Shown here piece by piece: positions 1 through 64,000 of a stretch of 64,000 nt of DNA; the stretch's first letter is position 1, and each line of letters opens with the position of its first letter. The stretch lies in the NCBI RefSeq assembly GCF_021028975.2, contig NC_059429.1:62558001-62622000 (forward strand). The letters are read 5' to 3'. Under the pieces are notes generated by a model. It searched no databases. It worked only from the letters and a program-made list of their open reading frames with translations, and was not told the DNA's origin. A program made the position numbers and the translations under genes. Origin of the DNA: Sphaerodactylus townsendi (lineage: Eukaryota).

Positions 1-55
1 AAGGAGACAAAGCAGACTGTGCCATGAGATGGCAATGGAAGAATTTTGGGGGGGG

Positions 56-205
56 GGGTGCCATCAAGTCACAGCTGACTTATGGTGACTCTGCAGGGTT
101 TTCAAGGCAAGAGACATTCAGAGGTGGTTCATCATTGACTGCCTCTGTGTCACATCCCATATATTCCTTCTTGCCTCCAATCCAAATATTTGCCAAGGTT
201 GAGGG
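56..205 (-). mobile_element. 5S-Sauria-like SINE fragment (3' part)
   Basis: Reverse complement of the cttgaaaa-ccc-agggttaccataagtcagctgtg body seen at 24070-24110. Confidence 0.5.
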
Positions 206-1944
206 TGAGAATGTGCAACTGGATCAAAGTCACCCTGCAAATTTCTGCAGCTGTGCCCCAGCTATAATGTCACAATGATCTGTATTGAATGGACAGACAT
301 TAGGTTGGAGTATTTCTACAGACAGAAGGGTTTCCACCCATGGAACACAACTTTCTCATCCCCACCCCCACCCCCACCCCCCTGCTGAAGCCAAAACTTC
401 TCCCAAAATGCTGTTCTTTGGGGACCCAGGTCTGCTCTGTAGGTAGTTATCCTTCTATCCACAGAAATGCTGCAATGAATCAAACAGTACATATTTCATG
501 ATACGTGTCCCCTTCCCTACCCACACTGTCCTTTAGCACAAAAGAGGCCATATCCCAGAAGAATGCCAAATTTGTTACATATAGAGAAACATATTACAGT
601 AACATTCACAGCAACATATTACAGTAATTAAGATCCGTAACATTGTTCAGTAATGCACGCCCATCATACCGTGTGAATGAAATAAGAAGGGAGATAAGAA
701 CTGCAATCTGAATTTCAAATAGCTATATCTCATATTTGAAAATGTACTCTCTTGCTTGTGATCTCATGTTTTAAGATAGGGGAGGTTATGTAGTTTCAGT
801 TTGCACAATTGTTTCAAATTTGAGTTATTTGCATTTTTTTCCTTTGGTTTTCTTTACTCTGCACAGAATTTTACCCACCTCCCACCCCTTTCCACCGGTC
901 CACTGGAGAACAAATTGCTGCCTTTGCTAAATGCTGGGTTATGGCCAGCTGGCTCAGAGATTCACTGCCCAGGGCATTCGGCAACATTCCCTTGGAGACT
1001 GCACGTTTCATTTCTCTAACACTGGACAGCCAGCAGGGGCTGAAGAATACAAGGTGAAAATCCAGAATTTAGGGTTTGGAAATTCTTTCTGAAAGCATAT
1101 TTGCTACACAAAACACTTGAACAATGCTCACAGGTCCGAGCCAGCAGTGTTGTGTGTTTTGGCTGTGTGTAGGCTTTTCCCATTATAGTCGAGGACTCAG
1201 TTGCAATACTGATTTTGGGGGTCTGATGCTTTACGTATGTGGCATAGTCTGCTTTAGAATCACAGCCAACATATACTGAAAACCCCTTGCTGGTCTGCCT
1301 TCCCCTAAGATTACACAGATTGGACTGCAGAAACACTTTGAGTCAGCATGCCTCTGTGGTCTCCACCCCAGGATGTTCTGCAGAGGACACGTACTATGCA
1401 AACTCTGGGCTGGAAACGTGCTTCAGGCTCTATTTGTGTAAACAAAGCTGGCAGTTTGGGTGGATATTGTACAGCAAAAGCAGCACTGTTTAATGCTTGC
1501 TGGTTGCTGGGAGGAGCTGGGAAACCAAGTCAGAACAAACACTTTTGCCTGAAGTTGCTTTTAAAAAACAAACTCAATACAAAGAGAAAGTACAGTGTAG
1601 TAACTAGTAAAAGCACAAAGAAAACTGGACCCACAAAATGGCTTAACAAGGTGTAAACAATTCAGTGAAGCATCTGTTACATAAAACCTTGATATGTATA
1701 TGGTTTTAACCATACCATTCTACAAAAGAAACTATTAAAAAATAAAAGGATCCTAAAGCATGTGTGCACAATGGAAACAATCCAAACATTAATACAAAAA
1801 TCTTCAGTATTAATCACAAACCATTAGGTATCACTGTAACACATTATAGGGTAAAGTTTCATGTCACAATTATACAGAAAAGAAAACAGTGTTTAAACAC
1901 AAAGAACACAAAAATGTATGAATGGACATTTCAGTTCCCAGTAC

Positions 1945-2003
1945 AAATCTATTCTTACAGGACCCTCCTGTTTCATATCTGTCTTCATCAGGGAAGATCA
2001 ATC
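1945..2003 (-). ncRNA. Degenerate type I hammerhead-ribozyme-like motif
   Basis: Minus strand reads GAUUGAUCUUCC-CUGAUGA-AGACAGAUAU-GAAA-CAGGA-GGG-UCCUG-UA^AGAAUAGAUUU. The core and stem III are intact; stems I and II are imperfect. Confidence 0.45.
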
Positions 2004-3028
2004 AAAATAAGGTTACATAATCATCTCTTGCATGAAAATAGGTTCATTAATCTTCACCAAAAAACGCTGTTCAGAATATGCATCCACTATCTTGCAATAC
2101 CATCAGGGATGCTGCAGTTCTAAATATAAGTAATACAGTATGGCACATAATTATAATTACTTACAAAAATATAAGTATATATATTTTTAAAAAGAATATA
2201 CAAAAAAATAATATTCTGTAGAAAAGAATATGCATAGTAACTATATAAATTTCATATTTCTCATGTGGGGATACACTGCCAGAAGTGACATAAAGCACGC
2301 TTGTGCTCATATGTATCCCAAAGAACCCAGTGAATACCTAAGTTTAAGTACATTCAAAGTAGGTTGTAGCACCAAATCACCACAGTTGATTCCAATAAAG
2401 AGTGAAAAAAGAGAATGTTGAAGCAACTTAAACTAACACTGAGAAGTTCCACAAGGAATTAAGACAAGCAGGTTCAAGACTATAAAGTTTATGTATGAAA
2501 AAAGCCTCCTGTTGGAGTAACCATTTTTGTAAGTTAATCTTACTATGCTTCACATCAGAATACTTAGTAAGTTCATAGTAACAAAGTTAAACAGGTTTGT
2601 GGTTCTTCTGAAGATAAAGTGTCAGCTTTGTGGAAATGGTATGAAGTTAATACTATATACATATCATGATTTTTTGTAACATATGCTTCACTAATTGTTT
2701 ATACCTTGTAACAGCCTTTTTGTGGGTATAATTTTCTTTGTTGCTTTAAAAAGCAAACTGGCAAGGAAGATCCCTTCCAACCTGAGTAATAATCTTTAGG
2801 ATATTTTAATATACATATTTACCCAAGCAATCCCTTAACTCTTATACACATTTGATCATTAAGGAGATAATTATATAAGACTGAGAGGACAAAAGTAGCT
2901 CAACAGATAAATAACTTCAGACCAAGTGTTAATCGCTCCAAACTGAAAGAAGCAATCTAATTCTTAAGAACATAGGAGTAGCAGTTCTGGATCAGACTAA
3001 TAGACCCAACATAACCAGCAGAAGATAC

Positions 3029-4300
3029 TGTGGTGGTACGGGCCGGCTTTGATGTGCAGGTTTTCTCAGGGGTTCCCAGCTCCTCTTGGAGGGGCTTTTC
3101 TCTTTCTCTAGGGTAACTGTTCCCACTACCTGACCATTTTAGGAACTGCCCACTTGGGGGGGGGGGGCATCCCCCTTGCTTACTTCCAACTCTAAGGCCT
3201 TACCTTGGTGTCTCCCCTTTCCCATTCCTGGGGACTGTGGGGAAGACTGACTGCCTAATGTGCCTCTGAAGGAATAGCTGTTTGCCAAGTGCCAGCCTGG
3301 CACCCCTTTTTTAAATTAGTGTGTCCAAGCTGGTGGAAGTTTATGTGGTACAGAGAACTGCTACCAGCATCCAAAGTTTAAAAGAATTTATTAAAAATAA
3401 AATGTTTACAAGCATACTTTTAGCACAGCCCAGATTTAGCAAAGGAATTCAAAACAAAGGATAGAAATGCAACTCCTCTGTCTGTCCCTCTAAACATGCC
3501 CTATTAGATGGTATCATCAGGTAGACTCTTAAGTTTAGGATGTTACAGCCAGCTACAGAATTTCCATTACCTGGAAGATTATACCCGCTCCCTAGGGCAG
3601 AACATGGCCAAAATGGCTGCCTCCGCCTGACCATATGGAAGAGCTCTATATTCCCGGCTCCAGCCAGAAGAAGAGAATGTTGCTCTCTGCTCCCAAGAGT
3701 GTTATCAATTCCCAGTGGTCCTCCCCCCCTCCCGGCTAGGCCTGTTCAGTCTGAGTCAAGGAAGCTTTTCCTCCTGTCACCTCCTGGAATCTTCTTCTGG
3801 ATGCCCTTCTATCCTTTTGAGACCCCAGAATCTGTGATACTTGCTTGGAGAAGGAGGGTGGAGGTTGACCCATTTAATTGCCTCTTGTTATCCTCATTTG
3901 CATTTCTAAAAAGGCGGCTGAGCAAGATTGGAAACCTCTTCCCAGAGGAAAAAAATGCTTAAGGACTGAATATAAGTGTAATAAAAAGTGTATTTCAATT
4001 AAATTGTGGCATAGAATGCTGTGCTACAAGAGTTTGTGCCAACACTCCTCCTGCCCATCTGCAGGTATCACCTTTTGTGATGGTCACATAAAGAACCAGA
4101 ACATAGGTATGGGGGCTGTTTGCACCCTTGGCCAGTTCGATCATCTTTCACTGTCCTGGATGGGGTTGAGAAGGCTCTGCCACAGACCTCAGAATGGGAA
4201 GCAGAGTGGGTTCCCAGACTGGAACTAGCCCCCACTAGAACTTTCTCTATGTTCTTCCTTCCTTCCTGGCTTGGGTTGAGGTTCCTTTTTTTTACAACCT
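3029..4300 (-). mobile_element. Probable LTR retrotransposon remnant (LTR about 3029-4044 plus short internal 3' part)
   Basis: On the minus strand a purine tract GGCAGGAGGAG precedes TG at 4044. The segment ends in CA at 3029 and has an internal AATAAA. It appears to interrupt a degraded CR1-like tail at about 2965-3020. No TSD found. Confidence 0.4.
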
Positions 4301-4475
4301 CTTAAACCCACCATTTCCTGGGCCCAATTTGTCTCTGATATTGCCTGCCCAACATGGAATTGCTATACTAAATGTAGCTGCTGATAACCATTGTAATGAT
4401 GTATTTGCTTCATAGGAAATAAGGATGAGATGTGTTTGTTAAATGCTGTCAAGTTGCTTAAACTATGCTAATTAT

Positions 4476-4674
4476 CTTGGGTGCTGTGTGGTTTCCGGGC
4501 TGTATGGCCGTGTTCTAGCAGCATTCTCTCCTGACGTTTTGCCTGCATCTGTGGCTGGCATCTTCACAGATGCAGGCGAAACGTCAGGAGAGAATGCTGC
4601 TAGAACACGGCCATACAGCTCGGAAACCACACAGCACCCAAGTGATTCCGGCCGTGAAAGCCTTCGACAATACA
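4476..4674. mobile_element. Penelope-like (Poseidon-type) inverted pseudo-LTR fold-back
   Basis: Near-perfect inverted repeat 4476-4642 plus a tail ending gaaagccttcgacaataca. Flanking duplication ATGCTAATTAT(C) at 4465 and 4676. Hammerhead-type GGCGAAACGTCAGG core. Confidence 0.8.
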
Positions 4675-5199
4675 GATGCTAATTATCCTTTTCTAGCACT
4701 GTGTCACTTAAAAAGTGATATTCAGTTTCTGTACTGTTGTGTCAGATGTATTACCAGTAAAAGTTTTTATTCATATTTCAGAGATTCCTAAAGGTTAGGG
4801 GAGTACATAAAGCAATGAGCATCTTTTCAAATAATTTTACATTACTCTGCTGAGGGGCATTTACATCTGACTTACAGAACAGCCCGTTTAGCAAGGGAAC
4901 AGATCGTATTGTCTCTGAGTTTACATGAACCACTGGTGGCAACCTCCCCCATCCATGCTTGCAAGAAACTAAAGTAACCCAGCAAATTATTTTGAATCCT
5001 TTCTTGTTAAGACCCTTTGAAAGAAACCCACTACTCGACCACTGCACTTTCACCCTGCTTTATGTTCTCTGAATTTCTTCTGACAGTTGACTTTTTCATT
5101 TGCCAGAACCACAACAAAGGAAAGCCTTGAGTTTCCATACAGGCCATTCCCCCACCCCCCTCTGTTTCACTCTCTGCACTGATCATCTCACAAAGATAT

Positions 5200-5530
5200 T
5201 ATTGTTTCTGGCTCAGTGCACCTGAAGCAGATCAAAGGCACTTTTTTAATGCCAGCCTGACCACACAGGTCTCTCTCCCACTGCATTAAATTAAGCCCAG
5301 TGATTCATCTCTATTGCCCTCTGGGTCTCTCGGTACAAAGAGAAGGAGAAATATATGTAGAGAGAGATTTCTAACAAAAACATGGAGGATAATAAACTTT
5401 CATTTTATGGCCCTAATTAAAAAAAGGTACAGTTAATTTCAACCAACTGCAGCTGCATATACATCTCATTAAAAAGGCACACACAATTGCTCCATGTCAT
5501 CGCCACAGTATAAACAGGTACAGATAAAAG
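5200..5530. promoter_or_regulatory. Candidate conserved developmental enhancer
   Basis: Repeat-free by eye. Contains AGATCAAAGG (TCF/LEF, 5229), TTTTATGGCC (posterior HOX/CDX, 5403), TAATTAA, an E-box CAGCTG and AGATAA. Conservation not verified. Confidence 0.35.
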
Positions 5531-5836
5531 AGTACTTCACTGAAGACCTTTCATACATTCAATTCAAACAGGTTTTGGCCAATGAAACATTATGGAATAA
5601 ACACTGAGCAGTTGTATTATAAAACTTCAGCATTGTGTTATCTATTAAAGTGCGGAAGAGCCTAGTCTTGAGTAGCAAGCTAACCATTAGCAGTGATTTT
5701 GTTGGATTATTTGTTCTGAGTAGTATTTCACACTGCCTTTGACACTCCCCTTCATAGACCAAAACTTAACAACAGCCACAACATCATTATATTGTTCTTA
5801 GAGAATGTCCATGTATATTATCTTATTTAATCCTTA

Positions 5837-6227
5837 AGAACATAAGAACAAGCCAGCTGGATTAGACCAGAGTCCATCTAGTCCATCCCTCTGCTACTCG
5901 CAGTGGCCCACCAGGTGCCTTGGGGAGCTCACATGCAAGATGTGAAAGCAATGGCCTTCTGCGGCTGTTGCTTCTGAGCACCTGGTCTGTTAAGGCATTT
6001 GCAATCTCAAATCAAAAAGGATCAAGATTGGTAGCCATAAATCGACTTCTCAATAAATCTGTCCAAGCCCCTTTTAAAGCTATCCAGGTTAGTGGCCATC
6101 ACCGCCTCCTGTGGCAGCATATTCCAAACACCAAACACACATTGCGTGAAGAAGTGTTTCCTTTTATTAGTCCTAATTCTTCCCCCCAGCATTTTCAATG
6201 AATGCCCCCTGGTTCTAGTATTGTGAG
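5837..6227 (-). mobile_element. CR1 LINE, 5'-truncated 3' end
   Basis: (TTCTTATG)n tail on the minus strand. TSD AATCCTTA at 5829-5836 and 6228-6235. Nearly identical to the 12440-12643 segment. Confidence 0.9.
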
Positions 6228-6419
6228 AATCCTTACGCTAGTGTAGGGTAGATCAGTATCTCCATATTGCATTTGTGAGTGCTGAGGATGAGAGAGGCTT
6301 GCCCAAATCCATCTGGGGATGCAGCACAAATATTCATACATGGGACTTTTATATCAGTCAGCTTCTATGATACACTAAATCTGTCTGTACGGAGTCTTGG
6401 CAGATGAGCTGAATCTGAG

Positions 6420-6595
6420 TCAGTGCAGTGGTTTATCAAGATTGGTTTTGTCTGCTCTGACTGGAAGTAACAATTTAGACGAGTCTCAGATCTTTCTGAT
6501 CTCAGGTACTTTCTGATCCAGCTGCTGAGGTTTGAACCAAAGATGTTCTGCCGGCAAATAAAATGCTTTACCTCTGAGCTACTGTCTCACCCCAT
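6420..6595 (-). mobile_element. Degraded tRNA-derived SINE
   Basis: Minus strand head gtagctcagaggtaaagcat...ggttcaaacctc carries A- and B-box-like motifs. Confidence 0.45.
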
Positions 6596-6744
6596 TAACT
6601 GTACCTGCAATTAACCATTAGGCAAACTATGATGTAAGAGTGTCAATGTATACATTGTACAAACCAAAGAATCACAGAGTTGGAAGAGACCACACAGGCC
6701 ATCAAGTCCAACCCCCTGTTGTAGAGAAATAGGAAAAGCTGACA

Positions 6745-6970
6745 GCCAAGGTGGTATATTGGTTAGAGTGTCGGACAATGATTTGGAAGACCCAAGTCCA
6801 AATCCTCACTCTGCCATGGAAGCTTCCGGGTGACCTTGGGTCAGTCACTCTGTCTCAGCCTAATCTACCTCACAAGGTGGATGAGAGGATAAAACGAGGG
6901 AAGAGCAAAAAGATGTAAGCTACTTTGGGTCCCCACTGGGGAGAGAGATGGGGTATAAATACAGTTAATT
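6745..6970 (+). mobile_element. tRNA-derived squamate SINE (Squam/MIR-like)
   Basis: tRNA-like head (ggtatattggttagagtgtcggac...aagtccaaatcctcactctgccatg), core ggtgaccttgggtcagtcactc and an AT-rich tail. Confidence 0.75.
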
Positions 6971-7056
6971 AGTAAAACTGAATATTGAGGTGGTTGTTTG
7001 ATGAGTGAAAAGGACAGAAGAAAACAACAAAAGGGGAAAGGATATAGGGATATACC

Positions 7057-7426
7057 ATGGTTGCTGTGAAAAAGGCAAACTCTATGCTGGGGATAATTAG
7101 GAAAGTAATTAAAACTGCAAAGATTGTCATGGCCTTATATAAAGCAGTGGTGCGACCGCACTTGGAGTACTGTGTTCAGTTCTGGTTGCCACATCTTAGA
7201 AGGGATATTAAAGAGATAGAAAAAGTGCAGAGAAGGGCAATGAGGATGATTGAGGGATTGGAGCACCTTCCTTATGAGGAGAGGCTGCAGCGTTCGGGAC
7301 TCTTTAGTTTGGAGAGAAGATGACTGAGGGGGGATATGATTGAAGTGTATAAAATTATTATGGAATAAACACTGAGCAGTTGTATTATAAAACTGTTAAC
7401 AGAGAAATTTTTCTCTTTTTCTCACA
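7057..7426 (+). mobile_element. CR1 LINE ORF2 C-terminal fragment
   Basis: KKANSMLGIIRK...VRPHLEYCVQFW.PHL...IEKVQRRA is the typical CR1 RT C-terminus. Confidence 0.92.
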
Positions 7427-8600
7427 TGGTACATATTCATGCTGACTCAGAACCGGTCTGTTCACTTGCATGGTTAGTTCTTTCATTCTTTGGTTCCATC
7501 CTTCTTGTTTTTGCTTAATTTTTCCAGCGCTACAATAACATAGTGATTAGAGACTAAAAGTGCAAAGACACTGGTTCAACCGCCCCTCAGCTATGAAGCT
7601 TTCTGGGATTTCATGGATCAGTTCTCTTAACAAGAGATTGTAGTGGTTAGAATGTCAGACTAGGATTTGAGTGACCTAAGTTTGAATGCCTTCTCTGCCC
7701 TGGAGGTTTGTAAAACAGTAACCTTTCCTGAGTCAGAGCTCCCTTATCAGATGCACAGGCATGTACATCCATCAGACTGGTTAGATATGCCAGCGAAAAC
7801 ACAGTCCTTCTCTGCAGAGACTGGTCTCATGAGGGGGGCACAATATTTGGGGGGGGGGAGCAATTTCAGTGCTTACCCTGGGTACCATTTTATATAGATA
7901 TGCCCCTGTGTACTTATAATGTCATACTCAACTTATAGTGATTCAGTCCACATTTAAGAGAGTTAACAAGTTTTAAATGAAGCAAAAATAGCAGAAGAGG
8001 ATAGTCATGGATATTGAATGCTTTCCGGCTTATACATTTTAAAAAGGTATAAATTTTAAAAAGAGACACTAAACTTTAATTGCAATCCCAGGAAAAAGCT
8101 TTCCCCCTAATTCAGTGAGAAAAATTAACAAAGTAAAAATTGCTGATCTGGGCTCTTTTGAAGCCACAACGCATCTCATAATTCCATAGTTCATTACAGT
8201 TCTCACAGCAGGATGGATTTATATTGATTGAGTGAGGAGGTGATCCAAGGGGCTCTTCTAAAGGCACTGAGTACTCAGTTATACATTAGCGACAAAGCTC
8301 AAAGCCGTAGTCTGACTCCAATTTCACACTGCCCAGTTGAAATCACAGTAGAATCATTTGCTTTTACGTTTTGTGCCATTCTTCCCAATATTGATTTCTG
8401 CAACTATTAAAGATGCTTCTTGATAGCAAATGCATGATGATATATCATTAATATCTCAAGGTAATGATAGAATTACCATCATAATATACAGAACAGACAC
8501 ATAGAGACAAAGGCAAGGAAATTAAAAGAGGAGCTTCAAAGGTCAATGTCTCATCAGTTATGTTTATATGACTAGCACCAGGATTCTTCCCCCAACTTAC

Positions 8601-8704
8601 CCCCATATGGCACGAAGATGTCCCACAAATGACAGCAATTCGAGAAGTAATTGGTTTGTTTTCACAGGGCAAGTTATATCCCTTCACACTGGCTCCAATC
8701 ATGC
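8601..8704 (-). CDS. FGGY: FGGY coding exon (about exon 8), [34 protein letters not shown]
   Basis: attAG|GC ATG ATT GGA...ATG GGG|GTaagt. Length 104 bp. Contains the CGTSSCHM motif. The next exon was not found in 1-8600, so it probably lies beyond the window. Confidence 0.96.
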
Positions 8705-11700
8705 CTAATATAAACAAATGAAACCTAATTTAGGACAATATTTCATGACATTATTGAAAAGGCTGCCAAACAGGGCTACAGATAAACTGATTTGTCTACT
8801 CACTACGTCTTGGCAAATATACTGTTAAAATATATTAATCCATCTGATACAATCCATCTAATCAAAACCAACACAATGGTTCACATCAAGGAGACAGGGC
8901 AGACCTAAATGTAACTGGAGCAGATCTGGTATCTTAAGATGCAGCTGTTAAGCAGCGGGTGAGTGCATACGTATGTGTACAATTTCAAGCTGAAAAGTGG
9001 CAAATTAGGAGGGGTGAGACACAGATCTGCCATCATGCTTAATTCTAACCATAGTCACAGGTTAAGGAAAATAAATCAAAGCATTAACTGGAAATTTTTG
9101 AACTTGCCTCTCCTTGCTTCTGAATGGACTCCCCAAAATATAACTACTGAGTGTATGTAAATCACGAAGAGTATATGAAATGTACTGAATTTCAATACTT
9201 ATATATGAATACTGCCTATCCAAGAGGAACTTTGTGAATCATCAAAACATCAGACACATACTATTAGCAAATGTCAGCGTTCACCAGCATGTAAATAACA
9301 AGTGCTTACTGATATTCAACAAACTTGTCTGGGGTTATCAACATTCACCAAATTTTGGACATATTTTACATAAAAACCTGCTTTTAACAGAGATGTACTG
9401 TGCTTCCTTCATTCCAGGAATTCAACTGTTCCCCAGACACAAATATAAATAAATCTACCTATAAAATGAATTTTCAATGTTTTATCCAGTTCAAAAGGAA
9501 TCAGTATCCTCCCAAATGTATATACTATTATTTTGTACATTTTTGCTTGTGTCTGTTATGGTGTGCAATAATCAGATCACATTACCCAAAGGTAACTCAT
9601 GGCTACTTTCCAGAGGTATTAGTGCTTGCTGTATTTGATACTGACAACTTTCACAGCATATCCCTTTCAAATCTGAATCCAGCTGAAAACAGGGATGACC
9701 TCTGCATTGTTTCTCTGCTACACAGCTTCACCAACAGTTCTCCCTTCTCCAAAGCAAAGCTTTATTGAAGTACCAAAACCTACAACTCGTATAATCTCCA
9801 TTTGAAATGGAGGAAGAAGGTATAATTATTTGACATGCCAGGTACAGTGTGGTTCCCAGCAGGCTTCTCCAGTTTTCAACGATTTCTCCTTGCCTTTTGT
9901 TACCCTTTCCCCCTCCACAGAATAACTGATGAGAAAAAGTGGTATCCATTTTCAATTTTAAGTGTTTTAGCTGAGTGCTAGAAAATAGAATTTTTCTGAG
10001 ACTAGTCAGGGTATATGGTGTATATCACTAGATCCTACTGAAGTTAGAATCCTATTATAAAAAAGGCTAGCCATGGTGGTAATGACTCACTTCCAGCCAA
10101 TCACCACACACACATGGCTTGGGGGCAGGACTTACACAGACTGGGTTAAAAACAACACAAACAGAACAATGGAATGTGGTGGTTACTCACTCTCTTGCAC
10201 ACTCACCCTTCTTCCCCACTGCTGAATAACTACAGTCATTGTACCATGGTAGCTGCCTGCACAGGACCAGGCACAGGTGTCAGCTGCTGCCTGTGGGAAG
10301 GTTGTGACTGCTGGTGACTCCAACTGTGCCAGTAACTGTTGTATGGTAATACAGGCATCCAGGAGGAGGAGGAGGGAGATGGTGACATGGAGCTTAGGGG
10401 GGAGAAAAGGTAGTAGGGGCTGCCCCATCAGTGGGCATCAGTAACCCTTGCATATCAGTACAGTCATCCAGTAAGAGGAGAAAGGCAAGGAGGAAGTTGG
10501 TGAAGCGGGGCCAAGTGGGGAAGGAAAGTCAGGAGGGGTGGCCCCTTTGGTGGATGCCCTGAGCCTACCAACAGTTTTTTAGAGCCTATTGTATTTGTTC
10601 ATACTTCACTGATGGTACAATTATATTAGACTCTGTATGAAAAACTATGCAGATAGTATGCGGATGCAACCTTGAAATGCAAGGACATAATCCAAAATCT
10701 TAATCAGCCATTTAACCAAAGATTATTCATTCTCAAAAAGTAAAAAGAGAAAAAAGTCACTTTCCATAAGTTTTACAGAACGTTTTCTCACAACTAACTC
10801 AAGTTAACTGTGCCAATTAAATGTTTCTCAGTATATTTTGGGCACTACTATTGTCCCACTGACAGACATGACATTTACATGCTTAGCTCCCAACAGCTTT
10901 TATAAAAGATAGCCTCTTCATGACTAGTGGATTACTCCAAGGGTGTATCAAGCTCACATGACAATTATTCATTTGTGACGAACAGAAACAATTAGGACTT
11001 CCTGCTACCAATTAAGATTTCTTACTTTGCCCTACGTATAGGCAAATATTCTACATTGTGTTAACAGTTTTGCACAGAGAAAGCCAGCAGGCAATTTCCG
11101 GTACAAAGCAGTGCTATAATTAGAAGTGAACAAAGTTGTTTAAGATACTTTCTGTACTTCAGAATGTTCATGTCAATTAAAGAAAGGATCACCAAAACTA
11201 GTACAAAACTGCATGAATCATATTGCTATTAATGAGTCACGCAGCAAAATCTGTTATTCATACAAAAATAAACATCAAGCAATATTTATGCCAACTTTCC
11301 AGTTTTTGCATCAGGTTTATTTAGAAAGCAAATCCCTTAATTTAAGTAATCAGAATAGAAGGTGAAAAGGAAGTCTATGTTTGCTATATCACTCAAATGT
11401 TGTGTTATTTCCTGCACAGCCATCTGAGATACATTGGCCTATCAGAGGCTATGGCTTCATTCAGACAACATGATTAGTTAGAATTTATTGTACAAACCAC
11501 AGTTTGTCTACAAGATGTGACAAACATCAGTTCATGTGCAAACACTGCTCAGTATAATACTTCTCTCACCTCTCTGGAAAGGGACTGCTGGTTTCTATGA
11601 TCATTTTAAAATGGACTATACAACTAAACAAGCTGTATATACCAGGAGAACAAGGAAAGCCAAAATAAACAAAATAGACATTTTTCCACCTACCCAAACT

Positions 11701-12430
11701 GTATGGATTCACAAATTTCATGAATGCTACAAAGCCACAGTGTTAACCATATTTTATAATGCCACAAGTTCTGGCCTACCTACTTTTTTTTAAAAAAGAG
11801 CTATTATCGTAGTCAAATTTATTTGTGAATTACATCCTTGAACTTAGTGGAAAGCTTCCAAGTAAAAATGTAAAGGATTAAAAAAGATCAGTTTTTTAAA
11901 ATTAATTTTTAGAAGAACATTTTCTATTTTTTTAAAAATGGGTTTTAAATAAGTTGCCAATAATTTGTTCCACGGGTTCCACCAAGATCAAGTCACAACT
12001 AACTTTAGCTGGATTGAGGCAAAGCTTTTAAGAAACGGTCTAGTTTAGAGATTGGTGAACTATGAAACCCAACAATATAGATTGGGTTTAGTTTCCATAA
12101 TCTGAAAACGGCCTATGCTACGTATGATTTCAGCTCTAGGTCTTTCAAGATGACCTATATAGATACATGTTTTTATGTTTGGAACTCACCATTTGCATGA
12201 TATAACAGATTGAGGAGACTGTGTTGCACAACTGTACTTTACACAGAGACAACATCATGGAGTAAGGAACATTTCATGAGGATCAATGAGAAGGGCAGTT
12301 TTTAGATTCATCTTCATTTCAATGAGATATCTATGTCATAATTGGATGAAAGAGTACAACTTAATTTTTTTTAAATATGAAGGTTGCTAATATATTTCAA
12401 GCAAAACAGATGGTGGATGGTTGGAGGAAT

Positions 12431-14810
12431 AACATAAGAACATAAGAACATAAGAACAAGCCAGCTGGATCAGACCAGAGTCCATCTAGTCCAGCTCTCT
12501 GCTACTCGCAGTGGCCCACCAGATGCCATTGGGAGCTCACATGCAGGATGTGAAAGCAATGGCCTTCTGTGGCTGTTGCTCCCGAGCACCTGGACTATTA
12601 AGGCATTTGCAACCTCAGATCAAAGAGAATCAAGATTGGTAGCTGCAGCCTCTCCTCATAAGGAAGGTGCTGGGGTCCCTCAATCATCCTTGTTGCCCTT
12701 CTCTGCACTTTTTCTATCTCTTCAATATCCTTTTTGAGATGTGGCAACCAGAACTGAACACAGTACTCCAAGTGCCGTCGCACCACTGCTTTATATAAGG
12801 GCATGACAATCTTTGCAGTTTTATTCTCAATTCCTTTCCTAATTATCCCCAGCATAGAGTTTGCCTTTTTCACAGCTGCCATGCATTGAGTTGACATTCC
12901 CATGGAACTATCAACTAAGATGCCCAAATCCCTTTCCTGGTCTGTGACTCACAGCACTGACCCCTTGTAGCGCAGTATGTGAAGTTTGGATTTTTGCCCC
13001 TATGTGCATCACTTTACATTTTGCTACATTGAACTGTGCATTTGCCATTTCTTAGCCTCCCACTCACCTAATCTCCTCTATCAAGGTCCGCTTTGGAGCT
13101 CTCAGAATCCTCATGGTTCTCGTAATTCACACTACCTTTAATTTGGTATCATCTGCAACTTTGGCACACCACATCTACCCACCCCTACTTCCAGGTCATT
13201 TATGAATAGGTTAAAGAGCACTGGTCCCAAAACAGATCCTTGGGGGACACCACTCCTTACATCTCTCCATTGTGAGAATTTCCCATTTACACCCACTCTT
13301 TGCTTCCTGTTTCTCAACCAGTTTTTAATCCATAGGAGGACTTCCCCTCTTATTCCTTGATTGCTGAGTTTTCTCAATAGTCTCTGGTGAGGAACTGGTG
13401 AGGAACATACCTGCGGGACCGCATCACCCCTTATGTCCCACATAGGTCGCTGCGCTCGGCAGCGGCTGATTTGCTGGTGACCCCTGGTCCCGCGATGATA
13501 CGGCTGGCCTCGACCCGGGCCAGAGCCTTTACGGCTCTGGCCCCTGCCTGGTGGAATGCCCTACCTCCAGCTGTCCGGGTGAGTTCCGCAGGGCCTGCAA
13601 GACGGAGTTATTCCACCGGGCCTTCGGAGAGGCCAGCCGTGGATTTACTGCCCCCCCAATCGGGAACTGCAATCAAATCGGAACTGAGGCTGCCAAGCTT
13701 CCATCTTATTATGGCTGGGCCTGATTTATTTATGGATTCCATCACAGGCCCTGCCTACTCCCTCCCTTCTTTTTGGCCTTCGATCGGGCGCCTGTTTTAA
13801 ACAACTCTGTTTTATAAATCTGGTTGTTTAATTTATAGCTTTTATTGTTGCAAACTGCTGCTTAGGTTTTAATGGTTTTAATGTTTTATGTTGTTGATTT
13901 GCTGTTCGATTGAACAGCCATATTGTGAGCCGCCTTAAGCCCCTCGGGGATAAGGCAGCCTATAAGTTTAACAAAAAAAAAAAAACTTTGTCAAAAGCCT
14001 TTTGGAAATCCAAGTAGACAATGTCCACTGGTTCCCCCTTATCCACATCCCTTTTTACACCCTCAAAGAACTCTAGTAAGTTTGTAAGACAGGATTTGCC
14101 TCTGCAAAAGCCATGCTGACTCTTTCTCAGCAGGTCTTGCTTTTCTATATGTTTTATAATTTTATCTTTAATGATAGATTCTACTAATTTACCAGGAACA
14201 GATGTCAAACTGACTGGCCTGTAATTTCCCGGGTCCCCCCCAGATCCTTTCTTAAAGATTGGTGTGACATTGGCCATCTTCCAGTCTTCAGGGATGGAGG
14301 CAGATTTCAGGAATAAATTGCATATTAAAGTGAGAAGATCAGCAACTTCATACTTGAGCTCTTTAAGAACTCTTGGGTGAATGCAGTTTATCAATGGCTG
14401 CCAGAACTTCTTCCTTGTCTACCACTATCTTCGCTAGTTCCTCGGATTCGCCTCCTAAGAAGCTTGGTTCAGGTGCAGGAATTGTCTTCACCTCCTCTTG
14501 GGTGAAGACAGATGCAAATAATTCATTCAGCTTCTCTGCAATCTCCCTGTCATCTTTTAGCACACCCTTTGTTCCTTTGTCATCTAACGGGCCTACCGCT
14601 TCCCTTGCTGGCTTCCTGCTTTTGACGTACTTGAAGAACTGTTTGTTGCTGGTCTTGATGTTCGCAGCCATGCGTTCCTCATAATCCTTTTTTGCCTCCC
14701 TTACAGCTAACTTGCTTCTCTTTTGCCACCATTTGTGTTCCCTCTCATATTCTTCATCAGTCAAACTGGACTTCCATTTTTTAAAATACATTTTCTTTTT
14801 TTATAATTTC
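12431..14810 (-). mobile_element. CR1 LINE (ORF2 RT region to 3' tail), internally deleted and interrupted by an L2-like insertion
   Basis: ORF pieces read IHPRVLKEL, NYRPVSLTSVPGK, QHGFCRGKSCLTNLLEF, YLDFQKAFDKV|[27 protein letters not shown] and HLEYCVQFW. (TTCTTATG)n tail at 12431-12457. Confidence 0.95.
13407..13985 (+). mobile_element. L2-clade LINE 3' fragment nested in CR1
   Basis: [18 protein letters not shown]...[17 protein letters not shown], a 3' UTR ending gtgagccgcctt... and a poly(A). It splits the CR1 sequence DKV|PHQ. Confidence 0.85.
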
Positions 14811-15005
14811 CTCATGTGCAATAACTTCGCAGAATTAGAGAGCTATAGGACTAAAATGGCTTAAAAACCCACTTTATCCAGAGTAACCTTGCAACATGCT
14901 GACACAAACCTATTAACTCCTTTCCCCAAGTCTTTCTGTCATAAGGTTTCCTGTCTTAATTATGTCAAATGGGTCACAGAAATGAAATAGACTGATCCTG
15001 CCCTG

Positions 15006-15355
15006 TGTCAGACTCTTGAACGTGGAAATAACAGAGACCGTAGAAAAGTCCAAAAGCAGTTTATTCCAGGTGATACGAAGTGTAGCAATGTAAAGCAGGA
15101 TCTGAGCTAGAGAGCTCAGATTCAGGACCTATATCCTTTAACAACCCCCCCCCCCCGTTTCGCCCCACACCAAATGTCCACTACAGTTTCTACTACAATG
15201 ACACTGCAAAGCTTCAAAGAACCTGGGAACCTTTCACACCTCTTTGAAGATGGGCTGGTGCCAGGAGATTGCCAGGAAAGGAAGAGGGAAACAGGGAAAT
15301 ATTTGCAAATCACACACAGCAAGACATCAAGGTACTGACAGGCATGGTCCTGACA
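15006..15355 (-). mobile_element. Solo LTR (350 bp)
   Basis: TGTCAG...CTGACA termini and a perfect 5-bp TSD CCCTG (15001-15005, 15356-15360). AATAAA on the minus strand at 15060-15065. Confidence 0.88.
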
Positions 15356-15453
15356 CCCTGAAACCTCTGTAATCTTCAGCCTGCACTATCACAGTTGCAG
15401 CATAATCTTTGCAACGTAAAGAGAACAAAGGCATCAATTGTTTATTAGAATAC

Positions 15454-15582
15454 CTATTCCTCCAGCATGTGCATCAATAAGAGATGCAGCCACAGCAATA
15501 CCACTAGGAAGGCCAAGGTCTTTTGCAGCATCTGGTGTTAGCCCATTTCCAACTGGAGCTCCTGGAGGCAGAACTGCATTTC
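15454..15582 (-). CDS. FGGY: FGGY coding exon (about exon 7), [43 protein letters not shown]
   Basis: ctcAG|GA AAT GCA...GGA ATA G|GTattc. Length 129 bp. Contains the conserved FGGY-kinase IDAHAG motif. Confidence 0.97.
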
Positions 15583-16124
15583 CTGAGCAGACACAAGAAA
15601 AAGTAAACATTCATCAGTCTGGTGAAAATGAAAGCCAACTTTATTGTTCCAAAAAAGTTCTTTTGCCCTCTCACTCAACAAATGAACTTTTTATTTCAAA
15701 CTCACACATACCCCTTATTTTCTTTACCAAGCACGAATAATCCTGCATGTATTTTATTTCATAATGTTAATTGTAACAGTTTAACCGCTTATGACCAACA
15801 ATGAATTTATCCATGATTTAGATAAATGAATGGTTTATCCATGATTTAGATAAAAGGAATTGAATGAGGCTACATTCAAGTGGATTTCAGAGACATATAA
15901 AGTTAGAACTTCTCTACAGGAGCTCTTAGTTTTGAGTGGGAAGGGAGGAAAAGGGGTGGGGGAGAGAGAAAACAAGAAGGCAATAGGATAAGTCTTAAAA
16001 GAGTAAGAAGAGGGGTTAAAAACAATCTGGCGAAGAGGTTGGGGTTGGAAAAACAGGGAAGGAGAAGGAGTAGAGAGGGGAAGGAGTTTGAGATCAAGGG
16101 GGCAGAAGAGGGGGGATTCCAAGG

Positions 16125-16938
16125 CTGAGCCACTCACAATGCCATGCTTGCCCCACACCAAGGCAGTTTTTTCAAGGCCAAATTGTACCGTTGTTAGCAT
16201 GGGGAATATCCCAGTGCAGCCTGGAATTCTTCACAGTCCTTGAAGCTGCATTGGGTCTGCCCCTGAGTTGCACCGCCATTTCCCCTTTTCCCAGCAGCTT
16301 TTAAAAACTGCCAAATTGGAGGTTCTTTTGAAATGCCTCTGCTTGCCTCTGAATGCTTCCGCTGTCATGAAAACACCACAGCAGCAGAACCGGGCCATTT
16401 TCCCGCCTTGCCGCTCTGGCCTGCCCCACCAATCACTTTTCTGACTGAAATTCTTGTGTGAGAGAGAAAATTGGCGCTCTGACGTTGCTGGCACCAACAC
16501 ACCCAATTTTTCTGACAGAGATCCTTGTGTGTGAGAGAGAATTGGTGCTCTGCCATTCCCAGCGCATTCACACCCCACTTTTCTGACAGAAATCCTTGTG
16601 TGAGAGAGAATCGGCACCCTGCCATTCCCGGTGCCTCTGCACCCTTTTCTGTCTAAGATCCACGATTTGTCCTTCTGGTTTTTTTTTCCACAGTGAAAGT
16701 GAGTGGGGAAATGCAGGGAGAATCAGCCAATCAGAATGTGGGAAACGGAAGAGCTCATGGTGCAAATGGGAAAGCCCTGGGCTTGCGCAAAAACAGCTGG
16801 GGCAAAACGTACCAGTCCTGCCTCGACTCCTGGGAAGAATCAGGGAGCCATGCAGAATCAAAAACAGGGGGAAAGAGCCCTGTGGCATGTAAAATCTAGG
16901 ATCTACCACAGAGCAATTTGGTCATGAAAAAATGGCCC
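16125..16938. mobile_element. Probable non-autonomous DNA transposon (Harbinger-like end) with an internal ~65-70-bp tandem repeat
   Basis: About 3.5 copies of ttttctgacagaaatccttgtgtgagagagaat..gc.ctgcc at 16434-16655. Right end is catgaaaaaatggccc. The left boundary is uncertain. Confidence 0.4.
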
Positions 16939-17444
16939 AAGACAAGATTTGGGGAGAGGTTCCTGCCACTCTAAGTCAGCAACACGGCACATAGCTGGCC
17001 AGCAGGAGGACTGGCCACAGTGCCAGGGTATTTCTTTCAACTTGGGGTTTCATCTTTATTTTTAAAAAATCAGCACCTAGCTTATTACAAGGATCAAAGA
17101 CCATTTACAATGCTAAATGTCTTATGTTTTTGGCTTTATAGGCTTTCACATTTCTGGACTTTTAAAGGTTGTAAATTTGAATTATTTTATGTTTTTATGA
17201 TTTCATCCTGTTTCATTTTTTGAGCCACCTTGAGCAGGTGTGTGAAGAGGTGGCATAATTTTTTCAGTGAATAAATATAGTTTCTCTGGAGGGTATGGTG
17301 GTCTGAACTCTGGAGGGTATAAGGTGGTAGATTGAGACAAAGGCTTCTAGCTCCAGAAAGGAATAGAGTTAACAAAAAAGGTTTTTCAGAATGTCCAGAC
17401 CAGTGGGCATATAACAACAATAACATTCCAAAAACACTAGACCG

Positions 17445-17800
17445 GCCTGAATTGTAATAAAAGGCCAACAACCAGCTAAAAACTGGCAGCTATGATATTA
17501 AACAAAATTAAATAGCAACAATAACAACAGACTTCGAGATGCAGCGGCTATGGCACAAACCAGCTGAGGTTGTCCCAGTGGTAATCAGTACCCTGAGCAT
17601 CATTCTGAAAACCCTAGGGCAGCACTTGAAACATCTTCAAATCAACATCTGTCAGATTCAGAAGGCAGCTCTGCTGGGATTGGCACAAATACTACACTGA
17701 TTCATTACAACTTTCTAAGCCTCTGGGCAAGGCTCAAATTGTGATGAAAGACCAACAACCAGCTAAAGAACTGGCAGCTGTGATATCAAATATAATAATA
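17445..17800 (+). mobile_element. R4/Dong-clade non-LTR element, two tandem 3' ends
   Basis: 17530-17700 translates as FEMQRLWHKPAEVVPVVISTLSIILKTLGQHLKHLQINICQIQKAALLGLAQILH*, an RLE C-terminus. The 3' UTR ccaacaaccagctaaa..ctggcagct.tgatat occurs twice, with (CAA/TAA)n tails. Confidence 0.75.
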
Positions 17801-18686
17801 ATTTATATGTCACTCTTCCCCTGTTAAAGCAGGGTTCAAGGCAGTTTACAAGAAGATAAAAACATCATTAATCATATAGGACATAAAAACACAAAAGTTA
17901 ATATGTTGAAACAGAGGCAAGCACAACACGAAAAATAAAATAAAAAGGCTGAACTGCAAGTATAACATCAGAGTCACATGACTTCTGTATAACACACTAT
18001 AACAAGTATAACACAGTATAACAAGTATAACAAGCAAGTAAAACACAGAGTCGCATAGGAGTCATCATGAATCAAGCCTAGAATTGTGGATAGTAAAACC
18101 AAGACAAACAACCATGGACATAAAATACTCAAGGGCTAGAGGAAAATTCACCAACATGGAGATGTGTGCATGTACATGTTTATTCATATACAGATCCTGA
18201 GAAGAATATACATATATATCTTTCTTAGCTGCTTTGCTGATCCATCAGAATACTATGTAAATAAATTGTACCAGTGTGGGGCTTTATTGGAGTGCATGTA
18301 TGAGTTGACACAATATGGTAGTAAGGGGTTTGGGCTACAACCCAAGAATGCTTTGTGTGTTAAAAGAGTACAGTAGCTGAATGAACTAATAAGATTCAAA
18401 GCAGGATCTTTGAGCATATGGAAAGTGCATGTCCTTCACTATAGGGTAAAAATAAATACTTACCAAATGGAAATATTGGTGCTGCTCTATTCAACCATGG
18501 GAAAACACCTTGCCTTGATACACTAAGCAGTAAAATATTTCGTACAGTAATCTCCACTGTGGCTCACACTCTGAGGTATGTTTCCTAAATCTGGGCCATG
18601 GAGCTTTCCAGATGGCTGCTTTGACAACACAGTAGTTGAAGATATTCCCAAGGATTACTTAATATTAATATTTAAGAGTTTATATA

Positions 18687-18714
18687 TACATACATACATA
18701 CATACATACATACA

Positions 18715-18743
<29 letters not shown>
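18687..18743 (+). repeat. (TACA)n microsatellite
   Basis: About 14 direct tetranucleotide repeats. Confidence 0.95.
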
Positions 18744-18745
<2 letters not shown>

Positions 18746-18750
18746 GTATA

Positions 18751-18832
18751 CCATATATACGCATGTATAAGTCGACCCGCATATAAGTCGAGGCACCTAA
18801 TTTTACCACAAAAAAATGGGAAAACTTATTGA
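18751..18832 (+). mobile_element. Tc1/mariner (Tc2/pogo-like) single terminal fragment
   Basis: TA followed by CCATATATACGCATGTATAAGTCGACCCGCATATAAGTCGAGGCACCTAATTTTACC resembles TcMar TIR ends. Confidence 0.55.
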
Positions 18833-20422
18833 AACAGCTAAAGGGAGGAGGGGGATTAAACGCAGAAAGTGATTTACAGATTCGATTAGAAAAAGACAAC
18901 TACAGGAAGCTGCTGCAAAATATGCGAAAAATAACCCAGAAATTCACAGACAGGCTGTGATGAGGTATGCTGAATGTCACCCCGAAGTTCTTAGAGAGGC
19001 TGTGAAAAAGTATTCCTCTAATAACCCTCATGTTAACCAGACTGCTACAGCCAAATACAATTTAAAAAGATTACAAATCAAATTATCACCTTGGACTAAA
19101 AAATATTTGTCGGGTTTTGAATATGGATCTCACATTGATTACTGTGGAGACAAGGTGACTGATCTCGGACTTCGATTGCCCAGTGCTTGGTGTCATGCTC
19201 TGAAGTGGCGGGATGAGCCCCCAGGAATGTGCTGCAGTAGCGGTAAAGTTCAGCTCCCTGCCATTCAACCCTACCTTGAACCTCTTCACAGCCTTCTCAC
19301 GCATCAGCATCCAATGGCAGAACACTTTCTTTTGATTCCTGGAAATACAATGGATGCTTCCAAATGACATATTTTGGAACCCGAGAGGTGAAAGAGAGCA
19401 ATTTCATGCCAACATTCAAAGTGCAGGGATAGGTCTACCACAGGATAGGAAGCCTCATGACGGGACCTCAGCAGCAGCCGTCATTTCTTCAGATATACTT
19501 TGTTGGGGGTGATAACAATGAGAGGGACATTCAGAGTGCTCCAGAGTTAGTTCACCTGACAGCTTAGTCGTTGTTCTTCAGCCAGGAGGAAAAAACCAAG
19601 AATATTGTTTACAGGGAAGTTTTGAGCGTACTTAATCTAGGGGAGAAATGAAAACTGTATGCTTAACCAGAGTTATTAAGTATGAAAGTATATGTAGACT
19701 ACCGAAGCTAGGAGTAGTGATTACAGTAGTACCTCGGTTTTCATTATGAAATGGTAAAATTCGTCCGAAAGAGAATGGCTGAAAACCGAGAATCCTTGAA
19801 ACCAAAGGTACCACTGTATTTGCAAATTTTAATGTTTAATCTTGTATTAGAGCCTCATCCTGTTGTAAATGGATTAATGGTGTTTACATAGATTCATTAC
19901 ATTTTAGAAACTTTCCACGGTATTTTTATCAGGTAATTTTAATATTTTCACTATGTTTTTGTATTCTCAGTGTTTTTAAAGGATCTTTTATTTTATGAGG
20001 TCCTTAAATTTACAACCTTTAAAGGGTATTTTCCATAATAAAATGCGTTCCGATATTTTTCCAGTATTTTTCCAGTATGTATATTTTTATGAATTCATGC
20101 CATTTCAAACTTCAAGGGTAATTTTATCAGGTACGTTTCATATTTTTAGTATTTTTCTGTTGTTTGGGTTTTTTTGCCATGCAAGGGAAGGGAAGTGAGT
20201 GAGGATTTGGCATGCAAGGGGAGAGAGGGAGGAGGAAGGGTGGCATCTGGACATATTACACCCACACACACCTAAGCTGGAGGGAGGGGAAGGGGAAGGA
20301 GTGAGGGGTGTCATGCAAGGGAAGGGGAGGGGAGGGAGGGAGGGCTGGCATGCAAGGGAGGGGAGGGAAGAGGAGGAGGCCTTTTTTATAATCTCCATAG
20401 CGAAGCTCGGGTATCCTGCTAG
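18833..20422 (+). mobile_element. Internally deleted Helitron (RepHel pseudogene)
   Basis: The N-terminal motifs WCHALKWRDEPPGMCCSSGKVQL and (frameshifted) KYNGCFQMTYFG...FMPTFKVQG*VYHRIGSL...FLQIYF are fused at about 19536 to the helicase end CSRVSS...TKNIVYREVL. The 3' end is GCGAAGCTCGGGTATCCTGCTAG|T. Confidence 0.9.
19724..19816. mobile_element. Tigger/pogo-like MITE inside the Helitron
   Basis: TA|CAGTAGTACCTCGGTTTTC...GAAACCAAAGGTACCACTG|TA. Confidence 0.8.
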
Positions 20423-22995
20423 TAAGGAAGTATGTGTGTGTAGTATTATTATTATTATTGTGCAGCATCAACATAATGAAACCAGAAAATATTCTGTTTT
20501 ATCTATTAAACAGTATATGTGTGTGTAGTAGTAGTAATGTGTGTCCAATACTTGTAGCTGGCCTTCTCCCTCTCGTGACTTTGTATATACAAATGTAACA
20601 TAATCAGTAAAACTACAGAGGGTCAAGAAAAGAAAAATTTCAGCAGACAGCTGAAAGTGTGACCATTCCTTAAAGGGATTATGTCAGCTGAGGGAGAAAG
20701 TGTTCAAGATTTTATCTGGTAAGTATAAAAATGCTTGCTATCATACTTCTTTGACTTACCAGCTATGAGTACACTTTTCTAGACACTATTTCCCCCTCTG
20801 CACATGAAGCTGAGAGAATAAACAATAAGGCAATACTCTCTACTGTAAGCAATGATAGTGTGAAACTTATGCACATAAGACTGATGAGCAGTACTACTAC
20901 ACTAAAGGTATCTTGAACAACTCTGAAGGCAAATAACCTTTTGTTTCACATAAAACAGCTGAGAACAGAGCCTTTCTTATTGCGGTCTTAATCCATAGCA
21001 CTTCTATTTCCCAGCAGACTGCCCATTTTTAGAGGAGGACTTTTCCCTGTGTGAAGTGAGAAACAAGTTTACCAAAGGAAGAACCTGTCTGAAACCTTTC
21101 CTTTATCCTTTCCTGATGACTAGCTTTGGAATTTGCTATGTTCTTTTTTGTTAAAAGCTATGTATGTGGTACCAATGAATGGACACCTTTCTGGGCAATT
21201 GCCATGGTAACCAGTTGTTTACCAGCCATAACACATTAAGTGGACAACTGTGTATCTTTAGTGAGTAAATTACAGAATCCAAAGTTGGCACTAATATTAA
21301 TAGAATCAGCAATTTTAATACTTACTAGCCTTTAAAAACAACAAAACAAAAGTGGGGGACCAGTTGACTCAGCTATGATACATTCACCCATTCAAGAGCA
21401 GCTTTTAACTTGCCTTGGAGGACTACTTTTATGTGAAATTGCAACTGAGTCCTTTGAGTGTATAGTAAAAATCTTCTGCTCTGTCCCATAATTCATGACA
21501 CAAACTGCACAGGTTTTCATCTAGCCTATATAATAAAGATTAACTGAAAAAGTTAATAAAAATAGCCTGTCCTGTGACTTCAGGAATCTACAACACTGAC
21601 TTGTGGAAAGGAAAGAAGGTTTGATCCATCATAGCACAATTTCACCTCACAGAAAGAAATATCAGCTCCTCAATCCTTGTCATTTATTTGGATGATTTCT
21701 ATACTGCTTCTCCATAGAGTCTGCTTGAGGCTTACAAAGTAAGCATAGTAATTTTAAAAAACTATAAAAGTTATAACAACTGAAAAACTATTAAAATCCA
21801 GCATTCACATAGAAACCGCCCATATAAAACATATAGCATTTTAAAGCACAATTTATAAAACTGTTCTCAGGTACATTAGACTGTAAAAGAAGTTGAAACT
21901 GCTACTCAGTAAAGGCTCCACAATAGCTGTAAAAGAAATACTACGTTGAACAGGACTAATACTTAGCTACCAGAGATAGATAGCGCCAGCTGCTTTTCGC
22001 CATAATGGATAAGGTCCCCCCCTCCCCAGAAAAAAAAAACATATGGAAAGTCTTTGGTCCCAGTTCTTCCCAGCAGGAACAGTGAATGATGAAGGCACTG
22101 GGGTAATAATAATACAAATTGTCCTCTTCCTTGTCCTTAGATGACACTGAAGTCTAAGTTTGTACTTTTGCCTTGCTACACTAACAGTGTCATCATAAGC
22201 ACAGTTACACCCTTCTAAGCCCACTGAAAGCCTAGAGAGAAAATAATTCCAATTTGAACATCTCTGCTTAGGAAGATAGGGTAAAAGGCTAGTTTCCTCT
22301 TCAGTTTCTAAAAACAAATGTGTACCTAATAAAAGTCTGGATATGCATCCATGCCTGCTCCCTTCAGAATCAGAAAAAGCAGCATTAGTTTACTTATATC
22401 ATATTTGCTATATCTTCCTGCCCTCGTTGTTTCCAAGCACAGTTAGTCCAGGAAGTATCACATTCTTTATTGGAAGGAAATCAGAAGAGGGGAGGATGAA
22501 AGAGAGCCCCCTTGGAATAAAGAAATATATATTAAAAATGACCAGGTTCCAAAATGGGGGAGGGTGCATTTTATTATTAATATGAAGTGAAGTTTGAACA
22601 CATGTAGTTGCATCACAGATATAGTGATGATATATTTATAAAAACAATCCTTGTGCTACATCAGTGTTTGTTTTTTAATGTGGAATACTGACAACTCCAG
22701 GTATAACTACAGCACATCATTTTCCAATATCAAAACTAATGTGAATTGTTCTAGAAAAACAGGCTAAGTATAAAGCACTGTAATTCAGTGAAAAATCATT
22801 ACTTGGTCCCTTAAGTAGCCCCTTAAGTAGAAGAGTGGGGATTAAAATTTATCAGCCTGTTTAAAAAACAGATTGCACACTTCAGCACCCAAAAGGTCCA
22901 CAGTTCATAAACATTTAAATGGAATTGTTAATGTCTACCTATGTTTTATAATACCATGACAGTCCTTACTTTCATCAGAAAACATACACACTAGA

Positions 22996-23139
22996 NNNNN
23001 NNNNNNNNNNNNNNNNNNNNNNNNNNNNNNNNNNNNNNNNNNNNNNNNNNNNNNNNNNNNNNNNNNNNNNNNNNNNNNNNNNNNNNNNNNNNNNNNNNNN
23101 NNNNNNNNNNNNNNNNNNNNNNNNNNNNNNNNNNNNNNN
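22996..23139. other. Assembly gap (144 N)
   Basis: Run of N. Confidence 1.
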
Positions 23140-23489
23140 ACTTTTAGGCTGAAACTGACTGAATCAATAAAGTTCACAACAATTCAAGGCTCAGATCTAT
23201 ACTGTTAAGTATGTCATTATTCATAATCTAAAACAGAAGAACACAATAAGCACAGATTATTGCAACCCTGAAAGTTTAATCTAACCAGGGAAATGCAAGA
23301 GGTCAGGTCTGTAGATTGGTTATATCAAGTGAAACCCCATATTTTGATGTATAATAGGTTCAGAGGAAAGCCTGTAAAGTGTAAAAGGTTCTGCATAACT
23401 TACAAACACATGAAAAAAAGGGAAACTGAATGTAGGTGTTATGTAAAACTGTGACCAGTAGCTTTCACATGAGGAATCTTGTGCTAAAT

Positions 23490-23560
23490 CACCTGTATCT
23501 GTGGCTGGCATCTTCAGAGGATCTTTAATTATAAGATCCTCTGTATCTTTAATTATAAGA
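23490..23560. mobile_element. Tiny Penelope pLTR fragment
   Basis: tctgtggctggcatcttcagaggatct...agatcctctg. Same family as 4476-4674, with a short inverted junction. Confidence 0.6.
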
Positions 23561-23934
23561 AATTATTAATTAACCAGTATGGGATTACATGCATGGTCAA
23601 TATTTGTAAGAATAACTACAATTGCACTGGGCATGCAGATAACGAAACATATATTACACATGATTGAGAAACCAGAGTGAGGTAGAGACTCCCCATGCAG
23701 ATGTTTAGCATGCAGAAATAAATGCATGGCGGTATGGTCAGGATCATGCCTCCTTGTTTTGAAGGTCCAGTTGCATACAGCCCTACATACATCACGAGTT
23801 CAGATCACATATGCAAAGCCTGAGAATTTACCCATTTGCTGAAGTTTTTGGCCATGAACACTACCCAACCTGATTGCTCTTTCACTTTTGAATCACCAAG
23901 ATAGATATAATGTAAGCATTATGAATTGAATTGA

Positions 23935-24137
23935 CATGTAGCCTAGTTTCATCAGATCTCAGAAAGGAAGCAGGGACATCCATGGTTTCTACTTTTATGG
24001 AAGGCCACCAAGGAAGTTCAGCCGTACTATGCAAAGGAAGGCAACTGCAAGTCACCCCTGAACAGTTCTTGTCTTGAAAAGCCTCCAGGGTTACCATAAG
24101 TCAGCTGTGGCCGCACAGCATTTTCCACCACTACCAC
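23935..24137 (+). mobile_element. 5S rRNA-derived SINE (5S-Sauria-like), degraded
   Basis: The head gcctagtttcatcagatctcagaaaggaagcaggg...tggaaggccacc resembles 5S rRNA (gatctcggaagctaagcaggg...tgggagacc). It has a (CCA)n-like tail. Confidence 0.6.
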
Positions 24138-27100
24138 ATAAACATTTTACTGAAGTGGGAGGTACTATTGTGTAATCATTAGGTGGTTAGACTAAAAATG
24201 GTGAGATGCACATAAATCATCACTCTGCCTTGATTCAGTCATTCAGTTATTCCCTCAGTCTAACCAGACTCACAAGGTTGTTGCAAGATTAAACAAATTG
24301 AAGTACCCATTCACATACCCAGGATAAAAATTACCACAAGGCAGAATAACAACAACAACAACAAAAATCAAAAATCAAACAGTAAATAGTCCCAGACTGA
24401 ATTCATCTACGTTCCTAGCCTAAATTAGGGGAAAAGTCCATGAATTGAGCAGCTATGGATATAGTTCAGTGTCAAGACAAATGGGACATGTCTGAAGTAG
24501 ACACACCTGCAGAAACGTTCTAATCAGGATGCCAAGATAAATTAAATTTACTTTCTATTAAACCTGCCACAATAATTCTATTTCCTGAGTCAGGTTCTCT
24601 GAAAGGTTGAAATTGCAAACTTAAAGTCACAACGAGGACAACCAACACACGAACTTTTTGCCTTGCACGTGTTTAGGGCTTGAATCTCATGGATCTTGTT
24701 TTTATGTTCATAATTTAAGAGGAAGGGGGAAAAAATCCTTCTGTAAATGTGCAAGATTGAAAATGTCCAAATTCCTGAGCAATTATTACATAGTTATTCT
24801 CCATGATTCTCATCCTAGTTTCATTATATGAAAGTGTTACTTTTATTTAAGAAATTTATTTTCATTTGCAACATGCATATTTGTAGTGGAATTCTAAACA
24901 GATTCACCACTTTCTAAACCCATTAACTTCAATAGACTTAAGAAAGGCACAATTCTGCTTAGGACTGCAGTGTTAGTCACTTGAAAAGGCTGCTTTCCTC
25001 CGTCCTTGAAATGCACCATATAAATATTGCATTCAATCCTTAGCTCCCACGTAATAAATAATTTATATTTAAAAATTGTCTTCTGCAGGGCCAAGGCATT
25101 AGGGTACTCAAATTTCTTTTAATCTATTTACTTGCTGATAATTCTCCTTTAGTGTTCTCCCACCACCAAAAGAAAGCTAAAAGATGCATCTAGTAATAAC
25201 TGTCAAGATGGTCTTTAAGCAAAATACATAAATTGGGGAAAGAAATGCCAAAGATTTAGCAGCCACATCTTACACTCTGCTGCACAGGATGCAAGTGGCA
25301 TCAGGGCCCTCAAGGCTGAAGCCCTATACACCACTCATTCCAGCACCACAACATGATCACACTAGGGATGTGAGCTCAGACATAACCAAGCTAAATATAT
25401 ATCCAAAAATACCTTATCAGTATGTTCCAGTTATAATTGGGTCTCCCAGAAAAGGAGTCCCAGAGGTGAGGGGGTTTCTCCCCCATTGCACTGTTTTTCT
25501 GTATCTCCTGGAGCTTGGTATGATTCTGCCAGTTTTAAATTGGACTTGGAATTTAGGGGTTATTTAAAAGACAGGCACCAGCAGTTGCCCTACAATTTTG
25601 CTGCCAGTACCTTTAAAAACAGCTGAAAAATATCAGAACATCCCTCACCCCCCACCCTATACCCAAATAGTAGGAAAACAATTTTTTCTCATTTATTTAT
25701 TTGTTTGTTTGTTTGTTTGTTTGTTCATTTATTTGCCATGTACTTCCTAGGTCACACCATCTTCTGCACAGGAATGCAACTGTTCGGCAGGAAGAGGTCC
25801 AAGTAGGTTTGTTTATTTGCAGAGAATACCACTGGGTCTTTGTAACCTATAGCACCCTATACCTTCAAACACTAGGGCTGTCTCGTGCCAGCTGTGACTT
25901 TGCCTTACTTACAGAAACAAGCACAGTAGAGACATCCAAGGGTTTCCCTGCTTACCCCGCACAGTGGTATACAAGTGCTATACAAATCTCTGTTTGTACA
26001 AAACAGATAAAAGGAGAAAAGACACGACTGCAATAAGCAGCATCAGAAAACGTTTTCAACCACAGCTTTCAAATGTGTCCAGAAATTACTTCCTACATCT
26101 CTATTTAAACACCAGAAAGCTCCATAGATTTCATTACTGGCATCAAATTATTTTTACTTAGCTAAATCCATTAAACTGTTTTCGAAATTTGTTAAATCAA
26201 AGTGTTAAAAAATTCAGGTGATTAACTTTAAAGAATAGAGTTTTTTAATTCTTGTATGATAACACTCTCATTAAGGACTTGTCTACTTAGGACAGCCATT
26301 AAAAATCCATTAGCTTAACAAGGAACGCTTTTTTTAAAGCTACCCTGAAACATTTCTGGTAAATGAACATTATAGATTTTTAATGGAAATCTGCCATAAA
26401 TATTCTGCAATTAGCAAAGCTAACAGTCTAATTAAACCCAAGGCCTTGGGAAAGTTCAAAGCAACATGAAGACAGTATAACAAGCTCAGTGCAGGTCACA
26501 AAGGATGTAAAGCACAGCATTTTAAGGCCAGGTTACTTTGCATCAGCACTACAAATGCAGGAGCAAACCTGCAGGATCCTCAGTCCACCCAGCAAATACT
26601 GATACAACCTGGCTACTTTGCAATCTTCTTTCTACTATTTTTACTAACATTCTGGAAACATATAAATGGATAAATAAATAAGTGTATCCATCAGTTATGT
26701 ATGCCTGGATTATTAATAGGTTATATTTTGGTAGATTTTGTAAGCTGAGGCCTAAACATGGTGGAGAGTCAGTGTAAAAAAAATCAATAAGAAACGTACA
26801 CCAGGTTCTGAGTGATACTCGGGTGTATCTTCTCTAGTTATCCTAAATCCTGTTAACTGCATTGCTCTCACTGTTGGAGATTTCATTCTACAGTAAACCA
26901 ATGTTATAGGAAGTACATATTTATCCTGTGTTCTCTGTTCCACCTTTACCATTCTGGTCTGGCACACATGCACATTATTCTGTACTCTAACCTACCAATA
27001 GTTGAAATGTGGGAAAAGTTTTTCCATATGCTCTTTCCTCCAGAAGGCATAAGACTAGGGCCTCAATCCTATGCACATTTCCTTCAGAGAAAGCTACACA

Positions 27101-27798
27101 GACTTCTTCAATATATTTATCTTAACATATATTATTCTGTCACAAGTCTATTTCATGACTGAGACTGGTATAGCTATGAAGTTGGCTACCTTTTCTCTGC
27201 AGTTAAGTGAAAGAGCCAGCCTTGAATATGCATAGCCCCTTCTCCAAGCTATGGAGCAAATTACCTTCACATTATTTAAAAGTTTGATGCCAAGAAACAA
27301 TGATAACAATGTCACCACCAACTTACCAGAACTAACAAAAAGCAAGACTCTTCTTAATGTCAAATCAGAAACCAATCTTAAACCTTGATTTCAGATTCTC
27401 CTTAAAAAAGTAACTTAGAGTTACACACACTTAAACTTGTGGCCAATGTATCCTTTAAATGGGCAGGAAGGAGGAAACTTCTCCAGAGAAAAGAGAAAAT
27501 GGGAGAAAGGAGCATATGTTTTTGAGGCTGACTTCCAAATTTCTAATACATATCAGATGGTGCCAAAATTACATCTGCGCTGGGCCATGATGGAAAAATT
27601 AAGCCAAAGGTCATTAAAACCATAGCTTTCTTCAAGTTGTACACAAAATGTACTGTAAATACTACAAGGCTGCTATTTTGCAGAAGTTATTTCTTCTATT
27701 ATTTCTGATAAATTTCCCATTAACATGCACATGAGAATCACTTAGTTCTATGTTTTTTAAAATCATACAAAGTATTTAAGATAAAGTACTTAAGATAC

Positions 27799-27914
27799 CT
27801 ATTTTTATGTACTTATCTGCCAACAGATCTTCTAATGCAATCTCACTCCAGAAACTATCATCCCAGCCTTTCTCTGAAGAGTAGGTCCACTTACACACCA
27901 GTGTACACAATGAC
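27799..27914 (-). CDS. FGGY: FGGY coding exon (about exon 6), [39 protein letters not shown]
   Basis: caacAG|G TCA TTG TGT...AAA ATA G|GTatct. Length 116 bp. Matches [24 protein letters not shown]. Not present in the ORF track. Confidence 0.97.
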
Positions 27915-29024
27915 CTGTTGAGGAAAAAACCAAATTGGTGTTTTTTTTAAAATCAATGAAAAGCCAAAAATAAGCCGGTTAGAAATGAGAATAAACCTCA
28001 CCCACAGTATATAATATGCAGTCTTCACTGCGAAGGTTTAAAAACTGAAGTTTATGTTATGTGGATGGAAAAGCATATTTTTGAAAAACCCACTACTATC
28101 ACATTCAGGGCCATTCTACTGTCATCATCCTCTCGTACATACCATTCCCTCCTGTGCTACTGGAGAGCTTTTTGCTGATTTCCTTCTTAAAACTAGTATT
28201 TGCTGTATCACTATAAGTGAAACAATAACTACTATTTTTTCTAAAGCCAGCAAAAATCCCTCTGGTGACATTTGTGATAGAATGCTTGGGGAAATGATTC
28301 TCCTATGTGGACTCTGCATCGCCACTCAAAATTTGCAACAACTATGACTGCTCAACAGGACATTCGCGTGAGCAGAAGCAAGCTGTGTCTGCAATGTCTA
28401 CACTGGCGTTCCCAACATGGTGCTTGCAGGCACCATAGAGCCTGCCAAGTGTTTTTAGGAAGTGGATGGGGCCAGATAAGGCTTTTGCCCAGAAAGGCTT
28501 CTGATTTACTATTGGAGATTTGATTCGCTATGCAGATTTTAAAAAGCATTGTTTTGGTAGCAGCTGCCATCACAGCACAGAGATCTACACTGTGTTACTA
28601 ATATTAAACTGTGACAATCAATTTGTGGCTGGCTCCAACTTCTCGGGCAGCCATTTTGTGGCAGCCATTTTGTTATTGCACCCACAATGCAATAGTATTT
28701 CCTATTCATTAAAATTAGTATTTATTATTTGTTTAAAATGCTTATATCCTGTTTTTCACTGAAGGCTAGACTCAAAACTACTTAAATACCAAATCTTAAA
28801 AAAGTCAATGCAAATTAAAAGACGACAGATAATAAAAGAAGCGAACCAATAAGCCACTAGACTACTCTGGATATAAACAATTAAACATGGTCAAGGTTCT
28901 TTTAAACGGTTTTCTTTTGAAGAAGTTACTCAACTACTTTAAGAAATTTTCCTCATTTACTGTGGCAACTAGTCCAAAACTTAGACTGAAACAGATTGTC
29001 TTACTTAACTGGAAGCATTGTTAA

Positions 29025-30057
29025 CAGAGGCGTATCTAGGTGAACTGAAGCCCAGGGACAAAACCTTTGGTACCCCCCCACATCATATGGGCAGCGACCC
29101 TCCCCCACCATGACTAAACAATGATTTTTTGAACCAGCTCACCTCCCACCCTCAGCAAAACATACATGGTTCTCTCCCCACCAACTCTCTTTCCTAATTT
29201 TGTCCTCACACCAAACCTATGAGGTAGGTGTTAGCCTGGGAAACAGCTCCAAGCCAGTGCAAGTGGGTATTAAGCATGTAAATCTCTCACAAATTACCCC
29301 CAGAAAAACACTGACCAAACAAATGTCAGCATCATCTCTCATAAAATACCTCCAGTGGAATCCACCCACAAGCAGAATCACTTTCAATGGTGTTTAAACT
29401 AGGGAGCCCAGATTCTTCTTTTAAATCCACCTTAGAGGGAGAATCTGGGACCCCAGTTAAAGAAACATTGAAAGTGATGCTGTTTTGGGGTGGATTCTCC
29501 CCCACCCTGAAACACCATCACTTTCAATGTTTAAACTGGAGACCTCAGATTCTCCCTTTAAATCCATGCCAAAGGGGGTGATTTTAAAAAAGAATCTAGG
29601 GAAATTTGGGGGGTGCCTGCTGTCAGGGGTGCAATTGTTAAGCTAGCAGCACCAAAATTTCCAGGTATCTTTAGGAGACTCTCCTGATGATACCACCCAG
29701 TTTGGTCCAGGGGGTCCAAAGTTACGGACCATCAAAGGTGTAGCCCTATCTTCTATTGGCTCCCATTGGAAACAATGGGGGATGGGGCAACCTTTTTGGA
29801 AGTCCATAACTTTGGGCCCCCTAGCCAAACCTCACCAAACCTGGGTGGTATCATCAGGAGAATCTCCCAAAAAATCTCTGAAGTTTTGGTGCTGCTAGCC
29901 TAAAAACCCCACCCCCTGAAGGCCAAAAACTGGTAAAACACTAAAAAACACTAAAAAAGACAAAAAACACAAATGAAACAGAAATTCTGCCCCCCCCCAC
30001 ATGACCAAATGGGGGGCACCCGAGAACATTTGACTCCCCATGTCAGATACGCACCTG
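29025..30057. mobile_element. Non-autonomous hAT-like DNA transposon
   Basis: TIRs CAGAGGCGTATCT / AGATACGCACCTG. 8-bp TSD ATTGTTAA / ACTGTTAA. Internal direct and inverted repeats. Confidence 0.85.
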
Positions 30058-32083
30058 ACTGTTAATAAAGCCTATACGACTGGATTAATATAAGTACCAA
30101 AGGTATAAATGTACCAGGTTCTGATGACTTATAAAGGTTAAAACCATCACCTTGAATTAAATGCAGAAACAAACAGAAAGCCAATGTAAAGATACAAGTA
30201 CCTGGGATCACATGTACATAATGGTTGACCCACAACAATAGTTATGTGCTGTGTTTTGAACCAGTTATTATTTCTACATTGTGTTCAAGAGCAGATCAAT
30301 AGAGGTGAGACTCTGTAAGAAGACAGACAGGTTTCCTTGGGCTTTCAAACAAGGACTGTTAGGCAAACTGAGCTTAAAATCCATACGAGAAACAAAGAGG
30401 ATAAAATGGGCATCTGTTTGCTCTAGGCTGTGGGTATTTCTGTCTGAAAGCTTAGCTGCTTGTGTCTGCTGTGTCTGTAGCTTCACAGTGCATTCTGGAT
30501 CCAAGAAATTATGACCAATGTAAAACTTTATGATTTCAGCAAGCAGAAAGATTTCAGCAAGGGGCAGAAGAAGACTCCTTTAAAATGGCTGACATATGTG
30601 AATAAAGAAGTCAAAGTTCTGGCTGCTGAGGAACACTTTCAAAGATGAGTTCTTTCTTATCCAAACATTTTAAATTTCTTAACTATTGATTAATCTAAAG
30701 ATGAAGCTGAGAGACTACGAGTAGAACAGTAGCTTTAGTTCAGTTTAAACCCATTTAAAATCAGCTAGTTTAGACAGAAGAAATTCTACATATGATGGCA
30801 CTCAAAAGATCTTTAAGTTCTCCTATTCCGTCAAATGTGTGTTTTGATTTTCCTCTCCATTTCATAAATAGTACTTACTTTTATGAAACAGAAAAACTAT
30901 ATCCAGAGTTTTTCCAGTTTTGCAGAATGACATTATTATATGAAAATCTAACATTTGTCAGATTGTTATTGTTAAAAGCCCAAGCTAAATAAAACATCGG
31001 ACTTGTTTTTGTAAATAAAAATATAATATACAGTTTTTCTTCCATTACCCTCCTCTCTTATCTCATGCTAGCTTTTGTCCACTTCTATTGTCTTAGTTAG
31101 AAGTAATGAATAAGCCCTACCCCTTAACTTTGTAAAATCACTTGAAGTACCAATAAACACTGAATGACTGGATCCTGTAACTATCCCAAGTACATCATAC
31201 TTAATATTTGCCTTACAGACTCAAACAGCTATTAAATCCCTGCCAATAGACATTGCTCAATCATAGCTTCTGCTCATATGCTTATCTCAATTTGTGTGTA
31301 TTTCCACATGAGTGTCTCCTGACTAAAGAGAGACGAGACATAGGTGCTCTTCTGTGGAAATATGAATACTAAGTAGCCCTACTGCTTTGCAAGATCATAA
31401 ACAAAGTACCTGTTCATGAAGCTCCAATTCTCTTTATGGGAGGGAAAGAGGTATGACTGCACAGTGAACTCATTGCAGAGTTCCACAATGCACACAAACC
31501 AACTACACCAACTACACCAGACTATAATAATCTTGTGAATGTCCTATTAATGTCAATAGAGCCCAAAACTTGACTAATGTCTTTAGGTTTGTTAGGGTGG
31601 ATCTATCAAGTTAGAGAATGGGGAGTCATAGGTTTCCATTCAGTAATACTTCTTTAAGAAGCAGCACTCTGTTCAATTTATGCTGAACTGGGAGGTCAGC
31701 TTAAGAGGTACAGACTTTACAAGGGAAGAAGAGATCAGATGCTGGCATGGGAAGGGGAGATACTATCACACTGCACCATCTTTCTGCAGAAAATTCTTAT
31801 ATTTCTGGTTTTATGCTAATGTACCATAATGGAACTTCAAATAGAGATGAACCCTTTTTGACCTCCTTTGAAGAACTTGATGAAGCAAAGAAAGCACAAA
31901 TACAAGTGATCTGAACTTCTGCTTTCCCCACTTCTGTAACACATGAAACAAGATTTGTACATCTCAACTACAGTAAGATCCAGAGGGATCATATGGAGTT
32001 CACAAAACTCACTATGTGATGGACTTGCCCATCTTTCCACATTGTACTAGAAAAACACTTCATTGAGTTTTGTTTTTCTAGTG

Positions 32084-32354
32084 CAGGGGTAGGGAACCTT
32101 TAACACTCAAAGAGCCATTTGGACCCGTTTTCCATGGGAAAAGAAAACACTTGGAGCCACAAATAATTTTTGACATTTAAAATAAAGATAACACTGTATA
32201 TATTGGGTTTTTTTTTACCTTTTACTCCGCTCATTCTGAGAAGCGCATGGATGCGTCCACCCGGCTGCCTGCAGGGTGGGCAAGGATGGGGCCAGCAGCT
32301 CGGCTCGTGGAGCTGCAGTGCAAGGGCAGAAGAGCCGCAGGTTCCCTACTCCTG
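32084..32354. mobile_element. hAT (Charlie-like) MITE, 271 bp
   Basis: TIRs CAGGGGTAGGGAACC / GGTTCCCTACTCCTG and a perfect 8-bp TSD TTCTAGTG. Confidence 0.92.
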
Positions 32355-33769
32355 TTCTAGTGGTATGTAACTAATGAAGCACCTCTCAAACTGAAGGCAT
32401 TCCTACCATTTCACCAGACCTAAAGCTCAGAGTAAGCAGTATGAAAACTGGTTCTCAAAAATCAAAGAATCTGAAGTACACCTGACATTCATACCATTCC
32501 TGTAGAATGAACACATTCAGGTCTACAGTCTTAATTTCTTGTTATCAGTTAAACTGAAGCAGTTTGATGAAGTACTTGGATCTATACCGATTTGACTCTG
32601 TGCAACTAATTTTTGTTTGTTCATTTGTTTTAATTGGTAGCAGACCAGTCTTCAACCACGAACATTTTCTATGCTTGATGCTAAATATTGGCCCATTAGT
32701 AGGAAGTACCGCAGGATAACATTGAGACACTGACATTTTCCTTTTAAAATTGGTATGTTAATGTAAGACAAGGTAAAATACACCATGCTATGTATTTAAG
32801 TATTGGTGTTTAAGTATTAATAAATGTGTTTAAGTATTAATAAAAGCATACCGCATTCAGCTCAAATGTAGATCTTTTATGTAATGAAGACCCAAGAGCA
32901 TATGTATTAAACAAAATATACCAGTAACAAATTTTAGGGAAAAGTTGGCACAATCATTGACTGCACAGTGACCCTCTGACAGGTCTGAGATGAATGGAAA
33001 GGGATGAACACTTCACAAAATGTTGCCTTATGAAACACACATCATCCATTTTGCCATAGGGGAAGGTTTTGGAACAGGGTAAAAACATTCACCTACTCAT
33101 TACAATAATTAGCCAAATCTCATTGAATATTTGTTTAAAAATATACATCCCACCCTTCCAAAACTAAGGCCAATTACAACAAACACACAATAAAATATAA
33201 TAAGTATTGAACTTACACTGTTGCCAGACCGACCCATGATGGGTAGGTGGGTGGGGGCTCTATTTTAAGACAGTGACGTCTCTACCTATTCTGCCAACGC
33301 TTGGGGTGCCTAGCGGTACAGTGCTAGAATGGGAAGCTCATTCTCTACATTGGCTAACATACCCACAAGGACACAGTAAAAACTTGTCTGGACTTGCCCT
33401 CACCTATATCAAATCTGTATTTGAAGGGATTGAGAGAGCCCACTGGACCGTCTGTGGCCTGTTGGCCAACCCAGAGTCATTGGGCTCTGTCGGGGCTGTT
33501 GGCTGTTGAAAGCACTGCAGGCCCTCTGTGGAGGCCGCTGAGACTGCGTGAAGCTGCTGGGTCACCTGTGGCTGCCTCCATTCTCGAACCTATCCCCTGG
33601 TTGTTACCAGGCTTGATCATACGGGGGAGCTATTTGATTAGTCTTATGTCTACTAGTGGAATGGTTCAAGTGACTGTCTACATAGAAGCTACTTAGGAAC
33701 TTAACTGGGGGTAGTTAGGCCACAGAACTTGGTATAGGATAGTGTAGGTAATTAGAATGTATTGGTTAG

Positions 33770-33770
<1 letters not shown>

Positions 33771-33839
<69 letters not shown>
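33771..33839 (+). repeat. (ATTG)n microsatellite, probably the tail of a minus-strand retroelement
   Basis: About 17 tetranucleotide copies followed by an L2/SINE-like 3' end. Confidence 0.9.
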
Positions 33840-33842
<3 letters not shown>

Positions 33843-34037
33843 TACCACCCACACCTGAAAGGCTCTGGGCGGTGTACAACAATAAAATACAAAAAGTTAC
33901 ATATATTTTAAAAATCCATCATTTAAAATATAACATTACAACACTAAAAACCAAACAACACATGGCAACTAAGAGAAAGAAGGAAGAAATTTTAGCAGTT
34001 AGTGGGACACAGACAGTTAGATATTTAAGCTAAGGTA

Positions 34038-34188
34038 GAGCACTTTCATATATGCAGAATAATACACTTTCATTCTACTTCCAATGCACTTTGCAGCTGG
34101 ATTTTACTGTGTGAAAGAACAAAATCCACTTGCAAACAGTTGCGAAAGTGGATTGAAAGAACATTATTCTGCATGTGCAAAAGTGCCC
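34038..34188. mobile_element. Harbinger-like palindromic MITE (partial second copy at about 48308-48412)
   Basis: Inverted ends gcactttc.ata.atgcagaataat / attattctgcatgtgcaaaagtgc. The internal sequence recurs at 48310. Confidence 0.65.
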
Positions 34189-34619
34189 TGTGTTAGGTGG
34201 ATCTAGGTTAGTGTAGTTGCTAGTGTTTTATTCTTAGGTCCAAAGTTGTTGCGGAATAGGTGAGTGAGACGGCCACCTGTTCCAGCATAGGGACCACCTA
34301 TACCTGGCTGGGCGGCAGTTGGCCAGGTGGGTGGTGGTATGATGCATTTCTTCTCCTTAGCTGTTGAACGGGTGGCAGATGAGTCCAGATTACTGCTCCT
34401 TTCTATCTTTTTCTTCTTTTTATTTCTTTCTTTCTCATTTCTACCTGTTTTTTTCTGTGCAAACTGGCTTTTTGGGATGTTTTTTCTACTAGCTAATATG
34501 TGGTATTATAATGCTATGTCTATGTTGTTATATTTATATTATGTTTATGATGTTATGATGCTATGTTTATTGATCCTATGTTTATTGATACGTTTATTGA
34601 AGGTTGCTGTATGATGTTG

Positions 34620-34930
34620 ATGGCCCAAGAGGCCAGCCTGGGTGGTGCCTGACTGCTCCATGCCGCACCCTAGTCGTCTGCTGCCCGAGGGACGGGCCGA
34701 GGCCTGAAGTGTGAGGGGCAATTTCCCACCCCCACATGACTCAATGGGGGCTGCCCGGGGCATATGTCCCCAGATGTCCCCATTGCATCTACACCACTGC
34801 GTCAAACTGACCGGCCCTGTAGTTTCTTGGATCATCATTTTGTTTTTGAAGACTGGGATAACATTCGTCCTCCTCCAGTCTTGTGGCACATCTCCTGTCT
34901 TCGAAGAGTTCTTGAAGATGATTTGCTGCA
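34620..34930. mobile_element. hAT-like right-end fragment (to 34799) abutting a minus-strand CR1 RT fragment (34801-34930)
   Basis: ccccacatgactcaatgggg...tctacaccactg resembles the end of the 29025-30057 element. The CR1 peptide is IIFKNSSKTGDVPQDWRRTNVIPVFK. Confidence 0.65.
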
Positions 34931-37625
34931 AGCTAATTAGTAAGGATGACCCTGAATATCATTACAACAATGGTTTGATTTACAAGTTCAAAACAGAACT
35001 GCAATCACTGACTGTATTACAAAATTTAACAGACATTTTGCTATTAAAATGGGTGCATTTTTGGCTGTCATTTTATATATAAATGGTGTAAAGAAAATTA
35101 CAATGGCACAACAAAAAAGAAAACAGATGGCACAAAAATCATCTCTGCAAGCATGCCATTGATATATCCATCCTAGTTACTCCTGCTTTCAAGGAAAACA
35201 GTAACTTGCTGTTAACATCCAAACTAACAAACAGAGGTTGTGTTTCAGCTTCCAAAATCAGGATTAGTGGCTTGCTCAACAGCAGAATCATATTTTGTAG
35301 GACAGCTCCAAACTAAATAAGAACCCGCTTTAAGTGTCCAACAACAACAAAAAGACAATTATTATTGACAAGTTAAAATAAACTAGCACAAGCAAGCTTT
35401 AAGATCTTTTAAGATTCAATTTGACTCAGTTCAGATATAACATGAAGCCATGGTTTAACTATGGTTACTGTCTGTGAGCCAAGTTCTGGCTTCACAAACT
35501 CACCCAAATTCTGGTTTTCCAATAAATATTGGATTTCAGCAAGGATATCACTGTATGTCATGGGAAACCATATTAAAAATTTGGCTAACACACCAGTTTT
35601 AAGGCATGGTTTGACTTATCCTAACTAACCATTAGTGGAATGTTCTATGTTCCTACAATCATATTTGATCACCTAACATCTGAATCTAGCTCTTGGGACT
35701 AAGTTTAAAACATCAAAGAGTTTATCATCACAGTATCAGCTAGAAGATTACATTCAACCATGTCTCACAAATGACAAATACATACAGATTATGGAACCAT
35801 AGTTTCAGATAAGATTGGGCCTTGTATTAGAAGTAGCACTAATACTTTGACATATCCTCCATTATTTCAGCAAGCCACAATAAAGACAAGAGAATAAAAA
35901 CAATTAAAAAAAATAGAAGAGTAATGTTTCCAATCCCCTAGGAGTATGAATAAAGATACAATCTTATGGGCCAAATCTGGTAAATATTCAGAAACAAAGG
36001 GAACTTTGGGCAGAGCTCCAAGTTTTAGAGGACAGGGCTTTCAGCACACAGGAAGACTCCAAACAGCTCTAGGCTTTTTGTTTGTTATCAAAACAGACCT
36101 ACAGAAACACAAGTGTTCTCCCCTCACCCCACCCACAGTTGTCTCAGACAGAACATTCAGCACATTTAAACCCTCCAGCAAGACTTTATTATAAATAGAA
36201 CTGGGTGTGGGTGCCATGGGAGCCACATATCATCACGTGAAAGTGTGTGAAAACAAGCAATCATTCCTGCCAGCATTATGGTTAATTACAACAGTATTAA
36301 TTTCAGGCGGATCCTGCATTAGTTCTAGATACAGTGCATATATAAATGTCCACTGTCATTGACAGCAAAGCTGCTTCTCTCAAACAGTTGCCTGATGATA
36401 CCTGGAGCTTCCAAATCGACTCCTGACTGGTTGTGGCACTGATGAACTTTATAAAATTTCTGGTTGAAACAGGGAAAGATGTTGTTGGGTTCACTAGGAA
36501 CTGAGTTGTAGATTTTTAGTTAGTCCATTTGTGATACCCTCCTGGAGGATCTGTGTCTGCCAGATTGTTGGCAGAATTTCAGAGATGCAGCAGGGGGTTA
36601 GGAGAATTGCTACTGGGCTATATTGTTACTTTAGACAGTGGGCTAAGGGACTTGGGATAGTCTAGTCAGGTTTGTCTTTTTGTGTTTTTCAGCTAGTAAA
36701 TTGTGGGCCTTTGTTAAGGATAAATCTCCCCTCCCCCGATGATGGTATGTATTTATGGATAACATGGATCTAAAGAAAGTGTATTGAATGTTTTAATGTT
36801 GTTTTGTAACTCATATAACTTTTGTGATTTAATATGTATATTAGCCACCCTAAGCATGGCTTCTGCCAGGGAGGGCACAATATCAAGATGAATAAATGAA
36901 ACTAAACATTGTATCTGAATTAGCAGTGTCTTTCTCTGAAGGGCTACTATCCTGTACAAGGTAAGAAAATAGCTGAAGAGGAATTGGGGAAAGGGGAGGG
37001 AAGTAAATATTGCCCAAAGCTCGTAGGTACTGAAGGCATCGCAAAGAATATTTAGCTACACATAGTCACAGCACATATATTAAGATCATGCTTCTAGATG
37101 AAAATTAATTTAACCCTATAATTTGCACCTATCAGCTACTTAGATTGCAGTTATTATGTCTCATTGGCAAGTTGATTTCCCCCCTCCCTCTTCTCACTAG
37201 ATACAAGCCAGAAAGCAACACATGATAGTAAACACAGGCTCAGGGGGAAATTAATACTCATTTCAGAGTAGATGTTATACCACGAAGCCTTACAAAAACA
37301 CTGTGAGGAGTGTCTAGGACAGTGTTGGCAAACCTATGACACAGGTGTCAAAAATGTCACACCATGACGTTTTGGTGGCAAAGGCAATGTTGGGTCAGTC
37401 CTTCAGCATCATTTCCACCTATCAGTCACCTTTCATAAGGTCCAAGGTGGCAGTGTACTGTGCTGCTCCCAGGTTCAACCAGTTCATTCACTCCAGCAAC
37501 CTCCTCTGGGAAATCCATAATTTCCACCTCTCTGAAAAAAAAAAGTTATCTGGCTTTTTGTCCCTCACTATCCATCTATATTCTCTGGGTATGATCCTGT
37601 AAGACTGTGTCCAGTGCTATTAAAT

Positions 37626-37719
37626 CAGTGGTGGCGAATTGGCCAATTGGTCATGTTGGCAGGAGCTGATGGGAATTGTAGTTCATAACATCTGGAGTGC
37701 CAAAGGGTCACCACCACGG
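37626..37719. mobile_element. Short hAT MITE
   Basis: CAGTGGTGGCGAA...GGTCACCACCACGG with a perfect TSD TATTAAAT. Confidence 0.8.
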
Positions 37720-39559
37720 TATTAAATTGATTATCTGATCTCTAGTTTCGGCCCCATGGCCAGTCAACCTACAATGTCACAGTCTGTCTAAATAACAGGC
37801 CAACTGACAAGGATTTCATCTGATTTTTTCCAAAGTTGCCCAAATTATGTTTTGCTATGCTCAGCAGTTCATCCAAATCTCTGCCTCACCCTTTCTTTAA
37901 AGAGATCATAGTCCAGGGACTTTTCATTCCGCATTTCAGAGTAGATGTCATTTAATCCCCCACATTTTTCTGTATGGATATACATTGTTCTCTTGTGTCG
38001 GTCACTTGGAAATCTTTACAAGCCCTTTAAAAGCTACCCCCCAAAAAGCTTTAATATTTCCTCCTCTTTGAAATTTTGATCAATGTAGCAGGATTCACAA
38101 CGTTGCCAAGTACTTCCCAGCTCAGTCCTTAATCATAATTATTCCATTTTTAATTAATTTAATTCTATTTCATGCTGTCTTTGGGCTTCTCTCTCTTAAT
38201 GCTATATCCTTTTGTTTTAATTCTATTTCTTGATCTCCTGTTAATTAGTAGAAACATGCTGACCCTCCAAAATTTTAGTTTGGCACAACAGAGTGTTTGT
38301 CTGTGTGCCCCATTCCTATCACTGCATCCTGTTAGCTTAATGGAGCCTGAACAAGTATCCCTGGATGGAACAGAGCTACTGTAAACAATGAGTCCTGTGC
38401 CCCCTCTTTTTTTCTCACCCCTCTCTTACTCCTGCAAAAATCATTCTGTGTGGGATGCTGGGCCTGCCATCTTAATAGATTAGGAACCAGATGGGTAGCA
38501 TCATTGTGTAAAATTACTTCTGAATTGTTCCATTCATTCTTCTAGTTATAGGTAGGCTTGGAGATTCGGTAAATCCAAATCACAGAAAAAAGTAGGAAAA
38601 GCCATATTGGCTTTTTTGGTGTTTTCTTTTACTAATTAAAAAAAAACTCAGGTGTATTTGTAAAGCCAAATATGTCTGGGGCTGAAAAAGCCAAATAACA
38701 GGAGGGGGAGCGATCCTGCAAGGGTGGAGGGAGAGAGCCTGATCCTTCATGTGGGGCTGACCTAGCTCAGCCTCACATGCAGGATCACCCCTGTGCCCCT
38801 GATCTTTAAGTCCTCCAGGGCTTGGAAAGCAATGGCAGGGCAATTCTCTCCCCTCTGCCATTTCCCAAGCCCTAGAAGGAGAGAACTGAAAAATTTATGG
38901 TTTGGGATTTTTTAACCCAACATTTTGAGTAATAGCTGATTCATATCAGCTTGATTTGGCTTGAACACCAATACAAAATACTGGTAAATTTCAGCTTTGG
39001 GTACTTTCAACCAGGAATTTTTCAGTAAAGCCAAATCAAGCCTTGTCATGGGTCTTCTTTAGTTAATGCAGACAAATATTCAACTGTGCAGATCCTCTGA
39101 TAAAATGGCTTGTAGAAGGGGGCAGCAACTTCCACTAATTCTTCCCTCCCACTGCAGATGCCCACTTTGACCCCTTGTTGTTTCAGAGGATTGGCTGACC
39201 TTCAGGAACAAAATTTAGGGGGTTCACTGGGATGCAGTAGGAAGGAAAGATGGGAAAGTCCCAGTTCCTCAAAGTCCACAGATGACTGAATATACACCAC
39301 TGCTGGAACTCTTCCCATAACCAAGAAAGGTCTTGTAAAATTAATGAGTCCAAAATCTGTTTGAATTCTTCTCTTATTGTATTTTTAATGTATGAAAAAA
39401 TGAAATTCAGATGTAATTTGTAGAAATAATTGTATTTAATACTCTCACAGCACAATCCATAAAGGGGGGGGGGGCGCAAATACACCTATGGAGGCAGCAC
39501 AGGGCTGTGCAGGCTGATTTTCCCTTCTCAGAGAACATATCCCAATGTAGGAGCAAACC

Positions 39560-40687
39560 CAGAGGTGGGATTCAGCCAGTTCGCAACGGTTCAATGGAAC
39601 CACTTGTTAAATTTTCTTCAGTTCAGCAAACCGGTTGTTAAAGATTAACTTCAACTTCTTTGATGAATTTTCCTCAGTTCTGCAAACTGCTGGTTAATGA
39701 TTAACTTCAACTTCAACTGACTCGGCATATCTGTTAATGATTAATCCCCCCCTCCGATGGGAGTTAGTGGTGCGAGGCTCTCTTTTAAAAAGTATCTAAT
39801 GAAATCCCTTGGAGGAGGGGCATACAAAGCCTCAGTTAGAGAGGAGTGGATAAGTGGCAGGAACACCAGGAGATAATTGAGCTGGTTCCTCCTGGCTATT
39901 AAAGTAAGTAACTGCGTTTTGTTAAACTTTCTACCCTGGTGCCATGGGGTTGGGGAGGGGAGAGTTTGCCCAGTGCTTGCTTTCTGCTGGCAAAACTTTC
40001 TACCCTGGTGCCATGGGGAGGGCAGAGTTTGCCCAGTGCTTGGTTTCTGTTGGCAAATCTTTCTACCTTGGTGCCATGGGGATGGGGAGGGCAGAGTTTT
40101 CCCAATGCTTGGTTTCTGCTGGCAAAAATTTCTACCCTGGTGCCATAGGGATGGCGAGGGCAGAGTTTTCCCAATGCTTGGTTTCTGCTGGCAAAAATTT
40201 CTACCCTGGTACCATCGGGATGGGGAGGACAGAGTTTGCCCAGTGCTTGGGTTTTATTGGCAAAACTTTCTATCCTGGTGGCATGGGGATGGGGAGGGGA
40301 GAGTTTGCCCAGTGCTTGGTTTCTGCTGGCAAAAGTTTCTATCCTGGTGCCATGGCGATGGGGAGAGGAGAGTTTGCCCAGTTCTTGGTTTCTGTTGGCA
40401 CATCTTTCTACCCTGGTGGCATGGGGATGGGGAGGGGAGAATTTGCCCAGTGCTTGGTTCCATTTTGCAAAACTGTCTACCCAGGTGGCATCGGGGCAGA
40501 GTGGGGAGATTCTGCCCAGTGCCCCTGCTGCAGTACCGCCCACCCTGCTCTGGAAATCCCTGCACCCAGAACGCCCAGACCATGCCCCCGCCATGTTGTG
40601 CCCCACCCTGCTCCGTTGGCACTACACGACTGTTTGAATCCCACCACTATCGGAACCTGTTGTTAAAATTTTTGAATCCCACCACTG
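39560..40687. mobile_element. Non-autonomous hAT element carrying a 69-bp minisatellite
   Basis: TIRs CAGAGGTGGGATTCA / TGAATCCCACCACTG and a perfect 8-bp TSD AGCAAACC (39552-39559, 40688-40695). Confidence 0.9.
39928..40522. repeat. 69-bp minisatellite, about 8.7 copies
   Basis: The CTACCCTGGT anchor (with minor variants) occurs at 39931, 40000, 40063, 40132, 40201, 40270, 40339, 40408 and 40477. Confidence 0.97.
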
Positions 40688-43465
40688 AGCAAACCTGCCA
40701 GCAGAAAGCTCCCGTGGTCCTCCATGACAGCCAGACAGTGCAGAGCATCACATCAATGTTCCTGCACCCCGCTGCCTCACTGGTGTAGTGGAGGCATTTT
40801 AGGGGCATCATTGACGGTGGAGCTGACATTAGTCACCTTCCATCCAGCCTTTGCCTGCCAGAATGCTGGCATGGGGGCTTGGGCTTATGCCACGCTTTTC
40901 GGTGACAAAAGGCCACAGACCACAGTAGATGGCTTTTTGATGGCTGGGGGGCTTTGTTTTTTGCCTCCTCACACTTCAAAGAAGCCCTCTTGGAGATGGC
41001 AGGGCAGTACCAAAGCAGTGCTACACCCCGCCACCATGGGCTCTGGATTGCGCTGTTAGTGTATTTGTGGAAATGCATAAACTGAATGAGCATTCAATCT
41101 TCATAAGCAATATTCATTTTATCTCCTGTTTATGAATATTGAGGCTCTTACACACAGTCATAGACGCTTCATCTTTGGTAGTTAATCACAGAGAAACTGG
41201 ACAGTTGTCCTTGGAAATTAGACTAGACTAATCAATCTTGACGTTTCCTGGTATTGTACGTCAAATTAATCAGCAAAACTGAGAAGGAATACAACAGTAT
41301 TTCATTCTAAGAATTTGTGCATGCAGAAATTAATAAAGCATTTGCTTTGATTTTTCATTTCCAAATAAGGTATAGTAAATACTATCACAGCCCCATTTTG
41401 TGTCAGTGAGAACCCCCATAACCTTTTGTTTCTGCAACAGGTAACATTAGAATTAATTCAAGGTTTAAGAAAACTCTGACCCACTAACAAAGCATAAGGA
41501 GACAGCTAAAGGGAGAATCCCTAGAAGATGAAAAATCGTCCCTGAAATTGTTGGAGGCAGTTTGCCAACCTACAAAACCAGCTAAGATACTACATACCAG
41601 TATCAGTGAAATAGTGTTGCCAACCATGACCTCAGTTGATTAACTTCTGGACTGGGTGCAGGTGATACTAGCCAGAAAAGATGCACAAAGGAATTAAAGC
41701 ATTCCATGAATGACCTATACACGTGCCCATTTTAGTGGAAACAAGAGCTGTGCCAGAAAACTAAGCAATCTTTAACCCCTTGTTGCATCACAACTTGAAC
41801 TCCCCAAATAAATATCTAGGCTCAAGATTCTTTGGACTAACGAAGAGTCAAGGTTCTTTGGATTAACAATGAAGTTAATGTCAGAGTATACAAAATGGAA
41901 TGCACCACTTATCCTGCTTTTCTAGAAGTCCCAGTGCACATTTCCTTTAAAAAACATCCAGAAAATTGTATACTTCACAGTGACAGAAATGCTATCATTG
42001 TATCAAACATCTTATTAGTAATTTTACTTTGTCATAACAAATATAATTATTTTATTACTTTTTACTGTATTGTACTCACATTGCTTCTCATTACTGGACA
42101 AAAATTTTAAACCACATTTGCTGGTTCATACAATTCAGGATTTGGGATAAGAACACTCTTGCAGTTTTCTTCACCTACATGTGCAATTAATCTTCAGTGA
42201 TTTCAGCTACTCCCTGGCAAGTTCCATGTTATATTTAACACTGAACACAGTTTCAGAAATGGATAGTGTACACAACTGAATTCTTTTCCAAGACAATGTA
42301 ACAAGATAAACAAAACCCTTTCATCTTAGGGAATTCTCTAACAGCTCTGCACCCAAATTTGGAAGTGACCTTCAGTTAACATTCCTAAGTAAATGATGTA
42401 ATCAAGAGCAACATTTGGAGACAGCAGACCACCAGGATCAGACTCATCTAATCAAAATTATACAAATGATTATGTGTATTAAAAATATGGACACTGTAAT
42501 TTATCTATGTAACTGTGTCCTGAATTCCAGAAGGTTTTTTATATATGAGAGAATAAGTGACAAACTATCGTGTGGGTGGGGCGACATGGATTATCAATAT
42601 GAACTTGGGGAAGGATAAGTACTCTATCCTCTTGCAGTTTCTCTGGTGGAAAAGCTGATTTCTCAAATCTAAGTTTTCCCATCCCTGTGAAAAAATTTTG
42701 AACCAAAAGGTTTATAGGTCCCATGTACGAGGTGTCTGAATATATCACTCAGAAATTTGAGCTAAATTTTGAACTGTAAATTAACCATCTGCTTCCTGTT
42801 TCTACTATTTGGCCACCCCTAGCCCACCACCTCAATCTCATTGCCCTTCCTGGATTTTGACCAGCTCTTTGTATACAGCAGAAGTACATAGTTCTCAGAA
42901 GAATGCCAAACTGGGGGGAGGGGGATTATTTGCAAGTGAGCATTATGAAGGGATGCTTAGAATCTGATGACAGCAAATTCCACTGAACGCAGAGGCTTAC
43001 TCCCAAGTAAATCCATCTAGGATCAGGCACACTCTCTTTTCGGCAAGCGTGCTGGAGAAGTGGCACCACAGAAAAGGTTAAATGTGGATAAATCCAAGAA
43101 TCCAGCCTTGTCAATTTCACTCTGATGCACTGCTCCATTGATAAACTTTTGCCGCTTAATTTTTTTTTAAAGACTACGAAGGAAAGGTCCCAGAACTTTC
43201 CAGCATCAGAAAATGGAGGTAAAATGGGAATGAAGTGGGGAAAGAGGTGGGAAATCGAGTGGGAGAAACAACTATGGTGTATGGAGGGGTGAGGTATGGA
43301 GGGGGGAGACAAGAACGAGGCAAATGTTTACGCATTGGGATTACTTCACTTCTATGTGATGGAGCGAAAACTCACATTTTGAGAGCATTCACAAAATGCA
43401 GGGGATAGCAGAAGTGAAAGCACAGTGACTTCTAAAGAGGGGAAAATGCTTGGGTACCCCTAGCC

Positions 43466-44640
43466 CAGGGGTAGGGAACCTGCGGCTCTCCAGATGTTCA
43501 GGAACTACAATTCCCATCAGCCCCTACCAGCATGGCCAATTGGCCATGCTGACAGAGGCTGATGGGAATTGTAGTTCCTGAATACTCTGGGGCTGGGAGG
43601 TCCCTACTCCCCTGCCCCAGCCCAAAGGTTGCCTGAACTCATGCTCAAGCAGCCGCAAGAACGCTCTTTCCGCTTGTGGTGCTGCCTCCTGGCATGGCCC
43701 CTTCCTCCTCTCTGGCTTCCACAGCAATTCTCTCTCCTCTCTTCTTGTCTCTCTCCTCCTCTCCTAGTCACCTCTGCCTCTCCTTCCACCCTCCACTTCT
43801 TCCTTCTCCTCGAGCCTTCGCTCACCACCCTCGGCTTCAAATCCTGTCCCAGTGCTCAAGCCCCTCGGTCCTGCACGTTCCTACCCCTGCCCTAGGCCGT
43901 AGGCTGGGTCGCTCGGGTTGGGGCCAGACCGAGGATTCGCCAGGTGGCCTGCCCCACAGCCGCCCATTGTCCCTCAGGCTGCTGGGGCACATTGCTCAGC
44001 CACAAGCAGTCAGCTGTGGGGGCACGGCCTGCTGCTGGGGCTTGGGCACGCATTACGCTTGCCAGTGCTCCGCCTGGCCAAGTTCGTGAGTGATTCACCC
44101 CTGACACTTATGCGCTCCCGCGATGAACGTGGGAGCTGCGGCAGCCAGCATCCCAGCCTGAGCCGGGCGCTGCTTTTTCTCCCTCCCCTCAGGGTAGAAC
44201 TTGAGAAAAAAAAGCAGCTCCGCCCAGCTGCCTGGGATGCTGGCTGGTACGCGCGGCATAAGTATGTCCGGGTTGCCCGGAGGCTCCTCCCCAGACTCTT
44301 GGACGGGCGTGGTGCAAGGCACCGGGTAGCTGCACGCCCAGCAGCGTGCAGGTCTCGGGTCAGGCCACGAGCCCCTTCGCAGCCCCGGCAGCGGCGGCAA
44401 TGTGCCCAGACCCGGCCTGAGGGACAACGGGCCGAGCGCTGCGGGGGCAGGCCGCCGAGCGACTCACGGCGGCAACACCTCTCCCCAGCCCAGCCTCGTT
44501 GCAGGACGAGGGGAGAAACGCCCTAGAAGGCACTGGGGCAGGATTTAAGGCGGTGGGGCGGCCGAACGAGGCTCCGAGGAGAAGGAAGAAGCTGGGGAAA
44601 GTGGAGGGTGGAAAGGAGAGCTGATGTGACTAGGAGAGAG

Positions 44641-44685
<45 letters not shown>

Positions 44686-45068
44686 AGAGAGGGATAGATC
44701 TGTGGAAAAGCCCCAGAGAGGGGAGGAACAGCAGGGAAGGGGGTTGAATGTAGTAGAGAAGGGGGGGAAGCTGAAAAGATAACTGAAAGCTGGGTAGAAA
44801 TATTAGAGACAGAACAAGGGGGAAAGGAGGAAACAGAATGGGAAAAGGTCACAATCAGAGGGGTTGAAGCGGACCCTGACGAGAGGGGAGAAGTTGAGGA
44901 AAGAGGAGAGTTGCCCTTTGTACAAAGCGTGCGTAAAGGTAAAAAACCAAAATACTCAGTGTTTTCTTCATTTTAAATGCCAAAAAGTATTTGCGGCTCC
45001 ATGAGTTTTCTTTTCCATGGAAAATGGGTCCAAATGGCTCTTTGAGTGTTAAAGGTTCCCTACCCCTG
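43466..45068. mobile_element. Composite GC-rich hAT element, 1.6 kb
   Basis: TIRs CAGGGGTAGGGAACC / GGTTCCCTACCCCTG and a perfect TSD CCCTAGCC. Its ends are the reverse complements of the ends of the 32084 MITE. Internal (GA)n at about 44643-44690. Confidence 0.9.
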
Positions 45069-45996
45069 CCCTAGCCCAACAGGAATGTATACTGAAAGTG
45101 AAGAGAACACAAATAAGTGAATGGTCAAAGAAAAGAAAATAGCAGTGGCTCTTTTGTGAAGGGAAAAGACAGAGGACACAGCTCCTGCACTGAACATCAT
45201 GGCTTAAGCATGGGCTCAAACAACTCATACCTGAATTCTGTGTACTTGGGCAAGCGGAGAGAGGGACGGTAACTTTATTTAGTTCTAGAACCCACTTTCT
45301 GCTTTAGAAGAATAAACTGTATAAAAGTTTAGTCATTTGAAACTAGAGGGCATTTGCCACACAATTCTTTGTCAGACTGAGCCCAGTCTGGCTTTCCCCA
45401 TAAGAATCTTCCTTTCCATCTCTGCACTGTTGGAGGAAACATTTTGATATCTGCCCTGCATAGCGACTTAAAGCAGCAACCCTCTGAAGCAACCCCTGTA
45501 TGATGTTTTGAATTGCACGTGTTTTAGGCTTATTTCCCAAAGGTACAGCACAAGAAAAATCTCAGATACATGAACAAGGAAAGTCTCAGTTACTTAATCC
45601 AAACACCTTCCATAGAAACAGGATTGCCTAAGCATAATAATTCCATGTACACATATCCAAGAGAACTACTTTTTTAAATCATCAGGTTAGAAGACAGCTC
45701 TATATCAAATCCGTCATCTTAAAGTTGCTTAATAAAAGAGTAAAGACACATGAAACATAACAGAACTCAAAGAGAACTCAAGCTTTAGTCCAAACCTGGC
45801 TTTGCAACTAAATGATGGATGTGCATACCAACAGATCATGCCTGACTCATGAGCTCTGCCTCTTCCTAACTTTTTTAATATAGTTTATTCTTCTGTGTGT
45901 TTAAAAGGAACACATGAACTCAAGCATTGATATTTTACCATACTTTAAAAAAAATTAAAGCAAAACTTTTCTGTGAGTTCCCCGAGGGGAGGGGGA

Positions 45997-46363
45997 TGTT
46001 CCTTGGTGACAACATGGAGATCAGCCATTAGCACTATATTGCTTTTTTTTTTTTAAAGAACTTGACCCTGGGCAACTTAAAAAAAACCTTAGTGCTCTAA
46101 AAATGGGTGGCATTGTAAGTGCAAAGTCTTCAGTCATATGCTGCAAAGTACAGAACAATATATAGAACTGTAAACACTATTGTCCATTATGTTTGACAGT
46201 TGCCTAATATGGGAGAAGAAAATAAATTATTCATAATGAAAATGTCACTTGCTAGTAGAAAACTGACAAAACTCATCTTTTTTAATTTGGGTTTTTATCA
46301 CTGAGGGCAAGTGTCAAACTATATGTACAAAAAATAAAACATGGTGCTGTTAAATTAAATTTA
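45997..46363 (+). repeat. Copy 1 of a diverged ~365-bp local direct duplication
   Basis: Colinear with 47884-48241. Confidence 0.9.
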
Positions 46364-46596
46364 TTTTGACAGCTGTAGCAGCTAACAGAAAGTGTTTCCC
46401 TACTTTAGGGGACACAGATCTTATGGATCACAAATCATGTTCATAATTTACATGCTGACATCACAGACTCTTTAGAAAGTCTAATGGCATATTATTTCCT
46501 CAATAGAATCATTAACTCCAATCCAAAGAGGTTCAAAGATGGAACTCAGGAAGATACAGATAATGGCATGATCTGCCAAGGCTTAGCCTTAGAATG

Positions 46597-46796
46597 GAGA
46601 GGCGGTGGCGGGCCGCCTTAGAATGCAGAGGGGGCTGGGGGTGCATGTCGCACCGGGCGCGTGTCCTTGTGGGGGTGTGGCGAGGGCATTCCAGGGGTGT
46701 GGCGGGGGTGTTCCAGGGGCATGGCGGGGGCGTTCCGGGGCAGGGGCAGAGGATGCAACAGTGCACTGGGCACTTTTCTCCTTTGCTATGCCTCTG
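46597..46796. mobile_element. GC-rich hAT-like MITE
   Basis: The right end GCTATGCCTCTG is followed by TTAGAATG. The same 8-mer occurs at 46589 and 46618, each before a (C/G)AGAGG start. Confidence 0.65.
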
Positions 46797-47883
46797 TTAG
46801 AATGGGATGAAATCCGTCTGCAGGCAGGCAGACGGATCCCTCTACAAACTCACCACCATCACCACATCGCAGAGCTAGGATCAGCTAGTTGGAAGACCAG
46901 TGTCTGTCACTGAGCTAGAACCATCATTGGGAACTAGGAGGTTCTTGCTGAGACCAGTTTGCCCCTGCCATCCCCCTGTGAACACCACTGGAATACCAAG
47001 AACAGCAAAGACAGCAGTTGTACTGAAGCCTAATCCAGACAACTGTAGGTGTCTAGCAGCTTAGGCTATACTATTTAACAGACTGATTGCAACAGGAAGA
47101 AAGTAAATGAATACTAAATTTTATCAGGAGCAAGGTCCTTCTAAGTACTCACTGGAAAACAACTGACCATGAAGCATGCATACAGGGCACTCTGTATCAG
47201 AGGCTACTGTGTAAGAGGCTTTGTGAACATGTGATTACCTATGCAAAAAGTAGTACCAGCCTGGATACAGTCAAACCAAACCGATGCCCACAAGGATCAG
47301 TCCACAAAAACTATTGAACGACACACACTACCCTTTTATACTTTTCTTTAAAAATGATCATTAAAACCAATCATTATAAAGGATTTTTTACTCCAATTGT
47401 ATTATACTGATTGGCTTAAAGGACTAAAACAGCCAAAACTATGCTTGGGGAAACATCATTGTGTTTTTTTTTGGGGGGGGGGGGGGACAAACACACACAA
47501 AACTGTGTGGCCTGAGGGTGTGGGTTACTGTGTGTGCATACACAGAATTCTAAGCCTCCCAGGTGAGTTACGGAATGCCTGGCCTTGTCTCACAGTGGGC
47601 GAACCAGAAGGGTGGATTCCATCACTAACCTCTGGAGAATTGTTGTATGCAGCAGTTTGAAATCACATCATTAAGACTTTTTTGAATTCTCTATATGAAT
47701 CAAGAATTGAAACAAAAGTGCAACAATGTAGAACTACTACTAACGTAAAAACAAGTAAATTGTAAGGAGCAAGGGGGAAGACCAAAACATGAAAATACAT
47801 TTTGAGGGTCACATATTCAGCCATAGCCACAGTTTAAGAAGGATATTTCCAACTTAAAGAATTCACTGTTTTCTTCTGGAGGG

Positions 47884-48241
47884 TGTTCCTTGGTGAGATC
47901 ATGGAGATCAGCCATTAGTACTACACTGCAAACCTTTTTTTAAGGACCCTGGTCAACTTAAAAAAAACCCTTACTGCTCTAAAAATGGAAGGGGGATTGT
48001 AAGTGTAAAATCTTCAGCCATATGCTGCAAAGCACAGAACAGTATATGGAACCGTAGATACAATTGTCCACTATCTTTGACAGATACCTAATATGGGAAA
48101 AGAAAATAAATTAATCATAATGTAGATGTCACTTGAAAACTGACAAAAATCATCTTTTTCAATTTGTGTTTTTATCACCTGAGGGCAAGTTTCAAACTAA
48201 ATGTACAAAAATTAAAACATGCTGCTGTTAAATTAAAATTA
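47884..48241 (+). repeat. Copy 2 of the ~365-bp local direct duplication
   Basis: Colinear with 45997-46363. Confidence 0.9.
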
Positions 48242-49284
48242 GTAGGTCAATCTGTAAGTTTTAACAAGAAATAAACAAATGTTTAATTTTTTCTGTAAGG
48301 AGAAAACACACACTTTGCAGCTGGATTTTACTGTGCAGAATAGCAAAATCCACTTTTAAACAATTGTGAAGGTGGATTGAATGTGCATTATTCTGCATGT
48401 GCAGAAGGGACCACAGGGAAGGAGGTCAGATGTGTGAGCTGGGACTTTCCTGGGTCATGCCCAGTAGATAGCACATATTCAGGAAGTGCGTAAACTAGGC
48501 CTTAGAGCAGTTTAGTAATGGAATAACCCACCTGTACAGTGTACTTATTTTCATCTTTTAACTTGGAATTTTAAGTAATTCATTTGCGATCCCCTGACTT
48601 GACATAGCCCATTGTTGTATGTACATACGTAGAAACACTAACCATGATACAAGCATGCACTTCTGCTGACCACACACAGTGGTCCATGCAAAAAGGCTGG
48701 CATGGGACACTGATGTCAGCAAAAACACATCCTAGCTGATAAGGTGATACACATACTATCTGGCATAGGTGACTATCATAAAGAGGGTAATGCGATTTTG
48801 CCAGGCTGCTCATAGCTGTGAGTTCATTAAAACTTTGAACCACTTTCCTAAGAAAATGAATGACAGTGTAATGAACTTCTAAGCAAGTGTCAAAATGGTT
48901 AAAACTTAGGTCAAATATCTCAAAAATCAAGGTATGCCTGATCTCAGAAAATTTAAAGGAATGCAGACTACCTCCCCCCCCCCAAAAAAAGTACAGCAGT
49001 TATTTGTTTTTTCTGCCACCTTTCCAAGGTTCACATCTGGAACGAGGACAAACAGTCTTTTTTTAAGTTGCAGCATTCAGACTTTATGAAAATAAAACAC
49101 CAGACATACATTTCATACATGTTTTTTTTTAAATCATTTGATCTAACTTCATGTGAATTTTCAGGTACTGCTCCAAGAAGTAGCGAGATGGATGACTGAA
49201 GGCATCAACATATTAAAGTTCTTCAAACCAGTCAGTATCTTTACAAGGTTGGTCCAATGCAGACTCCTTACACAATATATGTTT

Positions 49285-49500
49285 TGGTTTATTGGCTTCA
49301 TTTGCACCCAACTTTTCTCCCGGCTGAGAACCCAAAGTGGCTTACAACACCCCCTCTTCATTTTATTCTCACAACCCTGATAGCTTAGTGAGTGAATCTG
49401 ACTGCTCCAAGGTCAATCAGCAAGCTTCACAGCAGAGCACTGATAAGAACCTCCTTTAGGTTCTCCTTTAGCCAAGGTTCTAACCTCTACACCATGATAG
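49285..49500 (-). mobile_element. tRNA-derived SINE
   Basis: Reverse complement of the 6745-6970 family (cccaaagtggcttaca...caaggtcaatcagcaagcttc...ctaacctctacacca). Confidence 0.65.
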
Positions 49501-51046
49501 CTGAAGTTCAATTATACTACCTATTTTTATGCTAGATAAAAAGTAACACACAGTTGTACTTACTCATAAATGATGCTCACAGAGTGGTCATCTTTGGGAA
49601 CTTCACATGTTTAAGCCTGCAGCTAAACTTTCTAAACCTATCCCTTTCCCAGCAAGACGAAAGAGCAGGAGAATACCTCCCTCAGTTCCCCAAAGTCATT
49701 ACTAGAGAGCAGAAAAAACAGAGTACTAGGAAGCTCACAGAAGGGTCAAAAGAAGGGATGGGTGATTGCACAGATAACCACTTAATAGATATCAGTTGCA
49801 GGTAATTGCAACCATGTCTCCAGCATCAAGGTCACTGTGCCCATATGTAAAATAGTGAGCTAATATATGCAGGTAGTGGGCAAGCAGCTTTCAGTTGAAG
49901 AGACTCTGCAAAACTACTTTTCCAGCATGTTCTTCTTCCACGATATCAACATCCATTGAATAGTAGATGCTGAAAGTAGAGGAAGAGGGTCAAACTGCTG
50001 CTCTTCAGATCACTCCAGTGGAGAAACCACACTGGAGAACTGTAGAGCTCCAGTAGAATGAACAGGAAGCTGAAGGGGACCACTGACCCACAACTCCTCA
50101 TAGCAAAGTTTAATCAAAGACACTATGAGAGATGGACTGTGGGGTACCCTGAAATGTTCTTTAAAACTTCCATAAAAAATAAAAAGATGCTCATCTTTTC
50201 TTAAATATTTTATTCTGTTAAAATACAAAACTGAGTGGTCAAAGAATATCAACAGACTGCAATGAGCACTCATGTTCGTCTTTTGAGTTTGGAAACAGAT
50301 GAGGATTATGTCCTGATTAAGATAGCAAGATGAGACCAAATTGTGGCAAGGTCATAGAACCACCCTAGTATTGTGGATTTTCAGATCATTGCCTTAGGAC
50401 TGACAACTCACTAACCCTCCAAGCTGATTGCATTGTTATTAGAAAAACAGTTTTAAACATTAGAAAATAGGGAGAGCAGTTAGCCTAGAGATCAAAAGGA
50501 TTCAGAAAGCAGCTCCTGGGGAAGCTGGATCCTTAGCCCCAAAAGAACAGAAAGATAGGGTGAACTGCATACTCACAAGATCCCACTGGGACCTGAAGGG
50601 AGTCTGCTTTCAGGTTCTGGCAACCTGGAATGTGAACTGCCTGGATGGTGGAGTTATTTCTGACTCTCCACTTCTCAATTAACACAGCTTTTCAACCAAA
50701 GAACAAAGAGGCCGGGCTCCCTTGCTTGTTCAGTTAGAACATAATTTCATAAGGGGACCTCTATCACTTTCCAGATTACTACAAAGGCAACATACCATGC
50801 ATAAATATAAATACCTGACAATTGTTAAAAATATGTCAAGATGTGCATCACAAATCACAGTATGTGTTATAAAAAGCAAAACACATTTTGGCAAAAGAGA
50901 TCCTGTGCACCACATATTTTTAAGAAGTGGAAAATATTGTTGCAAAAACACAACCATATAAAGATACCACGTCTGTATAAATGCTTCTGATCAAATATAA
51001 TAAACATCTCATGAATCACTAATTACTGCATCATCATAACATATAA

Positions 51047-52660
51047 GGCACTAAGGCAAGCCAGAGCCCATACCCTTACCTTAACCCTAACCCTAACCTA
51101 TTTTTTAAATTATAGGTTAGGGTTAGGGTTCAGGCAAAGGCAGGGTCTCAGACTTGTCTTAGTTTTACTTAGAGTTCTAGGGCGCAGTCCAAGAATAGAG
51201 CTATGGTCAGTTTCAGGTTTTGGGGGGTTGCCTTAACCCTTTCACTTACCTGAACCCTAACTTTTTATTTTTATTTAATTTATTCAGCCATAAATTGTTC
51301 CCAAAATTGTAACAAAAACCCGAAACCTAAAACTGACCATAGCCCTATTCTCAGACTGTGCCCTAGAACTCACCGTAACCCTAAGGGAAGCCTGAGCCCC
51401 TGCCCTTGCCTTTACCCTAACCCTAACTTTTTTAAAAAAATTATTCCGTCATAAATTATTCCCAAAATTTTAACAAAAGGCCAATACCTAAAACTGACTG
51501 TAGCCCTATTCTCGGACTGCGCCCTAGAACTCAACGTAACACTAAGGCAAGACTGAGCCACTTCCCTTGCCTTAACCCTAACCCTAATTTAATATTTCGA
51601 TTTAATTTATTCAGTCATAAATTGTTTCTAAAATTGTAACAAAACTTCAAAACCTAAAAGTGAAGATAGCCCTATTCTCGGACTGCGCCCTAGAACTCCA
51701 CATAACACTAAGACAAGCCTGAGCCCCTGCCCTTGCCCTAACTCTAACCCTAATTTATTATTTCTATTTAATTTATTAAATTGTAATAAAACTCGGACTG
51801 CGCCCTAGAACTCCACATAACACTGAAAAGCCTGAGCCCCTGCCCTTGCCTTAACCCTAACCCTAATTGATTATTTTTATTTAATTTATTGAGTCATAAA
51901 TTGTTGCCAAGATTGTAACAAAAACCCGAAACCTAAAACTGACCATAGCCCTATTTTGGACTGCACTCTAGGACTCACCGTAACACTAAAGCAAGCCTGA
52001 GCCCCTGCCCTTGCCTTAACCTTAACCCTAATTCATTATTTTTATTTAATTTATTCAGTCATAAATTGTTCCTAAATTGTAACAAAAACCAAAACCTGAA
52101 ACTGACCATAGCCCTATTCTCGGACTGCACCCTAGAACTCTACATAACACTAAGGGATGCCTGAGCCCCTTCTCTTGCCTTAACCCTAACCCTAACTTAT
52201 TATTTTAATTTAATTTATTCAGTCACAAATTGTTCCCAAAATTGTAATCGAAACCGAAAACCTGAAACGGACCATAGCCCTATTTTGGACTGCGCTCTAG
52301 GACTCACCATAACACTAAAGCAAGCCTGAGCCCCTGCCCTTGCCTTAACCTTAACCCTAATTCATTATTTTAATTTAATTTATTCAGTCACAAATTGTTC
52401 TCAAAATTGTAATTGAAACCCAAAACCTGAAACGGACCATAGCCCTATTCTCGGACTGCGCCCTAGAACTCAACGTAACACTAAGGCAAGCCTTAGCCTC
52501 TGCCCTTGCCTTAACCCTAACCCTAACTTGTTATTTTAATTTAATTTATTCAGTCACAAATTGTCCCCAAAATTGTAACAAAAACCCGAAACCTACAACT
52601 GACCATAGCCCTATTCTCGGACTGCGCCCAAGAACACAACGTAACACTAAGGCAAGACAT
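51047..52660. repeat. ~165-bp satellite array containing telomeric (CCCTAA)2-3 motifs, about 9 units plus an inverted unit
   Basis: The CCCTAGAACTC-type anchor occurs at about 51361, 51522, 51688, 51803 (deleted unit), 51966, 52130, 52295, 52461 and 52627. An inverted unit lies at about 51113-51225. Confidence 0.95.
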
Positions 52661-52729
52661 ATGGGGTCCCCCCCGCCCGCAAAACTCAGATTTTTGTCCC
52701 AGGCTCTATTCTTCCTAGCTACACCTCTG
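52661..52729. mobile_element. hAT-like terminus bounding the satellite
   Basis: The reverse complement CAGAGGTGTAGCTAGGAAGAATAGAGCCTGGGACAAAA resembles the left end of the 29025 element, CAGAGGCGTATCTAGGTGAACTGAAGCCCAGGGACAAAA. Confidence 0.75.
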
Positions 52730-53124
52730 CCAATGCCCCACAGCCACACCCCTCTGCCAATGCCAATGCTTTTCCTCTCCTACACTTTCTAGAGTCCACT
52801 TTATTGTCTCTCAACATGAGCTTTTACTACTAGTTTTTTTTAAAAAAAACCCGTTGCATTTACATTTTCAGATGGCAATAAATCACATTTAATTATAGTG
52901 TTCTTCATGTTTCTTATAACTTTGGGATTGTACTGTGGTGAATTTGCAAAGAATTGCAGAGGTTACCTCTTTTTCCCCTGTAAACCCTCTCCACATTATT
53001 TCCTCTTTCTGTTTTCCTCACAGCCACCATATCATCACCTTTCCCTTCTTCCTACTCAGTTACCAAACAACCCACCTTTTATCTTCCTCCCCTCTCCATC
53101 TCCAGCTATATTTACAATGTACTG

Positions 53125-53335
53125 ACTTCATTTATATCTGGCAATATTCCACACTAGGGGCCCAGAGCAGCTTACACAATTCTTCTTTCCTCCATTTCAT
53201 CCTTACAACAACCCTATAAAATAGGTTAGGCTGAGGGTCTTACTGATACAAGGTCACTCAGTGTACTTTCAGAGCACACTGGTGATTCAAACTATCTTCC
53301 AGATTCTAATCCGAAACTAATTATGGCACCATACT
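53125..53335 (-). mobile_element. tRNA-derived SINE, degraded
   Basis: Same family as 6745-6970, in reverse orientation. Confidence 0.6.
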
Positions 53336-56300
53336 GAGTTTTGTGGGGTGGCTGCTATTAAATAGTAGCGAGCAGCAAGCCATGGGTGACTTAAGCCAGT
53401 CTCATGGTAGCAAGATGTCCGATGGTTGCTGATAGGCCAAGTTTGAAAATTCTCCCTCAAAGGCCGAAACCGAAAGGGCCTGGATGATTCTCCCTTGTCT
53501 TTACTGGAAGATACCAAGGCTTGAAGGCTATACTGTTGTGTTGTCTAATAGTGGGACTTATGGCATACTTTTCTTAAAGCTACAGGTGTTTGTTTTATCA
53601 GTTTGGAATGTTTTAATTCACCCATTTTTTTAAGATTTCAGACTTTTCTACAAACTGGACCTTTTCTCATGTTTGTAGAAAGTAGTCTTGAGTGCCCATG
53701 GCCCCAGTCCCTACCTTTAAGTATCCACAGATGGGGCCAAGTTGAAAATTAGAAATATTGATGATGATACCCAATCCCTAACATCTGCACATAATGAAAA
53801 GTTCTATCTGGGTTGTGATGAAAATGAGTTCAACTTTTGATCCTGTTTTCATTTTTCTCCCACTGCCTTTGCTGTTCCATGCTACTCTTCAGGTAGTGCC
53901 TAAGGGTCTTCTAATCAAAGTGTAATTGTATGCCATAAGTTTAAAAAAAAACCCAAAAGCTCAAGGAATGTGATTCAATGAATACACATCAGTTTTCTCA
54001 ACTGTAAAATGAACCTTTCACAGGAGGAAAAGCGTAACAAAAAGGGATATAACCAATCCATCCACCTTGATTATATTATATGTTTATCTAATGCTACTCT
54101 TGTTACCTGGGAACAGCAATTTATGATCTACAGTTAAAAGATTATATATAAGTGAAAGTTGAAGTCACATTCAGATACTTTTAAGAAATCAATTACTGAC
54201 CTTTACTCAGTCTTAAGGTGGCAAATGTTTTACCACAACTCAATACACAAAAAGAGCGTCAGTGTTTGAAAATGAATTCTTGAAAGCCTGATACTTTTGA
54301 TGTATGAGGATTTTGTAAAACTATTTGATGGGTCATACATAAAAATACATTATTTTAAAGGTTAGAGTTTGCAAAATTGAAACTGCTGTTGTGGATAAAG
54401 AATGAACTCCATTTGAAGTATGAGGTGTTAAGATACTCGTTCTTTTCTAATTAAAAGGCTGCCCTGTGGAGAAGTGAATGCAAAAGGAATAGTCACCCGA
54501 AATATCCAGGTTCCCTTGACACTGCTTGTGCATCTCCACTTCAATATGGGTGACACTTTGTGCACAACGAAAATAAAAAGTTTTATGGCAAGAAATAAAA
54601 TATTTCCTCTGAAAAGTTCCATATAGTTTTTAGCCCAAAATGTTTTATTTCCAGCCTCAAAACTTTTTATATTAATCCTCTATTTTAGTTATTCTTTTTG
54701 TGAGAACATTTATAGAACGGAGGTCTGTGTGGAGGTCTTTAAAATGTTTCCTACCACTCTCTGCAGTTCCCAGACTTACTTCTCGGTGCCATTTTCCAAA
54801 TTTGCTCCATTGTCTCGTTTGTTTCCACCATTTTAAAAAACTGGGGAGATATCTTTAAAGCTGCAAAGACACAACACACGAAGAATTGCAGCATGAGGCT
54901 TTGGAGCATAGAAGCTACGAATCCACAGTGACATTAAAACAGGAGAATCACAAAATGGTGGCCAGGAAGCGTTTTCGAGTGTGAACAAATGGGGAGGATT
55001 CAAAACATTTTGAAAACATTTTCAGTGACTTATGTGGAAATGGCCTTTATGTACCTAACATGAGAATACAAGGAATCTTTCACACCAACAATGTTCTAAG
55101 ATCTTTTTTAAAAGACAAGGCCATTTTGAGGCACAATAAGCACAAGTACAATACTGACTAAAGACCAGGAGATGTAAGAAATAACATATCAAATGCTATT
55201 TTTACAAACAAGGAGGAGAAGAAAAGTTTAATTTCTGGTAAAAAGCACTCTAATACTTCTCACCCACTATTTTAAAAAAGCCAAACCATACTGCGCCAAC
55301 AACACACTCAGCCAACAACACACACATAAAATACTCGAGATCATTTTCCTGAAATAGAAAACTACAAAAATTTCTCAAATTTCATATCAAACCATTGCAG
55401 AGCCCAAGAACTGCAGGGTAGAAGAGCCAAAGTAGTTCTCAAGCTTGAGAGTGTATGTTCCAGTGAAAGTGGTGGTGGGGGTGAATTATTGTGTCGTATC
55501 ACTGTATTTCTCACTCTCCATCTTACCCTACAAGCAATGCCCCCTCCCAGCATTTAACAACATTTTTAATAGTTCTGCTTATCAAGATGTTTTTAGTTTG
55601 TCAAATTAAGACACAGTGCCTTCGATTAGGGAAACTTTTTGAGTTCAGTATGACTTCATGGTTGGCTCAGAGTTCAACATTTCTATGGCAGGCAGCCAGT
55701 CAATAATACACCCACTACAACTCCTGCCTCCCTCCCCTGTTCACTCCCCTTCTAACTCAGTAGCAAAATAGCTCATTCTTCTTTCCTTGAGGCAAAAGAG
55801 CATCATACAAAAATAAAAGGAAAACACCACTATGATTTAAAGCCCAGACACCTGCTTTAAAAAATATACCAAATATTTACAAAACATTGCATGTTAGACC
55901 CTGACATACACAAGTGCAGCACCAAACTCAGATGTTTCAAATCTGTTTAAACATTGGGATCCTGTTTCATCCAATTGTGCAATTAGTTAAGCACTGCAAT
56001 GGAGCCAAGAACAGCAAAAAGCTCAAGGATTTGGAAACCACCTCAGATTCTGTTGCTCTATATTTGATAGAAGGCCTTTGCTCAACAGTTACGATTGCCT
56101 GCCTGCCAAAGAGTTTCTCTAGCAAATGGTAATGACACATGCAAATAAGTTTTGCCTGTATCCCATGAACATAAAAGTTACAACTACATGATAGTTATAA
56201 ACTGAAATATAAAGCTGTGTGAAAATCACAAGGTCCCCTTTTTTTAAACACTTCACAAACTCACAACTTTAGGTAAAATTTTCAGCTGAATGATTGTAAA

Positions 56301-57432
56301 AAAGATTGAGGTGCTGTTAGTGAAAGACAAAACTGCTACCCTTGAAGAGTGTTCAGAAGCTGTGGCTGGTGCAGAACGCTGCAACTAGACTGCTGGTCAG
56401 GGCCAGCTATCAGGAGCATATGTCCCCCATATTATAACAATTGTACTGGTTGCCAATCCATTTCTGAGCCTAATTCAAGCTGCTGGCTTTGAAGCCCAAA
56501 TGACTTGGGACCAGAGTTTCTGGCCATTTTCTCCCAGATGTTCCTTCCCAGGAATTCAGATCACAAGAAAAGGCTCTCTTGACCTTCTGCATGCAAACAA
56601 ATATTCTATCACCGAGACCTCTGTCTTTGCTGGATTTAACTTCAGCCAGCTCCTTTTAACCATTCCACCAAAGCGTCCAAACAGCTTGCCAGTACAGCTG
56701 GGGTGTCATCTGCCTATTGGTGACAACCCAAGTCAAAATTCAGGATCAACCCAGCAAGAGGGTGCATGTAGATATTAAATAGTGTCAGTGAGAGAACTGC
56801 CTCATGATGGGATGCTACATACCAAAGAATGGTGAACCAAAGTTCTCTTACTGATTGCCACCCTGTCTCCATCCCTGGAAAAATGAGCACAGCCAATTGA
56901 CAGATCTCAGAACCAGCAAGATTAGGCAGATTAATGGAGGATAGGTCTACCAATGGCTATTAGTCATGACAGCTAAATGCTCCATGCTCAATACCAGTGT
57001 ATGCACAGTAACAGCTGATGGGGCTCAAATGAGTAGTAGAGTTATGCATAATTTGTAGACTTTCTAGAAATATGTGGGTGGTGTTTCTATTTCAAAACAT
57101 GACGCTGTATTAGATTAACTCAAGGTTTGATCCAATGTATGTAAGCCTTTCAGGCATGAAAGTATGACAGCCTATTGGGGTGGTTTTTGGCTAACTGGTA
57201 TAAACACTTATACTTAAATACGCCCCTAGCCTCTGAGATATAGTTTCAAGGCTTGTTCAAAACTTCCTACTCAACTTTCATGGAAACATGTACTTGACAA
57301 GACAGAAAGACATATCTACAGTAGTGAGGGAGAGAGAGAGAGATTTATGACTACAATGACACCCCCTTTCTAATATGACTACCTAAATATCACATAAAAC
57401 TAAGCATGCAACTTATTTTTATTTTATATAGT

Positions 57433-58279
57433 TGTCCGGGAGCGGGGGCAGCCCCCTCCCCCTCCCCGGACTTGCTCCCCAGCCCATGGCCGGCGGGCGC
57501 TTCTCCTGCAATGTGAGGCACCGCAACACGAGGGGAGGCCCGTCGCCACGTTGTCAAGGGACTAGAGCACCACACGGCACGAGGGGAGTCCCGTCGCCAT
57601 GAGACCGGAACGGCGCCTCGCTTTCTCCCCAGCAGGGGTAACGAGCAGAGGCCCAGGCTGCGGGGAGAGACACTTCGTTCCTTCGTCAGAGGAACGAAGC
57701 GCAGAAAGGTCCCATCGCCGCAGCAACAGGAGAGGGGCCGGGTCGGTCGAACAAGACCAGCTGAGCCCTGTTGGGTTGAGTATGGGAGACGGAAGGGAGC
57801 GTGGGAGCGGGGTTTTTAGCCCCAGAGATGGCTGGGGAGGAGATAAAAGGGGAAAAGCACAGGAAGGCTGGGGGAGAGAAGGAGGGAGAGCGTGTGGGAG
57901 GAAGGAGGAGGAAGAAAGGGCATGGAGAGACAGGGAAGAGGACGACAGTGGGGGAGTCTAAGTGGAGAAGAGGAGAGGACTGAAGGGGTGAAGGTCTTGG
58001 AGGAGAGACGGTGGACGGACGGAGGGGGCAGGAACTGAGAGGGGAGGAGAAGTCAACAGTCCAGAGGCTAGCAGGGGGGCTTCCCTACGCTCCCTCCCTA
58101 GCTTTCTGCAGACACTGGGCCAGCTGTGGGCAGCCAAAGCAAACTGTGGCTAAAGTGGCTGTCCCACTTAGTCCACTCCCTGGAGAATGGGAGTGAGGCC
58201 GGAGGTTCCAGCATCCGGGCAGGGGAAGGTGGGTTGGCAACAGGGGCCCTGACGGGAACCCCACCCAGGGCGCAGGACA
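57433..58279 (+). mobile_element. Young GC/CpG-rich solo LTR (847 bp)
   Basis: TGTCC...GGACA termini, a perfect 5-bp TSD ATAGT and a TATA-like GATAAAAG at about 57842. Orientation is tentative. Confidence 0.88.
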
Positions 58280-58284
58280 ATAGT

Positions 58285-58930
58285 ATTTTATTTCATTCAT
58301 TTCATTTATTAGATTTCTCTCTGGCCCCTCCCCTTACAGGCTCAGGGCAGTTAACAACATAATAGTTACACAATATAAAATCAGTATACAATATTTTAAC
58401 ATTTTGATTTCCTCAAATTTACAAATTTAGGATTCCAAAGTCCACTGATTTACAAGTTAACTCAAGGTGGCAACACAGTTTAAAAATTTATCTATATATA
58501 TCATAAATTACCCATATAGATAAGTTTGGTGTCTGTGGGATCGAAGATTACTAAAATAAAATTATCAGAAAGTGATTGCAGTGAAGGGGAAGTCCAAAAG
58601 ATGGTAAGAATGTTGCTGACTCAACTATATGATAGGAATGTTGCTGACATGATCTCACTCAACAGAGCATTCCATGATGTTGGGGACAGGGCCGAGAAAG
58701 TCCTAGCCCTGGTTGAGATGACCTGAATCACCTTTGGGTCAGGACCATGAACTAGTCTTCATTTGCTGATCGTAAAGTCCATCGGGGGTATAGTGACAGT
58801 TCTGCGTGTATTTAGGGATTTGTACATTAGTACCAAAACCTTGAACTTGATCTGCTACTTCCTGAGTGACTATCTATGGGAGCTAAACAAGAGCCAGCCA
58901 CTGCCAGTCTCCTGCCTTTCAAGACTTCCC
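58285..58930 (-). mobile_element. Degraded L2-clade LINE 3' part (may continue in pieces to about 60240)
   Basis: The minus strand encodes RARTFSALSPTSWNAL at about 58660-58715, homologous to the 13407 element. An AT-rich tail lies at 58285-58310. Confidence 0.65.
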
Positions 58931-60959
58931 CCCCCCCCCCATCATCTGGGAGTTCCTGGGTATGGCAAATCTGAGCTATGATTGGAACCATACCCCTCTC
59001 CCCAACAGGAGCACAAACAGGAGTACAGGCCATGCCGAGCAGATGGCCCAATAGATAGAAGTTTATTTTAAAAACGCTACACTGTGATTGCATGCTGGGA
59101 ACATTTGTCGTAGCATGTTTTCTTGACACTGGTACCTGGGTTTCAATCTCAGGTGATGTATGGAGACATCTGTCCATCTATTTTCCACTCAGTCTATCAG
59201 AAACAACAAAAGTCAGTGCTCCAATATGGAGGTGAGATGGTATGTAAACTAGGCGGATTGCAGCACTAAGAAAACATCTTTGGCGAAGGGATGATTGAAG
59301 AGGGCAAATGAACGTACAGCAAAACTGCAGGAATCACTAGGATCTGTGAATGACCTTTCCATGCTAATTTTCTAAAACAGAGGAACTTTCCCATGCTGCC
59401 CCGTCATGGGGGAGAGTACAAACCAGGGGCAGGAAAAGGTAAATTCTTCACGAATGCATGGATTCCATTCTGCAGCAGAATAACGAACAATGGCAGGAAG
59501 ATTTGGCAGTGCCCAACAGAAGAAAAATGCTGTGCAGGACGTGAAAGCGAATGGCACTACTTCTAAAACGTGGGATATGTCGTAAGCGCACAACAGGCCA
59601 TAGTCACGTTTCATAAATGGCATCAAAAGACAGAAGACATGTGATTTAAGGCAGTGGTTTTCATCCCATGGATGAGTACCTTCAGATGGGTCATGAGCCC
59701 CTATAAAATTACCTTTTTTTACTGCCTCTTGGGAAAACCTAGTACTAGTACTCATGCATTCTGAGCAACAGTGCTGTCTCTCTTCCATGCATGCCAAGAA
59801 GAGTAGCAGAAAGTCATTTAGTAGTGGAGTGGATTCCTCCAAATCATCTGACTCTGCCTTATTTCTCACTATGGGAACACTCTCCTGGTGCTCAGTTTGT
59901 ATTTGGTGTCTCTGAGTGTCATGGTTTACAGGCCTCTGTTCTCATCTTGAAGCCAGTGAGGTCATAATCTGCACCCACAATCTAAATCATGCTTTCAGAT
60001 CAGTGGATACCAGGTCTGAAACAGTTGAACACCGCTGAGGTAAGGCAGCTTGATTCCCTCTGCTCAAAGCTGTTAGTAAGTATACTGCTGGGAACAGGAT
60101 AGGATTGAATTACAGCATCCATAGCTAGAAACTAAGGCTGGATGTTCCAGACAAGGAGGATAGAAGCTCTTTAAACAGCATCGGAAGGGATGCCATTTCA
60201 AAGCTGAAGTCTCTTTTGCTAACAGAGATACTGCTTGGGTTGACTGCTGAAGAACAGTCTCTGGAGGCATGTGAAACTTACACATATCACTTTACTCCAC
60301 CAAGACAAAAGTCAGATTTTTCAATGCACACATCTCAAATTACCCTTCAGATTATGTCTCAGATTTAATAACATTTTAAGTTTAATAACAGCCCAGAACT
60401 AATAATAATGACCGGAATTAACTTTCCTTACAGTAAATTCAGCATTAAGTGCCCCTTAAGCTATGTTTTATTTCCCATTATTGTGAAATGCAGCTATGCA
60501 AAGGATAGATTTTGACTTGCTGAATGAAAATAGTTTCAAATATGCATGCACAGTTCAGAATCTAAAGTCAAAAGCACTAGATTTAAAAACTAGCTAAGTC
60601 TGAACCAGCTTTGGAAGCATCAAGCACAGCAGGAATATCATCAGTGACCCCAGCCCCAAAGCCCTAATTGTGAACAGACTGAATCATGGGGAAAAAACCC
60701 GTACACCAATAAAATTTGTATGTTAACATGATGAAGACTGGAGAGTGTGTGGCCAAACTTATAAATAGCAGGTGTAGATTTAAAAACAAGTAAATAACCC
60801 ACCTGTCCCTAGGGGCTATGGCCAACGAACTACAAAACTAAGCAGAGAAGTCAACGTCTAGTCTTGGTTTCATATTTTTTCACCAAAGGGTACTGGAAAT
60901 GCTCTGGAGACTTCGTTTGGGTTGCTCAAGAGCCTCTCAGCAGAAGTTTGTTTCATTTG

Positions 60960-61237
60960 CAGTAGTAGAAGTAGAGTTTGGATTTATACTCACCTTTCTC
61001 TCTTGTAAGGATAAAGACTCCTTCCTTTCCTCTCCCCTCAACAGATATCTTGTGAGGGCTGAGAGAGTTCTGAGAGAACTGTGACTAGCCCAAGGTCACC
61101 CAGCAGGCTTAAGGTGCTGGAGCGGAGAAACAAATCCATTTCACCAGACAAGAGTTTGTGGCTCACATGGAGGAGTGAGGAATTTAACCTGGTTCTCCAG
61201 ATTAGAGTCTACTGCTCTTAACCACTACAGCAAGCTG
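60960..61237 (-). mobile_element. tRNA-derived SINE (Squam3-like)
   Basis: Minus strand head tgtagtggttaagagcagtagactctaatctggagaaccaggtt, with a duplicated head segment and a (CTA/CTT)n tail. Confidence 0.75.
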
Positions 61238-63554
61238 TAGTACCACATTAAGCAGACTTATACCATTCTACATTTTTTTTTATATCTGGCCTAGGTTCCC
61301 CAGAACTAGCATGTAAATCATACTTTTAATTTCCCCTCCCCGAAAATCAGAAGAATAACAATAACAAAGGATAACCAAACTATAATATGAATTTAGAACA
61401 ATTCATAGCAGTTTAACTGTCCTGGATTCCTCAATAATGTGGAACTGGAACTATAGTCCCCAGGATTCCATGGTAAAAGGGAAGGTCTACTAATCCTTTT
61501 TTAAGTATAGATATGCTCAAAGAGGGGAGCAAAATATAAAGTTCACAAACAGATTTTAAGCAAGTCAGTAAGTTAAATTTCTCAAGACAAAATTCTGATA
61601 TGGGCACTGGTCCATCACCTCAACTGAGATGAAGTACCAATTGTGCCAGCTGCATGAAGTATGTTCTGGATGATAAACAGTGAGAATAGCTAGAACAGTT
61701 GTATAGTGATCCTACAACAAAACTGCTTTCTCTGGTACACTATACAAACCTTAGCAGTCAAGAAGCTACAGAAACAGTTAAAACAGTATGCAGTGGGCAA
61801 GCACTTAATTTTCTTTCAAGGCCACAGGTTTTATTTTGATTAAATATGCATTTCTTTTTCTCTATTTTTAAATACTCTGACTTTTTACAATGCCAGAATA
61901 CGCCTAACTTCGACACACAGCTATGTTACAAGTACAGGAACCAGATAAGAGGGAGAAAAAAAGAACCTTTATTATGGAGGTTTCACCTAGGTCAGCAATT
62001 TCTACATGGTGGCACAGCATCCATCTGATATTCATGGGGTAAGTTCCAAGTTATCTTCTAAATAAGGTCAAGGGTACACTAGACTATTATGAACAGAAGA
62101 TTTGATCTCACCCCATCAGAGCAGCTGAAGCCTCAAATGAATAGAAACTCCCTGACTCAATAAGGATCATGGTGCTCGACCATTCATTTTCTTCCACTCT
62201 CTACACAACAACCATCAAAAAAACCCTTTGAAATGAAACTGTAATTAGGACTTGTTTTAACTAACTATAATTATAACTACACCCATCAGTTCAGTGGTTT
62301 CGAATAGGCAGTTCACTATTCATGAACAGTTAGAGACCATTGTCAGGTTACTTTCCAAGTACCCAAACAGTACAATATTGACCATTTATACATGCACAGT
62401 CTCAAGGACACCCCTACCCCCGCCCCAATGTGTTGTTTCACACAACTCAAATTTACAATTTTAAATGGGCTTTTAAAGAATAAGAACACCATCTATTACC
62501 CTATTGCGCAACCAAGAAAAATCCCTGCAGTGTTTACAGCTAAACCCACGAAGACATCCTACATGAAACAGGACAGAAATGTAGCAAAATAGATGAACCA
62601 AATGCTCTCTTTCATGAATGATAGATGTCTTAGAAAACTATTTTGAGAAAACAATAATTTTGATAGTCCTGTGCCCTGGGAAGAAAATCACAGCCTGCGC
62701 TTCTTCCCATTTGAAAGAATAACCTCATACTGGTATACATGTTTCCTCTTCGTCAAAACCAAACAGAGGTTTATGTTCAGAGGCATTTACATCATTCTGT
62801 ATCCTGCCAAATATTACTACCTGGAAGAAGTCCTCTTTTCTGCAAATATCCAAAAGTTTATTTTACATCAGAAAAAATACCGATATTTCAGAATGGCAGT
62901 TACTAACAGCATGTAGAACATTCACATATAACAACAAACTATCACAAGATACAATCTTGTGCCAATCAAATTCCACAACTATCTCTATGTGCCTAGAAGA
63001 CAGTTGAGTTTGCTACTTAAAATAGGAACCCATGTCTTTACTTTTGAATATTAGGATAGTTTCAAAAGCAGTTTCATTGCTGTTCATAAGATCGTAATGA
63101 GGGGGCGGGGTTTTTTCACAGGGTACTCCCAAGCCTTTTGGCATCCCTAAAGTAGTAATGTTTATTCCAGTCACTGTCTTGAAGGAATTCATCTCCTTGT
63201 TCCCCTCAGTGGTGCAAGCAATACAAAATGTTGAGAGGGAAGATTGCCTAGGATTCGAATTTTATAAATCTCTGATGTTTGTTCCCATGGACAAGACTGG
63301 CATTGTGCTTGCTCAGGATATCCCCCAAATGGAGCACAATAGGCTAATGGCAACATATTGTCTATAAGAACTCAAGCACTTCGAAGAATCATTTTGTTCA
63401 GGAATGTACCATGGCAACAGAAGATTGGTTCAAGATGTTCTCAAACAGCCCAAATTACATACAGATGTACATACATATATGTAGTCAAAATGAATTAAAC
63501 CAAAAACCAACACACATTTTTTTTAAAAAAAGCAGGAAATAACATTTTACATAC

Positions 63555-63643
63555 CTTGCAGTGACACCTGTTGCTTTCCATGTTAAGAAATCCGGAAGAT
63601 CAAAGAAGCAGCCTGCCTTTTCCCAGCAAGACTTTCGCAAATT
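63555..63643 (-). CDS. FGGY: FGGY coding exon (about human exon 5), [30 protein letters not shown]
   Basis: Minus strand reads ttgtcAG|AAT TTG CGA...GCA AG|GTatgt. Length 89 bp. The peptide matches recalled vertebrate [34 protein letters not shown], and the phase joins the next exon (AG+G = Arg). Confidence 0.96.
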
Positions 63644-64000
63644 CTGACAAGTTTTTGAAAGACACACATTAAAAACGTTGTTGCAGCACATTATAGTTTT
63701 TAAACCATTTTAAATCATATGCAATTATCCAGGGAACAAATCAGTATTTTCCCCCATCATGAACCATTTAACATGTGCTGGACCCACTCAGATTCTGACA
63801 GAACAGACACAGGAGCATTCAACCTCATTCGTTCCTTTTTTTAAAACCAAGATGTGTTGCTAACAAGAAAAACAATTGTTTTCCAAAGGACACTTTTACA
63901 AGTCATACTGCAACTACTGCAGGATAATTACACAGCCTATATAGTTCTATTACCTTTTTCTTAAAATTTACCACTGTGAATACACCATAGTTGTACTTGT

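What the first reader, a model, noticed from the sequence alone, without database searches (positions are those of the whole stretch)
51047..52764. Telomere-motif satellite with a fold-back start and a hAT transposon terminus
Seen: about nine ~165-bp units, each holding CCTTAACCCTAACCCTAA (vertebrate telomeric repeat, C-strand) followed by an AT tract. The array runs directly into a hAT-like TIR end at 52729. It begins with a head-to-head inversion that forms a telomeric hairpin (ACCCTAACCCTAACCTA...TAGGTTAGGGTTAGGGT, about 51083-51129). No left TIR or TSD was found. Inference: a non-autonomous DNA transposon is carrying an amplifying interstitial-telomere-like satellite of about chromatosome length. 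This could spread short TRF1/TRF2-type sites or seed satellite DNA. Telomere-like motifs inside vertebrate non-autonomous transposons are not unprecedented, so novelty is unproven.
Basis: partly seen in the sequence, partly recalled or inferred. Interest (0 to 1): 0.7.

Follow-up and report, generated by a model that had tools for sequence, protein, structure and literature searches.

The report
Transposon copying out its host satellite
This is one of an estimated few hundred scattered short runs of a 166-base repeat; a cut-and-paste jumping element once landed inside such a run and likely then carried variable pieces of it to new sites, and the telomere-like motif in the repeat is short, often decayed and shows no sign of selection.

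Summary
The array, the fold-back and the hAT end are real. The 166-bp unit forms an estimated 300-450 short interstitial arrays, each a unique path through the same two inherited inversion junctions. The end at 52729 belongs to a 1.3-kb non-autonomous hAT element (H) with TIRs and 8-bp TSDs. One 8-mer joins array to H's left TIR at 15 loci and H's right TIR to array at 17, never both: H once inserted into an array, and both junctions were later copied elsewhere. Ten of 11 two-ended composites have matching new TSDs (0 of 110 permuted pairs). This fits maize-type Composite Insertions (transposase launch, aborted copying, fusion). The window is a one-sided remnant: 73 bp of H, no partner TIR, no TSD. 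The 51107 fold-back is bridged by an independent contig and was seen at no other locus. Dfam/Repbase could not be searched; the scan's notes hold no look-alike.

The parts
51047..52729 (-). Whole insertion: one-sided H-satellite composite (left limit uncertain by a few bases); read on the minus strand it runs H left end, array, J2, fold-back, flank
   Evidence: flank contig of a related organism stops fitting at 51046
51049..51106 (+). Outer arm of the terminal fold-back (unit positions 1-58)
51107..51230 (-). Inverted unit segment (positions 58-1, then 166-101); its first 57 bases pair with the outer arm. The 58|58 turn was seen at no other locus; likely a repair scar or a deletion between two J1 junctions
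   Evidence: bridged by an independent contig
51215..51250 (.). J2, the family-wide head-to-head inversion junction (unit 101|12), turn at 51230/51231
   Evidence: 35 of 41 head-to-head junctions are of this type by my reading; 124 genome matches, control 0
51231..52656 (+). Forward array of about 8.6 units of 166 bp, 88-95% identical to the family consensus; one unit (51706-51820) has an internal deletion
51570..51587 (+). One of five exact copies of the telomere-like 18-mer (others start at 51079, 51849, 52178, 52509); about 2.5 hexamers each
52657..52729 (-). First 73 bp of the non-autonomous hAT element H, fused to unit position 12; a 3-bp microhomology is inferred if one later substitution is allowed
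52716..52729 (-). 14-bp left TIR of H
52730..52737 (+). 8-mer next to the TIR (one copy of the expected TSD); no partner at the far end of the array
   Evidence: longest suffix match 1 base
52714..52767 (+). Imperfect 27-bp tandem duplication covering the TIR tip and the 8-mer; likely a slip during insertion or repair
   Evidence: (D14)

Best explanation
A 166-bp dispersed satellite received one insertion of a 1.3-kb non-autonomous hAT element (H), and hAT transposase then likely launched H ends into new sites while they were still joined to the satellite, so that aborted copying and fusion would leave composite insertions of varying content. Shown: the element, its TIRs and TSDs, the single ancestral target 8-mer on both inner junctions, new TSDs outside the outer TIRs, one H lineage, unique joints and layouts. 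Inferred: copying starts at each outer TIR, runs through H into the satellite on its far side, switches between homologous units (changing strand only at the inherited junctions J1 and J2), stops and is fused to the other arm, as in maize Ac/fAc Composite Insertions; later excision of an inner complete H or deletion leaves one-sided remnants. The window is read as such a remnant: the left arm stopped after 73 bp of H, the other H end is gone, and the broken array end folded back at 51107. The two thirds of arrays without H come from the same pool at the same time, probably as break-repair insertions or doubly eroded composites; this step is the weakest. The telomere-like motif is a passenger.
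For: H: exact 8-bp TSDs in 5 and one-mismatch TSDs in 3 of 42 TIR starts examined. Array-to-left-TIR junction at 15 loci (10 of 12 fetched hits; plus L022, L028, L029, L205, L259); right-TIR-to-array junction at 17 of 17 hits; same 8-mer on both. The opposite H end has a different flank in 12 of 12 and 10 of 10 cases in view, so no locus has both junctions. Ten of 11 two-ended composites have TSDs matching at 6-8 of 8; 0 of 110 permuted pairs reach 6. Predicted arm types are seen: part H + array + whole H (L022, L029, L185, L188), whole H + array + part H (L234). A sister-lineage marker is in 0 of 41 array-linked H left ends and 5 of 15 array-free ones. One-sided copies keep 4 or more bases of the TSD at the far array end in 8 of 23 (5.7% permuted), 5 or more in 4 of 23 (1.2%). 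Ten of 17 arrays that start at the shared right-TIR junction share the first 100 bp and J2 and then all differ; J2 copies within a locus are as diverged (14.7%) as between loci (14.5-16.2%). Model: PMC4270019 (passages) and 10.1101/2020.08.10.245175 (passages).
Against: 38 of 58 complete arrays have no H within 60 bp, no TSD above chance and no H-family flank above background (3 of 76 ends against 5.4%). The donor (array-H-array, or two H copies with reversed ends) was not found. Whole H + array + whole H, which the model allows, was seen in none of the 32 junction loci. Many composites have part H on both sides (L198, L204, L208, L213, L220, L260), which needs secondary donors or extra switches. 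Maize CIs were described at linked sites, often with duplications or deletions, whereas these copies lie on all large contigs. In the window there is no TSD remnant and the 73-bp end scores best against array-free H copies with a G-run (that set was picked by likeness to the window), so its lineage is not settled. Some of the 8 TSD remnants may be chance matches to array letters (L250, L257, L261), and one row (L242) lay at the edge of its locus. Array-free and variable-joint H sets were picked with a lineage-specific pattern. No autonomous partner among the top 30 of 73 hAT transposase hits.
Confidence: 0.5

Rival explanations
1. Hybrid seeding: the H-satellite hybrid served as an ectopic or extrachromosomal repair template, and resident H copies took up array by homology-driven gap repair, as Rsp-like entered 1.688 clusters in Drosophila; H-free arrays are homology-free insertions from the same pool.
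For: One fixed junction plus one variable junction, with duplication or loss of target, is the pattern in PMC7403614 (passages) and here. Covers H-free arrays of equal age with intermixed J2 alleles (24 changes on the tree, at least 6 forced). TSD remnants mark transposase breaks. Gap filling is the usual source of single-copy Pack-TIRs (PMC8277862, passages).
Against: Close sister lineages of H should also be hit, yet 0 of 41 array-linked left ends carry the sister marker. Occupancy of 18 of 30 copies is very high for ectopic repair.
Confidence: 0.22
2. Fixed composite transposon: a tandem duplication gave H-array-H, which moved whole by cut-and-paste; nested excisions, aborted gap repair and recombination between the long direct repeats then eroded every copy, leaving H-free arrays when both H were lost.
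For: New TSDs outside outer TIRs; several one-sided copies end just at the inner target site with TSD letters behind it (L044, L235, L239, L251); array ends are enriched at that site.
Against: No intact H-array-H among 32 junction loci; layouts differ from the second junction on; H-free arrays show no TSD remnants.
Confidence: 0.15
3. The unit is a non-autonomous Penelope-like retroelement or retrozyme; tandem and inverted copies arise by reverse transcription with template jumps, and H is cargo.
For: Tandem and inverted arrangements and non-autonomous head-to-tail forms are typical of PLEs (PMC3846280, PMC8557442, passages); GIY-YIG retroelements exist in this genome; it would cover the H-free majority.
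Against: No hammerhead core on either strand, no Rfam family at threshold, unit does not fold better than shuffles (z 0.11), no match to 10 GIY-YIG loci, no fixed terminus, and cargo copying would give array-H-array, seen in none of the junction loci.
Confidence: 0.08
4. One reading: the arrays spread TRF1/TRF2 docking sites.
For: Each intact unit holds two overlapping telomeric half-sites (sequence; half-site definition recalled); human short interstitial sites start at 2 repeats and some bind TRF1/TRF2 (PMC6410037, passages).
Against: Motif less conserved than the rest of the unit (rank 109 of 144 windows), intact in 60 of 187 units; the same review says binding depends on length and conservation; arrays avoid chromosome ends.
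Confidence: 0.05

Closest known systems
Composite Insertions made by alternative transposition of maize Ac/fAc (hAT); PMC4270019 and 10.1101/2020.08.10.245175, passages read
   Same: Outer transposon ends with a new 8-bp TSD; each arm is transposon plus a variable length of donor flank; one variable internal fusion; an inner whole element can excise later.
   Different: Seen here as an old genome-wide record on many chromosomes, with a tandem and inverted satellite as the flank and much template switching; the reversed-ends donor was not found; most arrays lack H.
Rsp-like satellite entering 1.688 clusters in Drosophila simulans and mauritiana; PMC7403614, passages read
   Same: Short dispersed arrays; a hybrid junction shared between loci and a variable second junction, sometimes with target duplication.
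   Different: The partner here is a hAT element, the hybrid arose by transposition into the satellite, and new TSDs point to transposase.
Animal Pack-TIRs (gap filling, FoSTeST); PMC8277862, passages read
   Same: Foreign DNA between TIRs, capture from the neighbourhood, template switching, loss of one side in some copies.
   Different: Multicopy Pack-TIRs repeat one structure; here nearly every copy has its own joints and the inner junctions keep the old TSD.
Satellite-bearing non-autonomous elements: miDNA4 of Xenopus (PMC9659126, passages); oyster Helentron elements (PMC7492417, search listing only)
   Same: Short arrays of a nucleosome-sized unit dispersed with a DNA transposon.
   Different: There the repeat lies inside a fixed element; here the element landed in the repeat and no fixed flanking boxes exist.
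SINE-derived satellites of squamates; PMC10702118, passages read
   Same: Hundreds of short arrays of 115-150-bp units in lizards.
   Different: No A or B box motif and no tRNA in this unit; those tend to be subtelomeric, these avoid ends; sequences were not compared directly.

Membership tests
Non-autonomous hAT element (for H) | Short TIRs | tested here: met
   14-bp TIRs on complete copies such as L042, L200, L218
Non-autonomous hAT element (for H) | 8-bp TSD | tested here: met
   5 exact and 3 one-mismatch among 42 starts; 10 of 11 composites
Non-autonomous hAT element (for H) | Autonomous partner with the same ends | tested here: inconclusive
   None among the top 30 of 73 PF05699 hits, only 1.5 kb each side read
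Non-autonomous hAT element (for the window copy) | Both TIRs and TSD present | tested here: not met
   Only 73 bp of the left end; no TSD remnant
Ac-type Composite Insertion | Outer transposon ends flanked by a new TSD | tested here: met
Ac-type Composite Insertion | Arms carry donor flank from beyond the far end of the element | tested here: met
   Old target 8-mer on inner junctions at 15 and 17 loci
Ac-type Composite Insertion | Variable internal fusion point | tested here: met
   two joints recur (three and two loci)
Ac-type Composite Insertion | Donor with two nearby elements in reversed-end arrangement | tested here: inconclusive
   No locus with both junctions by coordinates; could be lost, unassembled or beyond pattern tolerance
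Ac-type Composite Insertion | Origin by re-replication in S phase, with reciprocal products | not testable with these tools
   Needs a live system
Ac-type Composite Insertion | Empty orthologous site without the element | tested here: inconclusive
Penelope-like element / non-LTR retrozyme | Hammerhead ribozyme in the unit | tested here: not met
   definition from 10.64898/2026.07.22.740005, part 1 of 5 read
Penelope-like element / non-LTR retrozyme | Likeness to the end of an autonomous PLE | tested here: inconclusive
   No match in 10 GIY-YIG loci of 3 kb; not a full census
Penelope-like element / non-LTR retrozyme | Tandem plus inverted copies | tested here: met
Helitron / Helentron non-autonomous element | Fixed termini or conserved boxes around the array (features recalled) | tested here: not met
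   90 array ends spread over the unit; no shared non-H flank boxes
Short interstitial telomeric sequence | At least 2 TTAGGG repeats at an internal site | tested here: met
   At the lower limit: 5 intact (TAACCC)2TAA in the window; range 2-25 in PMC6410037
Short interstitial telomeric sequence | Shelterin binding | not testable with these tools
   No binding data; no excess conservation

The most novel reading that the evidence does not exclude
The whole family, H-free arrays included, is the fossil record of replicative hAT transposition in a vertebrate germ line: one element sitting in a satellite fired repeatedly, each time copying out a freshly shuffled stretch of its neighbour, so that a mechanism known from a few maize alleles dispersed a satellite to hundreds of sites on all chromosomes.
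Probability: 0.3. Interest if true: 0.72.

Novelty: new variant of a known kind. Interest (0 to 1): 0.5.

Why it matters
How short satellite arrays reach hundreds of distant sites is usually argued from circumstantial signs. Here the old target duplication is a built-in tag of the donor, so direction (satellite first), carrier (hAT ends) and product types can be read from sequence and tested at orthologous sites. If the Composite Insertion reading holds, alternative transposition with aborted copying acted genome-wide in an animal; my search for the three terms together gave 8 papers, the 6 listed on maize or Arabidopsis by title and abstract start. The telomere angle adds little.

Tried and rejected
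Fixed MITE with an internal satellite: joints vary. One-ended transposition with a full TSD at the array end: best match within 2 mismatches in only 3 of 23. TSDs at H-free arrays: mean longest shared word 3.4 against 3.6 permuted; one good case (L061). Excision tag at H-free ends: the target variant is also a common internal unit allele (21 of 324 internal sites), so it proves little. Penelope or retrozyme: no ribozyme, no partner. Helitron-type end: array ends do not cluster at the CTAG of the unit. Donor-versus-resident mosaic in H: no diagnostic sites separate the array-linked classes. Rfam gave only sub-threshold microRNA-type hairpins (20 rows). No RNA holder listed; this is no evidence on expression. 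The dedupe wrongly dropped loci and was redone by coordinates (7 of 30 J2 loci dropped as repeats). Two of 12 fetched hits (L189, L190) had no array and were left out. Scan notes by sequence: none.

Full report
What is in the window. Tandem units of 165-166 bp fill 51049-52656. From the left: unit positions 1-58 forward, the same positions inverted (arms 46 of 57 alike; z -7.5), the inverted strand continuing to 51230, a second turn, about 8.6 forward units, then 73 bp ending in a TIR at 52729. The quoted 18-mer is exact in 5 of 11 positions and never reaches three whole hexamers. A contig from another study spans the fold-back centre with one difference, so it is no assembly artefact. In a more distant organism one contig spans 51049-51196 at about single-copy depth while the flank contig stops fitting at 51046 with 96 letters left; this may mean the insertion is shared with extra DNA at its edge, or absent.

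The unit family. The genome is a 1.81-Gb vertebrate one; earlier scan notes call it gecko-like, which I did not test. The unit matched 364 times among 40 scored candidates, on 15 of the 16 largest contigs seen. An exact 24-mer occurs 355 times, which scales to about 3,200 units and, by my estimate, 300-450 loci. None was found in 200 kb of arbitrarily placed background. Complete arrays have a median of 1.1 kb, range 0.3-7.0 kb (58 of 62 loci). None of 54 loci on the three largest contigs lies within 15 Mb of an end, against 8.6 expected. Strand changes occur almost only at two junctions: J1 in 39 of 48 tail-to-tail and J2 in 35 of 41 head-to-head turns, by my reading; J2 has 124 genome matches. 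Both carry linked variant letters, so each arose once and was inherited. The window's turn at 51230 is J2; its turn at 51107 is private. The telomere-like 15-mer is 12.5% diverged against 9.6% for other non-CpG sites in 187 units picked without regard to it.

The hAT element. The terminus has 779 first-look candidates, 40 scored, and matches mostly stop at the TIR. Complete copies have 14-bp TIRs and 8-bp TSDs; L042 (1,332 bp) served as reference H. H touches 20 of 58 complete arrays (two of the 20, L009 and L181, are doubtful short pieces), 29 of 116 ends against 5.4% background, and 18 of 30 copies of one H lineage have an array within 1.5 kb.

Order of events. The 8-mer GTTAAYGC joins array to H's left TIR at 15 loci and H's right TIR to array at 17 of 17 hits. 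It is a common allele of the unit. It is therefore the TSD of one insertion of H into an array. Plain excision of H would leave these junctions behind, yet they were copied to many chromosomes. No locus holds both; wherever the other end of H was in view (12 and 10 cases) it had its own flank. Ten of 11 two-ended composites have matching TSDs outside the outer TIRs, 0 of 110 permuted pairs. All 41 array-linked H left ends lack a marker found in 5 of 15 array-free ones (part of these sets was picked by a lineage pattern). Arrays that begin at the shared right-TIR junction agree for about 100 bp in 10 of 17 cases and then each differs. J2 copies inside one locus are as diverged as copies from different loci, H-linked (9.3%) and H-free (8.0%) copies are of like age, and they interleave on a poorly resolved tree of 106 rows: layouts were made at about the time of insertion.

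Mechanism. Maize Ac/fAc Composite Insertions have just this build: transposon termini with a new 8-bp TSD, each followed by re-copied element and donor flank of variable length, fused by end joining or homologous recombination, with later excision of the inner element in some (PMC4270019, passages; 10.1101/2020.08.10.245175, passages). The arm types it predicts are present (L022, L029, L185, L188; L234). One-sided copies keep the tail of the TSD at the far array end more often than chance (8 of 23 against 5.7%), as expected after loss of an inner H; the window copy does not. I infer that the window is such a one-sided remnant with a snap-back at the broken end; the 27-bp duplication across its TIR tip fits a repair slip. 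Confidence 0.5.

What does not fit. 38 of 58 arrays have no H, no TSD and no H-family flank above background; the donor and the whole-H, array, whole-H product were not found; several composites have partial H on both sides; maize CIs were studied at linked sites; the window's 73 bp cannot be assigned to the lineage; no autonomous partner was found in 30 of 73 transposase hits. Hybrid seeding as for Rsp-like and 1.688 (PMC7403614, passages) or gap filling (PMC8277862, passages) is the main rival (0.22), a fixed composite eroded afterwards the next (0.15). A Penelope-type origin lacks ribozyme, fold and partner.

Novelty. Satellites spread with DNA transposons are known (PMC9659126, passages; PMC7492417, listing only). 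I found no description of this family or of Composite Insertions dispersing a satellite in an animal, but text searches cannot match sequences, Dfam and Repbase were out of reach, and no supplements were read; consensus sequences in the supplements of PMC10702118 could bear on identity. The scan's notes hold no look-alike. Helitron terminal features and the TRF half-site definition are recalled, not from a call. Verdict: new variant of a known kind, interest 0.5.

Noticed in passing
window 18873-19800 (+): Decayed, frameshifted reading frame whose motifs resemble a Helitron Rep/helicase N-terminal part (motifs recalled); the one open piece tested had no Pfam hit.
   Followed up: partly
window 39924-40522: 69-bp tandem repeat, 8.8 copies, 85% matches, open in several frames.
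   Followed up: no
window 16434-16636: 71-bp tandem repeat, 2.9 copies.
   Followed up: no
window 13141-14800 (-): Fragments of a LINE-type reverse transcriptase (PF00078, E 3.5e-9).
   Followed up: partly
window 43600-45000 and 57400-57800: GC-rich stretches with open frames, possibly CpG islands or exons; no Pfam hit for 43903-44523.
   Followed up: no
L062, L064, L067, L076, L084, L015, L045, L193, L259: Variant units in which positions 46-97 are replaced by an expanding, partly palindromic 11-bp minisatellite; present in H-linked and H-free arrays.
   Followed up: partly
L010, L015, L030, L044, L073, L166, L169: About nine independent insertions of other hAT-type MITEs at two or three favoured sites of the unit; background 16 such starts per 200 kb with a different pattern, so enrichment is not shown.
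   Followed up: partly
H left end, positions 50-62 (L032-L060, L196-L225, window 52665-52680): A C-run and a G-run alternate between copies in more than one subfamily, like a recurrent micro-inversion.
   Followed up: no
L114:1-4400 (G000 C6): Higher-order tandem of about 600 bp made of unit, minisatellite and about 120 bp of captured unrelated sequence, with extra telomere-like hexamers.
   Followed up: no
G000 C1-C3: Arrays avoid the outer 15 Mb of the three largest contigs (0 of 54 against 8.6 expected); cause unknown.
   Followed up: partly
L133-L139: A family of Penelope-like elements with RT and GIY-YIG remnants; a loose hammerhead-core pattern lies downstream in four of them.
   Followed up: no
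L233, L236, L255: Composites in which the second H piece is inverted, giving two left ends facing outwards in L255; possible sister-chromatid type events.
   Followed up: no
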